A stretch of DNA of 64,000 nucleotides, taken from the UHGV virus genome UHGV-1352483; one strand, written 5' to 3'. Source of the stretch: a virus. Position 1 is the stretch's first letter, and each line of letters opens with the position of its first letter. A program made the translations under genes and the position numbers. Below the pieces are notes generated by a model. The model saw only the letters and a list, made by a program, of their open reading frames with translations, was not told the origin of the DNA and ran no database searches. This document shows, piece by piece, positions 1 through 64,000 of this stretch.

Positions 1-3000
1 CTGAGGATATTACAAGAGAGGATGTTGAAGATAGTTTTCAGGAGGAACTGGACTCTGGTGCACTTGAAGAACATGAAAGAGAGTATTGGCAAATAGGACA
101 GAGACAGATATCAGCAAGGTCAAGCTTAAGTGGGGAAATAAGAAGAACCTTTGAGAGACTGAAAGCAGTTGATTCTGATGGAAATCCCATTAAGGATAAA
201 TATGGATTCGGGTTTGATACTTTTGTAGATGCAGGAACTGCTGTAAATGGTATCCTTGATTGGGTTAAGGAAGCTACCACCATGAAAGAAATGGAGGATA
301 TTCTTAAAGAAATGGCTCCTTCCTATCCTTGGTTGAATGCTATTCTTGATAAGATACAGGATGAGCCTTTCAGGTCTCAGTTCTTTCAGAATTTCAGAAA
401 GGATTTTACCCAATACAGCATTATTACTGTAGAATATGATGAAAAAGGAAACAGGAAATATGTGACCAATATCATTAATACCAAAGGGGCTACAAAGACT
501 ATATTGGATAATGTCCAGACTGTATTTAAAGAAGGTCTTATGCCTAATCTTATTATCCCTATCAAAGGGGATATAGAAGGAAGGGGAAGAGTAAATACTG
601 ATAAGGTTGAACAGCTAAAGGAACTAAGAAACAGTATAACTTCTAAGTTAAGGGATGCCTTTACCAATCAAAGGGTATTCCGTACTGCTATCAATAATGC
701 TGTTCCTGATATTACTTCCTTACTTAACCAAATAGGCATAGAGGTTACTCCTGATTCTATAAGGTCTGCCCTTAGCAAGGATGCTTACTTCAAGCAACTT
801 ACAAGTGCTAAATCCACTAAGATACTTAATGAAGTCTCTTATTTATTAGACACCTTACTTGATAATAAGGATAATCAAACTTACAATCCTCTCGAGAAAG
901 GAGCTGAAGGCAATATATATGGAAACTATCGTAATATAGTCAGGGAGTTATCCAGATATATACAGGACAGCATAGAATCTTCAACATATGAGAATGGCAA
1001 GATGCATTATTCATTTGTTACTCCTTCATACATGGGAAAGCTAATTCTTAATCTGAAAGATGCTCTTGGAAACAGAGATAAGTTCAGGGATTTCATGCAG
1101 GAAAATTATGGCAAGTATAGATGGTTCAAGGATGGTAATACATGGAATAATGAATGGTTACAGCTCATAAATGATGATACAAATATGAGACAGGCTCTGG
1201 AGCATAAGGTACAGTTATCTTTTGATAAAACTCCCTATACTGACTTGAGTGAAGTAGGATATACTCTGTCAATGATGAATGAATACTTCTATGATAAAGC
1301 AAAGAAATACGCATGGTATAGAGTACCTATTCTATCAAACAAACCTTCATCCGAGTTCATAAAGTTCAAGAGATATAGTGGTAAGAATTATAAAAGAAAC
1401 ATTACTGCTGGTCTTAAGAAAGTCATGAATCAGGAGATATTAAGAATGAAGACTGCTTTGGAAAGAGCATCCAATCCTGATATTGAATCAATCTCTAACT
1501 TCGATATAAGTAAGAAGGTTCTCAATAAGAATCCTAAACTTGCTGAGAAGATAGCAAATAAGGAAGTATTGACCATTGATGATTTGGTAAAGGATGGAAA
1601 ACTTGTTCTTGAAGGCAGTGGGGCTGAATTCAAATTCCTTAGTGCCTTAAATCAAAATATCATCAACAAGGATGAACTTGGAATGATGATTGTTAATAAG
1701 CTCAATGGAATTGAAGTTGATGAAGTAGCCTTTGATACAGCTTTCCAATATGCTGTTAACTCCTACATGAATGCTATGGTAGCTTCTGAAATGAGACAAT
1801 GGGGAGAGATAGGATTATTTGATACTGAAACTATCACTAAGTATGTAAAGGGTAAAAAGGAAACTGAGGAAAGGTATAAGTATATTTCACAATTTGGCAA
1901 GACTGATGAGGAAATTCAGGGTGCATTGGAAGAATATATATGGAATGATATGTTTGCTACAATTAATATAATTGAGCTTACAGCTACAGACCTTGCATAT
2001 TACAAGAATGTAGAAGACTTCCAAAAGAGGTATGCACAGGTTCATTCTCCTGCAATGAGGTTGAATACTGAGGCTAAAGATTCTAAAGGTGCTCTTTACT
2101 CAAAGGATGGAAAAACAAGAACTATCTATGTTGCTGATAATATAGTTGTTTCTGAAATCATTCCTAATGTGGAGGCTGTACTTAATAATAAGATTGATTC
2201 TATAACAAACCCTACTGAAAAAGCTCATATGAGAATGATGAAGGACTTGATAATTTCTTCATTTAAAGGAATAAATGTAGCTGACGCCCAAGGTTATTCT
2301 TCCCCTACTTCTTATAGAAAGAAAATGGGAATGAGTGGTAAATGGGATGATAGTATGGAAGAAGCTTATGACAGAATTAAGAAAGGAAACTTCAATGTTA
2401 ATGACCTGGGAGTTGTATGGCAACCACTTAAGCCTTTTGTATATTCTCAGATAACTAAGGAATCAGGAGCAGAATCAATGGTTAACCTTAAAGTTCCTGT
2501 TCAGAATAAGAACAGTGAATATCTTCTTATATTAGCTGATGCTATTACAAGAGGAGGAAATAAGGTAAACAGGCTTACTGCTATCTTTGATTTCATGGAA
2601 GATTCTGCATATGATGGCAGGATATCAGAAAATGGTAAGGTAATCAAGGAGGGTACTTACAATGGTATAGGAATTGATACAGTGCAATTTGAGTCCTCAG
2701 TTAAATCAGGTAAGATGGGAGTCATTGATATCAACGACCTTGAATCTTATGAAGATATAAAGAGTGTACTTAATGAGGCTACTTATTTTGATTCAAGTAA
2801 AATGGAAGTAGAAGAGAATGGAATGGACAGATATAATGACCAGTATATTCACACTATTCCTTTTGAAGACTATGGAATACAGCAGGAAGTGCCAGCCCAC
2901 TTGATTGACCATAATCAGCTAATGGGTTCTCAAATGAGAATATTAAGTATAAGTGACATTACTCCTGGTACTATATTCAAGATAGGAGACAGGGAAATGA

Positions 3001-6000
3001 AGGATGCTGAACTTGTAGACACTTATCAGAAGCTGATAGCAGACAATGTAAGGGACAGTTTTGATAAACTTATGAAAGCCCTTAAGATTGAGGGAACTAA
3101 AGTCGAAAGGAATCAGGCTTTGTCAAAGTTACTTACAGAAGCTATTCAGAAAGACCAAAGGTATGGAGCTGATTTACTCAGAGCATGCTCATTAAATGAG
3201 AATGGGGACTTTGTAATTCCACTAAGTGACCCTATACAATCTGTAAGGATTCAACAACTGATTAATTCTATAATCAAGAGTAGAATCAATAAACAGACTA
3301 TTAAGGGTGGGCCGGTTGTTCAGGCTTCTGTATTTGGACTGTCAGATGATTTAAATATCAGATGGAAAGATAAGAAAGGTAATCTTTTGAAAACAAGACA
3401 GGAGTTTATGAATGAACAAGGTGAGAATTTCACAGATGAATCCTATAGCAAGTATGTACAGGACAATCAAGACTCTGTAGCTTACTTTGAATGTTATATG
3501 CCAATTCCTTCTTCTGCACTTGAGCAGGCAATGACAAAGGCTGATGGCTCAATTATGTCTATTGAAGAGGCTGTTAAGGAAGGTATAATTCCTGATGAAA
3601 TGAGAAAGGCAATAGGATATAGAATCCCTACCGAGGATAAATACTCTATGGCTCCCTTATATATCAAGGGTTTTCTACCTAAAGCAGCAGGAGAAGCTAT
3701 AATGCTTCCTAAAGAAATAACCCTATTAAGTGGTTCTGACTTTGATATTGATAAAATGTATGTAATGCTAAAAGAATTTCAAAGGAGAGATACTACTAAC
3801 TGGGGATTACTTAAGAAGGATATTTTAAAGAATATACCAGAAGGAGTAAGAAAGAAAGAAGCAATAGATAAGCTTGATATAGCTATTGATATGATTAGAA
3901 ATGGCAATATCTCTTTTGAAGAAGAGAGCTTTGAAATGTCTGTCTTTGATTATTATCAAGACCATTTGAGCAGATATAATAGATTTGAGTTTATTCAGAA
4001 AGGAAGTGATAACATAGGAGAAAGAAACAATCAGATATTTGATTTACAGTGGGCTGTACTTACTAATGCAGATACAATGGATAAGATGTTCAATCCAGGT
4101 TCATTTGATGTACAGAAGAAGAGTGCAAGAATCATTGAGATTCTGAAGGCTACTAATAAGTATTCATATGAGGACTTATCCAAGATGAATCTGAACCAGC
4201 TTGATGAAATCTCAGAATCTACATCAGGAAGGAATATAATATTTTCTACAACCCAAGCATATTTCCATAAACAGAATATGACAGCAGCTAAGTTGATTGG
4301 TATATTTGCTAATAATAACACCAGTCATGCTTTTCTTTCCTTGCAGGATATATACCTTAAACCAGGAAAAGATTATAGTTTTACATTTAATGGAGTAACT
4401 GTAAGTGATTCTGAGAATAATAAGATTGATGCTTTGGTAGGAAAGGATGGTACTTTGATTAGTAAAACCATTGCAGGATTCCTAGCAGCCTCTGTTGATG
4501 CTGTAAAAGACCCTGTATTGAACTTTATGAATCTTAATACATTTACTGCTGGTTCTGCAATGACTTTAGCAAGGCTTGGATTTGACTCTGACAGTATAGG
4601 AATGTTACTTACCCAACCAATAATTGAGAAAGTGACAAGAGAATACTTTAAGAGGAACAATGAAGGATATGCTTCTGCTGATGATATTATACAGGAGGAA
4701 CTCAATCTCTTGCAGGAAGTTGAAGGTATAGATTATAGAAGATTGAAGAAGGATTTGGTTAATACAGATTTTACAAAAGAGGAATTGTCTAATGGTATAA
4801 CGAAAGGGGATATGGGAACTGAATTCCAAGTTAGGGCATTATTGCTCTTTCAGAACTTAGCTACAATATCTCAGGATTTAAATACCCTTACTTTCCTTAC
4901 TAAGTTTAATTCTGTAACTAATGCAGTAGGCCCTATGATTGCTGATACCCTTGTTATGAGGGAAAGGTATAATAAGTTCCTTGATAAGATGGAAACTAAT
5001 CCATTATTCAGTGGAAATGCTGCAAGAGTAATAGATAATTCTCCTATACTTGAATCATTCTATGATACAACTGTATCGGATATGGGGGCTTCAAGAAGAA
5101 TATTTGAAGGGTATTTTCCTCATTATTCCAGTGCTTTTTCTACTATACTTGATAGATTAAGACAGACTACTAAGGCAAACTTAGACAGTAAAACTATCAA
5201 TAAACTGGCTAATGACTTTATCTTATACAAACTTACTATTGGAGACAATCCTGTTCTTGATTCAAATTATCAGGTAAGGAATGAATTTATAAATGGGTTT
5301 GTAGAGAGATTCAAAAAAGAAGCATCAGGTATTATAGATAATGATTTGATAAAGGTCATTACTTTAAAGGGAAGGGATAGTAAATGTCCTGTTCCTACAC
5401 TTGAGGCTAAGACAGGCGGTTATACTATTGATGTACAGGAAAGAGTTAAGGATGGTTGGAGTACATTGATATCCAATCCTGCTACGAGGAAACTTGGAGT
5501 AGAATTATTCTTCTATAATATGTTCAGGAGCGGGTTCAGCTTCAGTCCTAAAACATTTATGCACTTGGCTTCTGTAGATGTCAAGCAGGCAATAGAAGGA
5601 TATGTGGAAAATCTTAGGAATCCTGAGTTTAATGATTCGTCTGTTATAGCTGATGAATTCCTTAATCAGTATCGAAGAAACCATACTCAGGACTTCAGGA
5701 TTGTACCTAAATTCTCAGAGAATAAATATGTTAAAGTTACTGAATCAAAGAGTGTAAGTAAGGAGAAGATTATTACCTTTGCATTTAATAAGAATAAGGA
5801 AGGGATGAACAGTATTATTGTAAAAGACAGTAAGGAAGGAACTGTTTATGCCCCTGTTATTACTTATAATGATAGAGTATATATGAATCCTGTTGATGAT
5901 GGCAGTTCAGTAAGTTACACAGAGACTACTTCTCTTGGAAATCCTAATAACTTCCTGGAATATAATGCTGGTGAAGGTACGGGAATAAAATCTGTAATAG

Positions 6001-6281
6001 GTCAAACTACTGTAGCAGACAAGCAGGAATACAATTCATTATCCAATGATTCCATAGAGGAAGCTGATAAGCCTCAAGAGGATACAGCTCTAACCCCAGA
6101 GGAACAACATTATGTAATGAATGAAGTATTTGCTCCTGAGGAAGCTGCATCAATAATGGGTATGACTTCTGATGAAGCAGCTCTTGAGAAGTTTACAGAA
6201 CTCCTTTCAAAGTATGCAGAAGCAGAGTCTTCAAATCAAGCTAAGGATAAACTAAAGAAAATACTACGTAAATTGTGTTAA
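1..6281 (+). CDS. Giant virion-associated protein, 5'-truncated by the window edge. Candidate crAss-like virion RNA polymerase (vRNAP).
   Basis: The reading frame is open from nt 3 with no stop, so it continues upstream of the ORF-track start at 282. The product exceeds 2090 aa. It contains SGSDFDIDKMY (nt 3738-3752), which resembles the Dx(D)xD metal-binding motif of double-psi beta-barrel RNAPs as I recall it for crAss-like gp66-type vRNAPs. A protein of this size next to other giant genes is typical of Crassvirales. Confidence 0.5.
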   Translation, partial: EDITREDVEDSFQEELDSGALEEHEREYWQIGQRQISARSSLSGEIRRTFERLKAVDSDGNPIKDKYGFGFDTFVDAGTAVNGILDWVKEATTMKEMEDILKEMAPSYPWLNAILDKIQDEPFRSQFFQNFRKDFTQYSIITVEYDEKGNRKYVTNIINTKGATKTILDNVQTVFKEGLMPNLIIPIKGDIEGRGRVNTDKVEQLKELRNSITSKLRDAFTNQRVFRTAINNAVPDITSLLNQIGIEVTPDSIRSALSKDAYFKQLTSAKSTKILNEVSYLLDTLLDNKDNQTYNPLEKGAEGNIYGNYRNIVRELSRYIQDSIESSTYENGKMHYSFVTPSYMGKLILNLKDALGNRDKFRDFMQENYGKYRWFKDGNTWNNEWLQLINDDTNMRQALEHKVQLSFDKTPYTDLSEVGYTLSMMNEYFYDKAKKYAWYRVPILSNKPSSEFIKFKRYSGKNYKRNITAGLKKVMNQEILRMKTALERASNPDIESISNFDISKKVLNKNPKLAEKIANKEVLTIDDLVKDGKLVLEGSGAEFKFLSALNQNIINKDELGMMIVNKLNGIEVDEVAFDTAFQYAVNSYMNAMVASEMRQWGEIGLFDTETITKYVKGKKETEERYKYISQFGKTDEEIQGALEEYIWNDMFATINIIELTATDLAYYKNVEDFQKRYAQVHSPAMRLNTEAKDSKGALYSKDGKTRTIYVADNIVVSEIIPNVEAVLNNKIDSITNPTEKAHMRMMKDLIISSFKGINVADAQGYSSPTSYRKKMGMSGKWDDSMEEAYDRIKKGNFNVNDLGVVWQPLKPFVYSQITKESGAESMVNLKVPVQNKNSEYLLILADAITRGGNKVNRLTAIFDFMEDSAYDGRISENGKVIKEGTYNGIGIDTVQFESSVKSGKMGVIDINDLESYEDIKSVLNEATYFDSSKMEVEENGMDRYNDQYIHTIPFEDYGIQQEVPAHLIDHNQLMGSQMRILSISDITPGTIFKIGDREMKDAELVDTYQKLIADNVRDSFDKLMKALKIEGTKVERNQALSKLLTEAIQKDQRYGADLLRACSLNENGDFVIPLSDPIQSVRIQQLINSIIKSRINKQTIKGGPVVQASVFGLSDDLNIRWKDKKGNLLKTRQEFMNEQGENFTDESYSKYVQDNQDSVAYFECYMPIPSSALEQAMTKADGSIMSIEEAVKEGIIPDEMRKAIGYRIPTEDKYSMAPLYIKGFLPKAAGEAIMLPKEITLLSGSDFDIDKMYVMLKEFQRRDTTNWGLLKKDILKNIPEGVRKKEAIDKLDIAIDMIRNGNISFEEESFEMSVFDYYQDHLSRYNRFEFIQKGSDNIGERNNQIFDLQWAVLTNADTMDKMFNPGSFDVQKKSARIIEILKATNKYSYEDLSKMNLNQLDEISESTSGRNIIFSTTQAYFHKQNMTAAKLIGIFANNNTSHAFLSLQDIYLKPGKDYSFTFNGVTVSDSENNKIDALVGKDGTLISKTIAGFLAASVDAVKDPVLNFMNLNTFTAGSAMTLARLGFDSDSIGMLLTQPIIEKVTREYFKRNNEGYASADDIIQEELNLLQEVEGIDYRRLKKDLVNTDFTKEELSNGITKGDMGTEFQVRALLLFQNLATISQDLNTLTFLTKFNSVTNAVGPMIADTLVMRERYNKFLDKMETNPLFSGNAARVIDNSPILESFYDTTVSDMGASRRIFEGYFPHYSSAFSTILDRLRQTTKANLDSKTINKLANDFILYKLTIGDNPVLDSNYQVRNEFINGFVERFKKEASGIIDNDLIKVITLKGRDSKCPVPTLEAKTGGYTIDVQERVKDGWSTLISNPATRKLGVELFFYNMFRSGFSFSPKTFMHLASVDVKQAIEGYVENLRNPEFNDSSVIADEFLNQYRRNHTQDFRIVPKFSENKYVKVTESKSVSKEKIITFAFNKNKEGMNSIIVKDSKEGTVYAPVITYNDRVYMNPVDDGSSVSYTETTSLGNPNNFLEYNAGEGTGIKSVIGQTTVADKQEYNSLSNDSIEEADKPQEDTALTPEEQHYVMNEVFAPEEAASIMGMTSDEAALEKFTELLSKYAEAESSNQAKDKLKKILRKLC

Positions 6282-6282
6282 T

Positions 6283-9200
6283 ATGTCAAAAGCATGTGTA
6301 TGGATACCTACTGTAGAAGTAGATGGTAAAGAAGTAGAAAGCAGGTTATACAAAGACCTGCTTTCATATACTGGGAATAGAGAGTCCACAAAATACTTGT
6401 GGGCTCTTGCCCAAATACCTGAGTTTACAAGCCAACTCAAGGGTATAAAGAGGGATGGAAACGGTGAAATAACATTCGATAGCTTTAATAAGGCTATCAA
6501 TGTAAAAGATGTACTTGATGGAAAGACTTCTCTTGTAGAGGAAAAGAAATCGTTGGATGCAATAAATGATAAAGGAAACCCTATTGTACACAAGGATATT
6601 ACCAATATAATTGATAAGGTAATAGACTTTAATATGAAGGATGAAAACAAGGAACTTGTTGCTGATGTTCATAAAGTGGATGATGGATATACAATATCCG
6701 TTGACTATAAAACTCCAGAGAATTCTGAGGTTCCCAATACTCTTATGTTCAATAATTCCCTAAACAATAAGCTGCTTGGAATAATGAACAGGTTAGGTTT
6801 TACAGCTAAAGTTGATGATAATCTGACCTATAATGGAATATTCAATCCCTTAGATACTGATAACACTGTTGATGGGCTTAGGACTGTAATAAAGGTAGCT
6901 AAAGGAGAAAGAGGAGAAGAAGCTTTTCCTGAAGAATTCAGTCATTTTATTATTGAAGGATTAGTCAGTCAACCATTAGTTGAAAGACTCCTGAATTCAC
7001 TGAATGATGATGCCGTATTACAAAGAATACTGGGAGAAAACTATGAAGCTTATAAGCAACAGTATAATGGGGATAGATTCATGCTTCAAAAGGAAGCAGC
7101 AGGTCAATTACTTCAATCCCATATTATAAAAGAAGATGTTCCCGTATCAAAGAACTTAGTATCCAGATTATGGAATTGGGTTAAGAACAGGCTATCAAGG
7201 CTCAATGAATCTGATATTGACAGAGCCATAAGGGAAGCTAATGAAGGCTTTGCTAAGTTAGCCAGTAAGGTTAAAGATGAATCAATACTTTCCTTACTTG
7301 ATGGAGTAAATATGCTAAATACCAAGCCTCTATATAGTTTAGGAGGAGAAGTTGACAAACTACAGAATATAGCAGAACAAGCCCTTGAGGTAGCAAGTAG
7401 AAGGCTTAAAATTATACAATCAAGAAGTAAGAATGGTAAATACAGTGAGGAAGATTTGGCATCAATAAAGAATCTCCAAGACCTGATTTCAAAGAAGAAA
7501 TATGCCAAGAGTGCTTTGGCTTTTCTTACAGATAGCTTAGTTCAGATTGAACAACTTGACAAACAACTAAACAGACTTAAAACAGCTGATGTCCGCGAGG
7601 ATTCAGACCTTGGAAAGATAAGAAAGACCAGTTCTATATTGAGGAACATTAAAGAGTTTTCTGATGCATATGCTCCAATCATACAGGATATGATGAGTAT
7701 AGGAGCTATGCAAAAAAGAGGAGATATAGATTTATCAGAGGAAGATGCAGAGGCCATAAGCAACAGGGCAGCAGATATATTCAAGATTATAAATGATGTT
7801 GCCTCAAATTATAAGGAACTTAGATTCAATACAGTATATAATTTCCTTAAATTATATTGGGGAGAAGATAAGATAATTGACTCTGGAAAAGATAAAGGGA
7901 AAAGAGTAACTCTTGAGATGCTAATGGAAATGGCTCAAAAGGATATTAACGGGCTAGACAGATGGATAAGTTCATTGAGTGATGCCTCAGACCCTCTTTT
8001 ATCAGTTATAGATAAGAGTGTAAAAGTATCCCATGCTAACAGAGATAGAATCCTTGAGGATGTACTTGCAGATTTAAGGGGAGTACACACTAAACTAAAG
8101 GATGCTGGATTTGGTACAGACTTTATGTATGAAAGGGATAAGAACGGTAAACTTACAGGAAGGATTATCAGTGACATTGATTTTATAAGATTCAATGAAG
8201 AAAGGCAACAGTATATTGATGAACTTAAGAAAGAAGGGCATGAATATTATGTTATCAAGTCTAAGGTTGAAGCTTGGGAAAGGAAAAGAACTGAGGCTGT
8301 ACTGATAGATGCAGAAACAGGGAGAAAGGAAATACTTCCTGCCAAATCCTTATATGGAACTAATACCCTTAGTAAGTTAGCTCCTGCACAAAGAGAATAC
8401 TATGATGCTATGATAAAAACCAAATCATTCCTTGATAGTTTGCTTCCATCAAGATATGTAAGCACTTATAATGCAGTACAGATAAGGAATGATATTGTTG
8501 AAGCAGTAGCAGATAATATAACAGACCCAAAGAAAGCTGCAAAACTTGTAATTTCAAACTTGAAAGATAAATTTGTAAGAAGGTCTGATGATACAGAATT
8601 TGGAGAAAGGCTTGATAAAGAGCAGAAGGTAATGTTGGACTTCTCAGGAAATCCTGTTGAAAAACTTCCTGTATATTATACAAGGCAGTTGGAGGACTTG
8701 GATAGATTAAGTACAGACTTTACTTCAAGTATATTGGCTTATGCAGGCATGAGTATCAATTACCATGAAATGAATAAGGTAGTTGATGTACTGGAACTTG
8801 CAAGAGACCTAGTTAAAGACAGACAAGTACAACAGGTATCAGGGGATGCTAAGTTGGTTGAAGCCTTTAAGGTAGTACATAAGAAATTCAGTAAGGCTTA
8901 TACAAAGCCAGGAGAAAGAACCAACATAGGTGACAGACTTGACGATTATTATGCTTCTGTATTATATGGAAAGAGTAAAAGGGATGAGGGTACTGTCAAC
9001 ATATTCGGACTGGAAGTTGAAGCAGCCAAGCTGCTTGATGAAGTAAAGAATTACACAGGAGCTGTAGGACTGGGATTAAATCTATTCTCAGCTATAAGTA
9101 ATGTTACAATGGGTAAAATGCAGATATTCATTGAGGGAGTAGGAGGAGAATACTTCAATCTTAAAGACTCTGCAATAGGCAAGAAGAACTATTATGCCCT

Positions 9201-10278
9201 GTTACCTCATTATTTAGGGCAGCTTAATGCTACCTATAAGACTGATAAAATGAGTCTTCTTATTGATAAATTTGATGCCCTTGAGGAATTCTACGGAAGT
9301 CTAAGGAGCAAAGGATATTACCAGAGTGCCATTTCAAGGATAATGGGAGAAGCCAATCTGTTCATCCTTAACAATATGGGAGAGCATTATCTTCATACAA
9401 GAACTATGCTTTCAATGCTTAATGCTTACAAAGTAAAGAATAATGTAGGAAGGGAAATAAGTCTGTTTGAAGCCTTTGAAGTTGAAAAGAAAGGCAAAGT
9501 AGGAAGACTTAAAATCAAGGATGGGGTAACTAAACTTGATGGTAGTCCTATAACAGAGGCAGATATAACTGACCTTAAGTTAAAGATAGGCAAAGTAAAC
9601 CAATCATTGAATGGTGCATTCAATTCTGAGGATAAAGGAGCCATACATAGGTATGCTTTAGGAAGATTGGCAATGCAGTTCAGGCAATGGATGCCAGCCC
9701 ATTATTATAGAAGATTAGCCAAGCCATACTATGATGCCCAATTAGACCAATGGAGAGAAGGATATTATAGAACACTAGGAAGATTCTCAATAAACCTTAT
9801 AAGGGATTTAAAGAGAGCCAAGTTTGAATTAGGTACAAGATGGAATGAATTAAGCCAGCATGAAAAGGCAAATATGAGAAGGTCAGGAGCTGAACTTGCA
9901 ATGTTCGCTATCCTTACATCCATTATAGGTTTAATGGCTTCTGCAAAGGATATGAAAGGAAACTGGTGGGAAAGGATGGCTCTTTATCAATTAAAGAGGT
10001 TAAAGTTAGAGGTAGGGGCATCAATACCAATTGCTCCTGATTTTACCAGTAACTTAATGACTATATTACAGAGTCCATCTGCCTCAATAAACTCTTTCAA
10101 TAATATTATGAACCTTGTAGAATTCTGGAATATGGGTAATGAGCTTGAATCAGGAAGATACAAGGGCTGGACAGAATATGAAAGGGATTTAGTAAATGTA
10201 TTCCCTATCTATGGACAGATAAGAAAACTTATTGACATAGGGGATGAAGATTATATGTTTAATATATTTAACCAATAA
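6283..10278 (+). CDS. Giant hypothetical protein (1331 aa). Candidate virion cargo or ejected protein co-transcribed with the vRNAP-like gene.
   Basis: Uninterrupted 4 kb ORF that starts 2 nt after the upstream stop. No motif I recognise. It ends at the bidirectional terminator. Confidence 0.8.
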   Translation: MSKACVWIPTVEVDGKEVESRLYKDLLSYTGNRESTKYLWALAQIPEFTSQLKGIKRDGNGEITFDSFNKAINVKDVLDGKTSLVEEKKSLDAINDKGNPIVHKDITNIIDKVIDFNMKDENKELVADVHKVDDGYTISVDYKTPENSEVPNTLMFNNSLNNKLLGIMNRLGFTAKVDDNLTYNGIFNPLDTDNTVDGLRTVIKVAKGERGEEAFPEEFSHFIIEGLVSQPLVERLLNSLNDDAVLQRILGENYEAYKQQYNGDRFMLQKEAAGQLLQSHIIKEDVPVSKNLVSRLWNWVKNRLSRLNESDIDRAIREANEGFAKLASKVKDESILSLLDGVNMLNTKPLYSLGGEVDKLQNIAEQALEVASRRLKIIQSRSKNGKYSEEDLASIKNLQDLISKKKYAKSALAFLTDSLVQIEQLDKQLNRLKTADVREDSDLGKIRKTSSILRNIKEFSDAYAPIIQDMMSIGAMQKRGDIDLSEEDAEAISNRAADIFKIINDVASNYKELRFNTVYNFLKLYWGEDKIIDSGKDKGKRVTLEMLMEMAQKDINGLDRWISSLSDASDPLLSVIDKSVKVSHANRDRILEDVLADLRGVHTKLKDAGFGTDFMYERDKNGKLTGRIISDIDFIRFNEERQQYIDELKKEGHEYYVIKSKVEAWERKRTEAVLIDAETGRKEILPAKSLYGTNTLSKLAPAQREYYDAMIKTKSFLDSLLPSRYVSTYNAVQIRNDIVEAVADNITDPKKAAKLVISNLKDKFVRRSDDTEFGERLDKEQKVMLDFSGNPVEKLPVYYTRQLEDLDRLSTDFTSSILAYAGMSINYHEMNKVVDVLELARDLVKDRQVQQVSGDAKLVEAFKVVHKKFSKAYTKPGERTNIGDRLDDYYASVLYGKSKRDEGTVNIFGLEVEAAKLLDEVKNYTGAVGLGLNLFSAISNVTMGKMQIFIEGVGGEYFNLKDSAIGKKNYYALLPHYLGQLNATYKTDKMSLLIDKFDALEEFYGSLRSKGYYQSAISRIMGEANLFILNNMGEHYLHTRTMLSMLNAYKVKNNVGREISLFEAFEVEKKGKVGRLKIKDGVTKLDGSPITEADITDLKLKIGKVNQSLNGAFNSEDKGAIHRYALGRLAMQFRQWMPAHYYRRLAKPYYDAQLDQWREGYYRTLGRFSINLIRDLKRAKFELGTRWNELSQHEKANMRRSGAELAMFAILTSIIGLMASAKDMKGNWWERMALYQLKRLKLEVGASIPIAPDFTSNLMTILQSPSASINSFNNIMNLVEFWNMGNELESGRYKGWTEYERDLVNVFPIYGQIRKLIDIGDEDYMFNIFNQ

Positions 10279-10314
10279 TATAGTTTTTCATTAGTTTAGT
10301 TAGTTTATGGACAA

Positions 10315-10356
10315 TAAAAAAGGAGGTAGCTTAATTGCTATCTCCTTTTTTTTTTA
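10315..10356. terminator. Bidirectional rho-independent terminator between the convergent + and - gene blocks.
   Basis: A6 run, then stem AGGAGGTAGC / GCTATCTCCT (one G-U pair) with loop TTAATT, then T10. It reads as hairpin plus U-tract on both strands. Confidence 0.75.
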
Positions 10357-10376
10357 TCTCAAGATTTAAGTATTGG

Positions 10377-13300
10377 TTATCTACAGTTCTTGATAGTGTC
10401 CACAAGGGAATCGAATGCTTCCTGAGTAGTTATTGAATTTATATCAGGCAAGTGATTGTTGGGGTCATTTATATATTCCATAAGCTCACTTACATTCTTG
10501 AATCCTAGTTCTTTCATTGCATTCCTGTTAGCTCTTACAAGCTTATTGAAGTCCTGACTTACAGAGGAAATCTGTAACTCCTTAGCACTCTTTGTCTGTG
10601 CAGGATTAAATGATTCCCCTAAACTTGGAACAGAAGATTTAGGTTCAGGAATTATAGGAGTAGGCTTAGGTTTTTCTTTCTTGGGAGCCTCAGGTTCTAT
10701 GCCTAGAATCTTTGCAAGAGCAGCATCTGCATCTTCTACTCCCTCAAAGAACTCTCCTTCAGATTCTTTTGCAGCTTCTTTAGCAGCTTCCTCTCCTAAC
10801 AGCTTCCTTATATCGTCCTCAGTAGCAGCTTCAAATATGGAATCCATAGTGTCCTTCTTGCTTCTTTTAGCTACATTCTTTGCTGCTTTTTTCTTTAAGT
10901 CTTCCAACTCTTTTCCTTTCTTTACCTTATAATTAACTACCCCATATTCTTCCCCATTAGAATAAGCTCCAAGATATAATGTTCTACTTCCATCTACAGG
11001 CTTGACAGTCTTGTTCTTAATATCATTCATAAACTTTATTTCATCAATGGTATTCTGGTCTGTTATCTGTTCAGTACCTTTGTAAACAGTTCCATCTTCC
11101 TTTAATATGAACCTATCCCCCCCATACATAATAGTAGAACCTGTTAAGGCATTATTTATTCCTTTTTTACCTGTATGCCCTTTTGGGGATTCATGGGTTT
11201 CATCAGGAATTGGTTCACCTGTCTCTAAGTCATTGATAAACATATCAAAGCTTGCATTAACATTGCCTGGTTGAAGTAAGTCAGTAGTCATAATATCTGA
11301 ATCAAGTATATCCTGAACATACTGGGAACTTGTCAGTTCTGATGGTATAATCTGGAATCTTAAATTGAGTTCATCATCCTGTAAAGCTGTAAGCAAAGCT
11401 GCTGCCTTACTCTGAGCATCCTGACCCTCTGCTATATTACTTTGGTATCCTGTAATAGACACTGAATCACCATTAAATAATATACTAGTTCCTTCTGGGA
11501 AATACAATACTTCTTCTAGGTCATACTTGGCAAGAGACCTCTCATAATCTGATTTACTTGAGTCTGCTACTGTCATTAAATCTTCAACTATCCTATCAAG
11601 AATAGGGGAGTTCTTATGCTCATTTATATCATATTCTTCTGCATTGAACCTTCTCATTTGTATAGCTTTGGCATAATATCTTCCATCAGCTTCCTTAGTC
11701 ATTAACCATACAGAACCCTCTCTTGGATTGGCATTATTTGTATTGATAGGAACTACTTCCTCATATTCATCAATACCAGGAGTCTTAAAGGTAGTATCAT
11801 TATAGTATATACCGAATTTCGGTGTTTCCCCATTCATGAATGCCCTGTTCAGACTTCTCTTTCTTGGGCCTTCAGTCTCAGAGGATTTAACCATTCTTCC
11901 ACTATATATATGCTTTATCTTATTTGAGAACTTCTTTGATACAAATGGAATCTCAGAAGATACCTCCTCAGTTTCATCGGCTATACCATCAATTATCCTG
12001 TTATAATTGGACATTGACTGTTTGTTACCAGCATCAAACCCTAATGAGCCTACAGCCTGATATAGTTTTCCTTCACTATCTCTGAATGGATTTATAGGCT
12101 TGACTGTCTGATATACCTCGGGAGTAACCTCTATTGCCAGTAGTATAATTCCCTTACTAGCTAATCTTGGGTCAGGATGTACTACATAGTGAATGGGTAA
12201 ATCTTTATTCCTATTGAACAGTTCCCCTAATGAACCGTTATCAACAAATTCATAAGCTCCTAGTTCATCAAGAGCCTGTACTACAGGATTATTTCTCTGT
12301 ACTTTTCTTCTTAAAGTCCTATCCTTCAATTCATTGAAGTCGTACTTTGTCTCAGTCCAGCTTCTTAAATATCCTACTCCTGTATTCCTCTTGGGTTCAG
12401 AGTTAGTTTCTGAATTAGTTCCTTCCCCATTCTCATGAGCAGGTGGCAGTATCTTATCATTATGTATTTTTTGAGCCAGTTTCTTTACAGATGGTTCAGC
12501 AGATTCCTTGCCTTTAGACAAATCCTCTTTACCTGATGCTATCTCTTTCAACTCATTTAATGGCTTCTTTTTTAAACCATCAATAAGTTTTTCAGCAGAA
12601 TTCTCTGGGGTTTTAACAGGTTTAGCAGGCTGTTCTTCACCCTTATTACTTTCCAGTTGTTCAGCATCAGGAGCATTTTCATCAGATGCTTCTGATAATG
12701 AGAACCCTTTCTTTTTCTTATTCTCTTTCTTCTTTTTCTTCAAGGGCTTCTCAGGTACATTATTATCAGGTTTATCTACTTTACCTGATTCCTGAATCCT
12801 GTTATATTCATCAAGGAGTTCTTTTAATCCCTTACCTACATCTTCCCCTACTTCCTTTATAGCATCCTGTATAATACCTTGTGCACTTGCAGCTGATGTA
12901 CCATTATCCAATGCATCCTGTACTATATTTCTGATACTTTCGCTTTCAGGAGAATTATCATCAGGTAAGAGTTTGGATATTTCAGAAGACATCTTATCCA
13001 AGCTTTCATAGTCTCTTAATAAATCTTTGAGAGCTAAGTTACTACCTTTTCTTATATTATCAAATACTTTAGGAAGAATCTCTGGGTCTATATCCTTTAT
13101 GGCTTCCTTGAACTCCTTTATATTACTTGCAGTATTAACTTTTGAAGTAGAATCCTCTACAATCTTCTTTGCCTGATTTTCTACTGCTGTATTAATAGCT
13201 TGCTGAATACTATCTACAAGACCCTCAGGATTCTTGGTATACTCATTGTATTTTTCATTGAACTGCTTCCTTGCTTTTGCAAGCTTATCCAAGTCCTCAA

Positions 13301-15425
13301 GCTTCTGTAATAAATCAAATTTATCAAGAACATAACTGTTCTCTATTGCCTTTCTAAGTTCAGCCATTTCAGACAAGAACTTCTTGCTGCTGTTAGCGAG
13401 TAAAGCTTGCATAACAGGATTACTCATGGAGGTTAAAGCTCTAAGCTGTTCTACTACTTCTGTATTTATACCATCAGAATTCAGCTTATGTTCTATTTCA
13501 GCAGCATTGGTATTCAATACTTCCTTTACTTCATCAGCAAGAGAATTAAATCTCTTATTCCAGTCCTCAGATTGGGTAGCTATCCAAGTAAGTTCCTCAA
13601 GTTCTTCATTACTTAATTGTTCTCCAGACTTTATGTCAATATTATCCTTTATTCTTTTATATTCATCAATTTGGGATAACATTTCATCCTTAGCCTTAGT
13701 AAGTTTTTCTGCAATCTGCTCATTGGATAACTGATTTCCATTTTCTATGAATGGGCCATTACCCTGTTCATCAGTTGTATTCTTTACAACTGAGGCAATG
13801 TTTTCCTCAGAAGTATCATATGCCTGTTCAATCCAATCCTTTAAGTCGTTTAACTTACTTGCATTATCAAACATGGCAATGTCCGATATAAACTGGGAAT
13901 GTTCTGCATTCTTGAATTCAAATTCATCCCCATTTATAGCAGCTTCATCCATATCATTCTGATACTTATTATGTCTTATAAGACCCTGATAATAGTTAAG
14001 GAACTCTGGAGAAGCAAGTCTATCATTAAGTCTGTTGATTAATTCAGTATCCCTTGCTAAATCTTCCCTATATTCTTTAAATCCTCCTATGAGACCCCCT
14101 TCAATAGTAATAGGAGATTGGGGATTACCATTGGCATCAGTTCTTGACCTGAATCTTGGCATCCCAAGTGCTCCTGTAAGAGCCCCTATAAAGCCCTGTT
14201 CCCATGTTGAAGGAGTCTCAGCTACCTGTGCAATACCCTCAGCTGATGCTTTAAGCCAGTTCATGGTTTCCTCTTCTGCTTCAGGATTTAACTTTGAAGA
14301 ATAAAATGAGTTTATATCAGTTCTGTATTTATGACCCGGAACTACATTTGCTACTTCCTGTTCTATCTCTTCTGCTCCCTCTGATAAAGGATTAAGGAAA
14401 GGTCTTGCTTTAGATAATGTACTTACATACTTTCCATCCCTTAAGGCTATTGAAACAGACTTTCTTGCAGTCTTGTATCCCCCTGAATATAATTTGGCAA
14501 ACTGTATGGTATTGGATGTAAGAAGAATAGGCATATTGAGTAGTAAATCAACATTACCCATTTTAGCTTTATCTTCCTGTATCTTTGCTATAGTCTGATT
14601 ATATGCATCTCTGATAGGAGCCTCAAGTTCCTCATACTGGGGAGTACCCTTATAAGGAGCTATTAATGCAAGCTGCTGTGCAGTCTTTTCCTGTATTTCA
14701 GCAGTTACGGCTTCTTCCCATTGGGTAGCATTATTCAGTGCTTCAATCTTTCCTTCACCAAATGCTGATATTCCAGCACCTACAAAGGATTTAATACCAG
14801 AGGGTATACCCCCCAGAGGTATTGAGACAACAGCACCAGCAGCAGCAGCTCCTGCTGTAAAACCTAAGTTCTTTATAAACTTATCCCCAATCCAGTTTGT
14901 AGTAAATATATTCTTATACCATTCTCCTGATTCATCATTCTGAATTTCTTGGTCAGTCATATAATTAGGCATAGCTTTTTCTGACCATTGGTTAACAGCT
15001 TCCATAGCTTTACCAAAGTCATTATCCCATAAACCAGACCATTTTTGCTTATCAATGGCATTGAGTGCTCCCAGTACATTACCGACTGTTCCATTAAGGA
15101 ATGTAGTACCTGTAAGGACTAATGCCTTACCAGTACCATATGCCAGCTGCTCATACCAAGGTTGTAATCTTCCTCTAGTATCAGAAAGGTTATCAAGTTC
15201 TGTAGCTGATGTAATCTGTTCATCAAGATGGGTATCATTCAAACCTGCAAAACCAATCTCCTGCATAGGAGATGTTTCCAGATTCTGTCTTTGCATTTCC
15301 TGAGCAAAAGAACGTCTTGGGGGATTAGGGGTTTCAACATACCCCTGATTCCCAAGTTCCCTTTCCATTCCCTCTGCTCTATTTATTCCCTTTAAGGGAG
15401 TTCCATAATCAAATTCTTCTGCCAT
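10377..15425 (-). CDS. Giant hypothetical protein (1682 aa). Candidate virion cargo, muzzle or ejection protein.
   Basis: 5 kb ORF. It contains a lysine-rich low-complexity tract (KPLKKKKKENKKKKG, nt about 12706-12745), acidic stretches and coiled-coil-like regions. It is the last gene of the minus-strand late block. Confidence 0.8.
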   Translation of the reverse strand: MAEEFDYGTPLKGINRAEGMERELGNQGYVETPNPPRRSFAQEMQRQNLETSPMQEIGFAGLNDTHLDEQITSATELDNLSDTRGRLQPWYEQLAYGTGKALVLTGTTFLNGTVGNVLGALNAIDKQKWSGLWDNDFGKAMEAVNQWSEKAMPNYMTDQEIQNDESGEWYKNIFTTNWIGDKFIKNLGFTAGAAAAGAVVSIPLGGIPSGIKSFVGAGISAFGEGKIEALNNATQWEEAVTAEIQEKTAQQLALIAPYKGTPQYEELEAPIRDAYNQTIAKIQEDKAKMGNVDLLLNMPILLTSNTIQFAKLYSGGYKTARKSVSIALRDGKYVSTLSKARPFLNPLSEGAEEIEQEVANVVPGHKYRTDINSFYSSKLNPEAEEETMNWLKASAEGIAQVAETPSTWEQGFIGALTGALGMPRFRSRTDANGNPQSPITIEGGLIGGFKEYREDLARDTELINRLNDRLASPEFLNYYQGLIRHNKYQNDMDEAAINGDEFEFKNAEHSQFISDIAMFDNASKLNDLKDWIEQAYDTSEENIASVVKNTTDEQGNGPFIENGNQLSNEQIAEKLTKAKDEMLSQIDEYKRIKDNIDIKSGEQLSNEELEELTWIATQSEDWNKRFNSLADEVKEVLNTNAAEIEHKLNSDGINTEVVEQLRALTSMSNPVMQALLANSSKKFLSEMAELRKAIENSYVLDKFDLLQKLEDLDKLAKARKQFNEKYNEYTKNPEGLVDSIQQAINTAVENQAKKIVEDSTSKVNTASNIKEFKEAIKDIDPEILPKVFDNIRKGSNLALKDLLRDYESLDKMSSEISKLLPDDNSPESESIRNIVQDALDNGTSAASAQGIIQDAIKEVGEDVGKGLKELLDEYNRIQESGKVDKPDNNVPEKPLKKKKKENKKKKGFSLSEASDENAPDAEQLESNKGEEQPAKPVKTPENSAEKLIDGLKKKPLNELKEIASGKEDLSKGKESAEPSVKKLAQKIHNDKILPPAHENGEGTNSETNSEPKRNTGVGYLRSWTETKYDFNELKDRTLRRKVQRNNPVVQALDELGAYEFVDNGSLGELFNRNKDLPIHYVVHPDPRLASKGIILLAIEVTPEVYQTVKPINPFRDSEGKLYQAVGSLGFDAGNKQSMSNYNRIIDGIADETEEVSSEIPFVSKKFSNKIKHIYSGRMVKSSETEGPRKRSLNRAFMNGETPKFGIYYNDTTFKTPGIDEYEEVVPINTNNANPREGSVWLMTKEADGRYYAKAIQMRRFNAEEYDINEHKNSPILDRIVEDLMTVADSSKSDYERSLAKYDLEEVLYFPEGTSILFNGDSVSITGYQSNIAEGQDAQSKAAALLTALQDDELNLRFQIIPSELTSSQYVQDILDSDIMTTDLLQPGNVNASFDMFINDLETGEPIPDETHESPKGHTGKKGINNALTGSTIMYGGDRFILKEDGTVYKGTEQITDQNTIDEIKFMNDIKNKTVKPVDGSRTLYLGAYSNGEEYGVVNYKVKKGKELEDLKKKAAKNVAKRSKKDTMDSIFEAATEDDIRKLLGEEAAKEAAKESEGEFFEGVEDADAALAKILGIEPEAPKKEKPKPTPIIPEPKSSVPSLGESFNPAQTKSAKELQISSVSQDFNKLVRANRNAMKELGFKNVSELMEYINDPNNHLPDINSITTQEAFDSLVDTIKNCR

Positions 15426-15435
15426 ATTATTCTCC

Positions 15436-17088
15436 TTAATCTATCCAAGGTACATCAAGTTTAGCATCAGTCTTACCCTGAACTTTAGCTTGAGTATTAA
15501 ATCTTCCATCCAAGAATCCCATATATTGCATTACATGGAAATTAAGACTCTTATAATCCTTATTCTTCTTATCCTCATTTATCTTATCATGTAAGCTCTT
15601 AAGGGTTCTGTCCTTATCATCGAGTACCTCAGGGTCTACAATTACCCTCTTACTTTCCCCATTATCCACATAACTGTATATTAAGGAATTAGTTTCAGGG
15701 TCTAACATCATAAAGCCTTTTTCATCCTTGATTTCACTTACTATCTTATCAGCTTCCTTCTTGCTTAACTGGTCTCCTTTTCTTCCGTCGTCATATTCAT
15801 ATAAAGGAGATTTCTTCTCATCAATGAGAGCTCTGGTATTCTCTCTGAATACTTTATTCAAAGGTTCATTGTCAGCTAAGTTTGTAGCATAGTTGAAGCT
15901 TCTTACTGCTGCTCCTTTAAGTTCATGTTCCAAAGCTGCAACTATCTGGTCAGGATTGGTAGTACCAAGCCTTGAAGTAATCTCTTTCAGCCTGTCGACA
16001 TTAGGATAATATTCTTCCCTCTTACCATCTAATCCAGTAGGAGCTGACATCGTAAAGCCACCTTGAGGGTCAGGAGAGAAATATCTTGTTTCAGGATTCT
16101 CCTTATATGCTTTCTGCTTAAGGATTTCCCCATTGCTTGCAGCTACTTCCTTGATGAAGTCTATATCAGACTGTATCCTTGAAGTATCTATGCTGGCATC
16201 AACCTTTGTCTTAGGAATAGCTCTATACGGCAATCTTGGACTATCTTGTCCCATTGCATTAAGTTTAGCCCTCTTTATCGGGTCTAAGTATTCTTGGTTC
16301 TGCAATGTCTGATACTTGGTTTCCCCTATGGCATTCCATAATCCCTGATGGGCAAATTGATAAGCTCTGTCTATGATAGCCTGATTACCCCAATTACGTA
16401 CTCCAGAACTTGTAATAGCATCTTCGACTATCCTTTTAAGCTCTTGAGGAGCTGATGGGTCATTAGCTGCCGAGAGTATAATTTCCTCAGGACTGTATCC
16501 TTGTTTCATCCTTGTTTCAAAGTATTGTCCTTGAAGTATCCCCTTCCATTTTCTTGGGTCTTCCCTCATTTCCTTTGCAAGATTTGAAGCAGCAGTACCT
16601 ACTTGTTTGCTTATTAAAGCACCAGAGTATGATTGATAGGATAATGAAGGATTCTTTATCAAATCATCAAGACTTAATGTTGAAGCATCAGTATTGAACA
16701 TCAGTGTATTATCTTGGGATAATGCCTTTCTCTGTTCATCAAGAAGTTCTTTTCTTCTTGTATAAGCTTGTTCAATAGGAACTATCTCCTTAGAATATCT
16801 GCTCCTCATTTTATTCATATTCTGTCTGCTGCCTGGACTTAATCCATTCTTAGCAAGTTCCTCAGCCTGTGCAGCCAAGTCCTTGCTATATGTATTATAT
16901 AAGCTGTAGGCATATGGGTCTGATTGTTCATTAGCCATTTGTTCCCACACACTTGCTTTAGTTGCAAGGTCTGCATATTGCTCTTCAACAGCTTGGTGGG
17001 CTTCAGTTGCTGCCTGTACAGGTTGAAGCATTTCAGCATAGGAGAATGGCTTGAACTTAGAGCCTATTACAATAGTATTTGCTGCCAT
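15436..17088 (-). CDS. Hypothetical virion protein (550 aa).
   Basis: ORF tightly packed (2-nt gap) between the giant 965-aa and 1682-aa genes. Likely co-operonic. Confidence 0.75.
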   Translation of the reverse strand: MAANTIVIGSKFKPFSYAEMLQPVQAATEAHQAVEEQYADLATKASVWEQMANEQSDPYAYSLYNTYSKDLAAQAEELAKNGLSPGSRQNMNKMRSRYSKEIVPIEQAYTRRKELLDEQRKALSQDNTLMFNTDASTLSLDDLIKNPSLSYQSYSGALISKQVGTAASNLAKEMREDPRKWKGILQGQYFETRMKQGYSPEEIILSAANDPSAPQELKRIVEDAITSSGVRNWGNQAIIDRAYQFAHQGLWNAIGETKYQTLQNQEYLDPIKRAKLNAMGQDSPRLPYRAIPKTKVDASIDTSRIQSDIDFIKEVAASNGEILKQKAYKENPETRYFSPDPQGGFTMSAPTGLDGKREEYYPNVDRLKEITSRLGTTNPDQIVAALEHELKGAAVRSFNYATNLADNEPLNKVFRENTRALIDEKKSPLYEYDDGRKGDQLSKKEADKIVSEIKDEKGFMMLDPETNSLIYSYVDNGESKRVIVDPEVLDDKDRTLKSLHDKINEDKKNKDYKSLNFHVMQYMGFLDGRFNTQAKVQGKTDAKLDVPWID

Positions 17089-17089
17089 A

Positions 17090-19987
17090 TTATCTCCTCC
17101 TTCTTCCTTTAGTTAATAAATATCCACCATTCTTTCCTTCTTTCTTACCTGTAGATTTAGAATCCTCAGTAGGTTTATTGGTATAAGTTATATTACCCCT
17201 ACTGTCTACAGTATAATATAATCCAGGGTTGGTTTTAATCATATGCCTTGCAAATTCCTCTCTTCCTATATCTCCTAATGAATCAAAGAAGTTGGTGAGG
17301 TTAGCACTTCTTGATGCTGAAACTCTTGCATCAATTCCTTCTCTCATTTGAGCTCCTGCAAGTGCAGATTGTACCCTGAGTTTATCATTTTCCTTATTAG
17401 CCATTTCAGCTTTTAAAGCTCCCTCAGAGTTGAACTGATTAGTACCTCTGTTAAATCCTTCAACGAGTTGCCTTTGGTTAAGGTTATATTCTTCCGCTTG
17501 TCTTGCAAGGTTTCCTAATCCCTCATTATAATTATAGTCTGCTGCAAGTATTCCAGCTGTAGCTGTAGCCCTGTTACCATTTGATTGGTTTACTACTGCT
17601 CTTCTTGTTGCTCCTGCATTTCCTGCTAACTTATTAAGATAGTAGTTCCTATCCAATGGTTTGTATGTCAAATAATTCCCTACTGGATTAAAACCTACTT
17701 CACTAAGATTATCAGTTGAATGCTCTATTCTTTCAGCATTACCATAATCAGGTTTTGTCAGACTGGTAATAGCTCCTATTCCAGCTCCTAATACAGGTGC
17801 ATATCTTAGGGAGTCAAGTCCAATACCCCAGCCGTCTTTCTTTGATTTAGCAGGTAACTTTATATCAGTATAGGTTTTGTCCATATCTATTGGGTCTCTA
17901 TCCCTTCTTGCAGCAGCTCTTGCTTTAGTAGGGCCACCTTCATCAAACCTATTACCACTTTCAGCTTCCCTTATGTCCTCTTGAGCAGCTACAAGCCTAG
18001 CCATTCCAGCTGCAAGTCCTCTCTTACTTATAGGGTCATTTGGTCTTTCCTGAGATTCTTTTTGAACACTCTTTGCTGCATCTGCAAAGGTATTACCTCT
18101 TAATTTATATTTCTTTTTCACACTATCTGGTACTGTTAATCTATTACTGAATACATAATCATTGAATACTACTTCCCCTTCTTCTACAAGGTTAGGAGTA
18201 CCTTGTTCATCTACTCCTATCTGTACTCCATCATTAGGGTTTTCTTCATGGGTTCCCCCATTATCTATGAAGATTACTCCATTTGAGAAGTCTCCACCAT
18301 GTGTTCCAATGGCTCCTCCGAATGCTTTTTGATTACTCTCATACAGAGTATTCAATCCAGTTATTGGAGGAGTAGGAAATCCCTCTGTAACATTTCTCAT
18401 TCCCAATCCTGGATAATGCCTATAATATTCAAATGCAGAAGATGGTGCTAAATTAGGCTGACCATTTACCAGTGGGGTAGTTCTCACATAGGCTTCCTTA
18501 ATATCTTTTACATCAGGTCTGAATCCACCATGTTTAGTTATAGGCATCCATTCCAGACCTGGAGAATTTCCACCAACAATTATATCATATTGGGGGTCTC
18601 TCCCATACCATAAATTATCTTCAGAAAAGAATGGAACATCAAAGTTAGTTTTCCTTTGTAATTGGATACCTTTTTTAGGAGCTTCTGTTATCGTAGGAGG
18701 TTTAGTATCAATAACCCCTTTGCTCTTAGCTCTTTCAATTCCTTTATCAATCTTTCTTACTTGTCTATAGTATTTTCCACTTTCTGTATTTACTTTTCCA
18801 TTTCCTTTCAGGAAACCTTTTGGAAGATTATTAAGACCTCTAAGCCCTGTTAATATATCAAACTCAGGACTTACAATCTCTAAAGGTAAATCCTTGTTTA
18901 GCATATCACTATTAGCTAAAGCCATCTGTTGTTCTTGGGTCAAATCAGAATATTTAGTTCCAGCAGGGACTCTTACTCTGTCTTTAGAGGATATGACCCT
19001 CTCTATAGGTTCATCAATTGAAGGAGCATAAGACTGTATGTTATCTCCTTGTATAACATAGTTATCTTCAAGAGGGCCTCCTTCTGCATGGTTCCAACCT
19101 CTTGCATTCTGAGCAAATGTAGCTCTCTTTCTTACAGCAGGAGAAGAACTTCTTTTACCTCTTGCTATACATTCAGAAGTTACCCTACCCCCACAGTATT
19201 CTGTAAATTTACCCCTATTGGCTTTCTTAATATGTATTCCCCCACCTTTGGCAAACCTATTACCAAAAGGAGACATTGTTCCTGTATAATTCATAGATAT
19301 TGGCCCTCCATATGCTGCATAGTTAGCTTCTGCATCCCAATTTGATTCTGTACTTAAATTGTCAGCAGACATATTGAAAGCTGATACAGCCCTCATATTA
19401 GCATCCTTTATTTGTTTATTAAGCCTTGAAGCTTTCTTCTTTGCTTTCCTTCTTCCAAACAGATTGCCTATACCTGATGCAAGTCCTCCTATTATGGCTC
19501 CTACCCCTGCTCCAATAGGGCCGAAAGCCATACCAGCAGATGCTCCAGATAAAGCAGCAGTACCAGCTTCTGCTGCTGCCTGTCCTCCACTTTTTCCTCT
19601 TACATCCCTGAAACTTACATTATCCAATGTACTGAATGAGTTCCATTGATTAAGTAAATCATCTGTAGAATCAGCATCAAATGTTCTGCTTTTCTGCAAA
19701 TCTATCTTGCCTTCAATAGCAGAAGTATCAGCTATTTTAGCACTATCAGCAGCTCCCTTTGCTATATTTAAGGCTCCAGAGGCTACCCCTAAGGCATCTC
19801 CTACTCCAAAGGAAGACATACTGTTTGGTTTTGTAGCTTTGTAAGTACCATCCATTCCTCCTATAGTCAGCCCTTGAGTATTAGTAGGGGCTGTACTCAT
19901 ACCATAAGTAGACTGCCCTAATATAGAACCATCAGCATATATATTAACTAATCTGTTATTAATTCTTCTATATTTTTTCTTAGCCAT
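17090..19987 (-). CDS. Large hypothetical virion protein (965 aa) with a Gly/Ala-rich hydrophobic segment. Candidate ejection, membrane-inserting or tail-core protein.
   Basis: ORF. Residues about 133-190 form a glycine-zipper-like stretch (GQAAAEAGTAALSGASAGMAFGPIGAGVGAIIGGLASGIGNLF) followed by a basic RRKAKKK. Confidence 0.75.
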   Translation of the reverse strand: MAKKKYRRINNRLVNIYADGSILGQSTYGMSTAPTNTQGLTIGGMDGTYKATKPNSMSSFGVGDALGVASGALNIAKGAADSAKIADTSAIEGKIDLQKSRTFDADSTDDLLNQWNSFSTLDNVSFRDVRGKSGGQAAAEAGTAALSGASAGMAFGPIGAGVGAIIGGLASGIGNLFGRRKAKKKASRLNKQIKDANMRAVSAFNMSADNLSTESNWDAEANYAAYGGPISMNYTGTMSPFGNRFAKGGGIHIKKANRGKFTEYCGGRVTSECIARGKRSSSPAVRKRATFAQNARGWNHAEGGPLEDNYVIQGDNIQSYAPSIDEPIERVISSKDRVRVPAGTKYSDLTQEQQMALANSDMLNKDLPLEIVSPEFDILTGLRGLNNLPKGFLKGNGKVNTESGKYYRQVRKIDKGIERAKSKGVIDTKPPTITEAPKKGIQLQRKTNFDVPFFSEDNLWYGRDPQYDIIVGGNSPGLEWMPITKHGGFRPDVKDIKEAYVRTTPLVNGQPNLAPSSAFEYYRHYPGLGMRNVTEGFPTPPITGLNTLYESNQKAFGGAIGTHGGDFSNGVIFIDNGGTHEENPNDGVQIGVDEQGTPNLVEEGEVVFNDYVFSNRLTVPDSVKKKYKLRGNTFADAAKSVQKESQERPNDPISKRGLAAGMARLVAAQEDIREAESGNRFDEGGPTKARAAARRDRDPIDMDKTYTDIKLPAKSKKDGWGIGLDSLRYAPVLGAGIGAITSLTKPDYGNAERIEHSTDNLSEVGFNPVGNYLTYKPLDRNYYLNKLAGNAGATRRAVVNQSNGNRATATAGILAADYNYNEGLGNLARQAEEYNLNQRQLVEGFNRGTNQFNSEGALKAEMANKENDKLRVQSALAGAQMREGIDARVSASRSANLTNFFDSLGDIGREEFARHMIKTNPGLYYTVDSRGNITYTNKPTEDSKSTGKKEGKNGGYLLTKGRRRR

Positions 19988-20095
19988 GTTATATCATTTT
20001 GGTTACAAAAGTAACTAATCTTTTTTACTTATCCAAACTATTATATAAAAAAGTAGCGGACAGATAAATTATTAATTTACCTACCCGCTATTTCA

Positions 20096-23000
20096 TTATT
20101 CAAAGTAATAGACATTCATATCATGAAGTACAGTCTTATTGGTATTTGCGGTCTCCATAGATAGCTTAATGTAAGCCCAAGGATTCCTTATTCTATCCCT
20201 GTGGTTTTTATCATCCCTAGGGATATTAGCCCTCCATATCCTAAACTTCTTTTGAATGGTAGAAGGTCTTCCCGATATCATTTGCAGATTAGCTGTTCCT
20301 TTCTGATATTCATTCCATACAGTAAGAGTATCAAAGGTTCTTGTACTAATAAGAGCATCATCAGAGCCCCTATAAGAGTCAGCCCTGAACTCTACTGTAT
20401 TGAATATCTTATCCAATGGTTCATCAGGATTAGCTATGACTGTTACAGAGAATGGTTGATACTGATTAAAGTATCTGTTATATTCCCCCTTATTCTGCTG
20501 CCATAATTTATATACGTCTTCCTCTCTATATTGGAAATCTTTCCTGATTGATAATGTTGTATCTCCTAGAGTATTCATATAAGGAACATTCTCATAATTA
20601 AAGAATGACATAAACTGCCCTAAAGGTTCTGAGAATCCTAAACATTCATTAGAACTGGTAAAGAATACATCCCCATTTATTTTATCATAGTGGGTAACAA
20701 AGCTCTTGAAATCTGAAGGATTCCATATTGCCACTTCCTTAGACCTGCTGTTAATCCAAGAGTGGAATCCAAGCTTATCAGAAAGGTTGGCTACTTCCCC
20801 ATTGAACAGGTATATACCCTTAGTTATATCATCAATAAAGTATAAGCCATTTGGTGTTTCACATATAGACCATTTGTTAGTACAGCCTAATTCATTGGTC
20901 ATATATCTCTTACCATTTACTTTTCCACTGTTAGCTATTTCAATAGGAACTCCCTCAGCAGAATTTATCTGGGTAACATTGTTATACATTATATTGCTTA
21001 TTCCCCTGTCCTGAAAAGATATAAGTTCATTATTGAATCTCTTGATAGCTCTTACCGGCCCTTTATCCCCATCCATATCCAATGTGGAAGCAAGAGTAAT
21101 ATTAGTCCATGTATCAATGCCTTCACCCAAAGTTTTGGTCTTAGTCCATGTAACCATATTAGGGAATCTGTTCAGGTTTATAGCACTGTAATCATGTGTT
21201 CTATAACTGAAGAAGTTATTCCTTTGCTGATATACAGGATTAAACAGATTGAAGTTCTGAGGACTCATATTAAGATTACTTGATTGCCCCCTGTTCCTGT
21301 CATACCTTGAATCCAAGTTAACTCTTGATTCAATCATTGTTGATGTAATATCAACAAGAGTATTCATATCATCCTGACTATTGGCATAGGTTTTAAGACA
21401 GTCATATCTTGCAAAATAAGTATCTCCTACTCTATAAGTCAAGGATATATCATAACCTGAATCAAGTTCTACTGGTTCCCCACAGACTTCCCATCTGTTA
21501 TTGGCAACATCGGCTTCTGATGTACCTCCAAATCTGGTAGAGGATTGTATATTATCCCTATATAATTCTCCTATCCATATTAAGGCTAAACTGAGTGAAC
21601 TAGTAGCAGGTTCTTGATAAAAACTTGCATTAGGCATAGAGTATTGGTTTACTACATACTGCTTAGTAGAATTATAGAATGGAGTAAATAATCCAGTCAT
21701 AATTTTTCTCTTGGGCACTTTAAACCCTGCTGGAAGTACAACCTGTTGCCATACTGAACCAGTCCAGTAAGGATTAAAGGATATGACAGCATGAGGGGTA
21801 GATTTATATTTCATCTGAACAGGGTCTTTAGCATATACTCTTTGGTATACAGGGTTCTCTGCTGTACCAGTCTTTATCTCCATCTTCATCCCAATTATAC
21901 TACTGACAGTCAACTCAATTTTTTTTGAGTCTTTATCTATTGGGCCTACAAAGGCAACTGGATAATCCATATTTCTATGAATAATAGCTGTTAGATTGTT
22001 CTTATTAAAGCATCCATGTGCTAAATCTGACCCACTCCAGCTTGTAGCTTCTGAAGTATCAGTAGTATATACAGCACCTTCATCAGGGTCTACACTATTC
22101 ATAGTATATACTGAATCTACATTACCCCTATATAATAACTCTTTTTTAGGTAAATCTTCTCTTTTAAGTTTCAATATCTGGTTCTCAGAGTAATTAAAAA
22201 GACCAACCTTATTCCCATAAGGAGGAATCCATTGATTACCGTTCCCAAAGTATTTGAACTTATTACAGAAAACAATCCTTGATGTTTTCTTCTTGTCCAA
22301 AGTTGCTGTTCTCTTATCTTCCCCCTCTGAGGTAGTACAGTCATTTACACTGCCAGTTCTTTGCCAGGGATATATACCAAAAGCTAATAATTTTCCATCA
22401 GCTAACTCCTTAGTATATGCTTCATCAATCCATAAAGCTTGGGTCGCTGGAATAAAAGGGCCATCATTTACCGTAGGAACAGACTTATTCCAGTAAGTAT
22501 TGACAGGAGGCAGTTTATAGGCATCAGGCCATTTTCCTGTATTCTTTACAGTAAAGTCAATATCTACTTTATCACTAATAGCTTCTGTATACCCAACTAT
22601 TCTAAATTTCAAATCAGAAAAATCTGCATTGTACAATTCTTCAGAGTTTTCTATATCAGGAGAATGAAATGTAACTACTGAACTATCTACTATGAAATCT
22701 TCTCCTATAAGACCTACTAGATTAGTAGCTCCTATCTTATTTCCTATAAAGCTATCAGGGCAAGCGGATGATGCATCCAACTTATATAAAGTAGGAGAAC
22801 ATATACCGAATGTTGAAGAAGTATTAACCTCTGTGGTATATGGTTCCATATAACTAGCTTTATTCTTCCAAGCATCTTCTGTTATATTTATAACAGTATT
22901 ATTTATTCCACAATTATGTAAATATTGATAGGGGGTAAGTCCCATATTGACCAAAGGAGAGTCATAAGGAACGTCACTGAATCTAAAGAACCATGAAGAC

Positions 23001-24562
23001 ATAAAGTCGTTTACTCCAGAGTATCTATCCTTTATATTATAGACTGTAGGACTGACAATCCCCTGAGCTATAATATTCCTATCTTTTAATTCAGGGTAAC
23101 AGACAACAGGAACCAAATGAGTATAACCTGCTTCAAGCATAGCAGATTGGACAGTTTCCCCTACTGTAAGTTGAAAGCCTGGAATGAAAAGGTTGTTACC
23201 TTGTAAGGATGGAGCAACAGTTTCTTCCTTATCTCCTATCCACATGACCTCTGACCTTTCCCCATATTTATTTATGCCAAAGAATCCTAGTCGGTAGACT
23301 TCTCCTCTTTTGAATCCCTTTCTGTTATATCGTACAGGAGCTCCATAAGTCTGAGGTTTATAATCATAGAATATGTTACTGTCAAAATTAAAATCAGTAT
23401 CACTGAATATACTTATTGCAGAAATAGTCAATTCATCAGAAGTTGTAACTCCTGTTGCTATTCTACGGCAGAGTTCCTTCATAGTTCCAAGCCCTGTTAC
23501 TGATACATCCCCAAGCAATCTTGTTACAAGATTAAAGTTACCTAAGAACAAGGTATTATCCTTCTGGGATATTGCATATGGGGATACCCTTACTCCTCCT
23601 ACAAATAACAAATTTGTAGGGTCAACAGACTCTAAGGAGCCCCCAGCATCCGTAATAGTAAATGAGGAGCCCCCAGCAAAACTATCATGTATTAAGTCGG
23701 CTGTAGGAGTACCATTCAAACTGGTTCTCATTATTCTATATACCCTGCAATACTTGAACTGGGCAGGGAAGTTGGATATGTTAAGGCTATATCCCATACT
23801 TATTTTTTCCTCAGGGGAACCTCCTCTATCTTCAAAGGCTATATACAGTATTTCAGTTGTACCTAGTATATTACTTTCAGAGTCATATTTATTATAGCCA
23901 GTAATTACATATTGTACAACTCCTGATGGAAATTCTCCAGAAACCTTTACAGGCTCTACAGTTACCCTGACAGTCCTTGCAGGTTTAACAAAATCAAACG
24001 AATCATTATTCCATCTTGATATTGTATCATTATCCGATTCTATATTAATCATTCTAGGTTGGTTTACTCCATCAACCCAGTATATCTTTTTCAGCTCTTC
24101 ATTCTCGTAAAGGGATAATGTTTCAATAGGATTGGCTGTAGAGAAGTTCAAATCTCCAGTAAATAAAAGCTTTCCTTTAGCTATATTATTGTCCAGCCAT
24201 ACCCTGTATATTCTATCAAGTCTGTTATAACCGATAGTTCTGGTATCAAAAGGAGTCATAGATATATCAGGTACATCCTTTTCTACTCCTTCTATATTAT
24301 CTAAGGTTACATCCCCTGATGTAAATACAACAAGATTATTATCTACTACTCCAGTACCAATGGGAGTACCTGCAAATCCCCATCCTACATTATTAATGTA
24401 GGAATACAGATTACCTTTCTCATTGATTGCACTAAGTAAGGTACTCTCATCAGTAGGCATAAACCTTATATTGTGAGCCTCATATGCATATTCAGGATTA
24501 AATGCAGAAACACTCAAGTCCCTTTGCATTCCTTTTAATTTAAAGAGTATATTCTTCTGCAT
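20096..24562 (-). CDS. Giant tail or structural protein (1488 aa).
   Basis: 4.4 kb ORF. An imperfect hairpin with a T-run (about 20030-20080, minus sense) separates it from the next gene. Its position is typical for tail or muzzle-type giant proteins. Confidence 0.8.
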   Translation of the reverse strand: MQKNILFKLKGMQRDLSVSAFNPEYAYEAHNIRFMPTDESTLLSAINEKGNLYSYINNVGWGFAGTPIGTGVVDNNLVVFTSGDVTLDNIEGVEKDVPDISMTPFDTRTIGYNRLDRIYRVWLDNNIAKGKLLFTGDLNFSTANPIETLSLYENEELKKIYWVDGVNQPRMINIESDNDTISRWNNDSFDFVKPARTVRVTVEPVKVSGEFPSGVVQYVITGYNKYDSESNILGTTEILYIAFEDRGGSPEEKISMGYSLNISNFPAQFKYCRVYRIMRTSLNGTPTADLIHDSFAGGSSFTITDAGGSLESVDPTNLLFVGGVRVSPYAISQKDNTLFLGNFNLVTRLLGDVSVTGLGTMKELCRRIATGVTTSDELTISAISIFSDTDFNFDSNIFYDYKPQTYGAPVRYNRKGFKRGEVYRLGFFGINKYGERSEVMWIGDKEETVAPSLQGNNLFIPGFQLTVGETVQSAMLEAGYTHLVPVVCYPELKDRNIIAQGIVSPTVYNIKDRYSGVNDFMSSWFFRFSDVPYDSPLVNMGLTPYQYLHNCGINNTVINITEDAWKNKASYMEPYTTEVNTSSTFGICSPTLYKLDASSACPDSFIGNKIGATNLVGLIGEDFIVDSSVVTFHSPDIENSEELYNADFSDLKFRIVGYTEAISDKVDIDFTVKNTGKWPDAYKLPPVNTYWNKSVPTVNDGPFIPATQALWIDEAYTKELADGKLLAFGIYPWQRTGSVNDCTTSEGEDKRTATLDKKKTSRIVFCNKFKYFGNGNQWIPPYGNKVGLFNYSENQILKLKREDLPKKELLYRGNVDSVYTMNSVDPDEGAVYTTDTSEATSWSGSDLAHGCFNKNNLTAIIHRNMDYPVAFVGPIDKDSKKIELTVSSIIGMKMEIKTGTAENPVYQRVYAKDPVQMKYKSTPHAVISFNPYWTGSVWQQVVLPAGFKVPKRKIMTGLFTPFYNSTKQYVVNQYSMPNASFYQEPATSSLSLALIWIGELYRDNIQSSTRFGGTSEADVANNRWEVCGEPVELDSGYDISLTYRVGDTYFARYDCLKTYANSQDDMNTLVDITSTMIESRVNLDSRYDRNRGQSSNLNMSPQNFNLFNPVYQQRNNFFSYRTHDYSAINLNRFPNMVTWTKTKTLGEGIDTWTNITLASTLDMDGDKGPVRAIKRFNNELISFQDRGISNIMYNNVTQINSAEGVPIEIANSGKVNGKRYMTNELGCTNKWSICETPNGLYFIDDITKGIYLFNGEVANLSDKLGFHSWINSRSKEVAIWNPSDFKSFVTHYDKINGDVFFTSSNECLGFSEPLGQFMSFFNYENVPYMNTLGDTTLSIRKDFQYREEDVYKLWQQNKGEYNRYFNQYQPFSVTVIANPDEPLDKIFNTVEFRADSYRGSDDALISTRTFDTLTVWNEYQKGTANLQMISGRPSTIQKKFRIWRANIPRDDKNHRDRIRNPWAYIKLSMETANTNKTVLHDMNVYYFE

Positions 24563-24563
24563 A

Positions 24564-25277
24564 TCAATTAATCTTTAAGTATTCCTTATTACCCAAATCC
24601 TTGAACCCTCTCTTGAATTCATTAACTCTCGGTATAAGCTGATTCCAAAGTCCTGTTATAGATTCCATTTCAGAAGGAGAAGGTATAGTAAACTCACTCA
24701 TACATTGTCCTGCTTTCCATGCATAATCCTGCTGTACATTCTGTAATACAGCTGGTTGTATTTTACCCATATCAAACAATATGGTAAACCATTCCTGCTT
24801 AATATAAAGTTCCAATGCTTTTACAAAGGAACTGTTATCAGGAATAAGTGGGAATCCATCCTCATCTATAGGTACAGCCCTATAGGATATATCCACTGTC
24901 CCTTCCTTAAAGGAAGTATATATAAGCCTGCCTTGAGTTTTAAAAGTCTTCTCTCCTCTACTACTATTCCCCTTTGTATGAAAACTGTCAGTAGTATATC
25001 TCATACATATATCATCCTTACAATCCCTTACCTGTTTAATGGCAATAAGGTCACAGGGCAAAGCTCCTCTGTAATTGCTTATTTCCACAGTCTGTACTTT
25101 ATCAATGTAAATCTTAGGCATTCCCATAGTATGTATGAAATCAATAGTATATTGCACTATTGTCTCGAGTGATAAATCCTGCATTAACGGATGCCTTAAC
25201 AGCCTGCTTGCAATCTCTCTTATGTTAATCCATTGAATATTATTTACCATAGTCTTATCTTTTAATAAGGAAGGCAT
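24564..25277 (-). CDS. Hypothetical structural-module protein (237 aa).
   Basis: ORF abutting the 1488-aa gene with a 1-nt gap. Confidence 0.7.
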   Translation of the reverse strand: MPSLLKDKTMVNNIQWINIREIASRLLRHPLMQDLSLETIVQYTIDFIHTMGMPKIYIDKVQTVEISNYRGALPCDLIAIKQVRDCKDDICMRYTTDSFHTKGNSSRGEKTFKTQGRLIYTSFKEGTVDISYRAVPIDEDGFPLIPDNSSFVKALELYIKQEWFTILFDMGKIQPAVLQNVQQDYAWKAGQCMSEFTIPSPSEMESITGLWNQLIPRVNEFKRGFKDLGNKEYLKIN

Positions 25278-25821
25278 CCAAACGTCCTTCCTTTATTCTA
25301 TCTTTTAGTGCCTTCTTTATGAAAGTATTAGGTATAAATTCATAAAAGGCTTTATTATTATATTTAGCTACAATCCTGTTATAATAGACTTTAAAGTATT
25401 CTTTTTCCTCCATTTTAACAAGTGTTCTTTCCTTATAGGCTTCCTCATCTTCATACCAGAGTTTTAATGTCCTATCCCAATCAATGGGAACCTTAGCTAC
25501 TACTTTTCCATTCTTAATCTTAATTGAAGGAAGGTTCTTTCTTAATTCAATCCTACCCATAGCATATGGTAGAATTATATCTCTCCCATTTATAAGATTC
25601 TCAGCAAGAAGGTCATTTATTCTTCTTATAATGCTATAGAATTCATTCTCCTTTAATGGTCTCCCTATATTGAACCATTTATTCTTTCTGATATACTTGT
25701 AGGCATCATATACTCCTAAAGAGCCTGTTACCTTATAATGTTTATTGCCTCCATACCTTTTCAGAACTTTATCTCTGAATTCCCCCAGGCTTATATTATT
25801 CTCCCTTACCTGACCATCCAT
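25255..25821 (-). CDS. Hypothetical protein (188 aa).
   Basis: ORF that overlaps the downstream gene by 23 nt. Compact phage arrangement. Confidence 0.65.
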   Translation of the reverse strand: MDGQVRENNISLGEFRDKVLKRYGGNKHYKVTGSLGVYDAYKYIRKNKWFNIGRPLKENEFYSIIRRINDLLAENLINGRDIILPYAMGRIELRKNLPSIKIKNGKVVAKVPIDWDRTLKLWYEDEEAYKERTLVKMEEKEYFKVYYNRIVAKYNNKAFYEFIPNTFIKKALKDRIKEGRLDAFLIKR

Positions 25822-25822
25822 A

Positions 25823-26518
25823 TCAGTTAGACTTTCTTAAGGAAAGACCAGACAAATCATCTTCTGCATTATTGTCTGTATCTGACGGAGAATATACAGG
25901 AGCAGTAAGTTCCCTTACTATGAGTTCTACCAAAGGGGGAATAAGGTTATCTTCAATAGGGAATGTACTATCCAGTATGTCACAGGAATTCTCTTCCTCA
26001 GAATGGCATTGTATCTTATAGGCATCCTTTGCATCCAAGAATACTGCTGTGAACCTCACTGATTCAAGATGCACATATTGAGGGTTCGATGATTTCAGGT
26101 AAAGGTAATTATCAGGGCCTAGAGTAGCATATATAATATTCTGCAAGTATTTATTGTGTCCTACATATCTCATTCTATCCCTTGATATATAGCTTATTTC
26201 ACCTTGAAAATAATCCTTAGGATACACTCTTGGAATGCCTATATGCATTATAAATGGAACCTTTTCTCTACTTCTTAAGTAACATCCTCCTTCACAGGGT
26301 TCTCCTGATATAGCTGGAACCTGAATTAAATCCAAACAAGCCGTCTGATAGTTACTTTCAGGAATTGATTTCTTTATATCCGAGTATCTCTGTTTAAGTA
26401 AGAATGGCCTGTACTTATCCATAAGAAACATAATATGGTCTTCTGTAAACTTGGCATCATCAGATGTAAGTTTAAGTTCATCCAATACCAGATATACAAT
26501 TTCTTTATATGTATTCAT
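25823..26518 (-). CDS. Hypothetical protein (231 aa).
   Basis: ORF. An AT-rich promoter-like spacer lies upstream (26519-26615). Confidence 0.7.
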   Translation of the reverse strand: MNTYKEIVYLVLDELKLTSDDAKFTEDHIMFLMDKYRPFLLKQRYSDIKKSIPESNYQTACLDLIQVPAISGEPCEGGCYLRSREKVPFIMHIGIPRVYPKDYFQGEISYISRDRMRYVGHNKYLQNIIYATLGPDNYLYLKSSNPQYVHLESVRFTAVFLDAKDAYKIQCHSEEENSCDILDSTFPIEDNLIPPLVELIVRELTAPVYSPSDTDNNAEDDLSGLSLRKSN

Positions 26519-26615
26519 AAATTTATTTATTAGTTAATAACTAAAAAGTCCTGCAAATATAAGTATTTAATCTTATATAAGCAAGACTCTTAACATTTTA
26601 TTAATAAAGTAAGCA

Positions 26616-26915
26616 TCATACTACTTCCAAATTATCCTTCATCATTCCTATGAAGTTATTATATGATAATGTATTGGATATATACTCTGGGAATGGTAAT
26701 AAACAATCTACTCCAAACAAACAATAGAGAGCATTGGTGATAGATTTATAGTCCTCCTCAGTTATGAAATCCTTGTAAGTTCCATCAAGTAATTCTTCAA
26801 TAAAGTATAGTACCAATAGCCTGTCTACACTCTTATAGCTTTTGTATCCAAGAGCAGCCAGAGTATTAAAGTAGGTTACTATTGAATCATATGAAATATC
26901 AGCCAGTTGTCCCAT
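26616..26915 (-). CDS. Hypothetical small protein (99 aa).
   Basis: ORF that overlaps the next gene by 17 nt. Confidence 0.55.
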   Translation of the reverse strand: MGQLADISYDSIVTYFNTLAALGYKSYKSVDRLLVLYFIEELLDGTYKDFITEEDYKSITNALYCLFGVDCLLPFPEYISNTLSYNNFIGMMKDNLEVV

Positions 26916-27459
26916 TGCATCTACATTTTAAAGATTCACCTTCTTCAGTATTACACATAAAGAACTTCTTCCAATATTTAATGGCTTGAGTATAATGAGC
27001 TGTCCTGATTGCAAGTTCAAGAGCTTTTATCCTTAAGATAGACTCTATAAAGTTCTTAGGTATCTCACATGAGCATTCTATCTGTCTGATACTGCACATA
27101 CTTGTATTATATACCTTACTTAAATCGACAGCTACTCCTATAGTAGTCTGGTTATTCATACCCTCAGGAGTATCAGCTGATGGAGTTCCTTTTGTTATAA
27201 CATACACAAAGAACATATTGTCTTCAACTGTAACTTCAACCAAATCATCAAGTACAAGTTGTACTCTTTTACTATTACCAGTTACAGTTGTTGTATACAC
27301 AGGATGTCTTGATGGCCTGTTATCCACATAAGTCCCTTGGGAATCTACTACCACTTTGTCTATATATACATTCTGGTAATAAGACATATCCTTAACTGAT
27401 GCATCTATAATCAACCTTTTGCCATCAGGGGTTATACGTAGTTCATTAAATGTTATCAT
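26899..27459 (-). CDS. Hypothetical protein (186 aa).
   Basis: ORF immediately downstream (in minus sense) of a strong terminator. Confidence 0.65.
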   Translation of the reverse strand: MITFNELRITPDGKRLIIDASVKDMSYYQNVYIDKVVVDSQGTYVDNRPSRHPVYTTTVTGNSKRVQLVLDDLVEVTVEDNMFFVYVITKGTPSADTPEGMNNQTTIGVAVDLSKVYNTSMCSIRQIECSCEIPKNFIESILRIKALELAIRTAHYTQAIKYWKKFFMCNTEEGESLKCRCNGTTG

Positions 27460-27475
27460 ATGTTCTTTTTTTTTT

Positions 27476-27506
27476 TAAAGAAAAAAGGGCACAATTAAGT
27501 GCCCTT
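27476..27506 (-). terminator. Rho-independent terminator after the 332-aa structural gene.
   Basis: In minus sense: GGGCAC-TTAATT-GTGCCC followed by TTTTTTCTTT and an A-run. Confidence 0.75.
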
Positions 27507-27515
27507 TATATTAGA

Positions 27516-28514
27516 CTAGGTTAATTTTGTAATATTAAGACCACTAGCTGTATTGATAGCTGTAATTAAGGCATTCATTAGTGTATGACTGCCATCATCC
27601 TCTGCAACAATAGTAAGGTCTTTCTCAGATTTCTGAACTGATTCATTGCTACCAACATATGCAAAGTGGATATCCAATGTATCATATTTCTTACTCGGGT
27701 CAACAAGATAAGTAGTCCTGATTATATTCGGGAAACCTACTCCTCTGTAAATGTCCCCTCTTTCACCCATACAGAAGTATTCAAGGTCTGCAATTTCCTT
27801 ACCATCTTCTACTGAATTGGTAGAAGCAATCTTAGTTACTTTACCCCAAATAACATCGTCTCCATCAACAAGAACAGTAACAAATTGTACAGTAAATGGA
27901 ATATATGCTACTGGCATAGTTCCCAATACCCATTTTTGTTCTACTTCTTCAAGATTCAATCCTGTGTAAGTACCTGTTAAATCAGATTCTTTTGTAGCAT
28001 TGGTTACTTCAACAGATGTTGATGCTGTAGTCAAATATACTTTAACCAAAGGTACATCATCCCTTGACATATTTTTAACCAATGATAATGCTAAAGTCTT
28101 GTAGAAGTTTGAAGCATTCATACCGACTCCTGCATGAACCATACCATATTTTACATAAGTATCTTCTTCAGATTGACCTACATAATGTCTGAAGAACAGT
28201 CTCAGGATATAATCTTGTCCTGCAACGGGTGCTCCTGTATTTACATCAGGGTCTAATACTACATGATGCAATGCTAAAGGATGAGCTAAAGCTTCAGATG
28301 AAGTAGCTTTTGCATACATCACTGTCTTTAAATCAATGAGGTCTGTTCTTGTCATACCTCCTGCTCCCATGTATTCAAGATACATATGGTTCTTAGCTGT
28401 ATCTGCTTTAGGTAAAATAGAACCTACTGCATCAGTAGGAAGTAATTGATTATCTGTCTTTAATTCTTTTGCAACATAAAGTTGTCTGGCTTGATTTGTA
28501 CTATAAACTGCCAT
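27516..28514 (-). CDS. Abundant-looking virion structural protein (332 aa). Candidate major tail, ring or auxiliary capsid protein.
   Basis: ORF flanked by its own strong terminator, which suggests high expression. No enzymatic motif. Confidence 0.7.
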   Translation of the reverse strand: MAVYSTNQARQLYVAKELKTDNQLLPTDAVGSILPKADTAKNHMYLEYMGAGGMTRTDLIDLKTVMYAKATSSEALAHPLALHHVVLDPDVNTGAPVAGQDYILRLFFRHYVGQSEEDTYVKYGMVHAGVGMNASNFYKTLALSLVKNMSRDDVPLVKVYLTTASTSVEVTNATKESDLTGTYTGLNLEEVEQKWVLGTMPVAYIPFTVQFVTVLVDGDDVIWGKVTKIASTNSVEDGKEIADLEYFCMGERGDIYRGVGFPNIIRTTYLVDPSKKYDTLDIHFAYVGSNESVQKSEKDLTIVAEDDGSHTLMNALITAINTASGLNITKLT

Positions 28515-28556
28515 AATTTTTGGTGTTTAATTAAACAATAGTGTTATTTATTTTAT

Positions 28557-29240
28557 TTATCCTTTTTTCTGATACATCATTTCCTGAGCTAATGAAACTG
28601 CTCTATAAAGAATAGGTCTATGTAAGGCTGAATTAAGTTCACATTCTGAGGCAGAACTTACTCCATTTATTGTAAGATTCATGGATTGTAAACTTTCCAG
28701 TATGATTGGTTTAGGCTTTCTAAGATACCTTACATAGTATTTCGATATATCATAAGGAGTTACTATTTCTATCTTATCGGCTGCATTCAATCTTAATGCC
28801 CTTCTTTCCCCTGCTCCCCTGAAAGGATTCTTACTTACTCTGTAATATTCGTCTAAAGTAACAGGTACGACAGGTATTTCCTTTCCACTTAAACATGGAT
28901 AAGGACTGTCAATAGTCATACTTTCATACAGTATGAAAAGCAGGTCATTTATACCAAAGACTTTAGAATCAGGGGAAATGGGGTTGGGATAATCCTTGAT
29001 TATATCTGAGGAAGTTTTACTTGTAGAAGTAACAAGAGCACTTAAGTATTCTCTCAGTTCCTCTGTCTGTTCAAAAGATGTCCCAGTTACATCCCTCCCA
29101 TTGTATAATTCAACAACAACCAGCTCCTGAGCTTCTGTCAGGAGAACCGATTTCTCATATTCAGTAAGTCCTGGAGCTGCATTTGACATAATATTGTTAT
29201 AGTTTATATCAAACTCGCTGCTAAATTCTTGTAATGTCAT
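28557..29240 (-). CDS. Hypothetical structural protein (227 aa).
   Basis: ORF with a 4-nt overlap with the upstream gene. Confidence 0.7.
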   Translation of the reverse strand: MTLQEFSSEFDINYNNIMSNAAPGLTEYEKSVLLTEAQELVVVELYNGRDVTGTSFEQTEELREYLSALVTSTSKTSSDIIKDYPNPISPDSKVFGINDLLFILYESMTIDSPYPCLSGKEIPVVPVTLDEYYRVSKNPFRGAGERRALRLNAADKIEIVTPYDISKYYVRYLRKPKPIILESLQSMNLTINGVSSASECELNSALHRPILYRAVSLAQEMMYQKKG

Positions 29241-30259
29241 TCTTTTAATTTGGCTTCAATAGCAAACTTAAGTTCTTGATTCTTAGGATTGTTCAAATAC
29301 TTAGCTGCAATATTCAATACTGGTTCTTCATTATGTCCACATAATGGAGAATTATCACTCTTTAAATAAAGATATCCACCTCTGTTAGATATAATCCCTG
29401 CTTCTACAGCCCTCTTAATCAATACTTTAGTAGGTAACATAGGGTCTGTAATAACTCTAAGGAACATCTTACTGTCAGCTTGAATAAGCTCGTTTGCTTT
29501 TGTCTGTAAGAATTCTAGCTTAGTGTTAACTGACATAGGTCTTCCATCAATAGCTTCTATGATGGTTCTCAGGATATCTGCATCATTTTCTACTTTACCA
29601 AATTCCTTATAACATCTCATTGTACTGCTCATGTTATCCTTAGCAGTCTTGACTTCTTCTCCATCAGAGATAATGACAAACTGATAAGTAGCTTTAAAAT
29701 GGTCTTCCATTTCCTGCATGGAAGGTGCTATATAGTCCTTATTGGCAAGTAATACTTTATATCTTATATAATCATCAGGAGAAGCCAGGTTGAATACATT
29801 ATCTTGCTTATGTAAGGGAACCTGGAAATTATCCCAATAATTATCTTTCTTTCTATAAATACTAAGGGCATCATATTCTAAGCCCATTATTTCCTCAAGG
29901 AATGCTTTTTCCTCATTTGTGAGAACATTAACATACATACCTGATTTAAGTACAGGTACAGTAAAGGTTCTTACTGCATTTTCAGCCATACCCCCATATA
30001 AAATATGTTTAGGGTTAGTGACCATTCCAACTCTTGGAATATGCCTTACTGTAATTTTCTCATTCCTAAGACAACTTACTGTTGCTTTAGCTGATGATTG
30101 AACTCTAGCTCTCGTAAGAGGTTTATCATAAATAGTTGGTTCCTCTCTCTCATTAACAACTACTTCTGTAGTTGGCAATTCTGATACTGTTTCATCATCT
30201 ACTGAAAATTCAGGTGCACTATAATCTACTGTTTCTTCTACTTTTCCTTTTGTAGCCAT
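29237..30259 (-). CDS. Hypothetical head-associated protein (340 aa).
   Basis: ORF immediately downstream of the MCP terminator. Confidence 0.7.
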   Translation of the reverse strand: MATKGKVEETVDYSAPEFSVDDETVSELPTTEVVVNEREEPTIYDKPLTRARVQSSAKATVSCLRNEKITVRHIPRVGMVTNPKHILYGGMAENAVRTFTVPVLKSGMYVNVLTNEEKAFLEEIMGLEYDALSIYRKKDNYWDNFQVPLHKQDNVFNLASPDDYIRYKVLLANKDYIAPSMQEMEDHFKATYQFVIISDGEEVKTAKDNMSSTMRCYKEFGKVENDADILRTIIEAIDGRPMSVNTKLEFLQTKANELIQADSKMFLRVITDPMLPTKVLIKRAVEAGIISNRGGYLYLKSDNSPLCGHNEEPVLNIAAKYLNNPKNQELKFAIEAKLKE

Positions 30260-30285
30260 ATTACTTCTCCGTTATAATATATAAA

Positions 30286-30320
30286 TAAAAAAAAAAGGAG
30301 GGAGTTCTAAGTCCCTCCCT
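30286..30320 (-). terminator. Rho-independent terminator after the major capsid protein gene.
   Basis: In minus sense: AGGGAGGGACTTAGAACTCCCTCC hairpin followed by T10. Confidence 0.8.
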
Positions 30321-30328
30321 ATTTGTTG

Positions 30329-31843
30329 TTAAGCTGCAAGAACAGCTGGTATAATCGACATTGTTCTTGTTGGGTCTAAGACACAAATACCAAGAGTTGC
30401 CATTCTATGGATAACAGCAGAATCTTCATCGAAGGACATATAAGGATTACCCTTCTGCCCAGTGAACGGATTCCTAAGTCCCCATTGATAACCTCTGTAT
30501 TCATTATCTCCCTTAATTTTACATTTGAAGATATTCGGTTGGTCCATAGTACCAATGTACATGATATCATATCTGTAAGACATAGCTACACCTCCATTAG
30601 GATGCATAATCTTGTTTCTTACTGGGTCGTCATAGAATGGGTCAACATCCACTTTAACTCTTACACCATTAGGTGCTTTAAACTCTACAAACTGATAACC
30701 AGCAGAAAGAGCATTTGAGTGTAACTTGGATTGAGTCTTTTCTACAACTCCAAGAGAACTATTATCAAGAACGAACTGAGTCCAGCCTGATACTACATCA
30801 AGAACAGCTTTATGGAATTGAATAGCTCCCATTTCACCTGTCTTAAGTAAGAAGTATCTGTCACCAAAATCTAACTTAGCAGCAGAAAGTTGATACAATG
30901 CATCTTCAATCAATTTCAAAGAGAACTTATTGTAGTACATAGTATTGGATACTTCCATTTGTTCAAATAAACCCGCACCAGTCTTAATTACATTACCTGA
31001 TTTACCAAAGTTCATGTATTCACCATTAGCATTCCTGTTGGAAGTACCAAAGGCCATTACATTGTTCTTATATTCTGAGAATTGAGCTTCAACTTCAAAG
31101 TCTACATTGTGCATCCACATGGTAGCTACTGACTTAACAAGTTTACCACTTTCAGTTGGTTTCGTAATAGGAACACCAACAGCAAGTTTCTTATTAAGCA
31201 TACTACCTGTAACCTTATGCTGAATTCTAACTACAGACCATTCATTCCTCATAGAAACTGGAGAAGTAAATCTTACATCACCAACTTTCCTTGAAAGTTC
31301 TTTTTCTACAGGAGCAAAGTCAATAGAGAATCTCTCTCCTCTTAACAGTCTTTCAGCAGGACAGCCAGTAGTATTACCACCCATCAATTCTACTTTATAA
31401 ACTGCATTGGTTCCTTCCATTCTAGGGTCTCCTAAGATTCTGAAAGGATATACCTGATTCAAGTGACCTACAATAACTTCACCGTCTGCAAACCAATCTT
31501 CTCCAAATACAAGATAGAATGGAGCAGTACCTACACCAACATTGCCTGATGCTTCTGTAACTACAGTTCCGTTTTCGTCTCTGGCTTCAACAAGAGGAAT
31601 ATTCCTTCTTGAGCTGCCGATTACATCCCAATAATATTCATTATCATCCTCAAATTCTCTTGTAGGGAATTGATTCAGGAATGTATCTAATGTTTTTCCT
31701 CTATAAAAAGCCAGCAACTGTACCATAAGGTTTGTAGCCTTCTGGGGAGCAAGCTGGAAAATAGAGCCTAAGTGATTCTCTTTGGTCAGACCCTTCCAGT
31801 GTTGGAAGCCTACCATTTGAAATTTACCTAATTTACCTGCCAT
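30329..31843 (-). CDS. Major capsid protein (crAss-like HK97-fold MCP).
   Basis: 504 aa, the size typical of Crassvirales MCPs. It is followed by a very strong terminator and preceded by an acidic scaffold-like gene. It lies between the portal/TerL side and the tail/cargo side of the late block. The call rests on size and context, not on a domain match. Confidence 0.6.
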   Translation of the reverse strand: MAGKLGKFQMVGFQHWKGLTKENHLGSIFQLAPQKATNLMVQLLAFYRGKTLDTFLNQFPTREFEDDNEYYWDVIGSSRRNIPLVEARDENGTVVTEASGNVGVGTAPFYLVFGEDWFADGEVIVGHLNQVYPFRILGDPRMEGTNAVYKVELMGGNTTGCPAERLLRGERFSIDFAPVEKELSRKVGDVRFTSPVSMRNEWSVVRIQHKVTGSMLNKKLAVGVPITKPTESGKLVKSVATMWMHNVDFEVEAQFSEYKNNVMAFGTSNRNANGEYMNFGKSGNVIKTGAGLFEQMEVSNTMYYNKFSLKLIEDALYQLSAAKLDFGDRYFLLKTGEMGAIQFHKAVLDVVSGWTQFVLDNSSLGVVEKTQSKLHSNALSAGYQFVEFKAPNGVRVKVDVDPFYDDPVRNKIMHPNGGVAMSYRYDIMYIGTMDQPNIFKCKIKGDNEYRGYQWGLRNPFTGQKGNPYMSFDEDSAVIHRMATLGICVLDPTRTMSIIPAVLAA

Positions 31844-31874
31844 AATTGTCTTTATTTATCAATTAAAATATGTT

Positions 31875-33029
31875 TTATACATCTATACTATAACCCATAT
31901 TTATGAATGATTCAGGGTCTTCCTGTACTCCACTGGCAAATTTAAGGTTTCCGTCAGAAGTTCTTGAGGTATTATTAAGAGTATGTTCCAACTCTTTCAA
32001 ACGACTCTTTACTTCCTTTTTGACTTTACCACCTACGAGAGTATCCAATGTTTTAAATCCATCAGTCAATGTGAAGATTAATCCCAGTTTCTTCATAAAT
32101 TCAACCCTGTTGTCCATCTCATACTTCTGGATAGCTGTATAATACTCTCCAGTTTCAGGGTCTTTATAAACAGGTTTACTTATGGTGTCATATATTCTCT
32201 GACGGGTACTCCTATCAAGTTGTATTCCATCAAAGATTTTTTCATCACCAAGTAAAGACTTCTTTAAGTCCTCAGCCTGTTTCTTTCTTTCTTTTATCTC
32301 TTCTGCTTCAGCTTGTTTAGCTTCATCAATCATACCTTTGTACTTTTGATTGAAGTAATCTCTGTTGCTTTCCAAAGCTTCTTTTGCATCCTCAATATCA
32401 GTACCAGCATTAAAGGATTTCTCAACTTCTCTTTGAGCCCTTTCCTTACTGTATCCTCTGTTAACAAAGTCCTGATAAATCAGTTGTTTTCTTAAGGTTT
32501 CCCCCTTCTCGGTTTCATCTGAAATAACATCATCCTTGATAGAATCCAAGTAAGATAAAGTATTCTCATACTTCCTTATTTCACTTACTTCGATATCAGC
32601 ATTCAAGGCTTCATCAATCCTTTTCTGTCTTTCATCAAGTCTGGATTGAATTGTTTTTTCAATAGTCTCTGCAAATTCCTCGGGTGTTTTAACCTTACTT
32701 GCAGTTTCATCATCAAGGTCTGGGAAGATACCTTCTTCTATTAAGGCTTTGGTTATGGAAGAGTAGAAGTTTTCTTTGGGAGAAGTACCATCATCTTTTA
32801 TAGAATTGGTATCTTCCTTTGTTTCCTTGTTTTTATCTTCTTCACTACCTACGCTCTCTGGTTCTTCTGTAAATAAATCTTCTGGATTTATGTCTTCAAC
32901 CTCAGTAGTTGGTTTATCTTTATCTGTTTCTTTCTCAGGAACAGTATCCTGTGTTTCTGCTTCTTCTGTAAACAGGTTTTCTATTGCATCTGAGTCCAGA
33001 ATGTTTTCTAATTCTAAAGAATTCTCCAT
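31875..33029 (-). CDS. Acidic coiled-coil protein (384 aa). Candidate scaffolding or head-decoration protein.
   Basis: Highly acidic N-terminal half (EEAETQDT...EEPESVGSEEDKNKE) and a K/E-rich helical middle. It sits immediately upstream of the MCP. Confidence 0.6.
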   Translation of the reverse strand: MENSLELENILDSDAIENLFTEEAETQDTVPEKETDKDKPTTEVEDINPEDLFTEEPESVGSEEDKNKETKEDTNSIKDDGTSPKENFYSSITKALIEEGIFPDLDDETASKVKTPEEFAETIEKTIQSRLDERQKRIDEALNADIEVSEIRKYENTLSYLDSIKDDVISDETEKGETLRKQLIYQDFVNRGYSKERAQREVEKSFNAGTDIEDAKEALESNRDYFNQKYKGMIDEAKQAEAEEIKERKKQAEDLKKSLLGDEKIFDGIQLDRSTRQRIYDTISKPVYKDPETGEYYTAIQKYEMDNRVEFMKKLGLIFTLTDGFKTLDTLVGGKVKKEVKSRLKELEHTLNNTSRTSDGNLKFASGVQEDPESFINMGYSIDV

Positions 33030-33145
33030 ATATTTCTTCTCCTACTTTTTAAATTCTTTTGCAAATATACTTAGAAAACTGATAGCCTACAACATGATAA
33101 ATAAGACAGTTATTATGCTGTAATAAGATTAGTTAGTTTCTATAT

Positions 33146-33180
33146 AAAAAGAGAGGGTGTAGAATATTAACTACACCCTC
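33146..33180 (-). terminator. Rho-independent terminator.
   Basis: Perfect 10-bp stem GAGGGTGTAG / CTACACCCTC with loop AATATTAA, then a T-run in minus sense. Confidence 0.75.
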
Positions 33181-33187
33181 AGTTATA

Positions 33188-33877
33188 TTATTCCTCGTTA
33201 AAGTATTCCCATAATTTATTGCCCTTGTAATCAACATCCTTGAACCAGAATACTATAGCTGCTTCTATAATCTTTTGGTCGATATTGTCACCGAACCATG
33301 TTTTAAATAGTTCACAATAATCATGGTATTGAGCATTAATTGCTACATATACATCTACATGAGTAACATTGCTTGGAATAACTCCCCTGTATCTTTCACA
33401 GATTTCTTTGGCTTTATACATATCATATTTTTCACCTACATACTTTCTGCCACTTTCTGTATGATACATTTCTGATACAATGAACCTTGCATAGGATTCA
33501 GTAAAATGTTCTGATTCCTCATTCTGTGATTTACTGAATGACTTCATCAGCTTATGCTTGTCTTCTTCACTCATTCTTGAGAGTTTGTCCAGCATGTATT
33601 CCATCTCTTTCTTACTTCCTCTACCTGATTCCAGGAATATCTCCTCAAATTCTTCAGGAGAATTATGTCTCCTTCTGCGCATTCTTTCCAATAGTTCAAG
33701 GTCTTCTTCATCAAGGTAACTTCCTCTATGATTACGGCTGGAACTTCCACCCATTTGACCTCCTCCCCTATTATATCTTTCAGTCATGAATTCCTTGAAT
33801 TTACCCTCAAACTCTTTGTCATTCATGCCCTCTATACCTTTCTTCTTAAGATATTCCCTTAATAAAATTTCGTCCAT
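33188..33877 (-). CDS. Hypothetical protein (229 aa).
   Basis: ORF with a terminator downstream. Confidence 0.7.
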   Translation of the reverse strand: MDEILLREYLKKKGIEGMNDKEFEGKFKEFMTERYNRGGGQMGGSSSRNHRGSYLDEEDLELLERMRRRRHNSPEEFEEIFLESGRGSKKEMEYMLDKLSRMSEEDKHKLMKSFSKSQNEESEHFTESYARFIVSEMYHTESGRKYVGEKYDMYKAKEICERYRGVIPSNVTHVDVYVAINAQYHDYCELFKTWFGDNIDQKIIEAAIVFWFKDVDYKGNKLWEYFNEE

Positions 33878-33884
33878 ATATAAT

Positions 33885-34262
33885 TTATTTAGAAGTTAAT
33901 ATTTCTCTAAAACTCTCTAAGTCTTCTTGATTAAACACTAATCTCTTATCAGTTAAAGGAACATTCATTTTAATCATTCCCCCTCCTATCTCAATATCTC
34001 CAATAAACTTTGTCTTAAAGGTAAAAGGTTCAGTCGATATAAGGCTTTCCATCATTTCAGATAGTATGACATCTATATCTATATTACCATCCTTGTCTGA
34101 TATTAAGTCCAAGGTCTTTGTAATCTTACTAAAATTCTTGTCCATAGCCCTTGTTATAAGAGGCTTGATAAAGCTTATCATAGGATTGGTTTTAGCCATA
34201 GACTCTATCTGAGTTACTAAATATGACCTTAATTTATCAGTTAATTCAAGTGTAGTTACCAT
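33885..34262 (-). CDS. Hypothetical protein (125 aa).
   Basis: ORF. Confidence 0.6.
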   Translation of the reverse strand: MVTTLELTDKLRSYLVTQIESMAKTNPMISFIKPLITRAMDKNFSKITKTLDLISDKDGNIDIDVILSEMMESLISTEPFTFKTKFIGDIEIGGGMIKMNVPLTDKRLVFNQEDLESFREILTSK

Positions 34263-34264
34263 AA

Positions 34265-34768
34265 TTACATTCCATCTTTAATAAATTCCTCATAAGTAAC
34301 ATTCGGGTGAGTCTTACTAAACTCCCTGAATCTCCTAAACATTTCCATCTCCCTGTTTGATTCTTCAATTATCTTTCCCTTTAATCTCTTAACGGTCTTT
34401 AATTGATTGGTTAACAGTTCCTTCCCCTCTGGAGTTGCCTCTATTCTTCCCTTAACCAGACTTAGTATTTCAGCATTAACCAGTTCCTGTAACTTAGTAT
34501 ATGTTTCTACATATCCTTCATCCTGGAACAGTCTGCTTTTCTGTTCATCTGTCATAGGTGATATTTCAGAATCAATCTCATCCCAGATTAATTTCTGAGG
34601 TACTGGGGGCTGTTGCTGGGGAGCTTGTTGAACTTGCCTTTGTCTTGCACTCTCTAAAAGCTGTTTCTGCTTATCAAGAAATTGCAACTGTTCCTCAATA
34701 CTTGTGCCTATTGTAGTACCTAATAGTGGGTCTCCACCTCCTAATATTACTTGATTCACTGGTAGCAT
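34265..34768 (-). CDS. Hypothetical protein (167 aa) with a Q/P-rich linker.
   Basis: ORF. Confidence 0.65.
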   Translation of the reverse strand: MLPVNQVILGGGDPLLGTTIGTSIEEQLQFLDKQKQLLESARQRQVQQAPQQQPPVPQKLIWDEIDSEISPMTDEQKSRLFQDEGYVETYTKLQELVNAEILSLVKGRIEATPEGKELLTNQLKTVKRLKGKIIEESNREMEMFRRFREFSKTHPNVTYEEFIKDGM

Positions 34769-34820
34769 ATTAATAAAATTAGTATTTAAAAAAGTCAGGG
34801 GGATTATACCCCCTTATAAC

Positions 34821-35540
34821 TTATTGAGCAGGAGTATCTCCACTGCTTGCTGTTCTGCCATAATAGGCTCCACAAGCACATGGTGAACCCATATAACCCG
34901 TTATAGTTGGACTATCAGGAAGGCAAAGAACTCCCTTGATATTCTTGCAATCAAGCTTATCTACATAGTTAATGATTCTCTCATCATTAAATGCAGCAGC
35001 AGTCTTAGCAGCAGCAATCTCACATTGGATTAACTTATCCTGATAAGGTCTGATAGCAGCATTAATGGCTACCTGAGCTTTCAAATCAGCTAATTCCTTT
35101 AAGATACTGTCGTCTCCGTCCCTTTGAGATTTATACAAGTTGAAAGCATCTTGATTCTGCTTTGCACTTAATATATCAAACCCGTCTCTTGTTGATTTAT
35201 ACAAACCAAAGTCTGCATCAATCTGAGATTTATATACACCAAATAACTCTTGGTCTAAGGTTTGCCTATCCTGGAATCTCTGGTTCTGTTGGGTCAAAGC
35301 CCAATTATAAAGACCACCTTGTAAAGCAAGAGTATCCTCACATCCTTTTTCCCAAGCTTGGAATGCAGTAGGAGCATTTACACCATTGGAATATCCTTCA
35401 ATACCATTCACATTGATATTGGTAGAACCTCCACCAGTTAATCCCCCACCAATGCCTCCTAAACCAGCTCTTCTTGTACCAAATAAAGCCCAAGCACCTA
35501 ATGCAGTACCTATTATCATTATCTTCATATAGGCTTGCAA
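34821..35540 (-). CDS. Secreted or membrane-anchored repeat protein (239 aa).
   Basis: N-terminal hydrophobic segment and a Gly-rich tract. It has internal repeats (GVYKSQIDADFGLYKSTRDGFD / NLYKSQRDGDD) and a Cys-rich C-terminus. Confidence 0.65.
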   Translation of the reverse strand: MQAYMKIMIIGTALGAWALFGTRRAGLGGIGGGLTGGGSTNINVNGIEGYSNGVNAPTAFQAWEKGCEDTLALQGGLYNWALTQQNQRFQDRQTLDQELFGVYKSQIDADFGLYKSTRDGFDILSAKQNQDAFNLYKSQRDGDDSILKELADLKAQVAINAAIRPYQDKLIQCEIAAAKTAAAFNDERIINYVDKLDCKNIKGVLCLPDSPTITGYMGSPCACGAYYGRTASSGDTPAQ

Positions 35541-35576
35541 GACCTATACAGTTCTCTTATGAACTTCTTTATATTA

Positions 35577-36293
35577 CTATAAAGTTGAGACTATATCTTC
35601 ACCTATATTATTATAGGGTTCCCCATTTCCATTACCATCAGCTTGTAATGTACTCTCTTTCGAGATAGTCGTTGAACTTTCCTTATACTTCCATTTATAC
35701 CCTAATGCAGTTCTATAATGTCTTCCTGATGGGGATACATACCCCCTGCACACTTTTACTATTTCTGAGTTAGCTCTTGGCTTTCCAAAACTCTTTCCAG
35801 CCTCTAGAGCAGAAGAGTATTCAGCTAATTCTTCATCAGTTAAAGGGTCTAACTTAATGACAGGTTTACTATTAGCTTCCTGTATAAGTTTCTTAGTTTC
35901 TTCAGTGTGTCTTCTTCCTTTAAAAGGATTATCAGTCAACATTCTAATTCTGCATTTTTCTACTTGTTCAGGAGTCAGATGATAACCAGGAGAGCCTTCC
36001 CCTCCAAGGGACATATTATATCCCTTCTTAAAAGAGTTATATAATCCTATATAATAAGTTTCTAAAACATTCAAAGCTTGGGAAGCCTCTTCTATACTAG
36101 AATACTCATGTTTTTCAAGAATCTCATATTTGAAATTCCTAGGTCCATACTTCTTTCTGGCATTATCTATCTTATATCCTGCATACTTTTCTCTTGTAAG
36201 AAAAGCATGTTTCCGTTCATATTCATTAACGGTCTGTCCTATATAAACTTTGTTACTTGGACTGGTGTACTTATAAACTATTCCTATAATCAT
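35577..36293 (-). mobile_element. Free-standing GIY-YIG homing endonuclease gene (I-TevI/Seg-like).
   Basis: The N-terminus MIIGIVYKYTSPSNKVYIGQT matches the GIY-(10-11)-YIG motif. A downstream NUMOD3-like motif (GRRHTEETKKLIQEANS) is present. It interrupts the structural gene block and has its own upstream non-coding region. Confidence 0.75.
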
Positions 36294-36430
36294 ATTATAT
36301 AATTTTAAAGTACAAAGGTATTGAATATTATTGGAACATACAATGGTATAATTGGAACATTAAGGCTTAGCTGCTGATTGTCCTCATATGAGGAGTTTCC
36401 AGCAATTAAGGGAATTTATACTGAGCATAA

Positions 36431-36565
36431 TTATAGTTTACCCAGTGTCAAACCAGCATTAGCTTTACCATTGATGTCTCTTCTGTTGTTATAACCGTTA
36501 CCATATCTTTCACAGTATTCAGCAGCAGGAATCTCTTTTACTTTTTCCTTTTCAATAATTTCCAT
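36431..36565 (-). CDS. Possible small ORF (44 aa) upstream of the HEG.
   Basis: Encodes MEIIEKEKVKEIPAAEYCERYGNGYNNRRDINGKANAGLTLGKL. It is below the ORF-track cutoff and is supported only by an intact frame in an otherwise non-coding 450-bp region. Confidence 0.25.
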   Translation of the reverse strand: MEIIEKEKVKEIPAAEYCERYGNGYNNRRDINGKANAGLTLGKL

Positions 36566-36747
36566 AATAGCAATTTTGAAATTAATTTAATCATTTTATT
36601 CTCTCTGTAAGCTTACAAAGAACAAAGTTATATAAGATTCCATTATATACCAATTGCTACTTAAAAGCCCCATAACTATTTAAGTTACAGGGCTTTAATT
36701 TAGCAGTATCTTACTAGGGTACTTTATGTATAAAAAAAAAAGCAGCC

Positions 36748-37098
36748 CTATTGAGCTGCTCTATCATGTTTATCAAATACTTCTCTGATTTTCTTATAAA
36801 TATAACCTATTAAATAGGCATCTACTTCATCATTGTCTGCTTGAGGTTCATACCCTATATAGTCCCATAAGAAGTTCTTTACATGCTCTGCCTCATGTAC
36901 TATACTGTTTTCTCCTTTAACTGATGAGATTCCTACAATAGCATTACCATGTTCAAGGTCAGCTAATGTAGTTCCAGGAACACCGTTCCCTTTAAATATG
37001 TGATTTACTTCCTCCCATTTATCAAAGATTATAACTGTTAACTTATAATCGAATATAGGGATATTCATCCTCTTTTGTGTTATCATATTACCATACAA
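36748..37098 (-). CDS. Small HExxH zinc-metallopeptidase-like protein (116 aa).
   Basis: Contains VHEAEHV (HExxH) with a glutamate about 17 residues downstream, a gluzincin-like spacing. The terminator hairpin GCAGC-N8-GCTGC plus T10 overlaps its 3' end. Confidence 0.55.
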   Translation of the reverse strand: MYGNMITQKRMNIPIFDYKLTVIIFDKWEEVNHIFKGNGVPGTTLADLEHGNAIVGISSVKGENSIVHEAEHVKNFLWDYIGYEPQADNDEVDAYLIGYIYKKIREVFDKHDRAAQ

Positions 37099-37723
37099 AT
37101 GTACTTAATGGAGTTTCATACAAATCTAAGCTATCATTCCTTTTTGTAGCTGTTGCAATTCTATCATTCTGCACTTTTAACTGGACTTTGCTCTTGCTAA
37201 CTAAGTTATTTTTAAGAGTCTTAAGAAGCTTTTCTTCTTCAGTATTTAGCCTAGATTCCAGTTCTATAGTATCATCATATGCTGATACCATTAGCATAGC
37301 ATTACCCGCAGCTTCATAAAGATTATTTGTTAAAAGACCCTGAGCCTTAATAGTATCATTCCATTGTTTTCTATTAACATGAAAAGTAGCAGAATTAAGG
37401 TCATAGTACAATCCTTTATATACTTTCTTAAATTCTACTGTATCAATCATATATTGGATGGGTATTGTATTGTTTAGCGCTGAATAACGGTAAGTGTCAT
37501 ACTTGCCTGCTGTGCTAGAAGGTACTTGGTAATCGTATGTAAGTTGGGCTCCTTTATATCTTTCTATAAACTTTCCGTGTCTATATATTGCAAAAACTAT
37601 TGGGTCTTTAGAAAGGAAATATTCCATATACATTCCAATATTATCACATATATACTCATAGAATTCTTCACCTGTCATTCGTTTAACTACAGAGCTATTA
37701 TCTTGAGCCCCCCCCCCCGTCAA
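37088..37723 (-). CDS. Hypothetical protein (211 aa) with an uncertain start.
   Basis: The ORF-track start is a TTG followed by a GGG-GGG-GGG read through a C11 homopolymer (37708-37718). An internal ATG at residue 16 (MTGEEFYEY) is a likely alternative start. Confidence 0.6.
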   Translation of the reverse strand: MTGGGAQDNSSVVKRMTGEEFYEYICDNIGMYMEYFLSKDPIVFAIYRHGKFIERYKGAQLTYDYQVPSSTAGKYDTYRYSALNNTIPIQYMIDTVEFKKVYKGLYYDLNSATFHVNRKQWNDTIKAQGLLTNNLYEAAGNAMLMVSAYDDTIELESRLNTEEEKLLKTLKNNLVSKSKVQLKVQNDRIATATKRNDSLDLYETPLSTFVW

Positions 37724-37773
37724 CAGACCTTACAGCTAGTGCAGGTTTTATGGGCATATTCCTTGAAACATAT

Positions 37774-38112
37774 TCAGTTGTTCTTTTTATTCGTGGCATT
37801 TTGTTTCTTCATTTTAGTTATAAATAAATCTAAATCTTTCTTTGCGAAACTAAGTTCTTTGAAACCTGCTACTTTTAAACCTTTAGGAATCTTACCCATC
37901 CTTACATAGTTGTCAAATGTTGCTCTACTGACATTCAAATATCTACAGGCTGCATATTTGCTTAACCTGACTTCTTTATCAGTAAATGCTCTTAAGGTTT
38001 CAGCTAACTTGATAGCATCGTCTTCTGTTATATTAGAATTACCAGCATCAATATCCTTGATAATCTTTGCCAAGTAATCCCTTATTACTTTAATCATTCC
38101 TTCTCCCTCCAT
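37774..38112 (-). CDS. Helix-turn-helix DNA-binding protein (excisionase/AlpA-MerR-like HTH).
   Basis: LSKYAACRYLNVSRATFDNYVRMGKIP is a classic HTH_17/excisionase-type signature. Confidence 0.6.
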   Translation of the reverse strand: MEGEGMIKVIRDYLAKIIKDIDAGNSNITEDDAIKLAETLRAFTDKEVRLSKYAACRYLNVSRATFDNYVRMGKIPKGLKVAGFKELSFAKKDLDLFITKMKKQNATNKKNN

Positions 38113-38467
38113 ACTTTTGATGATAATACAATATAAGAAATAGGAAAACAGCAGCTAAGATTAAATACAATAGCAAAATGAGGAAATCACTCAGTGGAAT
38201 ATTAAAATAATAATCTATGGCATTCACTATAATGTTTACCACTATATAATGAATAAACATTTTATGATATTTACAAAATTTGTAAACCTTAGAACTATTA
38301 TACATATGACCAACTGTTAATACAGAAGTACCAAATACATAGTTGAAGAAGTCTACATAAATATCAAAGTAACTTAAGATATTATTTATTAATATTGCCA
38401 ATGAAATCAACATTGGACTGTATTTAACATATAATAATTTTAGCTTGTAATCCAGCTTCCTACTCAT
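38090..38467 (-). CDS. Multi-pass membrane protein (125 aa). Holin-like candidate.
   Basis: Three to four hydrophobic helices and a charged C-terminus (GGRRND). Confidence 0.55.
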   Translation of the reverse strand: MSRKLDYKLKLLYVKYSPMLISLAILINNILSYFDIYVDFFNYVFGTSVLTVGHMYNSSKVYKFCKYHKMFIHYIVVNIIVNAIDYYFNIPLSDFLILLLYLILAAVFLFLILYYHQKYGGRRND

Positions 38468-38542
38468 TATTTTTTCTTTCGTCTCTTCTTAGAAGCAGCT
38501 CCTGCTGGGGCTATCATTGGTTTAGCTCTTCCCATATATTCT

Positions 38543-38842
38543 TTATTTAGTTAAATTATTCAAATCTATAAACCATCTGGTATTCTTAGTTAAGAAGTCA
38601 GTCATTTTAACAAAATTTGAATAGTCATGTAATTCATATATAGTAGAATCAGGATTACACATTACAAGAGATATAAGTCTCCAAGTTCCATTGATAAGAG
38701 CTAAGAGGAAGTACATATTCTTAATATTTGATTGGATGTATACGTCTTGGCTTCTTATAAATGAATCAAAGTCCTCTTTTGTAAATGGCTTCTTTCCTGT
38801 CCCACTCTCTGTTTTACCTATATTAAAGTATAAGTAATCCAC
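38543..38842 (-). CDS. Hypothetical protein (99 aa).
   Basis: ORF. Confidence 0.5.
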   Translation of the reverse strand: MDYLYFNIGKTESGTGKKPFTKEDFDSFIRSQDVYIQSNIKNMYFLLALINGTWRLISLVMCNPDSTIYELHDYSNFVKMTDFLTKNTRWFIDLNNLTK

Positions 38843-38937
38843 TATATTACATTTCCAAACAGCATTACTGTTTGTAGGAGGGAATCTCCCTTCAACTACC
38901 GGTCTACCAAAGTAGTATCCTATTTTTTTTTTGTTCG

Positions 38938-39405
38938 TCAGGCATGAGTTATTTCAATAATTAGTTTCTCACCTTTACCCTTTGCTGCTTCCATCAGCTT
39001 ATATAGTTTCTGAAAAGTAGCTGTACTTTCTACAACCTGTCCTTTAACTTTATTGAATCCAGGGAGCAGGCAACCATCAGTATCCTCAGGCTTATTTCCT
39101 ACATGAATTAATACTCCTTCATACCCTGGGACATTAAGTAATCTTGGTAACTTCCCATTGCAGAACTTAGCCCAGCTTCTATCTTTGAACTTAGGGGATA
39201 CAACATCCATTGTTATCTCGTAAGAGCCTGTTGGTATAGCAGTCTGTCCTCTAACCTTAATCTTCTGAATTTCAGAAAGAGGCATCTTTGAATCCAGTCC
39301 TCTATCCTTATCTTCAAGGATGTTACAAAAGAACAAACCATCAACAAGTAAATTGCTGATGGTGTACTGTTCTTTCTGAAATTTACGTATTACTTGTAAT
39401 TTCAT
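38938..39405 (-). CDS. Hypothetical 155-aa protein with a His...Cys motif. Candidate cell-wall-active enzyme or endolysin.
   Basis: Contains GVLIHVGNKPEDTDGCLLPG. The His-(10)-TDGC arrangement resembles the catalytic HG...(S/T)xGC of YkuD/L,D-transpeptidase-like folds. It is flanked by membrane-protein genes. Confidence 0.45.
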   Translation of the reverse strand: MKLQVIRKFQKEQYTISNLLVDGLFFCNILEDKDRGLDSKMPLSEIQKIKVRGQTAIPTGSYEITMDVVSPKFKDRSWAKFCNGKLPRLLNVPGYEGVLIHVGNKPEDTDGCLLPGFNKVKGQVVESTATFQKLYKLMEAAKGKGEKLIIEITHA

Positions 39406-39724
39406 CTTATTAATTTGGTGTAGTATGAATATTCTAAAAATAGTGGGAAGAATGAAGAGCGTTACACTAACTTAACCGTCCAATCTATAAACTCATCAAA
39501 CTTTACCCACGATGCAAAGATACATACTATATCTTAAGTATGCAAGTAAGTAAATAGAATAGTTATTCCTAATAACTAAATCCTTTTGATTACTACATTC
39601 CTACGAAATGTTTCCCAAGTTACAGAGGAGCCCGCTAACATAAGACTCTTAACCAAATATCTCCTAATTGGTTCAGTACCATTATTTATCCTAGAAGCCA
39701 ATATATTAGTATCTATAACATTTA

Positions 39725-40741
39725 CTACGAATTTTTTTTTTTTCTGCTAACTGAATACCCTGGGGGTATAGTAGGAGTGTTTTTATATCTAAAATAAATT
39801 GATAAATTCCAATCTATAATTTCTTTATCTGTCCCTTGTACTTTCTTCTGTTTATAGAATCTCCTGCCTTGAGGGGCTCTTATATGGTTTTTTGCCTTAT
39901 TAGGTTCTATAGGAAGGAAATCCCTTATTCTTCCAGTAGCTGTATACAACCATAAAGTCTTACATACTCTTGTAATATTACTATATAGGCATTTATCGTC
40001 CCCAAATCCCATTGTACATTTACTGTTAGGCTCATAATATTCCCCATCAGGGACTACAGATGCTCTAACTAATTCTCCTCCATGAACTGTTAACATTATA
40101 GGATGTCTAGCAGAAACTTTATCTACAGTGATTGAATTAATATCTACTGTTCCAAACCATGATACACTAAAGGCAATATGATTGGGATATTCAGGACTTA
40201 TCCATGTTCCATAGTGTATATTATACACTAATACTTCAGTCTTCTTTGATTTATCATCCCAATTTATTTCAAATATAACTGTATCATTTCCATTAAACTT
40301 CCCATTAGTATTTCTAGGAATGATTGCTTCACATCCTCTAGGAATATAATCAGGTTTATCTAAGTATACTACATATTTGTATAAGGTCTGACCAGTGTCA
40401 CTTATATAGGGAGTTAAGTCTTCAAAAGGAACTATAAACCTTTGTGTGTAGCTCTTTAACTTCTTATCTCTAAAGTAGAGCTGTCTATTAGGATTTCCAC
40501 TAACATATGGAGGTCTGACTACATAATGTCCGTCTATATCAGGTATAGTGGACTTTGTATATCTAAGAACTGGTAATGAGCCTTCATTACTTATTACCTT
40601 TTTTTTTGTCCCAGTACCTTTACCTAGACTTTTCCATCCACCATTATAATAGTTAAGACTGTCCTCCTTAGGATTAATCCATAGGTCACTCTTATTTGAT
40701 GGCGGGTTTATATCTTCTATTGTTCTATTGAAGCTTTTCAT
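39725..40741 (-). CDS. Hypothetical protein (338 aa). Possibly a tail-associated protein.
   Basis: ORF. The C-terminal KKKNS is encoded by an A12 homopolymer (39726-39740). Confidence 0.65.
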   Translation of the reverse strand: MKSFNRTIEDINPPSNKSDLWINPKEDSLNYYNGGWKSLGKGTGTKKKVISNEGSLPVLRYTKSTIPDIDGHYVVRPPYVSGNPNRQLYFRDKKLKSYTQRFIVPFEDLTPYISDTGQTLYKYVVYLDKPDYIPRGCEAIIPRNTNGKFNGNDTVIFEINWDDKSKKTEVLVYNIHYGTWISPEYPNHIAFSVSWFGTVDINSITVDKVSARHPIMLTVHGGELVRASVVPDGEYYEPNSKCTMGFGDDKCLYSNITRVCKTLWLYTATGRIRDFLPIEPNKAKNHIRAPQGRRFYKQKKVQGTDKEIIDWNLSIYFRYKNTPTIPPGYSVSRKKKNS

Positions 40742-41114
40742 CTTTTATTTCCTCCTTTTCTTCATCTTCTTCATGGGCTACTTTACCCAATATTTCAGCT
40801 ATTTGCTGCTCTGTAAGAAACATTCTTTTAACACACTGAGTATCCAAACAAGTATTATTCAGAAGTCTATGGACTATTCCCTTTAGTCTATAAACTTCTC
40901 TTCTGTCTTCTTCAGCAACTCTTATATAGAACTGAAGTTTCTTGTTATTATCCCGTATAATATCCTCATAGAATTCCAATGACTTCTTGATATTGTCAAT
41001 CTCATTAGAATCTACTTCTGCATTGTACTTTCTTCTAGCCAGATACCATGAAATCCAGCTACTCACTATAGTAGTAGCAAGTCCTACAGCTCCAGTAATT
41101 AATACATCTACCAT
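40725..41114 (-). CDS. Membrane-anchored coiled-coil protein (129 aa). Holin- or spanin-like.
   Basis: N-terminal transmembrane segment (VLITGAVGLATTIVSSWISWYLA) followed by a charged helical region. Confidence 0.55.
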   Translation of the reverse strand: MVDVLITGAVGLATTIVSSWISWYLARRKYNAEVDSNEIDNIKKSLEFYEDIIRDNNKKLQFYIRVAEEDRREVYRLKGIVHRLLNNTCLDTQCVKRMFLTEQQIAEILGKVAHEEDEEKEEIKDEKLQ

Positions 41115-41116
41115 AA

Positions 41117-41722
41117 TTATTTTATTATTTGTATAAATTTCTCTTTATTCTTCTCTGAATATGGAGACTTTTCCACTACTTCTACTTCCATTACCTTCTG
41201 TTTCTTCTGAAACCACCTGAGTAAGAAGAACTTCTTAGGTGGTTTTACAGTCTCTTTCCTTAAAGAACCTATAATATATTTCTCACTGACAAACTTAGGA
41301 TTCAGTATTATCTTGTTAGGATATCTCAATCCCAGTTCTGCTGAATACCATCTATCTCCTATGATTGTATCTACATTAAGTTCTCTTACGAATATAGTGT
41401 CATTCATAGTAATAGTATCCTTCCTTTGCATGGTAGAGAGTACATACCCCATAGATTGAAGTTGCTTGTCCTTTATGCCTAATTCCTTTCTTACTTCATT
41501 CATTTCATTAAGTACAGAATCATTAAAGTATTCAAGTTGTTCTATAGTTAATTGAAATACTCTATTACTGTTCTTCTGATTACTTAATTCAGAATCATAG
41601 GCTTTTATATTAGCATAACTGGTATTAAGTTCCTCATTTAATGAGCTTACCTTTCTTAAGAGACCATATATGCTTAATCCCATGAGAACCAATACTATTA
41701 CATAAATGACTTTTGCTTTCAT
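41117..41722 (-). CDS. Membrane-anchored coiled-coil protein (201 aa). Spanin-like.
   Basis: N-terminal transmembrane segment (VIYVIVLVLMGLSIYGLL) followed by a long helical or coiled-coil segment. Confidence 0.55.
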   Translation of the reverse strand: MKAKVIYVIVLVLMGLSIYGLLRKVSSLNEELNTSYANIKAYDSELSNQKNSNRVFQLTIEQLEYFNDSVLNEMNEVRKELGIKDKQLQSMGYVLSTMQRKDTITMNDTIFVRELNVDTIIGDRWYSAELGLRYPNKIILNPKFVSEKYIIGSLRKETVKPPKKFFLLRWFQKKQKVMEVEVVEKSPYSEKNKEKFIQIIK

Positions 41723-41976
41723 ATTTCTTTATCTTCTTTAGTCCATTCCTTACCTGACAGTAATTCTTGGGCATCATCTTGGTCATAAACAGAATATGGA
41801 TATGTTATTGGATTATCATCCAGCCCATCTGCTAGAGGAGCAACAGGAGGAAACAATTCATTATATATCTCTATATGAAGTATCATTTGTGCTCCATCAA
41901 CGGATTTACGTCTGTATTCTAGTTCCTTATCTACTCCCTCAAGAATACTTGTCGGGACTATAATATATTCATTCAT
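41719..41976 (-). CDS. Small acidic hypothetical protein (85 aa).
   Basis: ORF with 4-nt and 8-nt overlaps with its neighbours. Confidence 0.5.
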   Translation of the reverse strand: MNEYIIVPTSILEGVDKELEYRRKSVDGAQMILHIEIYNELFPPVAPLADGLDDNPITYPYSVYDQDDAQELLSGKEWTKEDKEI

Positions 41977-44152
41977 ATTGTATCTTGTTGTTATTAATGT
42001 TAAGGTATTCTATATACTTATCAACTTGTGATTTACTCAATGCTTTATTTAGGAATATATAATCATATATTGCACCTTTAAAGAATCTACTTCTATCATA
42101 CATACTATAAAAGAGATTTATATTGATATCTTTTATATCTTCTGGTGGATTAGATAAACTAAATTCTTCTCCATTTATGGAACATACAATCTTATCTCTT
42201 TTAACTGTATATACTATAATAGATTCTTTATTAATTATACTTTCTTTTAAAGTAAAGGAAGTATAATTATTTCCACCTCGATAACTTCTTCCAAATCTAA
42301 CTCTATTTCCTGCTTCAAAAGTTACTAAAATCCAATTTTTAAAAGTAATATCTTCATAAGTCGTACAAAATAAACCATTATTATTTGTAAAATTACTTTG
42401 AGTTAATCTAAACTTAAATATAGCAGTTAGTTCTTTAGTATTACTAGGAATAACATTAATATTAGCTATATAATCATCTATTCCATCACCAACTACTGAA
42501 CCGTCATACATTGGAAGTAATTCAACTTCAAAGTCTAGTTTATCACCTATTGCTCCGTTTGTGTTATATACTCTAAAGAAACAATAAGTAATATCATCAG
42601 AATCTCCATCATTAATTCTAGTATAACTAGGCACTTTATAAATACCATCTTTAGTTATATTACCAAGAATTGTAATATCTTTATTACCTCCTTCGGAAAC
42701 TATACGATTAACTACACCTAAATAAGAAGTATCTGTAAGATAATCTTTTGAACGTTCAAAACCTGTTACTTTTATATAATATTCAGGATAAGTAATTTTA
42801 GCTCCAACTTCTATATTGTTTCCAATCGTTTGAATTATTACAGGATTCTTATCTTCTATCTTTAATGTATCGACATGAACATAATGGTCATTAGAACTTC
42901 CATTAGTCCATCTAACACCATCCCATCTATCTGTTAAATTAAAAGCATACCCTTTAGCTCCACTTAATCCAGCTTTAGCAAAATTATTTAAAGTACCATT
43001 AACACCTGCTCCACTTCTATTATATGCAGTAGTAAAATCAGTATCTTGGTTAGTCTTATCTGCAAAGTTACTATAAAGGAATATTTTATCTCTTTCAGGA
43101 AGAGTATAAAACTCTACTCTTTGATATTCTTGAAGTAGTTCTTCTTCTGTCAATACTTTGTCATAACCAGCTATACATTCGATAATACATTTACTAAATA
43201 ATGTTCGAGCATAAGTACAACCTATATTAGTATTTCTTAAATCTTCAGTAGGCGCTGAATCATTAGTTAAAGTAGCAACATGAGTTTTACCAAGTAATTG
43301 ATTAACTTTTATGGCATTAGCTCCAGCATAAACATTTAATACATTATTTATTCTCGTTATCCCAGAAGTATTTCTTTCATAATATGCAGAACCATTATTA
43401 CTTGGAGTAAATGATAATGCAAAACCTTTACTATTCGTTACATCTACTCTATTATCGTATATACAATTAGAAGTAGCATTACTTTCTGCTAAAGACTTAA
43501 ACTTGACAATAATAGTTTTAGTTCCTGTTAGAGCATTAATACTCTGAAGATAATCATCAATACCATCAAGCCAAACTCCTCTTTGAATTGGAATTTGTTC
43601 AATAGTAACAATACTAGGATTAGCAGTATCTAATGTGTATAAAGAAAATTGTATTGTCTGTCCATTAAAAGCGGTATTAGGATAAATAGTATTTTCTCCT
43701 TCAAATAATTCGGTAGCATAACCTGTTACTTGAAGTAATAATTTGCCACCTGAACCACCTTCAAAATGAACATTAACTTTATATGGAGTAGTATTATTGT
43801 AATTATCTGTCGTTAAATTAGTAACCCAACCCCAACCTACTAATCTATTAATAAGTTTAAGTTTACTCGTAGTTTGTTCAAGAATTCCACTTCCTTTATA
43901 AGCTAAATTATAATCTTGTTGAAATCCACCGAATCCACTCTTTAAAGCATAAGCAAGATTGAAACACTTGAAGTCATTTCCTTTACCGCTTATATCTTTG
44001 ACTATACCTGTTGGTTTAACATCTTCATTGGTATAATCAGTAAATGGTATGAAGAATTGACAGGATTCAGGAAATGGTGGTTCATGCCAACCGTTATTTC
44101 TTCTACTACCTGTAATAGCTATATTACCACCTATTCTAATATCAGTAGCCAT
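41969..44152 (-). CDS. Receptor-binding or tail fibre protein with tandem concanavalin/LamG-like lectin domains (727 aa).
   Basis: Two internal repeats (WLDGIDDYLQSINALTGTKTIIVKFK / VVGDGIDDYIANINVIPSNTKELTAIFKF) are typical of laminin-G or ConA-like jelly-roll domains. The gene body is visibly more AT-rich than the flanking genes. Confidence 0.6.
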   Translation of the reverse strand: MATDIRIGGNIAITGSRRNNGWHEPPFPESCQFFIPFTDYTNEDVKPTGIVKDISGKGNDFKCFNLAYALKSGFGGFQQDYNLAYKGSGILEQTTSKLKLINRLVGWGWVTNLTTDNYNNTTPYKVNVHFEGGSGGKLLLQVTGYATELFEGENTIYPNTAFNGQTIQFSLYTLDTANPSIVTIEQIPIQRGVWLDGIDDYLQSINALTGTKTIIVKFKSLAESNATSNCIYDNRVDVTNSKGFALSFTPSNNGSAYYERNTSGITRINNVLNVYAGANAIKVNQLLGKTHVATLTNDSAPTEDLRNTNIGCTYARTLFSKCIIECIAGYDKVLTEEELLQEYQRVEFYTLPERDKIFLYSNFADKTNQDTDFTTAYNRSGAGVNGTLNNFAKAGLSGAKGYAFNLTDRWDGVRWTNGSSNDHYVHVDTLKIEDKNPVIIQTIGNNIEVGAKITYPEYYIKVTGFERSKDYLTDTSYLGVVNRIVSEGGNKDITILGNITKDGIYKVPSYTRINDGDSDDITYCFFRVYNTNGAIGDKLDFEVELLPMYDGSVVGDGIDDYIANINVIPSNTKELTAIFKFRLTQSNFTNNNGLFCTTYEDITFKNWILVTFEAGNRVRFGRSYRGGNNYTSFTLKESIINKESIIVYTVKRDKIVCSINGEEFSLSNPPEDIKDININLFYSMYDRSRFFKGAIYDYIFLNKALSKSQVDKYIEYLNINNNKIQYE

Positions 44153-44351
44153 ATTGTAATGTATTAGCAGTTACACCCTTTATCTCTAAAATAAGTTCAG
44201 GATTCCATCCAGGGTATAATACAGTGCTAACAAACTCCTTGCTACTACCAAGTTTAACTTGTGCAGTTATGTTTTCATCTGTCGTATTCTTAACTAAGAA
44301 GTATATTCCTGGATTGAAATCACCTGCTGGGATATCCTTTAAGAAGGACAC
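44142..44351 (-). CDS. Small beta-rich protein (69 aa). Possibly the N-terminal anchor or adaptor for the downstream fibre.
   Basis: ORF that overlaps the start of the 727-aa gene by 11 nt in a different frame. Confidence 0.45.
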   Translation of the reverse strand: MSFLKDIPAGDFNPGIYFLVKNTTDENITAQVKLGSSKEFVSTVLYPGWNPELILEIKGVTANTLQYGY

Positions 44352-44503
44352 TTGTAATGAATTAACCAGCTTACCTTGATTTGTTATATTTTCTGTTATA
44401 ATTATTCTAATTTTAATGCAAATATATGAAAAATAAATACTGCATACAATACTATAATCATAATATTAATATGCAGTATATGTGTATTGTTTTTTAAATA
44501 TTA

Positions 44504-47344
44504 TCAGAAGTTCTTTTTACCTCTGGCTCCTACATAACCCGAAGATTTAACTAATGCTATTCCTGTAGTATCACTGACTGTCAAACCTAATATATCAAGC
44601 AACCTAAACCTATCTACGTTAATATTAGTTTCAGTTGCAGAAGTATCTATACTGACTACTACTAGGAATGAAGCAACATAAATATTGCTGTTTATCATAA
44701 ACGGTATTGGTACTTGCTGCATTTTTACACCTTCAGAATTGGCTTCCAGAAATATCCTATAGGAAGGATATGAATAATCTCTGATAACTCCACCAGTATC
44801 TGTATATGTAAAAGCAAGTCTTACTTCAAGATAAGCTGGTTCCATTAATGCAGTAGTTATGGGTATTCTTGAACTTTCTGTGAGCCCTATAGGAAACTCA
44901 AACATTGTACCTTCTTCTATATGTAACTTAATAGGATATTTGTTAACAACACATGAGCCATAATCCCCTGGATTACCATCACTATAATAGGCTGTAAATT
45001 CCACTAAGTTATTGTTGGATATGAAGTTTAACTTAAAGTAATCCTTACTTGCTGAATCTGTACCAGTAGAACCATTTATAACATCTGTTACAGTTCCATC
45101 TGTAGGAATGTTACTGGTAGATATAGTAATAGAACTCTGGGTATTAATATTGTTCCATACATCATTAAATGACATACCTATTGCAGTAGATATATCCTGA
45201 GCTGATGAATTATTTGTTAGAACTGTAATATCCCCCAGTTTACATAACTCTCTTGTTATAGAGGAGGTTTTAGTAACCTTATATGTAGAATTGGAATAGG
45301 TTATAATTATAGTGAAACCTGTTCCTGCACCAACTTCCAGTCTCTTAGAAGTAATACTGGCATTCCCTATTAAATTCTGAACCCAATCAGCAGATATCTT
45401 GTTTAAGACAAATGCCCCTCTTAATATATCATTCAGGATATCATCAAAGGTATTATCACTTGTTATACCTAATGCTTCTGTAATCTGTGCCTCTGTAGAA
45501 CTCTCAGTTAAGTTAAGTATGTTATTGAAGAAGATTACTTTATTCCCTGAACCTCCTGTAGATACAGCTAACCTTCCATTAGGTTTAAGAGTCCATATAT
45601 CAGAACCACCTAAGAATATAGCCTGTTCCGTAAAGCCTGCCGTAAAGCCTGCCGTAAAGCCTGCCGTTGGTGAATATCCATTTAACTGAAAATAGTCTCT
45701 GCCTACCCAGTCTGCATAATATCTATAAGTTCCAGATATAATCTGTAAGGTTCTACCAACAAAAGAAATACCTTCTCCATTGGCATCAATTAATAATACT
45801 ACTTCTTCTACAGCCTCAGGAACCTCAGGAGTAAATGTAATACCTGAAACAGGTAATGCAACCCCACTCCAATTTATGATTTTTCCTGCTGCTTTTCCAT
45901 CAGGATACCAAGGAGTCCAAGTATAACCTGATGAAGACGACCAATCTGCAAACCTATAAGAGAACTCTGATTTCATAGAATCTATATAATCAGTAGTCCT
46001 GATTTGTTTAATATGTTTATAGGTAGCATTTCCTGTGACTATAACTTGAACTATATTACCTTCTTCACCTATTGTATATGAATATACTCCCTGTTCAACC
46101 AAAGAATCCAATGCACTTACTGATATAGTACCCAAGTCATGGGCAATACTCTGATTAGGATTCTTCCATTCTTCAAAATCATAATTGTTAATCTTCTGCC
46201 TTGTTTCTACTGTACCATCACTTAGGAACTGGGTTTGGATTACAATAGTCCTTCTTTGAGAAGAGCCTCCTCCCCTTATATCCTTAGTGACAAACATATA
46301 TCTTTCATTAGACCCTGAAACAACTGGTCCAACTGAACGTAATGCATATAAATATACTCCAGTTTCCAGTACATCATCAAGGGCTGTTATATCATCTATA
46401 AGTCCAAGGTCAGTAATGGTACTATGCTCTGCCTGAGTTAACATATTAGTCCAAGGTTGAGTCCATGTTCCTCCTAATGCAACTGTAGCAGAATAGATAT
46501 AGTTATTGTTACTGGTAACCTTCTGCTTAAACTGATTGTTATTAACATCCAATAATAAAGGACTGAGGAAATAAAAGTGCCTGTATAATACAGTATTTGC
46601 CACAAACAGATTGCCTGCATACATACCTGCTTCCTTAGACCATCTTACTCTGAATCTACCATTTCCCAGCTTAAATAATCTATTGGCATTTGCTAAATCC
46701 TCAATAAATACAACTCCTTCAATCTGTTCCCAGTTTGACCATTTCCCAGTATCAGGATAAACATTATCTATATCTATCCCATCATTATAGATTCTCTGAT
46801 ATACTCCTGGTCTTAATGGGTCTACTGCCCATTTATCTATAGGATTGGCAACAGAAGTAAGTGTCTGTATTGTACCTTCTCCACTTGTATATACTTCAAG
46901 TATTCCATATTTTATAAGACCATTCTGGTCTGTTAGGAGATAAACACCATGAGAGGTACTGGGATAACTTAATGTATCTAACTCACCCGTTCCTACAATA
47001 GGAAGCTGACTCCATTCATCTACATTTTCCCATGTTCTTGTATCTCCTCCATTGAACCTTACTGTAATCCAGTTTCCATTACTATTGACAAATTCCCCAA
47101 TGAATCCTCTTTGCCTATCCTCTGCTGGTACGGCTTTGATAGCAGTAGACAGACTATAAGGGGTTACTACATGGCCATCATTATATTCTGTAGATATGTT
47201 TATAATTCCTCTTCTTCTAAGTACACTGTCCAGAGCTTCATTCTTACTATTGAAAACTGCCTGGTCTGATGTTACAGGATACAATTCAACATCTGCTGTT
47301 CCTCCTACCAATTCATTTTCCTTTATCTTTCTTACTCTTGCCAT
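44504..47344 (-). CDS. Tail fibre or tail spike protein (946 aa).
   Basis: Large ORF downstream of the portal-proximal genes. It contains an in-frame TAGFTAGFTAGFT tandem repeat. It shares NILNLT..ST..I..ALG motifs with the adjacent 390-aa gene. Confidence 0.7.
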   Translation of the reverse strand: MARVRKIKENELVGGTADVELYPVTSDQAVFNSKNEALDSVLRRRGIINISTEYNDGHVVTPYSLSTAIKAVPAEDRQRGFIGEFVNSNGNWITVRFNGGDTRTWENVDEWSQLPIVGTGELDTLSYPSTSHGVYLLTDQNGLIKYGILEVYTSGEGTIQTLTSVANPIDKWAVDPLRPGVYQRIYNDGIDIDNVYPDTGKWSNWEQIEGVVFIEDLANANRLFKLGNGRFRVRWSKEAGMYAGNLFVANTVLYRHFYFLSPLLLDVNNNQFKQKVTSNNNYIYSATVALGGTWTQPWTNMLTQAEHSTITDLGLIDDITALDDVLETGVYLYALRSVGPVVSGSNERYMFVTKDIRGGGSSQRRTIVIQTQFLSDGTVETRQKINNYDFEEWKNPNQSIAHDLGTISVSALDSLVEQGVYSYTIGEEGNIVQVIVTGNATYKHIKQIRTTDYIDSMKSEFSYRFADWSSSSGYTWTPWYPDGKAAGKIINWSGVALPVSGITFTPEVPEAVEEVVLLIDANGEGISFVGRTLQIISGTYRYYADWVGRDYFQLNGYSPTAGFTAGFTAGFTEQAIFLGGSDIWTLKPNGRLAVSTGGSGNKVIFFNNILNLTESSTEAQITEALGITSDNTFDDILNDILRGAFVLNKISADWVQNLIGNASITSKRLEVGAGTGFTIIITYSNSTYKVTKTSSITRELCKLGDITVLTNNSSAQDISTAIGMSFNDVWNNINTQSSITISTSNIPTDGTVTDVINGSTGTDSASKDYFKLNFISNNNLVEFTAYYSDGNPGDYGSCVVNKYPIKLHIEEGTMFEFPIGLTESSRIPITTALMEPAYLEVRLAFTYTDTGGVIRDYSYPSYRIFLEANSEGVKMQQVPIPFMINSNIYVASFLVVVSIDTSATETNINVDRFRLLDILGLTVSDTTGIALVKSSGYVGARGKKNF

Positions 47345-47345
47345 A

Positions 47346-47915
47346 TTATTTTATATTTATAAAGTCAAATAATGAATAAGCTGTATCATCTACTTGAGAC
47401 CAATATTCCTTATTCTTTTTCTTAGCCCAGTATTTAGGTCTTGGCAGCTTTATCTGATTACCTTCAAAGTGCTCATAGCAGTCTCTTAAATCAACCTTAT
47501 CAGGTAGAGTGACTATTATAGTCCAAGGGCGTTTCCTGATTCCACTTGTAAATGTTACATTCTTATACTTTTTAACCATTCCATATACCAAATCCCTGAA
47601 CTTAGCATCATCCTTAGTCTTATCCTTACTGAACATATGATTCTCAAGGACTATCCTTACGGTTACATCCTTCTTTCTATTAAAGAATGTAAATATACTG
47701 TTCAAGTCTACATCCTTGAATGTAGCCATTCCATGAGCAGCTACTACCTTATTCTTTCTGAATCTTATTCTTATATCAAAGAATCTTGCACCTAATTTAT
47801 ACTGCTGTTCAACTGGTACTTCCTGACATTTAGCCATTAACCCCAAGCCAGTTAACCTTAGCCACCATTGTGGCTTAAGGTAACTAAGGCTATTATGTGT
47901 TCCTATTTTATTCAT
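47346..47915 (-). CDS. PLC-like phosphodiesterase (PI-PLC X-domain-like), 189 aa.
   Basis: The N-terminus IGTHNSLSY resembles the conserved GTH(N/D)S catalytic-His motif. ARFFDIRIRF resembles the (F/Y)FD(I/L)R motif of PI-PLC/GDPD-superfamily enzymes. The protein is short for a full TIM-barrel. Confidence 0.5.
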   Translation of the reverse strand: MNKIGTHNSLSYLKPQWWLRLTGLGLMAKCQEVPVEQQYKLGARFFDIRIRFRKNKVVAAHGMATFKDVDLNSIFTFFNRKKDVTVRIVLENHMFSKDKTKDDAKFRDLVYGMVKKYKNVTFTSGIRKRPWTIIVTLPDKVDLRDCYEHFEGNQIKLPRPKYWAKKKNKEYWSQVDDTAYSLFDFINIK

Positions 47916-47926
47916 ATATTCTTCTA

Positions 47927-49099
47927 TTATGAAATCAATGGAGTAGTTGTAGCATATCTCACGGATACAGTACCCTCACTTGAATTATACATAAGACCTA
48001 TTCTGAATAAGCTAACAGTGGAAATTCCTGCTGTTACTATATCATCATATACAATAAATCCCATTTCTATAGTATCAGAGCTTGATTCACCCATTATCAT
48101 ATAAGATTTCTGTGCATTACTCACACTTCCTTGCATACATATATTATACCTGGAAGGGATTCTGACCATTTCTGCTATCTCACTAAACGAGTACATGGTT
48201 CCCAATTCCATTTCAATATCACTAGATGAAGAACTTGTAGTCAAATCCATAAGATAGCCAAACATTATTCCTGTTTTAGTAAGAGAAGTCTCTACTATAG
48301 TACATGAATATGTGCTTCCATTTTGTATTACACTAATCTCTTTAATCAGTGTTGGGGAAACAAAGGTCAATTCGATAGCTGTATCTGTCCTAGCAGTAGC
48401 TAATACATGTTTATAGCCTGTAGCTGCTACATCTATACAAATAGCACCATTTCTAAGGTCAGTAACCAGAGCACTCATATTACGGGAGGAACTCAATCCT
48501 AATGCAGTTTGTATCTGAGCACTCGTAGAAGTTCTGGTCAAATCTTCAGCTTTATTAAATTTAATAACTTTGGAATCAATTAAACCCTTTAATACTCTAC
48601 CTTGATTAGCTGACAAGGGTAGATTAGGACTTGTAGTTGTTAAGTTATCCTGTATTGAATTTTGCTCTAATAAAAGTATTTCATCTTTATAAATACCTAT
48701 AGCCCCATCTACTTCGCTAATAATAAAATTTATAATAGGATTTGTAAATATAGATATTATTATAGCAGCATCGCCATCTGCATCAACCTGACCAGCTGAT
48801 AATGTAATAAGATATCTTGCTCCTTTATTACTGTCATAAACTTGCACAATATCACCCTGTGCAAGTTTTTCGGCTAATTCCCTTATAGTAAAGGGAGATA
48901 ATGCTGCCATAATTTCTTCTTCTGTAGAATCATTGGTTAAATTTAATATATTCCCAATTTGAATTATTTCATTAGAGCCTCCTCCCCCACTTATACTTTC
49001 CCAACCATTAGGGCCATAATTATATAGTTTATTATCTTTTAGCCACAGAACTTCCTTACTGGGTTCTTTAGAGCTATTTATAATCTTCTTTGTTTCCAT
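47927..49099 (-). CDS. Tail- or portal-proximal structural protein (390 aa).
   Basis: ORF directly downstream of the portal gene. It contains two copies of the NILNLT..STEEEI.AAL-type motif also found in the 946-aa fibre. Confidence 0.7.
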   Translation of the reverse strand: METKKIINSSKEPSKEVLWLKDNKLYNYGPNGWESISGGGGSNEIIQIGNILNLTNDSTEEEIMAALSPFTIRELAEKLAQGDIVQVYDSNKGARYLITLSAGQVDADGDAAIIISIFTNPIINFIISEVDGAIGIYKDEILLLEQNSIQDNLTTTSPNLPLSANQGRVLKGLIDSKVIKFNKAEDLTRTSTSAQIQTALGLSSSRNMSALVTDLRNGAICIDVAATGYKHVLATARTDTAIELTFVSPTLIKEISVIQNGSTYSCTIVETSLTKTGIMFGYLMDLTTSSSSSDIEMELGTMYSFSEIAEMVRIPSRYNICMQGSVSNAQKSYMIMGESSSDTIEMGFIVYDDIVTAGISTVSLFRIGLMYNSSEGTVSVRYATTTPLIS

Positions 49100-49103
49100 T
49101 CAC

Positions 49104-51500
49104 TTACTTGCTTTTTGTTGTTTTTGACATTCTTTTTATACTTAATTCTTCTTTGCTTTTTTGCTTTTCATGAGTCAGTTTTTCCTTATCCAGCTTCAGT
49201 CTTTCATCAAATTCCCTCATTTTCTCTTCAAGGTTGGCTTTAGCTTCTTCTGAGAATCCATCATCAGGAATACCATCACTAGAGTTCTTGGATATCTGTG
49301 CTACAATAATCTTAGTTTCATTGTTTCTTACATTCTCAGTATCCTTCTGCTGTAATTCAGCCTGTCTTAATTGAGCCTCCATTTCAGCAATCTGTTGCTG
49401 GGACTGTAATTGTTGTTGTTGCTGTTGAGCTTGTCTTTCCTGAATATCCCTTTCATCCTTTTCAACAAGCCTTTGTTTCTCAGCCAATGATGTAGAACCA
49501 TATATCTTCATTATAGTTGAGAAGGACAAAGCCTGATTCTGTAATGCAGCTTGAGCTAATGTCTCCATTTCAGCTTGAAGTTTCTGCATTCCATTACTGT
49601 TATCAACTACCAGACCATAATCAGATTCTGCAAATTCATCCCCATCAATATCCATTACCCTCATAGAGTTATCCGAGAGAATATACTGGAATTTCTTACT
49701 TCTGCCTTTAAGGGCAATCTTTGCAGTTTCAAGGAAGCATTCAAGAACTCTCTTTTTAACATCCTCATGTTGGATAAATAACCATTCAGTAATATGAGAG
49801 GACTGTAATGTGGCCCTTTCTATTCCTCCAACAGTTTCCCTGTTACTCATTTGACCTTCTCTCTGCCTTGTTATACCTACGACTTCTGACATTTCCATCT
49901 TGATAAATTCAAGTAGGTTAATCATTTGTTGTATGGAATTACCCAGTTCAGCGTCAATTACTCCAGAAGAAGAGTTATTAAGAGCACCTGAGAGCTTACC
50001 TTTAGCAGGCCCTACTTCTCCTTCCTTAAAACTATCTTCTACAGCAATCTTATTGACTTTGGCAAAGTACATCCATTGCTCAATATCCCAACCCTTAGGT
50101 ATCTTAGCAAAATCAAGCTTAACAATCTTACCCCAGTTACTAGCCATTGTATCATTCAATCTGCTATGAATAGCATCATACATATAATTGTATGGCTTCA
50201 TCATATCTACCAGTGAGAATGGTCTGCTTTCATTAAGATTATACAGAGAGCCTACAATACCAAAATGGCATCTTGAAGGATTGCTTAACCTGTTATACTG
50301 TATAACCCTAGGTCTCATATTTACATAAATGTCATTGGCAATCTTAGTACCTTCCCATGCTTCATTTATATAGAATATTTCCTCTTCTTCCCCTGCTTCT
50401 TCATCAATTACATAGGTTTCAGGATAGAAGTTAAATACCTCTTCCCCTGTTTCTGCGTCATATGATTTGACCTTCTTAATCTTTCTTCTGGACTTCCAGT
50501 ACATCCTAAGAACCCTTAGGTTTCCTGCCATATCATATGGCAACAGAGAGTTACCTATTGAGTCTGCAAACAGATTAAGTGGGTCAAAATAGAAACCATC
50601 AGTAGTAGTTATTTCATCACCTAACATATGGTTATTGACAAACCCGTACCTTTCATCTATGTTATCCATAGAATCAGTAGTTCCCTGACCTATGTTATCA
50701 GGAGTCTTCTCAATAACTTCTATGTCTTTCTTGGTAAGGACATCATAATAAGTATCTATTACTCTTCCTGGACTCCAATAGTCCTCAAGTATGATAACAT
50801 CTGCATCCTCAATCTTATTACTGTATCCTGACCTGAATATTCTTATCTTCAAAGGATTAAGCCTGTTAACAACAGGTTCCCCTCCTACAATGTCACATTG
50901 GTATATTTCTTCTCCTACAGCCATTGCATCCATGAATCCATCATTAAACATTAAAGGCATATTATATTCCTTCATATAATGGTTCAACAGAGCATTGGCT
51001 CTTATTTCCCTCATGTCCTGCCACTCATAAGTATAGTAGTCATTTATCTTTTCCAGTTCCTCATTAAACTGCTCCTCAGATAAATTCTGATTACTTACAA
51101 GCTCCTGCATTCTTCCTAGCAATTCATTCTTCTTGTTATCTTCAATCTCAGAGATTGCATTAGGATTTGTTACTACAACCCTTACATCAAATACTCTCTT
51201 GGATTCCTCCCCTCTAAGTACCTGTAATTTACTATTCATTATAGGATAATGTTGTATCCTATCAGGAATATATCCTGCCTGAATATTATTAGGATTGATG
51301 ATAAGCTCCATATCAGTCATATGAAGCTTACCATTCAATAAATCATAATTAATCTTCTTGTGAACTACAGATTTTCTAACAAGACTATAATTGAAGAAAG
51401 TTTTAGAGTCGGCCCAATCCAAACAAGCTTTTCTCCATTTCTTATTCTTCTGAGAGAAAGGCAATGTTTGTCTAGGCAGATTTATAAATTCACTTCCCAT
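49104..51500 (-). CDS. Portal protein.
   Basis: 798 aa, which fits crAss-like portals. It sits immediately downstream of TerL. The Q-rich coiled-coil C-terminal tail (QQQQQLQSQQQIAEMEAQLRQAELQQ) is typical of portal barrel extensions. Confidence 0.65.
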   Translation of the reverse strand: MGSEFINLPRQTLPFSQKNKKWRKACLDWADSKTFFNYSLVRKSVVHKKINYDLLNGKLHMTDMELIINPNNIQAGYIPDRIQHYPIMNSKLQVLRGEESKRVFDVRVVVTNPNAISEIEDNKKNELLGRMQELVSNQNLSEEQFNEELEKINDYYTYEWQDMREIRANALLNHYMKEYNMPLMFNDGFMDAMAVGEEIYQCDIVGGEPVVNRLNPLKIRIFRSGYSNKIEDADVIILEDYWSPGRVIDTYYDVLTKKDIEVIEKTPDNIGQGTTDSMDNIDERYGFVNNHMLGDEITTTDGFYFDPLNLFADSIGNSLLPYDMAGNLRVLRMYWKSRRKIKKVKSYDAETGEEVFNFYPETYVIDEEAGEEEEIFYINEAWEGTKIANDIYVNMRPRVIQYNRLSNPSRCHFGIVGSLYNLNESRPFSLVDMMKPYNYMYDAIHSRLNDTMASNWGKIVKLDFAKIPKGWDIEQWMYFAKVNKIAVEDSFKEGEVGPAKGKLSGALNNSSSGVIDAELGNSIQQMINLLEFIKMEMSEVVGITRQREGQMSNRETVGGIERATLQSSHITEWLFIQHEDVKKRVLECFLETAKIALKGRSKKFQYILSDNSMRVMDIDGDEFAESDYGLVVDNSNGMQKLQAEMETLAQAALQNQALSFSTIMKIYGSTSLAEKQRLVEKDERDIQERQAQQQQQQLQSQQQIAEMEAQLRQAELQQKDTENVRNNETKIIVAQISKNSSDGIPDDGFSEEAKANLEEKMREFDERLKLDKEKLTHEKQKSKEELSIKRMSKTTKSK

Positions 51501-51573
51501 ATATTATATCTTTTTAATTTTACTTGCAAAAGTAAGTAAAAACATTCTATTATACAACCCATTAAGAACTTTA

Positions 51574-53865
51574 TTAATCATTCCATCCTCTTTTTGATAA
51601 ATTTACTGACTTTATCTTCTGATAATTCTTTTTAAAGAATGTATCATTGCCTAGATATCCTGGGTCGTCTTCCTGTTTCTTACTTCCGTCCATGTTATCT
51701 CCATATAGGATTATCCTATCCTCACGTAAGAGCATTAACATTATATGGGAGGAGATTCTATCAAAGTTTCCTTCAGAATTGAAGTCTATCAATTCTTTTA
51801 AATAGGCTCTTTCCTTTATATTATATAAGGCTGGTTTAGTAACTTCTGTTTCTACTCCATCAACCATTTCTATAGTTGTAATAGGCCTTAATAGGTCATT
51901 CCTTATCAGCATTCTGCCATATTGATTAATAGCTGCCGTAGCATTGGTTCCCTTTGCCTTATTACCATAAAGAGCCCCTTTAATCATATCCTTATCCTTA
52001 AGGAAGTCAAGAGTGTCAGTAAGCAAATATAAGCTATGCATCCTTGAGAAATAAGCAAATAAACCCTTCTTATTGTTCTCATAGTTTAACAACCCATTAT
52101 AGAATATGCACATTCTTCTTGCTATTTCATAAAAATCATCAGCAAACTTTGGTCTTCCTGTATATGAAGCTACATCTTCATCAAGAAACATATCCCTTAC
52201 ATGAATAGAACCTAATGACATAGTATCAGAGGCATCGTCGTCATATGGGTCACAAGAAAGAATGTATCTGTTACTGAATACCTTACCTGACCTATCCTTT
52301 TCTGGCATCTTGTATATCTCAATAGCTCCTTCAACCTTATTATCCTTAGTAGGAAACTCTCTGATAGGAGTATCATTTGTTATTTTGAACTCTACTTCTC
52401 CAGCAGGATTCATAATAAGTTTGCCTACATATACATCATCAAATGCATTAGGATTAGTATCTAACTGGTTCAATCTTTCCATTAAGTCAGATACAGGAAA
52501 CATATTGACTCCTGCTTTAATAATAGCTTCTGCGGGAGTAATAGGAACCTCTGCAATAGTCTTAAGAATCGTATTAGGGTCAGATGAATTGTACTTCACC
52601 TTAAACCTGTTCATAAGTATCTCAACAAGAGCCTTTACTACATCGGAATTACCATCCTTATCATAGCATCCTTTCCTATTGACATATCCAGCAAAGAAGA
52701 ATACAAAGTATCTTTTACCTTGACTGCTTTTATCATATACATTAGGCAAAGCATACATATTATAACCCATAGGGTTGTACATAATCTCCTGTGCTCCAGC
52801 AAAGTCAGAAGCATTATCTCCTGCTGTACCCTGCATATAGATTATACCAAATACGATATCTCCTTCTTGCACTGAAGGGAGGAGTACATTATACAAATCA
52901 ACAAGTCTGGGGAATGTCCCGAATTCCTCAATTCCGATAAAAACTGCCCTCTTACCTCTTAACTTTGATTCATCATCCTTTGATGAAACTCCAAGAACAG
53001 AGTTCTTAGTTCCTTTCTCAATATCCAGTTCTACATCCTTATAACCCATTTTCCAAGTCATATCCTGTAAGGAAGACTTAAGTCTCTTTCTGGGGAACTG
53101 AGTATTTTCAGCACAGAAGTCAGCTATTGACACAAACTTATTTAATACACCATCCTTTGTAAGGAACTCCTTTTGATAAGCGGTAGCAATGGAATTGATG
53201 GATTCATGAGCTAATTCATTCTCTCCAAGTACAAAATTATGTCCAAGAATCGAAGCCATAGAGTACGATTTTGACTTACCCCTTGACGCTAATTCTGCTC
53301 CATGATTACCACCTAAGAAGTCATTGTATAATCCACCGTTTCTTGCTTGGTCTATATAATGAAATCTCCAGTATATACCCTCCCAGACTTCTGGAAAGTC
53401 TACAACCCTATCAGCTTGTTTGCTGTTCTTTCTTATCTTTGACTGTATAATCGGGCCATAGTTAAGATAGAAATACATAAAGCCTGTAACCCACTCTCCA
53501 TCAGATGGTCTTACATACCCTTCCCAGCATCTTCTCTTTTCTTCCCTTATCCATTTACCAAATTCTGAATTAGGATTCCTGTTAGGTCTAAGACTGGTAA
53601 GAACTCCATACTTCTGATAATGAATTGCAGTAGGTCTGAAGTAATCCATATCCTCAAGTATATGAGGATTGACTAAATCCACTATTATCCTGCCCTTATC
53701 ATCCCTTGGTCTGTCCTTAGCATATCCTCTATCAGGGGATATTAGCCTCCTTACAAATTCTACATTGTTAAGAATATCAAGTAACTGGTCTTGTACTTCC
53801 TGAGGAAGGGATGCCAACAATTCATCTGTTATTGGTGTCTGATATTTATTAACTGGTATATCCAT
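51574..53865 (-). CDS. terL: Terminase large subunit (TerL).
   Basis: 763 aa. Walker A-like GAELASRGKSKS. Walker B-like hydrophobic run ending in EE (AVFIGIEEFG). C-terminal nuclease-like acidic cluster (LSCDPYDDD). Size and position match Crassvirales TerL. Confidence 0.8.
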   Translation of the reverse strand: MDIPVNKYQTPITDELLASLPQEVQDQLLDILNNVEFVRRLISPDRGYAKDRPRDDKGRIIVDLVNPHILEDMDYFRPTAIHYQKYGVLTSLRPNRNPNSEFGKWIREEKRRCWEGYVRPSDGEWVTGFMYFYLNYGPIIQSKIRKNSKQADRVVDFPEVWEGIYWRFHYIDQARNGGLYNDFLGGNHGAELASRGKSKSYSMASILGHNFVLGENELAHESINSIATAYQKEFLTKDGVLNKFVSIADFCAENTQFPRKRLKSSLQDMTWKMGYKDVELDIEKGTKNSVLGVSSKDDESKLRGKRAVFIGIEEFGTFPRLVDLYNVLLPSVQEGDIVFGIIYMQGTAGDNASDFAGAQEIMYNPMGYNMYALPNVYDKSSQGKRYFVFFFAGYVNRKGCYDKDGNSDVVKALVEILMNRFKVKYNSSDPNTILKTIAEVPITPAEAIIKAGVNMFPVSDLMERLNQLDTNPNAFDDVYVGKLIMNPAGEVEFKITNDTPIREFPTKDNKVEGAIEIYKMPEKDRSGKVFSNRYILSCDPYDDDASDTMSLGSIHVRDMFLDEDVASYTGRPKFADDFYEIARRMCIFYNGLLNYENNKKGLFAYFSRMHSLYLLTDTLDFLKDKDMIKGALYGNKAKGTNATAAINQYGRMLIRNDLLRPITTIEMVDGVETEVTKPALYNIKERAYLKELIDFNSEGNFDRISSHIMLMLLREDRIILYGDNMDGSKKQEDDPGYLGNDTFFKKNYQKIKSVNLSKRGWND

Positions 53866-54196
53866 TGTATTCTCCTTTTATAACCTGTTCATAAGAAGAA
53901 GACCCTATCCATCTGATAATATTTAGTGTAAGTTCCTTTTCCAAATCCCTTATTATAGCATCTTCCCATTTATCAGTTCCTTTAGCACTTGTACTATATT
54001 TAACAGTGATTACTCTTTCATGTAATCCACCTTCAACATACCATATTATCCATTCATATGTCTTAAGGGATTTTATAGCGGGATTCGAGTTAACAGTCTT
54101 CTGTAGTATCAAACTCGATTTACTTTCTATACCTCTTAATATTCTCTGTTCCTCTATATGTTTATTCAAACATCCTACTATATCTATTGCTTCCAT
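53849..54196 (-). CDS. Hypothetical protein (115 aa) immediately upstream of TerL. Possible small terminase or accessory protein.
   Basis: ORF that overlaps the TerL start by 17 nt. No motif. Confidence 0.5.
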   Translation of the reverse strand: MEAIDIVGCLNKHIEEQRILRGIESKSSLILQKTVNSNPAIKSLKTYEWIIWYVEGGLHERVITVKYSTSAKGTDKWEDAIIRDLEKELTLNIIRWIGSSSYEQVIKGEYNGYTS

Positions 54197-54199
54197 ATT

Positions 54200-54814
54200 T
54201 TAATCATCCAAACTGTCTTCCATTATAGCTTTTTCAGCTCCTCCTCTCATTCTACCATCTTCAATATGTTCTTTGGATAGAGCTTTCTCTGCTTTATTTA
54301 AATCCTCTACCAGACTAGGAATTAATTTAATAGTCGATGTAACAGACTGTAATGTATAAACAAGTTTGCCTTTATCATCTGTCTGACCTAAATTTATATC
54401 CCTTAACTGTTTCCTAAGTTTATCAACAGCTACCCTAGTATCTTCAAGAAGAAGCTCAGACATAGTTTTGAAACTACTATAGAACTCCATTGCTTCCTGC
54501 AACTGTTTATCAGGCTTCCATTCTTTAGGTAATCCTATAGCCTCTTTAATAGCTTTCATTCTTTCCTTTTCATCTGTAAGATACATATAGTCACTCTTGG
54601 TATCACAGAAGAAATATATAAAAGAGAACTCCATATCAGACCTGGTTTTTCCACTGCTTCTGTCCCTTGTATATATCTTCTTAAACGGTAATAACTTAAG
54701 TGCCTCAGGTTCTACTATAACCTGATAATTCTCATATCTAAATAATCTTAATCCCATACTGTATATATAAAATAAAAGCCTGCTAGTTTTATTCCTAACA
54801 GGCTTAATTATCAT
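54200..54814 (-). CDS. Hypothetical protein (204 aa).
   Basis: ORF. Confidence 0.6.
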   Translation of the reverse strand: MIIKPVRNKTSRLLFYIYSMGLRLFRYENYQVIVEPEALKLLPFKKIYTRDRSSGKTRSDMEFSFIYFFCDTKSDYMYLTDEKERMKAIKEAIGLPKEWKPDKQLQEAMEFYSSFKTMSELLLEDTRVAVDKLRKQLRDINLGQTDDKGKLVYTLQSVTSTIKLIPSLVEDLNKAEKALSKEHIEDGRMRGGAEKAIMEDSLDD

Positions 54815-54817
54815 TCA

Positions 54818-55246
54818 TTAATCCAATATCAACTTTTGTTCTGGAACTACCAGAGTTTCAACAGGTTTGTCAGGAACTTCTTCATAATCCTCTATTACAA
54901 AATCTATATCCCCTTCCTGTATTAACAGGCAATCTTTTCCATCAATAGTAACAACATTAAAGTTATACTTCATTTTGATTTCGTCACCTATAATACCATT
55001 CTTTAATGACTTCTCATTATGTTGAGGAACCATATATCTCTTAGGATTGATACAAACAAGGTCTCCTACTTTAACATCCATTACATTTCTACCTACAGAG
55101 ATAACCTCTTGGTATTCTTTTAAACCTCCTTTGGCTCTTGTAGTATCTACAAGGTTAGTTCCCTGAATATACTGTTCTTCCTCATAGGTATTCATTGTTG
55201 TTACAATCCCTGTAAACAATGGCTTTATTCTTTTAACTTTCAGCAT
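54818..55246 (-). CDS. GroES/Cpn10-like co-chaperonin homologue (142 aa).
   Basis: IKPLFTGIVTT is like the GroES IRPLHDRVIV start. EVISVGRNVMDVKVGDLVCIN is like GEVLAVGNG...VKVGDIVIF. KDCLLIQEGDIDFVIED is like EEVLIMSESDILAIVE. Phage gp31-type co-chaperonins are longer than GroES, as here. Confidence 0.5.
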   Translation of the reverse strand: MLKVKRIKPLFTGIVTTMNTYEEEQYIQGTNLVDTTRAKGGLKEYQEVISVGRNVMDVKVGDLVCINPKRYMVPQHNEKSLKNGIIGDEIKMKYNFNVVTIDGKDCLLIQEGDIDFVIEDYEEVPDKPVETLVVPEQKLILD

Positions 55247-55514
55247 CTTTCTTCTCCCTTAATTCTTTTATGTATTTAAATCTTTTCTTAACTCCTATCA
55301 TCCTATTATAAGTACAACTCAATTTACCTAAAGAAGGTATATTGAAGTTAGTCTTTAACTTACTGAACTCTTCCTCTGTAATATCATTCTTTAAAGGCAA
55401 TTCTTTAATAGATTCATATATGAATCTCCAATATGCCTTATAGGTTCTAGCTACAATATATCTTGGAATACCAGTATCATCCGAAACCTTATTTACTATT
55501 TCAGAGTATGTCAT
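55233..55514 (-). CDS. Possible HU/IHF-like DNA-binding protein (93 aa).
   Basis: The N-terminus MTYSEIVNKVSDDTGIPRYIVARTYKAYWRFIYESIKE, followed by ...IPSLGKL, resembles the HU family. Weak similarity only. Confidence 0.35.
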   Translation of the reverse strand: MTYSEIVNKVSDDTGIPRYIVARTYKAYWRFIYESIKELPLKNDITEEEFSKLKTNFNIPSLGKLSCTYNRMIGVKKRFKYIKELREKKDAES

Positions 55515-55891
55515 TTCAGTTCAAAATAAAGCAGTAATCCAAAGGATTCTGCGTTCTCACTTATGTTAGGAATAAATCTTGGATTTATCTTATTATCTAT
55601 CAGTACCTTACTCTTTCTTAATTTACCCATTATTACCTGAAAATGAGGGAAGGTCATATTACACTCTTCCCTTATTTTCCTTTTGGTATCCTCTCCCATA
55701 GTAACTCTATCAAGAATCTCTGTATCCTTTATTACCTTGCTTAACTCATATCTGTGTTTTACAAAGCAGGCTATTACTTCAATTTCCCTCTCAGTAAGCT
55801 TATGGAATGGTTTAAGAAATTCAAACCAATATCTAAAGAAGTTATCATCCAAAGAGGTAGGAATCCTAACTACATTATCTACATTCTTCAT
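55511..55891 (-). CDS. Hypothetical protein (126 aa).
   Basis: ORF. Confidence 0.55.
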   Translation of the reverse strand: MKNVDNVVRIPTSLDDNFFRYWFEFLKPFHKLTEREIEVIACFVKHRYELSKVIKDTEILDRVTMGEDTKRKIREECNMTFPHFQVIMGKLRKSKVLIDNKINPRFIPNISENAESFGLLLYFELK

Positions 55892-55910
55892 ACTACCTCC
55901 TTACCTTCGT

Positions 55911-56237
55911 TTAACCTTCTACAGGAGTTTCAGATGCTTCTTCTGTTTGTTCATCCTCATCAGGTAAAGTGAGTATTTCAATAATCTCATCTGAGCAGGT
56001 TTCAACAAATTCTGAAGCAAACTTGCTTTCATTCTCTAATACCTTAAATAAGTAATCCAGTCTCTTGAACATATTGAATGCATTCATTTCATTCAATTTC
56101 TGTCTTGTAGACATTAATTCATTATGAAGGTTTCTTGCTTGTTCACTAAGTTGATGAGCTATTCCTTCAAGTTCCTCATAAGACATTTTCTTAGGCTGTT
56201 CTACTGTCATTTTAGGTTTAATTTCTTTCTCTTCCAT
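55911..56237 (-). CDS. Acidic coiled-coil protein (108 aa).
   Basis: ORF. Confidence 0.5.
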   Translation of the reverse strand: MEEKEIKPKMTVEQPKKMSYEELEGIAHQLSEQARNLHNELMSTRQKLNEMNAFNMFKRLDYLFKVLENESKFASEFVETCSDEIIEILTLPDEDEQTEEASETPVEG

Positions 56238-56239
56238 CT

Positions 56240-56458
56240 TTATTTCTTTTTATTTAAGTATTTAACTCCGTATTTTTCTTCATACATTTTCTCCCATTCG
56301 CTAATATGAGCTTCTGCAATATCCGTGCTCCCACAATGGTCACAATAGTCAGATTCACCAAAAGCCCTGACAGCCAACGATAAGCACTGTTTACAATAAA
56401 TGACAGGAACATCATTGTACTGCTGACAGCTCTCTGAATCTTTCTTTATATTCTCCAT
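56240..56458 (-). CDS. Zinc-ribbon protein (72 aa).
   Basis: CKQC...(17)...CDHC is a paired CxxC motif. Confidence 0.5.
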   Translation of the reverse strand: MENIKKDSESCQQYNDVPVIYCKQCLSLAVRAFGESDYCDHCGSTDIAEAHISEWEKMYEEKYGVKYLNKKK

Positions 56459-56723
56459 ATATCCTCTTTTTTAGCTCATTGTTAGTCCTGCTATGAGCAC
56501 CTTTCCTTTTACAGGTATTAGCCCTATTGTTAAAAGGTCTCTTAGGAGCCATTACTCCAATATCAGTTACATGCCCTCTCCTTATAGCTCTAGCAACAGA
56601 TTTATACTTTCTGACTGCATCAAAGTTCTTAAGTCCTCTGTTATCTTCAAGGTACTTTTTGAACTCTTCCTCACTCATTAGCTCTCTTTCAACTTTCTTC
56701 TCAAGAAATTCTCTCTCTTTCAT
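56412..56723 (-). CDS. Small basic protein (103 aa).
   Basis: ORF that overlaps the zinc-ribbon gene by 47 nt. Lys/Arg-rich. Confidence 0.45.
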   Translation of the reverse strand: MKEREFLEKKVERELMSEEEFKKYLEDNRGLKNFDAVRKYKSVARAIRRGHVTDIGVMAPKRPFNNRANTCKRKGAHSRTNNELKKRIYGEYKERFRELSAVQ

Positions 56724-56886
56724 AACCTATTATTTATTCATAATACACCAATATCCATTGTTCATTATCCTTAGTGAGAGTAACAATACTTTCATGTTTA
56801 ACTCCTATACTGTTAGCTTCTTCAACTAAACTTCTAAGGCTTACTGAACTTAATATAATCATTCTTTCTCCCATATTCTATACCTG

Positions 56887-57342
56887 TTAATAAGGCCTTA
56901 CATCACATAAACTGAATAAGAACTTATACTTATTTATGTTCTGAATAAATGTTTCACACTCAGAAGTAATACCCTTATATACTGTTTCCTCAGGAATCTT
57001 ATCATAGAATGCCAAAGTATGGTTTCTAACTTCCTCGATAAAGTCAGTGGCATTTAATACACTGCTTGGAGTACCTGTAATTACATTAGGGGACATTTGC
57101 CCTAATATTCCCATATATCCTTCAGCCAATCCATCCTGATAATCCTGCAATACTTCAAGGAAATCATCAAGATATACATGTATATTCTTCTTGGGAGCTG
57201 CCCAATGCAAGTTCTTGCATTTAGTCTTCCAACCTTCCAATCTGTTTAAGAATCCAATAAAGAATTCTGAAGTATTTCCTCCTATTGTAATAGGTTTATC
57301 ACTTGCTGGGAATACCTCTAAAAGACTTTCATTATAGTCCAT
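56887..57342 (-). CDS. Hypothetical protein (151 aa).
   Basis: ORF. Confidence 0.6.
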   Translation of the reverse strand: MDYNESLLEVFPASDKPITIGGNTSEFFIGFLNRLEGWKTKCKNLHWAAPKKNIHVYLDDFLEVLQDYQDGLAEGYMGILGQMSPNVITGTPSSVLNATDFIEEVRNHTLAFYDKIPEETVYKGITSECETFIQNINKYKFLFSLCDVRPY

Positions 57343-57411
57343 AATATTCTGTTTGTTTTAATGTTACAAAGATAAGTATTTAATATGACATATGCAAGAA
57401 AAATGAGATAA

Positions 57412-57630
57412 TTATTTCATCTTTATTGCTATTTTCTTGTTATCAATAAGAGGAAATATACCATGCTCACTTGATAATCTCTGAACAACTTTCATCATAA
57501 CCATCCTATTACTTTCTCTGGTATCAGTATGGTCTTTAATATAAATCCATTGATTTCCCCTGGTAAAGAACTCCTGTACATAACTGTCTACCAGTCTAGT
57601 AGTTCTTCCTGTTGCTCTTGCTTCTTCCAT
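57412..57630 (-). CDS. Hypothetical small protein (72 aa).
   Basis: ORF. Confidence 0.45.
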   Translation of the reverse strand: MEEARATGRTTRLVDSYVQEFFTRGNQWIYIKDHTDTRESNRMVMMKVVQRLSSEHGIFPLIDNKKIAIKMK

Positions 57631-57846
57631 ATTGTATCATATTTATTATTAACCCCAACTAATATAAGGGAGTGCAAATTGCACTGCCCAAGCATCTTAA
57701 TCAAGAATTACTCATTGGAAATAAATACATTTCCTGTATATCTCCATGCATAATCCTGTGCAGCTAAATTAAAATAAACCTTGGCTGCTTTCTTCATTAA
57801 ATTAAGAACTCTTTTCATACTAATAAAATTTGAAGTTAAATAGTAT

Positions 57847-57920
57847 GTTCCCCTGTTAGGAATCGAACCTAACCCCACAGATTAAAGGTCTGTTGCCTAC
57901 ACCTGTTTGCTACAGGGGAA
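57847..57920 (-). tRNA. tRNA, most likely tRNA-Lys (anticodon UUU), with a non-canonical C at position 33.
   Basis: In minus sense: TTCCCCT acceptor paired with AGGGGAA. Anticodon stem ACAGA/TCTGT with loop CCTTTAA. T-arm TTAGG-TTCGATT-CCTAA. The D-arm is imperfect. Confidence 0.6.
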
Positions 57921-57924
57921 TTAA

Positions 57925-58233
57925 TTAATTACGTGCATCAGTAGGATTGATAATAGCTAAGTTAACAGCATTATTCTCAATTCTTTCAACTGCTTTTTCA
58001 CCAAACTCAATAGTAAATATTGTACCAATCATACTTGAAAATACAGCCTTATCTGCCTTTAACTTCTCCTCCAATTCCCTTACTTTCTGCCTTGCCTTAT
58101 CCAATTCATCCTGAGTATCCAAGAGGGATTGATAATCCTTCCTTATATAGACCTCAGCATCACCTGACATAAGCTCAGGATAAATCAGATTAACTTTCTT
58201 TATTACCCTTTTATCTTCTACATTAACTACCAT
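57925..58233 (-). CDS. Hypothetical protein. Probably about 102 aa from the internal ATG.
   Basis: The ORF-track version (to 58302) overlaps the tRNA-Asn gene. The internal Met (MVVNVEDK...) at 58233 avoids the overlap. Confidence 0.5.
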   Translation of the reverse strand: MVVNVEDKRVIKKVNLIYPELMSGDAEVYIRKDYQSLLDTQDELDKARQKVRELEEKLKADKAVFSSMIGTIFTIEFGEKAVERIENNAVNLAIINPTDARN

Positions 58234-58251
58234 ATTACTCCAATTTAATTG

Positions 58252-58323
58252 CTGGGATAAAAGGAATCGAACCTTTATCTCTTGATTAACAGTCAAGTGC
58301 ATAAACCTTCCAGCTATATCCCA
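58252..58323 (-). tRNA. tRNA-Asn (anticodon GUU).
   Basis: In minus sense: acceptor TGGGATA / TATCCCA. Anticodon stem CTTGA/TCAAG with loop CTGTTAA (U33, A37). T-arm AAAGG-TTCGATT-CCTTT. Confidence 0.7.
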
Positions 58324-58524
58324 ATAATAAAGGGGAAGTTATTACCTCCCCTATTTATAATCAAAAAAAAAAACTATGAGAAACAAATCAGTTTGAGGGA
58401 AAGAGAAGAACGAACTTCTAAGTATACCAAGTAGTAAAGGATACTCAATATACTCAAACCTATGTTACATTCCCTTGCCTGTTCAACGCTTTAAACAGGA
58501 CTTCCTAGAGACTAATATTATATG

Positions 58525-58598
58525 TACAAGGAGAGGGACTCCAACCCTCAACCAATGCCTTAGAAGGGCATTGCTCTATGCAGTTGAGCTATCCTTGC
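58525..58598 (-). tRNA. tRNA-Arg (anticodon UCU).
   Basis: In minus sense: acceptor GCAAGGA / TCCTTG(T). D-stem GCTC/GAGC. Anticodon stem ATGCC/GGCAT with loop CTTCTAA. T-stem GAGGG/CCCTC. Confidence 0.7.
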
Positions 58599-58774
58599 TT
58601 ATTAAAATGTTTATCATAAATAGTCTTACCATAAACCCCAATAGCTGTACCTGCAACAAATGTTCCAGCAGCAATCAATGTTGTATAAAACGGCAAATAC
58701 TTAATAGCAAGTAATACACCTATAACTACACCTGCTGTAATACCAGCAATAATCAATTTGTCTTTAACCTTCAT
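58589..58774 (-). CDS. Small two-transmembrane-helix membrane protein (61 aa).
   Basis: Hydrophobic glycine-zipper ORF (IIAGITAGVVIGVLLAI...IAAGTFVAGTAIGVYG). Its last 10 nt overlap the 5' end of the tRNA-Arg gene. Confidence 0.4.
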   Translation of the reverse strand: MKVKDKLIIAGITAGVVIGVLLAIKYLPFYTTLIAAGTFVAGTAIGVYGKTIYDKHFNKQG

Positions 58775-59324
58775 ATTATATTCTATTTAAAATGACTCTG
58801 CAAAGATATGTAAAATACTTGAATCCTGCAAGCTTTTTCCTGTTTATTTTTCATTCTCCTTTAAATATATCCTGTTATTCTAGGGGTATAATCAGTTAAA
58901 GGAATTAATTATAACCTCTGAATTCATACAAATTACCCAACAGGGTATAATATTAGCAAAGAGATTTTCATCCCATAGAATTCTTTTTAAACATTAAGCT
59001 GGAAACCAGATTCTTTTCTCTTATCTATAGAGAGACCCTGTCGGGCTCTTTTTCATCCGACAGACCTCACTGGAGACCAGTGAATCTTTATACTTAGCTT
59101 GAGACCCGTTTATATATTATTAGTTCTCACTCTTGTTATCCCTAGGATAGATTGCCTGTGCCCTACTAATGGTATCCGCTGCTTTCCCATGCTGGCTCTA
59201 TCAATCCCTTACTAGGTATAAAGGTTCTTATGTAGAAAATGAATGATAATATACAAGGAAATACTTGCTATTTTCTTTCAGAGGGCAAATATAAGTAAAA
59301 TAAATGACATATGCAAATATTGGC

Positions 59325-60254
59325 CTAAACAGTTAACTTAAGTTTACCTATATTATCATTCTGTAACGTATTTAGTGCTACATCATTAAATAACTGTTGT
59401 ATTATCTCAGGCTTATACCTATTAAGTATATTGAAATCCTTAGCATTCTTCTTGAGTTCCTTAATATCCTTCTCACTCCATTCTTGAGCTGGGTCTATCT
59501 TATTGGCTTCCCTTAACTGCATCAGCCTAGAGTATATTTCATCAGGTCTGTCAAGGTATGGAGTATCAGAAGTATCTTCAGTTCCTATAATATCAGCTAT
59601 CTTCTGTTTCTGTGGAATCTTGCCTGTTGCATGTGAATCCTCATGTAATTTACTTGAAGGATTATCATCCCTTAACCATATGGCATGAGATACAGGAGAA
59701 TATTCCCCACCTATTATATTACCATTTGGAAGAGTAGCATTAACTCTTTCCTTAGTCCTTTTACCATAATCTATTGCTCTCTGATAGGACTCTAGCTTAG
59801 CTTGTTCAGGAGTTTTATCAGGAGTAACAAATACAGGGTTTGATTTACTATACATATCAGCTCCATATGCCTGAGGGGAAGAGAATACCCTTGCAGATTC
59901 CCTCCTTTGTTTCTGTAACTCTAACTGACCATTACCTAACTGGTCATTGTATCTCCCAGTAGATAATCTTTGAGTATTCCATTCATCCAAGAACGGGTTA
60001 CTATTTACTTGCTGAGTGAGGTCTCCCCCATCAGCAAACTCATTAAACTTTTCTGCTATTTCAGAAGGACTTATAACCTCATTCTGAACTGCTACCTTTA
60101 TAAAGGCAGCTTTATCTTTCATTGATAATTCTTCCCATTTCATTCTATTAAAATATATTATGTGCAACATTCTTGATTTAAGCTGCAAATATACTAAATT
60201 AAATCCATAAAACCAAATGGTGAATAATATAACTATCAGAGTAGAAGAATACAT
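59325..60254 (-). CDS. Hypothetical protein. The likely true start is the internal ATG near 60142 (MKWEELSMKDK...). Contains an HExxH motif.
   Basis: The first 37 codons of the ORF-track version lie in an AT-rich leader. The body contains LHEDSHATG (HExxH). It is the first gene of the minus-strand block after the divergent region. Confidence 0.6.
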   Translation of the reverse strand: MYSSTLIVILFTIWFYGFNLVYLQLKSRMLHIIYFNRMKWEELSMKDKAAFIKVAVQNEVISPSEIAEKFNEFADGGDLTQQVNSNPFLDEWNTQRLSTGRYNDQLGNGQLELQKQRRESARVFSSPQAYGADMYSKSNPVFVTPDKTPEQAKLESYQRAIDYGKRTKERVNATLPNGNIIGGEYSPVSHAIWLRDDNPSSKLHEDSHATGKIPQKQKIADIIGTEDTSDTPYLDRPDEIYSRLMQLREANKIDPAQEWSEKDIKELKKNAKDFNILNRYKPEIIQQLFNDVALNTLQNDNIGKLKLTV

Positions 60255-60432
60255 TAATCCATCCCTTCCATTCTTGCTCTATCTTCATTCTTTTTCTTTG
60301 ATATTTTTTTTTTTATTCTAAATTTTTTAAACATCCATTTTATTTGTATGAGTTGGGTGTAACTACACAACATTCCCCCCGTTGATTGGCGGATTGGGAT
60401 ATTCCCCCGCCTAACTTAAATACAGTAACATT

Positions 60433-60744
60433 ATGGCAACGTTCTTAGGCAAAGAAATCAAGAGTTATGAATCCAAGTGGGAAATCATCAAGTCTTCAAT
60501 CATGAAGATAAGTAAGAAGGAACTGAAGAAAGTTCAAGAGATAACAGTCCATCAATCAGAGTTTGATGAAGGTCAACTCTATGCAGTAATCAAACTGGAT
60601 GAAGGCTGTGTGTCATTCACCATTGACCTCAAGGCAGCTAAGAAGCTGGAAGAAGGGGACAAACTTGACCCAGCATCAATCCTGGTGTACAAGATGACCA
60701 ATGGGGAAAAGGAAATCACCAGACTCTATGGGGAAGCACTGTAG
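60433..60744 (+). CDS. Small hypothetical protein (103 aa), paralogue A.
   Basis: ORF followed by the terminator AGGCAC-TATT-GTGCCT plus T6. Its C-terminal half (LEEGDKLDPASILVYKMTNGEKEITRLYGEAL) is paralogous to the 96-aa gene. Confidence 0.65.
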   Translation: MATFLGKEIKSYESKWEIIKSSIMKISKKELKKVQEITVHQSEFDEGQLYAVIKLDEGCVSFTIDLKAAKKLEEGDKLDPASILVYKMTNGEKEITRLYGEAL

Positions 60745-60748
60745 GAAG

Positions 60749-60772
60749 AAAGGCACTATTGTGCCTTTTTTC
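60749..60772 (+). terminator. Rho-independent terminator.
   Basis: AGGCAC TATT GTGCCT followed by TTTTTT. Confidence 0.65.
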
Positions 60773-61184
60773 TTGTAAAACAACACACTATTTTCTCCAT
60801 TCTTTGGTAGGAATACCAGAGATAAAACAATATTTAGTCCAACTCCTTAATCCTTATACATTATGTTCCTGATGATATTATATATTACAATCCATCTTAT
60901 ATTAGTATTCTGGTGGTTAAACTCTGATTGGTAATGGAAACATCTCGTAAGGGATGTATTATTATAGATGGAGATTATCTTATATATAAGGTACACGTAC
61001 ATTATATTATATAGAGCCTAAGTTAAAATGTTATATGTTTATTGTATTATGAGGAAGAATAGTCTGGTACTTAGAGTATCAGGCTGTTCTTTTTGAAGAA
61101 AAACAATACAACATTCTTTCCATTCTTTGGGGTACAGACACTTGGAAGTATCCCAATATTGTCAAACTATTAAACTATAAAACT

Positions 61185-61475
61185 ATGGGATTTTTAGATT
61201 CATTGAGAACCTATGCAGGTTCATGGTCAGTTACAGAGAAAAGTAAGTTAGCAGCTAGTGAAATCAAGTTGGTTGATTCAGTAGAAGTAGTAAGTTCAGA
61301 TTACGGCTTAAGCATGTGCTTCATGATGAAAGCTGGAGGTAGAAAGTATGTTTCATTATCTAGGGATTGTGAGCTTTCTGAAGGGGATATTGTAGACCCT
61401 AAAAGTATAGAAATCCTTACACTCGAGAGAGATGGAGACGAACCTATTTACAGAGCAGAAGGAGAAGCTAAGTAG
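61185..61475 (+). CDS. Small hypothetical protein (96 aa), paralogue B.
   Basis: LSEGDIVDPKSIEILTLERDGDEPIYRAEGEAK aligns with paralogue A. Confidence 0.6.
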   Translation: MGFLDSLRTYAGSWSVTEKSKLAASEIKLVDSVEVVSSDYGLSMCFMMKAGGRKYVSLSRDCELSEGDIVDPKSIEILTLERDGDEPIYRAEGEAK

Positions 61476-61777
61476 TTAAAATTAAGTTAAAAGTAGTAGT
61501 AAATTGAGGATGGTTAACGAAGGTTAAGAATTCAAGATTTATTACTACTTTTTTACTTTAAGTAAACGCTGTAAGTCATTGATACTCAGATGGTTATGGG
61601 GTTATCAAAAAACCCCAAACTATCCTCTTTTTGTGCTACATACAGCTACTTAGAGCATTTATAATCTATAATACTTTATACTGCCAACTTTCAATTAATC
61701 CATTCCCATTTTGCCCATTTTCAACTCAGAATTTAATCAATTTACATACATAATTCATCATTTTATACCCATAATTA

Positions 61778-61993
61778 ATGAGAAAACGTATAAATCGAGC
61801 AGCTACTGCCAGCAGTAATAACTACTCAGCTTCAAGAAAAGTGCATATTGCATACCTTGAAGAGAATCATAGAAGGAATAATGCACTCTTTATGAGTATC
61901 CTCTCAGCTCCTATAGCCCCTAAATCAGACCTTCAATCCTTTGAAGAAGGAGTAAGGAGACAGATAGAATTGTATAAATTAATTCACCAATAA
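61778..61993 (+). CDS. Small basic protein (71 aa).
   Basis: ORF with an Arg/Lys-rich N-terminus. Confidence 0.45.
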   Translation: MRKRINRAATASSNNYSASRKVHIAYLEENHRRNNALFMSILSAPIAPKSDLQSFEEGVRRQIELYKLIHQ

Positions 61994-62005
61994 AACTCTC
62001 AATCA

Positions 62006-62203
62006 ATGGATACATTATTACCTTATATACTACAGGGAATCATATATGGATTACTTGTAGATGCATTACTATTTCTTATACTCTCACTTATAACTGCATC
62101 GACTGCATGGTATAAGACAGAAAATGGTAAGTTAATTATGATTCTCCCTATAATAATAGGGTTCATAATTGGAATAGTTTACACTATAAAGGATGCACTA
62201 TGA
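62006..62203 (+). CDS. Two-transmembrane-helix mini-membrane protein (65 aa).
   Basis: Two hydrophobic helices. Paralogous to the next gene. Confidence 0.5.
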   Translation: MDTLLPYILQGIIYGLLVDALLFLILSLITASTAWYKTENGKLIMILPIIIGFIIGIVYTIKDAL

Positions 62204-62409
62204 TAACACTAATTAAATACTTGCTAAAAGGAGTCCTGATAGGACTCTTTGTAGCTGGCATCATATATCTGTTAGGATTAATAATAACCCTTGATACACT
62301 CTGGTTATGGAAGCCAGAATATATGATAGGGCTGGTATTAATCATAATAGAAATGATAGTCTGTTTGGTATTTGGATTTGCAGGAGCAATGGTTGAACTT
62401 GATTACTGA
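62200..62409 (+). CDS. Two-transmembrane-helix mini-membrane protein (69 aa), a paralogue of the previous gene.
   Basis: Similar topology and motifs (LLKGVLIGLFVAGIIYLLGLIITLDTLW vs ILQGIIYGLLVDALLFLILSLITASTAW). 4-nt overlap. Confidence 0.5.
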   Translation: MITLIKYLLKGVLIGLFVAGIIYLLGLIITLDTLWLWKPEYMIGLVLIIIEMIVCLVFGFAGAMVELDY

Positions 62410-62522
62410 TATAATATATGATACCTATAATATTATCAACTATAGCATGTGCTGTTCCAGGAATAGCCATGCTTATTTTCTTAAAGAACGAAGGTTATTT
62501 AAACACTAAAAAATAAAAGAAT

Positions 62523-63239
62523 ATGGATAGAATACTTGTAGTATTTAGTAACAACAGATGTATCTCTCGTTCAGAGGCAGCATCTTTAAAGAAATATGCA
62601 TTCTTGTACAGTGGTAAACAATGCCTGTCAGTAATGGACAGGATAATGTCACCTGATTATACTACTCCTATGATTGTAATACAGATAGACAAAGATGTAC
62701 CAAGTCTTACCTATGCAGGAATGTGCCTTAAACTGTTAAGGATATATAGTATAAATGACAGAATTATTTATCCTACTACTGAACTTCCTCCCATTGAAAA
62801 GCCGATTACTGTTTCATTGGAAGAAGCAAGAGAATGGTATAATGGGCCTAATTCTACTTTGAAAGCTCTTGCATTAAAGGCATTCAGTGCATCTGATTTA
62901 GAGCTGGATTGGGATACTGTTAAGGAACACATGAATTATAAAGTAGTAGACCAGCTCATTAACTGTCCCAAATGGTTGGAAAAAAGAGCAAAGGCTTTCA
63001 TTAAACTTGAAGTAATAGCCAAATATTTCAATGGAGATTGGAAGAAACAGGCAGTAGAGGATGGCTTCTTTATATCAAATAGGAGTAGTAATACCATAGG
63101 TCAAAATACTCAAGTAGGAGAATATTATGTCAACAAACATTCTGCGGTTATACAGGCTGAATTGACATATTTCAAAAGAATCAAGGATGCTATGGCAGCT
63201 ATAAGGATGATGGAAGAAGATATAAAGTATCTTTTCTAA
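62523..63239 (+). CDS. Hypothetical protein (238 aa).
   Basis: ORF. Confidence 0.65.
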   Translation: MDRILVVFSNNRCISRSEAASLKKYAFLYSGKQCLSVMDRIMSPDYTTPMIVIQIDKDVPSLTYAGMCLKLLRIYSINDRIIYPTTELPPIEKPITVSLEEAREWYNGPNSTLKALALKAFSASDLELDWDTVKEHMNYKVVDQLINCPKWLEKRAKAFIKLEVIAKYFNGDWKKQAVEDGFFISNRSSNTIGQNTQVGEYYVNKHSAVIQAELTYFKRIKDAMAAIRMMEEDIKYLF

Positions 63240-63310
63240 TTAGACTCATCGTTTGTTTTTTATCAAATACATTGAAGACAGCTTGCTTGTGAAAGTAGGC
63301 TTTCTTTCAT

Positions 63311-63382
63311 ATTCCCATAGTTCAACGGATAGAACGATAGTTTCCTAAACTGTAAATATGAGTTCGATTCTCATTGGGAATA
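63311..63382 (+). tRNA. tRNA-Arg (anticodon CCU).
   Basis: Acceptor ATTCCCA / TGGGAAT. D-stem GTTC/GAAC. Anticodon stem ATAGT/ACTGT (one G-U) with loop TTCCTAA. T-arm ATGAG-TTCGATT-CTCAT. Confidence 0.7.
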
Positions 63383-63404
63383 CTAACATTAAAACTATAT
63401 AACA

Positions 63405-63806
63405 ATGGAAGAGAGAATAATAAAACTAGAGACAGCATTATTATTGAGTAAGAAAGGATTCTGTCATGGAAGTCCTTTCTTTTATAACTGTTCTGACAGG
63501 GTAATGCACTCAGATAATCCTAAGACAGTCTATATAAATGGACTGGAAGTAGATTATATTGAAGCTCCTACCCAATCCCTTGTACAGAAATGGTTAAGGG
63601 AGAATAAAGAAAGGATGGTTATAGTAGGCATGGACTATAAAAATATAGACCACACTCTTGTATATACTGCCAATATGGTTGTAAATGACGACCCTACTAA
63701 CCCTGAGGCTATTGAAGGGACAAAGGCCTTTGAAACCTATGAGGATGCTCTTGAAGAAGGACTCATAATGGCTTTAAATACATTGCCAGATGCCGACAAT
63801 AAGTAA
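63405..63806 (+). CDS. Hypothetical protein (133 aa).
   Basis: ORF starting 23 nt after the tRNA. Confidence 0.6.
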   Translation: MEERIIKLETALLLSKKGFCHGSPFFYNCSDRVMHSDNPKTVYINGLEVDYIEAPTQSLVQKWLRENKERMVIVGMDYKNIDHTLVYTANMVVNDDPTNPEAIEGTKAFETYEDALEEGLIMALNTLPDADNK

Positions 63807-64000
63807 AGAGAAGTACCGTATTCTCTCAAGAAGATGTGAGAAAATACCTCATAGAATACGTGAAAACAAGTATGGGGTCTGCTGGTGCACAATATGTGGC
63901 AGACTCTTTACTTCATCCTCTATAAAATCAACTCCCTTACGATACTCTTGATGATAAATCATTGAGGGCGTCTCTTGAGCAATGTTTTCAGTTTCAGGAT

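Follow-up and report, generated by a model that had tools for sequence, protein, structure and literature searches.

A group I intron with an I-TevI-like GIY-YIG endonuclease very probably splits a gp61-like tail-protein gene in a crAss-like phage

Here, we analyzed a 64,000-nucleotide stretch of viral DNA (UHGV-1352483, hereafter the window) and found that it very probably contains a mobile group I intron of the phage IA type, which carries an I-TevI-like GIY-YIG homing endonuclease and splits the gp61-like gene of a crAss-like phage. The phage is related to the Steigviridae, and all genes of the locus lie on the minus strand. A preliminary description of this DNA had proposed a free-standing homing endonuclease gene between structural genes, with an implied insertion extent of 35577–36747. 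Instead, the endonuclease ORF lies in the P6 loop of an intron, the flanking ORFs are halves of one gene, and alignment with intron-less relatives sets the boundaries of the insertion at 35517–36439. The parts of the locus are as follows.

34821–35516, minus strand: exon 2 of the tail-protein gene, 231 codons and a stop (protein alignment, DNA junctions)
35517–36439, minus strand: group I intron, 923 nt (partial matches to Rfam RF00028, exon junction, covariation, verified coordinates)
35577–36293, minus strand: endonuclease ORF, 238 aa, which starts in the P6 loop and whose last ~35 codons traverse ribozyme elements P6'–P9
36440–36565, minus strand: exon 1 of the gp61-like 'putative tail protein', 42 codons (tblastn and protein alignment with intron-less homologues)

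The split gene is a homologue of p-crAssphage gp61, which is annotated 'putative tail protein'. Joining the exons creates the motif ...NGKANAGLTLG|IIGTALGAWALF, found exactly in four intron-less relatives, and the predicted spliced product of 273 aa reads ...AGLTLG|IIGTALG... as the intron-less homologues do. When used as a tblastn query, this product gave single contiguous alignments over the junction in cr111_1, cr85_1, cr106_1, and gp61 of Carjivirus communis. Protein alignment and DNA junctions showed the full motif to be common to the spliced product, cr111_1, cr106_1, and Carjivirus, and in bajarodcaudo virus 1 a diverged version is split at that position. Removal of the intron restores an uninterrupted gene that is collinear with the intron-less alleles, as for a group I intron, and the reading frame is open in both exons, which are 66–72% identical to relatives. 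The possible 44-aa ORF of the preliminary description is present (36431–36565, minus strand); it is exon 1 of the split gene, followed by two intron codons and a stop. Two apparent starts of exon 2, a TTG at 35540 (mechanical ORF) and MKIM... (database), both fall inside the intron and are artefacts. A candidate 3' splice site after G35544 (..CUGUAUAG|GUC) gave a nine-residue insertion, VLQAYMKIM, that occurs in no homologue, and was replaced by G35517. The exact 273-aa protein was absent from a collection of 15 billion proteins, a look-up that served as a proxy for spliced transcripts and whose negative outcome is uninformative. The intron-less site, of the cr111_1/cr106_1 type or as a synthetic sequence, reads ...GCTGGTTTGACACTGGGTATAATAGGTACTGCATTAGG...

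The intron can be folded into a group I ribozyme whose two halves bracket the endonuclease ORF, with the 5' splice site placed after U36440, in a U·G pair of P1, and the 3' splice site after omega-G 35517.

36421–36431, minus strand: internal guide sequence, forming P10 and P1
36427–36431 (guide AUUAU) with 35512–35516 (exon 2 AUAAU), minus strand: P10, with a compensatory change in a relative
36421–36426 (guide GCUCAG) with 36440–36445 (exon 1 CUGGGU), minus strand: P1, in which U36440 pairs with G
36361–36414, minus strand: 5' half of the ribozyme core (Rfam model positions 60–142, pair counts)
36409–36414, minus strand: P3, 5' strand
36399–36404 with 36372–36377, minus strand: P4
36381–36394, minus strand: P5 hairpin
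36361–36365, minus strand: P6, 5' strand
35517–35685, minus strand: 3' half of the ribozyme (Rfam 31.1 bits, E = 2e-5; covariation; blastn to annotated phage introns)
35681–35685, minus strand: P6'
35666–35670 with 35589–35593, minus strand: P7
35654–35665, minus strand: P7.1
35630–35650, minus strand: P7.2
35619–35624, minus strand: P3'
35602–35617, minus strand: P8
35567–35584, minus strand: P9, with a GUAA loop
35551–35564, minus strand: P9.1
35527–35549, minus strand: P9.2
35517, minus strand: omega-G

The P1–P10 structure was built by hand from the window sequence and tested on 12 related introns. Across these introns, 92.8% of the cells were paired, a figure inflated for the window's own row because the structure was derived from it, compared to 39–46% in slid controls. 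Double (compensatory) changes were found in 38 of 72 pairs, compared to 4–11 in slid controls. None of 500 shuffles attained the observed pairing or covariation values, although shuffles overstate significance because the 12 sequences are related, and slid controls provide the fairer comparison. The P3–P8 core expected of a group I intron, with its P3/P7 pseudoknot, J6/7, and J8/7, is present. P3, P4, P5, P6, P7, and P7.1 were 98–100% paired and P8 72.6%; compensatory changes occurred in P3, P4, P5, P6, and P8, and P7 was invariant. The extra helices of subgroup IA between P7 and P3' are present, with double changes in all four pairs of P7.1 and in five of the six pairs of P7.2. For P1, 88% of the cells were paired over 10 sequences, with double changes in 3/6 pairs. 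P10 also covaries: in Dulem virus 41, exon AUAGU faces guide ACUAU in place of AUAAU and AUUAU. All tail-gene introns terminate in ...UG before AUA or AUU. The window's intron has no P2; P2 hairpins were found in four related loci (L017, L228, L229, and L230). The 12-bp palindrome of the preliminary description, CCTCATATGAGG, exists, at 36382–36393 rather than at 36391–36402, and is the P5 helix of the ribozyme.

Two pieces of an RF00028 match flank the ORF (model positions 60–142 at 36321–36404, and 1–253 at 35567–35753, E = 2e-5). Their scores of 31.1 and 21.9 bits fall below the Rfam gathering score of 50, and RF00028 alone does not certify group I membership. The low scores reflect the sensitivity of the model, because the ORF splits the match and because the ORF-poor or ORF-less relatives L007 and L008 went undetected at E < 0.01. 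By blastn, the 3' core is 69–77% identical to introns in 474 phage records, among them Intron_gpI features of Staphylococcus phages and td introns of Bacillus phages. An Rfam scan of the whole window returned no second group I intron besides 35517–36439; a trpB-motif match over the terminator region was judged a chance match (E = 0.81, 26.7 bits versus 59).

The preliminary assignment of the 238-aa ORF to the GIY-YIG family holds. In single-sequence Pfam searches, all domain scores were below gathering (GIY-YIG, PF01541, 16.8 versus 22.6; NUMOD3 18.5 versus 20.4; NUMOD1 20 versus 22.8), and the ORF matched PHROG 314 'homing endonuclease' with E = 7e-29. There are 439 homologues, several of which carry the name 'group I intron endonuclease' in their source records. 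Residues G4, Y7, Y17, G19, R27, E78, and N93 are invariant in an alignment of 21 sequences, so that the check proposed earlier on GIY-YIG residue conservation found the catalytic residues invariant and aligned to those of I-TevI (1MK0/1LN0). They comprise the Tyr of GIY (Y7), the Tyr and Gly of YIG (Y17 and G19), and the equivalents of Arg27, Glu75, and Asn90 (R27, E78, and N93). A single-sequence PDB search with the endonuclease gave no meaningful match, and a family profile was needed. This profile matched the I-TevI catalytic domain (1MK0/1LN0, E = 2e-4) and, at profile positions 137–197, the I-TevI DNA-binding domain (1I3J, E = 1.2e-3), which predicts a C-terminal DNA-binding domain set apart by a linker. 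A CNNNG motif at the I-TevI cleavage position, 23–25 nt upstream of the insertion site, is absent from the sequence.

The element was also recognized earlier as a mobile insertion carrying an endonuclease, and the presence/absence polymorphism among relatives, found at one site, bears this out clearly. The intron is absent from cr111_1, cr85_1, cr106_1, Carjivirus communis, and bajarodcaudo virus 1. It occupies this one site in the window, in Dulem virus 41, and in the loci L004, L010–L016, L228, and L229, which are diverged and in several cases metagenomic. Identity to relatives is higher in the intron (72–82%) than in exon 2 (66–72%) or the flanks (62–74%). A closely related ribozyme core, with 81–83% identity across ~145 nt, interrupts the DNA polymerase gene in cr118_1 and cr53_1. 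One ribozyme scaffold occurs with varied endonuclease cassettes: GIY-YIG here, and HNH or nearly no ORF in the polymerase introns. The related DNA-polymerase introns are recorded publicly as separate 'DNA polymerase' fragments. A scan of IMG/VR with the 15-mer ATGCTCAGTATAAAT returned 90 loci, of which L176 alone had the intron core motifs required by the screen; four further contigs with the 15-mer, similar in size to crAss-like genomes, were inspected and were chance matches. The core pattern itself was found in more than 120 IMG/VR contigs of many phage types and is generic for phage group I introns.

The stretch 36294–36747, described earlier as a ~450-bp non-coding leader of the endonuclease, holds in order the ribozyme 5' half (36361–36439), the coding exon 1 (36440–36565), and then backbone parts: the 5' UTR, promoter, and conserved terminator of the tail-protein gene (36566–36697) and, beyond them, the terminator of the upstream gene.

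36606–36617, minus strand: palindrome TGTAAGCTTACA in the 5' UTR/start region of the tail gene (alignment)
36623–36653, minus strand: tail-gene promoter-like element TTG-N20-TAACTTTG, Bacteroidota sigma-ABfr type, at a position conserved in relatives
36664–36697, minus strand: inner terminator-like hairpin AAAGCCC...GGGCTTT, with a 13–14 bp stem and a 5-nt loop, then a U-run
36732–36762, minus strand: intrinsic terminator of the upstream gene (36748–37098), GCAGC-N8-GCTGC plus U10, overlapping its stop codon

Both terminator-like hairpins of the preliminary description are present, but neither is part of the insertion. The outer one (GCAGC-N8-GCTGC at 36742–36759, U10 at 36732–36741) was the sole terminator-like site in the scan and overlaps the upstream stop codon. 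The inner one lies in a region that folds with z = -4.5 and is conserved with compensatory changes in relatives; it belongs to the phage backbone, because the intron-less relatives cr111_1 and cr106_1 carry it as well. The tail-gene promoter is likewise present in intron-less relatives and is phage backbone. The palindrome TGTAAGCTTACA is conserved in six of eight sequences, L016 retains the symmetry with TGTAAACGTTTACA, and Dulem virus 41 lacks the palindrome; it might be either an operator or an RNA hairpin.

Against the Bacteroidota promoter consensus TTG-N20-TAnnTTTG (PMC7366714), the window contains 13 matches where 1.33 are expected; the coding strand carries 12 of the 13, and none of 100 shuffles attained 13. 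TAnnTTTG alone was not enriched in the window (73 versus 72.9 expected). A sigma-70 promoter scan of the window gave 9 sites versus 8.1 expected, a result that is uninformative and fits Bacteroidota promoters. One match lies inside the intron and overlaps one of two direct repeats.

36313–36343, minus strand: intron-internal promoter-like element TTG-N20-TACCTTTG, overlapping repeat 2 and 27 nt upstream of the endonuclease ATG
36326–36339 and 36347–36360: two 14-nt direct repeats, TAT(T/A)ATTGGAACAT, spaced 21 nt, in the P6 loop

In 10 of 13 related loci, the element occurs between -49 and -56 relative to the endonuclease ATG, and the suggestion that the endonuclease has its own regulation is borne out to the extent that it has a promoter-like element of its own.

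Two other readings of the locus deserve consideration. In one, the endonuclease would be a free-standing GIY-YIG cassette between two independent structural genes, with its own ~450-bp non-coding leader. Free-standing GIY-YIG (seg) genes are common among phages (PMC2988022), the ORF does have the promoter-like element described above, and in its public annotation the identical phage has three separate genes: DAR32415.1 (44-aa hypothetical), 'intron associated endonuclease', and DAR32414.1 (235-aa hypothetical). Nevertheless, the flanking ORFs are two halves of a protein that is contiguous in intron-less relatives, covarying ribozyme helices bracket the endonuclease ORF, and the outer part of the supposed leader is kept in relatives without the endonuclease. 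The ORF therefore does not lie in an intergenic space between intact genes, and this reading is almost certainly wrong. The other reading, a decayed intron remnant that no longer splices, with a tail gene that is inactivated or expressed as fragments and an endonuclease that is a relic, is very unlikely. It draws on the facts that splicing is known by inference and that the Rfam score is below threshold. It also draws on ~2-kb deletions in cr128_1 and L015, which begin within the endonuclease and take out exon 2 together with genes downstream; the locus is therefore subject to decay and possibly dispensable. By contrast, the core helices are all intact in the window, and 12 diverged introns share the U·G pair at the 5' splice site, omega-G, the P7 strands, and the J8/7 sequence. 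The endonuclease ORF has its full length and the invariant catalytic residues and is found in identical form on 44 contigs, and the exons are open and similar to those of relatives, as given above.

The direct repeats reported earlier do exist, as full copies of 14 nt, and read AUGUUCCAAU(U/A)AUA in the RNA sense (minus strand). Their reverse complement resembles the exon junction, and hence the putative homing site, GGGT|ATAATNGGTAC. The best register of the repeats runs from -4 to +12 across the insertion site in 11 of 14 copies from related sequences; the repeats match the junction at 12/16 and 10/16 positions in the window and at 14/16 in L010. In the window alone, a comparison of the promoter region with the homing site in 20-nt windows gave 13/20, reached by 45% of shuffles and not significant. 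The anchored-motif comparison, which rests on related sequences, is more telling than this windowed test. In T4, operator and homing site are identical at 15/20 positions (PMC2988022). We tentatively suggest that the repeats might be inverted mimics of the homing site over a Bacteroidota-type promoter, and an operator for autorepression by the endonuclease. If so, the endonuclease-as-autorepressor logic of I-TevI would be maintained in crAss-like phages of Bacteroidota, a distant phage-host system, with the operator duplicated and its copies two helical turns apart. It is also conceivable, if rather doubtful, that the repeats act in RNA and not as a DNA operator. UUCCA could pair with a conserved UGGAA (35689–35693, just before P6') in a P6a helix closing the ORF-containing P6 loop, or the repeats could be antisense to the exon junction and pair with it as a second guide-like element. 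UGGAA indeed precedes P6' without variation in every tail-gene intron, and the repeats, as the junction's reverse complement on the transcribed strand, give an RNA complementary to GGGU|AUAAUNGGUAC. However, UGGAA is part of a conserved coding segment (YKWKYKE), which can account for its conservation without a role in RNA. Repeats and exon do not covary, as the variable exon position +6 (A/T/C) is untracked by the repeats, and the fixed spacing of the repeats to the -7 box and their overlap with the -33/-7 spacer fit a role at the DNA level.

With the locus taken as a mobile intron, we propose that the gene's own promoter at 36623–36653 would drive transcription of the tail-protein gene. The intron RNA would fold into P1–P10, and an external guanosine would attack after U36440. 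Omega-G 35517 would then enter the G-site, and the exons would be ligated, guided by P10, to encode the 273-aa protein. The endonuclease might be expressed from the internal promoter at 36313–36343, in a transcript that would exclude the 5' half of the ribozyme, and the two repeats over this promoter would most plausibly serve as an autorepression operator, as has been demonstrated for I-TevI in T4. The endonuclease is predicted to cleave intron-less alleles of co-infecting relatives near ...CTGGGT|ATAATNGGTAC..., and repair of the cleaved allele would copy the intron in, which amounts to homing.

The public entries for this phage and for its relatives give the exons and the endonuclease as three unrelated genes. 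Recognizing the intron restores a conserved 273-aa virion or 'tail' protein, and the exact splice coordinates are transferable to relatives. As a selfish mobile intron of the T4 td/I-TevI kind, the element is of a well-known type, real but ordinary, and leaves the current understanding of group I introns and homing endonucleases unchallenged. It offers a testable case of intron-internal promoter/operator regulation in Bacteroidota phages.

The closest known system is presumably the td intron of T4 (also nrdB and nrdD), a likeness that extends to P7.1/P7.2 between P7 and P3' and to the P9-P9.1-P9.2 tail. Shared with td/I-TevI are a GIY-YIG ORF that is looped out from P6 and overlaps the 3' core, and a two-domain endonuclease. 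A putative internal endonuclease promoter and a homing-site-like sequence over it also resemble I-TevI (PMC2988022). Unlike td, the host gene here encodes a virion or 'tail' protein rather than one of nucleotide metabolism, the intron lacks P2, and there is no CNNNG at -23/-25. The host phylum is Bacteroidota, the promoter is TTG-N20-TAnnTTTG rather than a T4 late promoter, and the putative operator is duplicated and inverted in orientation. Compared to I-TevI, the endonuclease is too diverged for a single-sequence PDB match and is known here from its sequence. The T4 seg genes share the nuclease family and the homing logic, but lie between genes and need no splicing, whereas the ORF here is inside a gene-splitting ribozyme. 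The introns of Staphylococcus Twort-like/Kayvirus and Bacillus (td, AR9/PBS1) phages, some annotated Intron_gpI, show 69–77% nucleotide identity over the P7–P9 core; they differ in host genes and endonuclease families, which include LAGLIDADG and HNH, and only the core is alignable. In Crassvirales, self-splicing introns with endonuclease ORFs fragment core genes, and the alpha-gamma genomes are without such insertions (Yutin et al., 2021; PMC7886860). In comparison with the introns of Yutin et al., this one lies in a gp61-like tail gene, in a phage whose nearest relatives are Steigviridae, and it extends the crAss-like repertoire by an intron in a structural gene, beyond the groups with reported introns.

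Megablast of the 4.5 kb around the locus against 50,697 phage records returned short patches only, all in crAss-like phages: cr128_1 matched the 5′ part of the endonuclease ORF together with the sequence upstream of it, cr106_1 matched the surroundings of exon 1, and cr118_1 and cr53_1 matched the last ~140 nt of the endonuclease ORF region, at places within their DNA polymerase genes. In an Rfam scan, two pieces of the group I intron model fell on the minus strand, one on each side of the endonuclease ORF. Together, these pieces and patches suggested that the ORF lies inside an intron, and that the 44-aa ORF and the downstream ORF are two exons of one gene.

Consistent with this, the joined exon product gave single contiguous tblastn alignments over the junction in cr111_1, cr85_1, cr106_1 and Carjivirus communis (p-crAssphage gp61), and all four homologues are annotated 'putative tail protein'. 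The 44-aa ORF (36431-36565) is real, but is exon 1 of the tail-protein gene instead of the leader ORF it had been taken for. A 3′ splice site after G35544 leaves nine residues absent from every homologue and was replaced by G35517, which yields the spliced protein ...INGKANAGLTLG/IIGTALGAWALF (slashes mark splice junctions). This motif is identical in three intron-less phages, and in bajarodcaudo virus 1 a diverged form of it is split in the same place, both at the protein and DNA level. With the 5′ splice site directly after U36440, the boundaries are as follows.

Features of the split gene and its surroundings
34821-35516, minus strand, exon 2 of the tail-protein gene (exon junctions)
35517-36439, minus strand, group I intron, 923 nt (exon junctions)
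35567-35753, minus strand, 3′ ribozyme core (Rfam scan, E=2e-5, below gathering score)
36313-36343, minus strand, intron-internal promoter-like element in the P6 loop, 27 nt upstream of the endonuclease ATG
36321-36404, minus strand, Rfam model positions 60-142, P4-P6 (Rfam scan, below gathering score)
36326-36339 and 36347-36360, full repeat copies TAT(T/A)ATTGGAACAT, spacing 21 nt
36440-36565, minus strand, exon 1 of the tail-protein gene (exon junctions)
36606-36617, minus strand, palindrome TGTAAGCTTACA, between tail-gene promoter and start codon
36623-36653, minus strand, putative promoter TTG-N20-TAACTTTG, conserved in relatives
36664-36697, minus strand, second hairpin, covarying in relatives including intron-less cr111_1 and cr106_1
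36742-36759, minus strand, hairpin GCAGC-N8-GCTGC, then U10, overlapping the stop codon of the upstream gene (36748-37098)

We infer that the exons are joined by splicing of the intron RNA. The exact predicted spliced protein has no entry in the protein collection, which is uninformative either way on splicing. Both the mechanical TTG start (35540) and the public-record MKIM... start of the exon 2 ORF fall within the intron. Public databases already hold an identical phage (contigs up to 97,624 bp), in which 34821-36565 (window coordinates) is annotated as separate hypothetical proteins: exon 1 of 44 aa, and exon 2 of 235 aa with its start in the intron (DAR32415.1, DAR32414.1).

The guide AUUAU-GCUCAG (36421-36431) forms P10 with exon 2 AUAAU and P1 with exon 1 CUGGGU, with a U.G pair at the splice site; Dulem virus 41 has exon AUAGU and guide ACUAU, a compensatory change. 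The first bases of exon 2 are repeated at the intron end (GAUAAUG/AUAAUAGG, 35512-35523, minus strand), so the P10 guide could, by base pairing alone, also pair just inside the intron. We collected the same intron from other phages via endonuclease homologues, added related polymerase introns, aligned the 12 sequences with the P6 loop taken out of each, and scored base pairing against a structure drawn by hand (P1, P10, P3-P9.2). Pairing held in 92.8% of cells, versus 39-46% with partners slid by 1-3 columns, and 38 of 72 pairs changed on both sides (4-11 in the slid controls); values this high came up in none of 500 shuffles. Compensatory changes occur in P3, P4, P5, P6, P7.1, P7.2, P8, P9 and P9.2; P7 and P9.1 do not vary. 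We take the intron to be of type IA, given P7.1 and P7.2 between P7 and P3′ as in T4 td. The Rfam model performs poorly on this subgroup, missing the ORF-poor polymerase introns altogether. Introns in 474 phage records match the 3′ core at 69-77% identity, among them Staphylococcus phage features annotated Intron_gpI and td introns of Bacillus phages, and the core motif pair is present in >120 IMG/VR contigs.

The ORF that the preliminary description took for a free-standing gene is real: it encodes 238 aa at 35577-36293, on the minus strand, as do all genes in this part of the window. The Rfam pieces, the junction and the pair counts place it inside a group I intron of one gene. The palindrome CCTCATATGAGG noted there exists at 36382-36393, nine bases from where it had been put, and is the P5 hairpin of the ribozyme.

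Pfam matches of the single sequence to GIY-YIG, NUMOD3 and NUMOD1 were all under gathering scores, and PHROG 314 'homing endonuclease' matched with E=7e-29. The only meaningful PDB matches of the family profile were the I-TevI catalytic domain (1MK0/1LN0, E=2e-4) and DNA-binding domain (1I3J, E=1.2e-3). One of 439 homologues in a big protein collection, named 'intron associated endonuclease' and present on 44 contigs, is identical. Across 21 aligned sequences, G4, Y7, Y17, G19, R27, E78 and N93 are invariant, and homology stops near residue 204 (...GYKWKYKE). From its start in the P6 loop the ORF extends into P9, and its last ~35 codons (SSTTISKESTLQADGNGNGEPYNNIGEDIVSTL, 35577-35685, minus strand) are a translation of helices P6′-P9. 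Any 'conservation' of tail residues merely follows that of the RNA, and stop positions differ among homologues; like tails recur because the ribozyme RNA is conserved. The functional endonuclease probably ends near residue 204.

The window, Dulem virus 41 and further phage loci (L010-L016, L228, L229) carry the intron at one and the same site; it is absent from cr111_1, cr85_1, cr106_1, Carjivirus communis and bajarodcaudo virus 1. This polymorphism and the conserved GIY-YIG residues, the two points on which a mobile insertion had been proposed to stand or fall, both favor a mobile endonuclease, which would cleave intron-less alleles. Identity to relatives is 72-82% for the intron, 66-72% for exon 2 and 62-74% for the flanks, a pattern that fits constraint, spread or both.

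Two more distant phages (L017 2400-3320, L230 1840-2990) carry a related intron with a GIY-YIG ORF in the same conserved motif. Their splice site appears 5 nt further upstream (GGAU/UAGGUAUAGC versus GGGU/AUAAUAGG), judged from reading frame and P1 pairing only and ambiguous in L230; their introns have a P2 hairpin that the window's lacks. A ribozyme core that shares 81-83% identity with that of the window's intron splits a DNA polymerase gene, annotated as two 'DNA polymerase' CDSs, in cr118_1 (L007 2380-2900), cr53_1 (L008 2380-3300) and MT835588 (L009). The cr118_1 intron holds a 48-aa ORF only and that of cr53_1 an HNH endonuclease, so one scaffold carries different cassettes. Two related ~96-kb genomes have independent ~2.0-kb deletions that start in the endonuclease ORF and remove the intron 3′ half, exon 2 and the next two genes. 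In cr128_1 (L001, MT774392; 3883-4260) 2009 bp are lost without clear junction microhomology, and tblastn found no tail-protein match anywhere in the record; in L015 (2501-3490) ~2.03 kb are lost at a 13-nt microhomology, fusing the endonuclease to a DUF7841 gene (P0007, 329 aa). Either the phages can do without the deleted genes, or these two genomes are defective or misassembled.

Both terminator-like hairpins are real, but neither belongs to the element: GCAGC-N8-GCTGC plus U10 is the terminator of the upstream gene, and the other is conserved in intron-less relatives. On sequence comparison, the second hairpin, the TTG-N20-TAACTTTG promoter and palindrome TGTAAGCTTACA are assigned to the phage backbone and tail-protein gene, not the mobile element. 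The palindrome, a candidate operator or 5′-UTR hairpin, is kept in six of eight aligned sequences, with and without the intron, and L016 has TGTAAACGTTTACA in its place with symmetry preserved.

Within the window, TAnnTTTG by itself is not enriched; TTG-N20-TAnnTTTG, the Bacteroidota sigma-ABfr consensus (PMC7366714), occurs at 13 sites versus 1.33 expected (ten-fold), 12 on the coding strand and most just upstream of ORFs. These look like the phage's set of host-type promoters. Four tRNA genes were also seen in the window (Lys-UUU, Asn-GUU, Arg-UCU, Arg-CCU), with no suppressor tRNA among them.

Promoter-like sites (examples, pattern match) and tRNA genes
20006-20036, minus strand, TTG-N20-TAnnTTTG
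26554-26584, minus strand, same
33062-33092, minus strand, same
39515-39545, minus strand, same
51527-51557, minus strand, same
57367-57397, minus strand, same
59286-59316, minus strand, same
57847-57919, minus strand, tRNA gene
58251-58323, minus strand, tRNA gene
58524-58598, minus strand, tRNA gene
63311-63383, plus strand, tRNA gene

Ten of 13 related loci have the intron-internal element at -49 to -56 from the endonuclease ATG. If this promoter is used, it would give transcripts missing the 5′ half of the ribozyme, like the endonuclease transcripts of T4 introns (PMC2988022). The direct repeats noted previously are real, and they overlap this element. Their reverse complement, (G)GTATAATTGGAAC, is similar to the exon junction GGGT/ATAATNGGTAC. 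Drawing on related sequences, we found that 11 of 14 repeat copies (eight introns) have the same best register out of ~130, which spans -4 to +12 around the insertion site, with identities of 12/16 and 10/16 in the window, where the likeness is not significant taken alone, and 14/16 in L010. I-TevI of T4 binds an operator over its own promoter that is 15/20 identical to its homing site, and represses itself (PMC2988022). The role we consider likeliest for the repeats, tentatively and on modest support, is likewise that of an operator, which the endonuclease would bind to repress its own transcription. Alternatively, and in our view only a little less probably, the repeats may act at the RNA level, either by pairing with UGGAA as a P6a helix or as antisense to the exon junction.

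Public records annotate the intron and exon pieces as unrelated genes. Phage group I introns that encode GIY-YIG endonucleases are textbook elements. Yutin et al. 2021 (PMC7886860) described introns in crAss-like phages; the window's intron lies in a different gene, in a phage with Steigviridae as nearest relatives.
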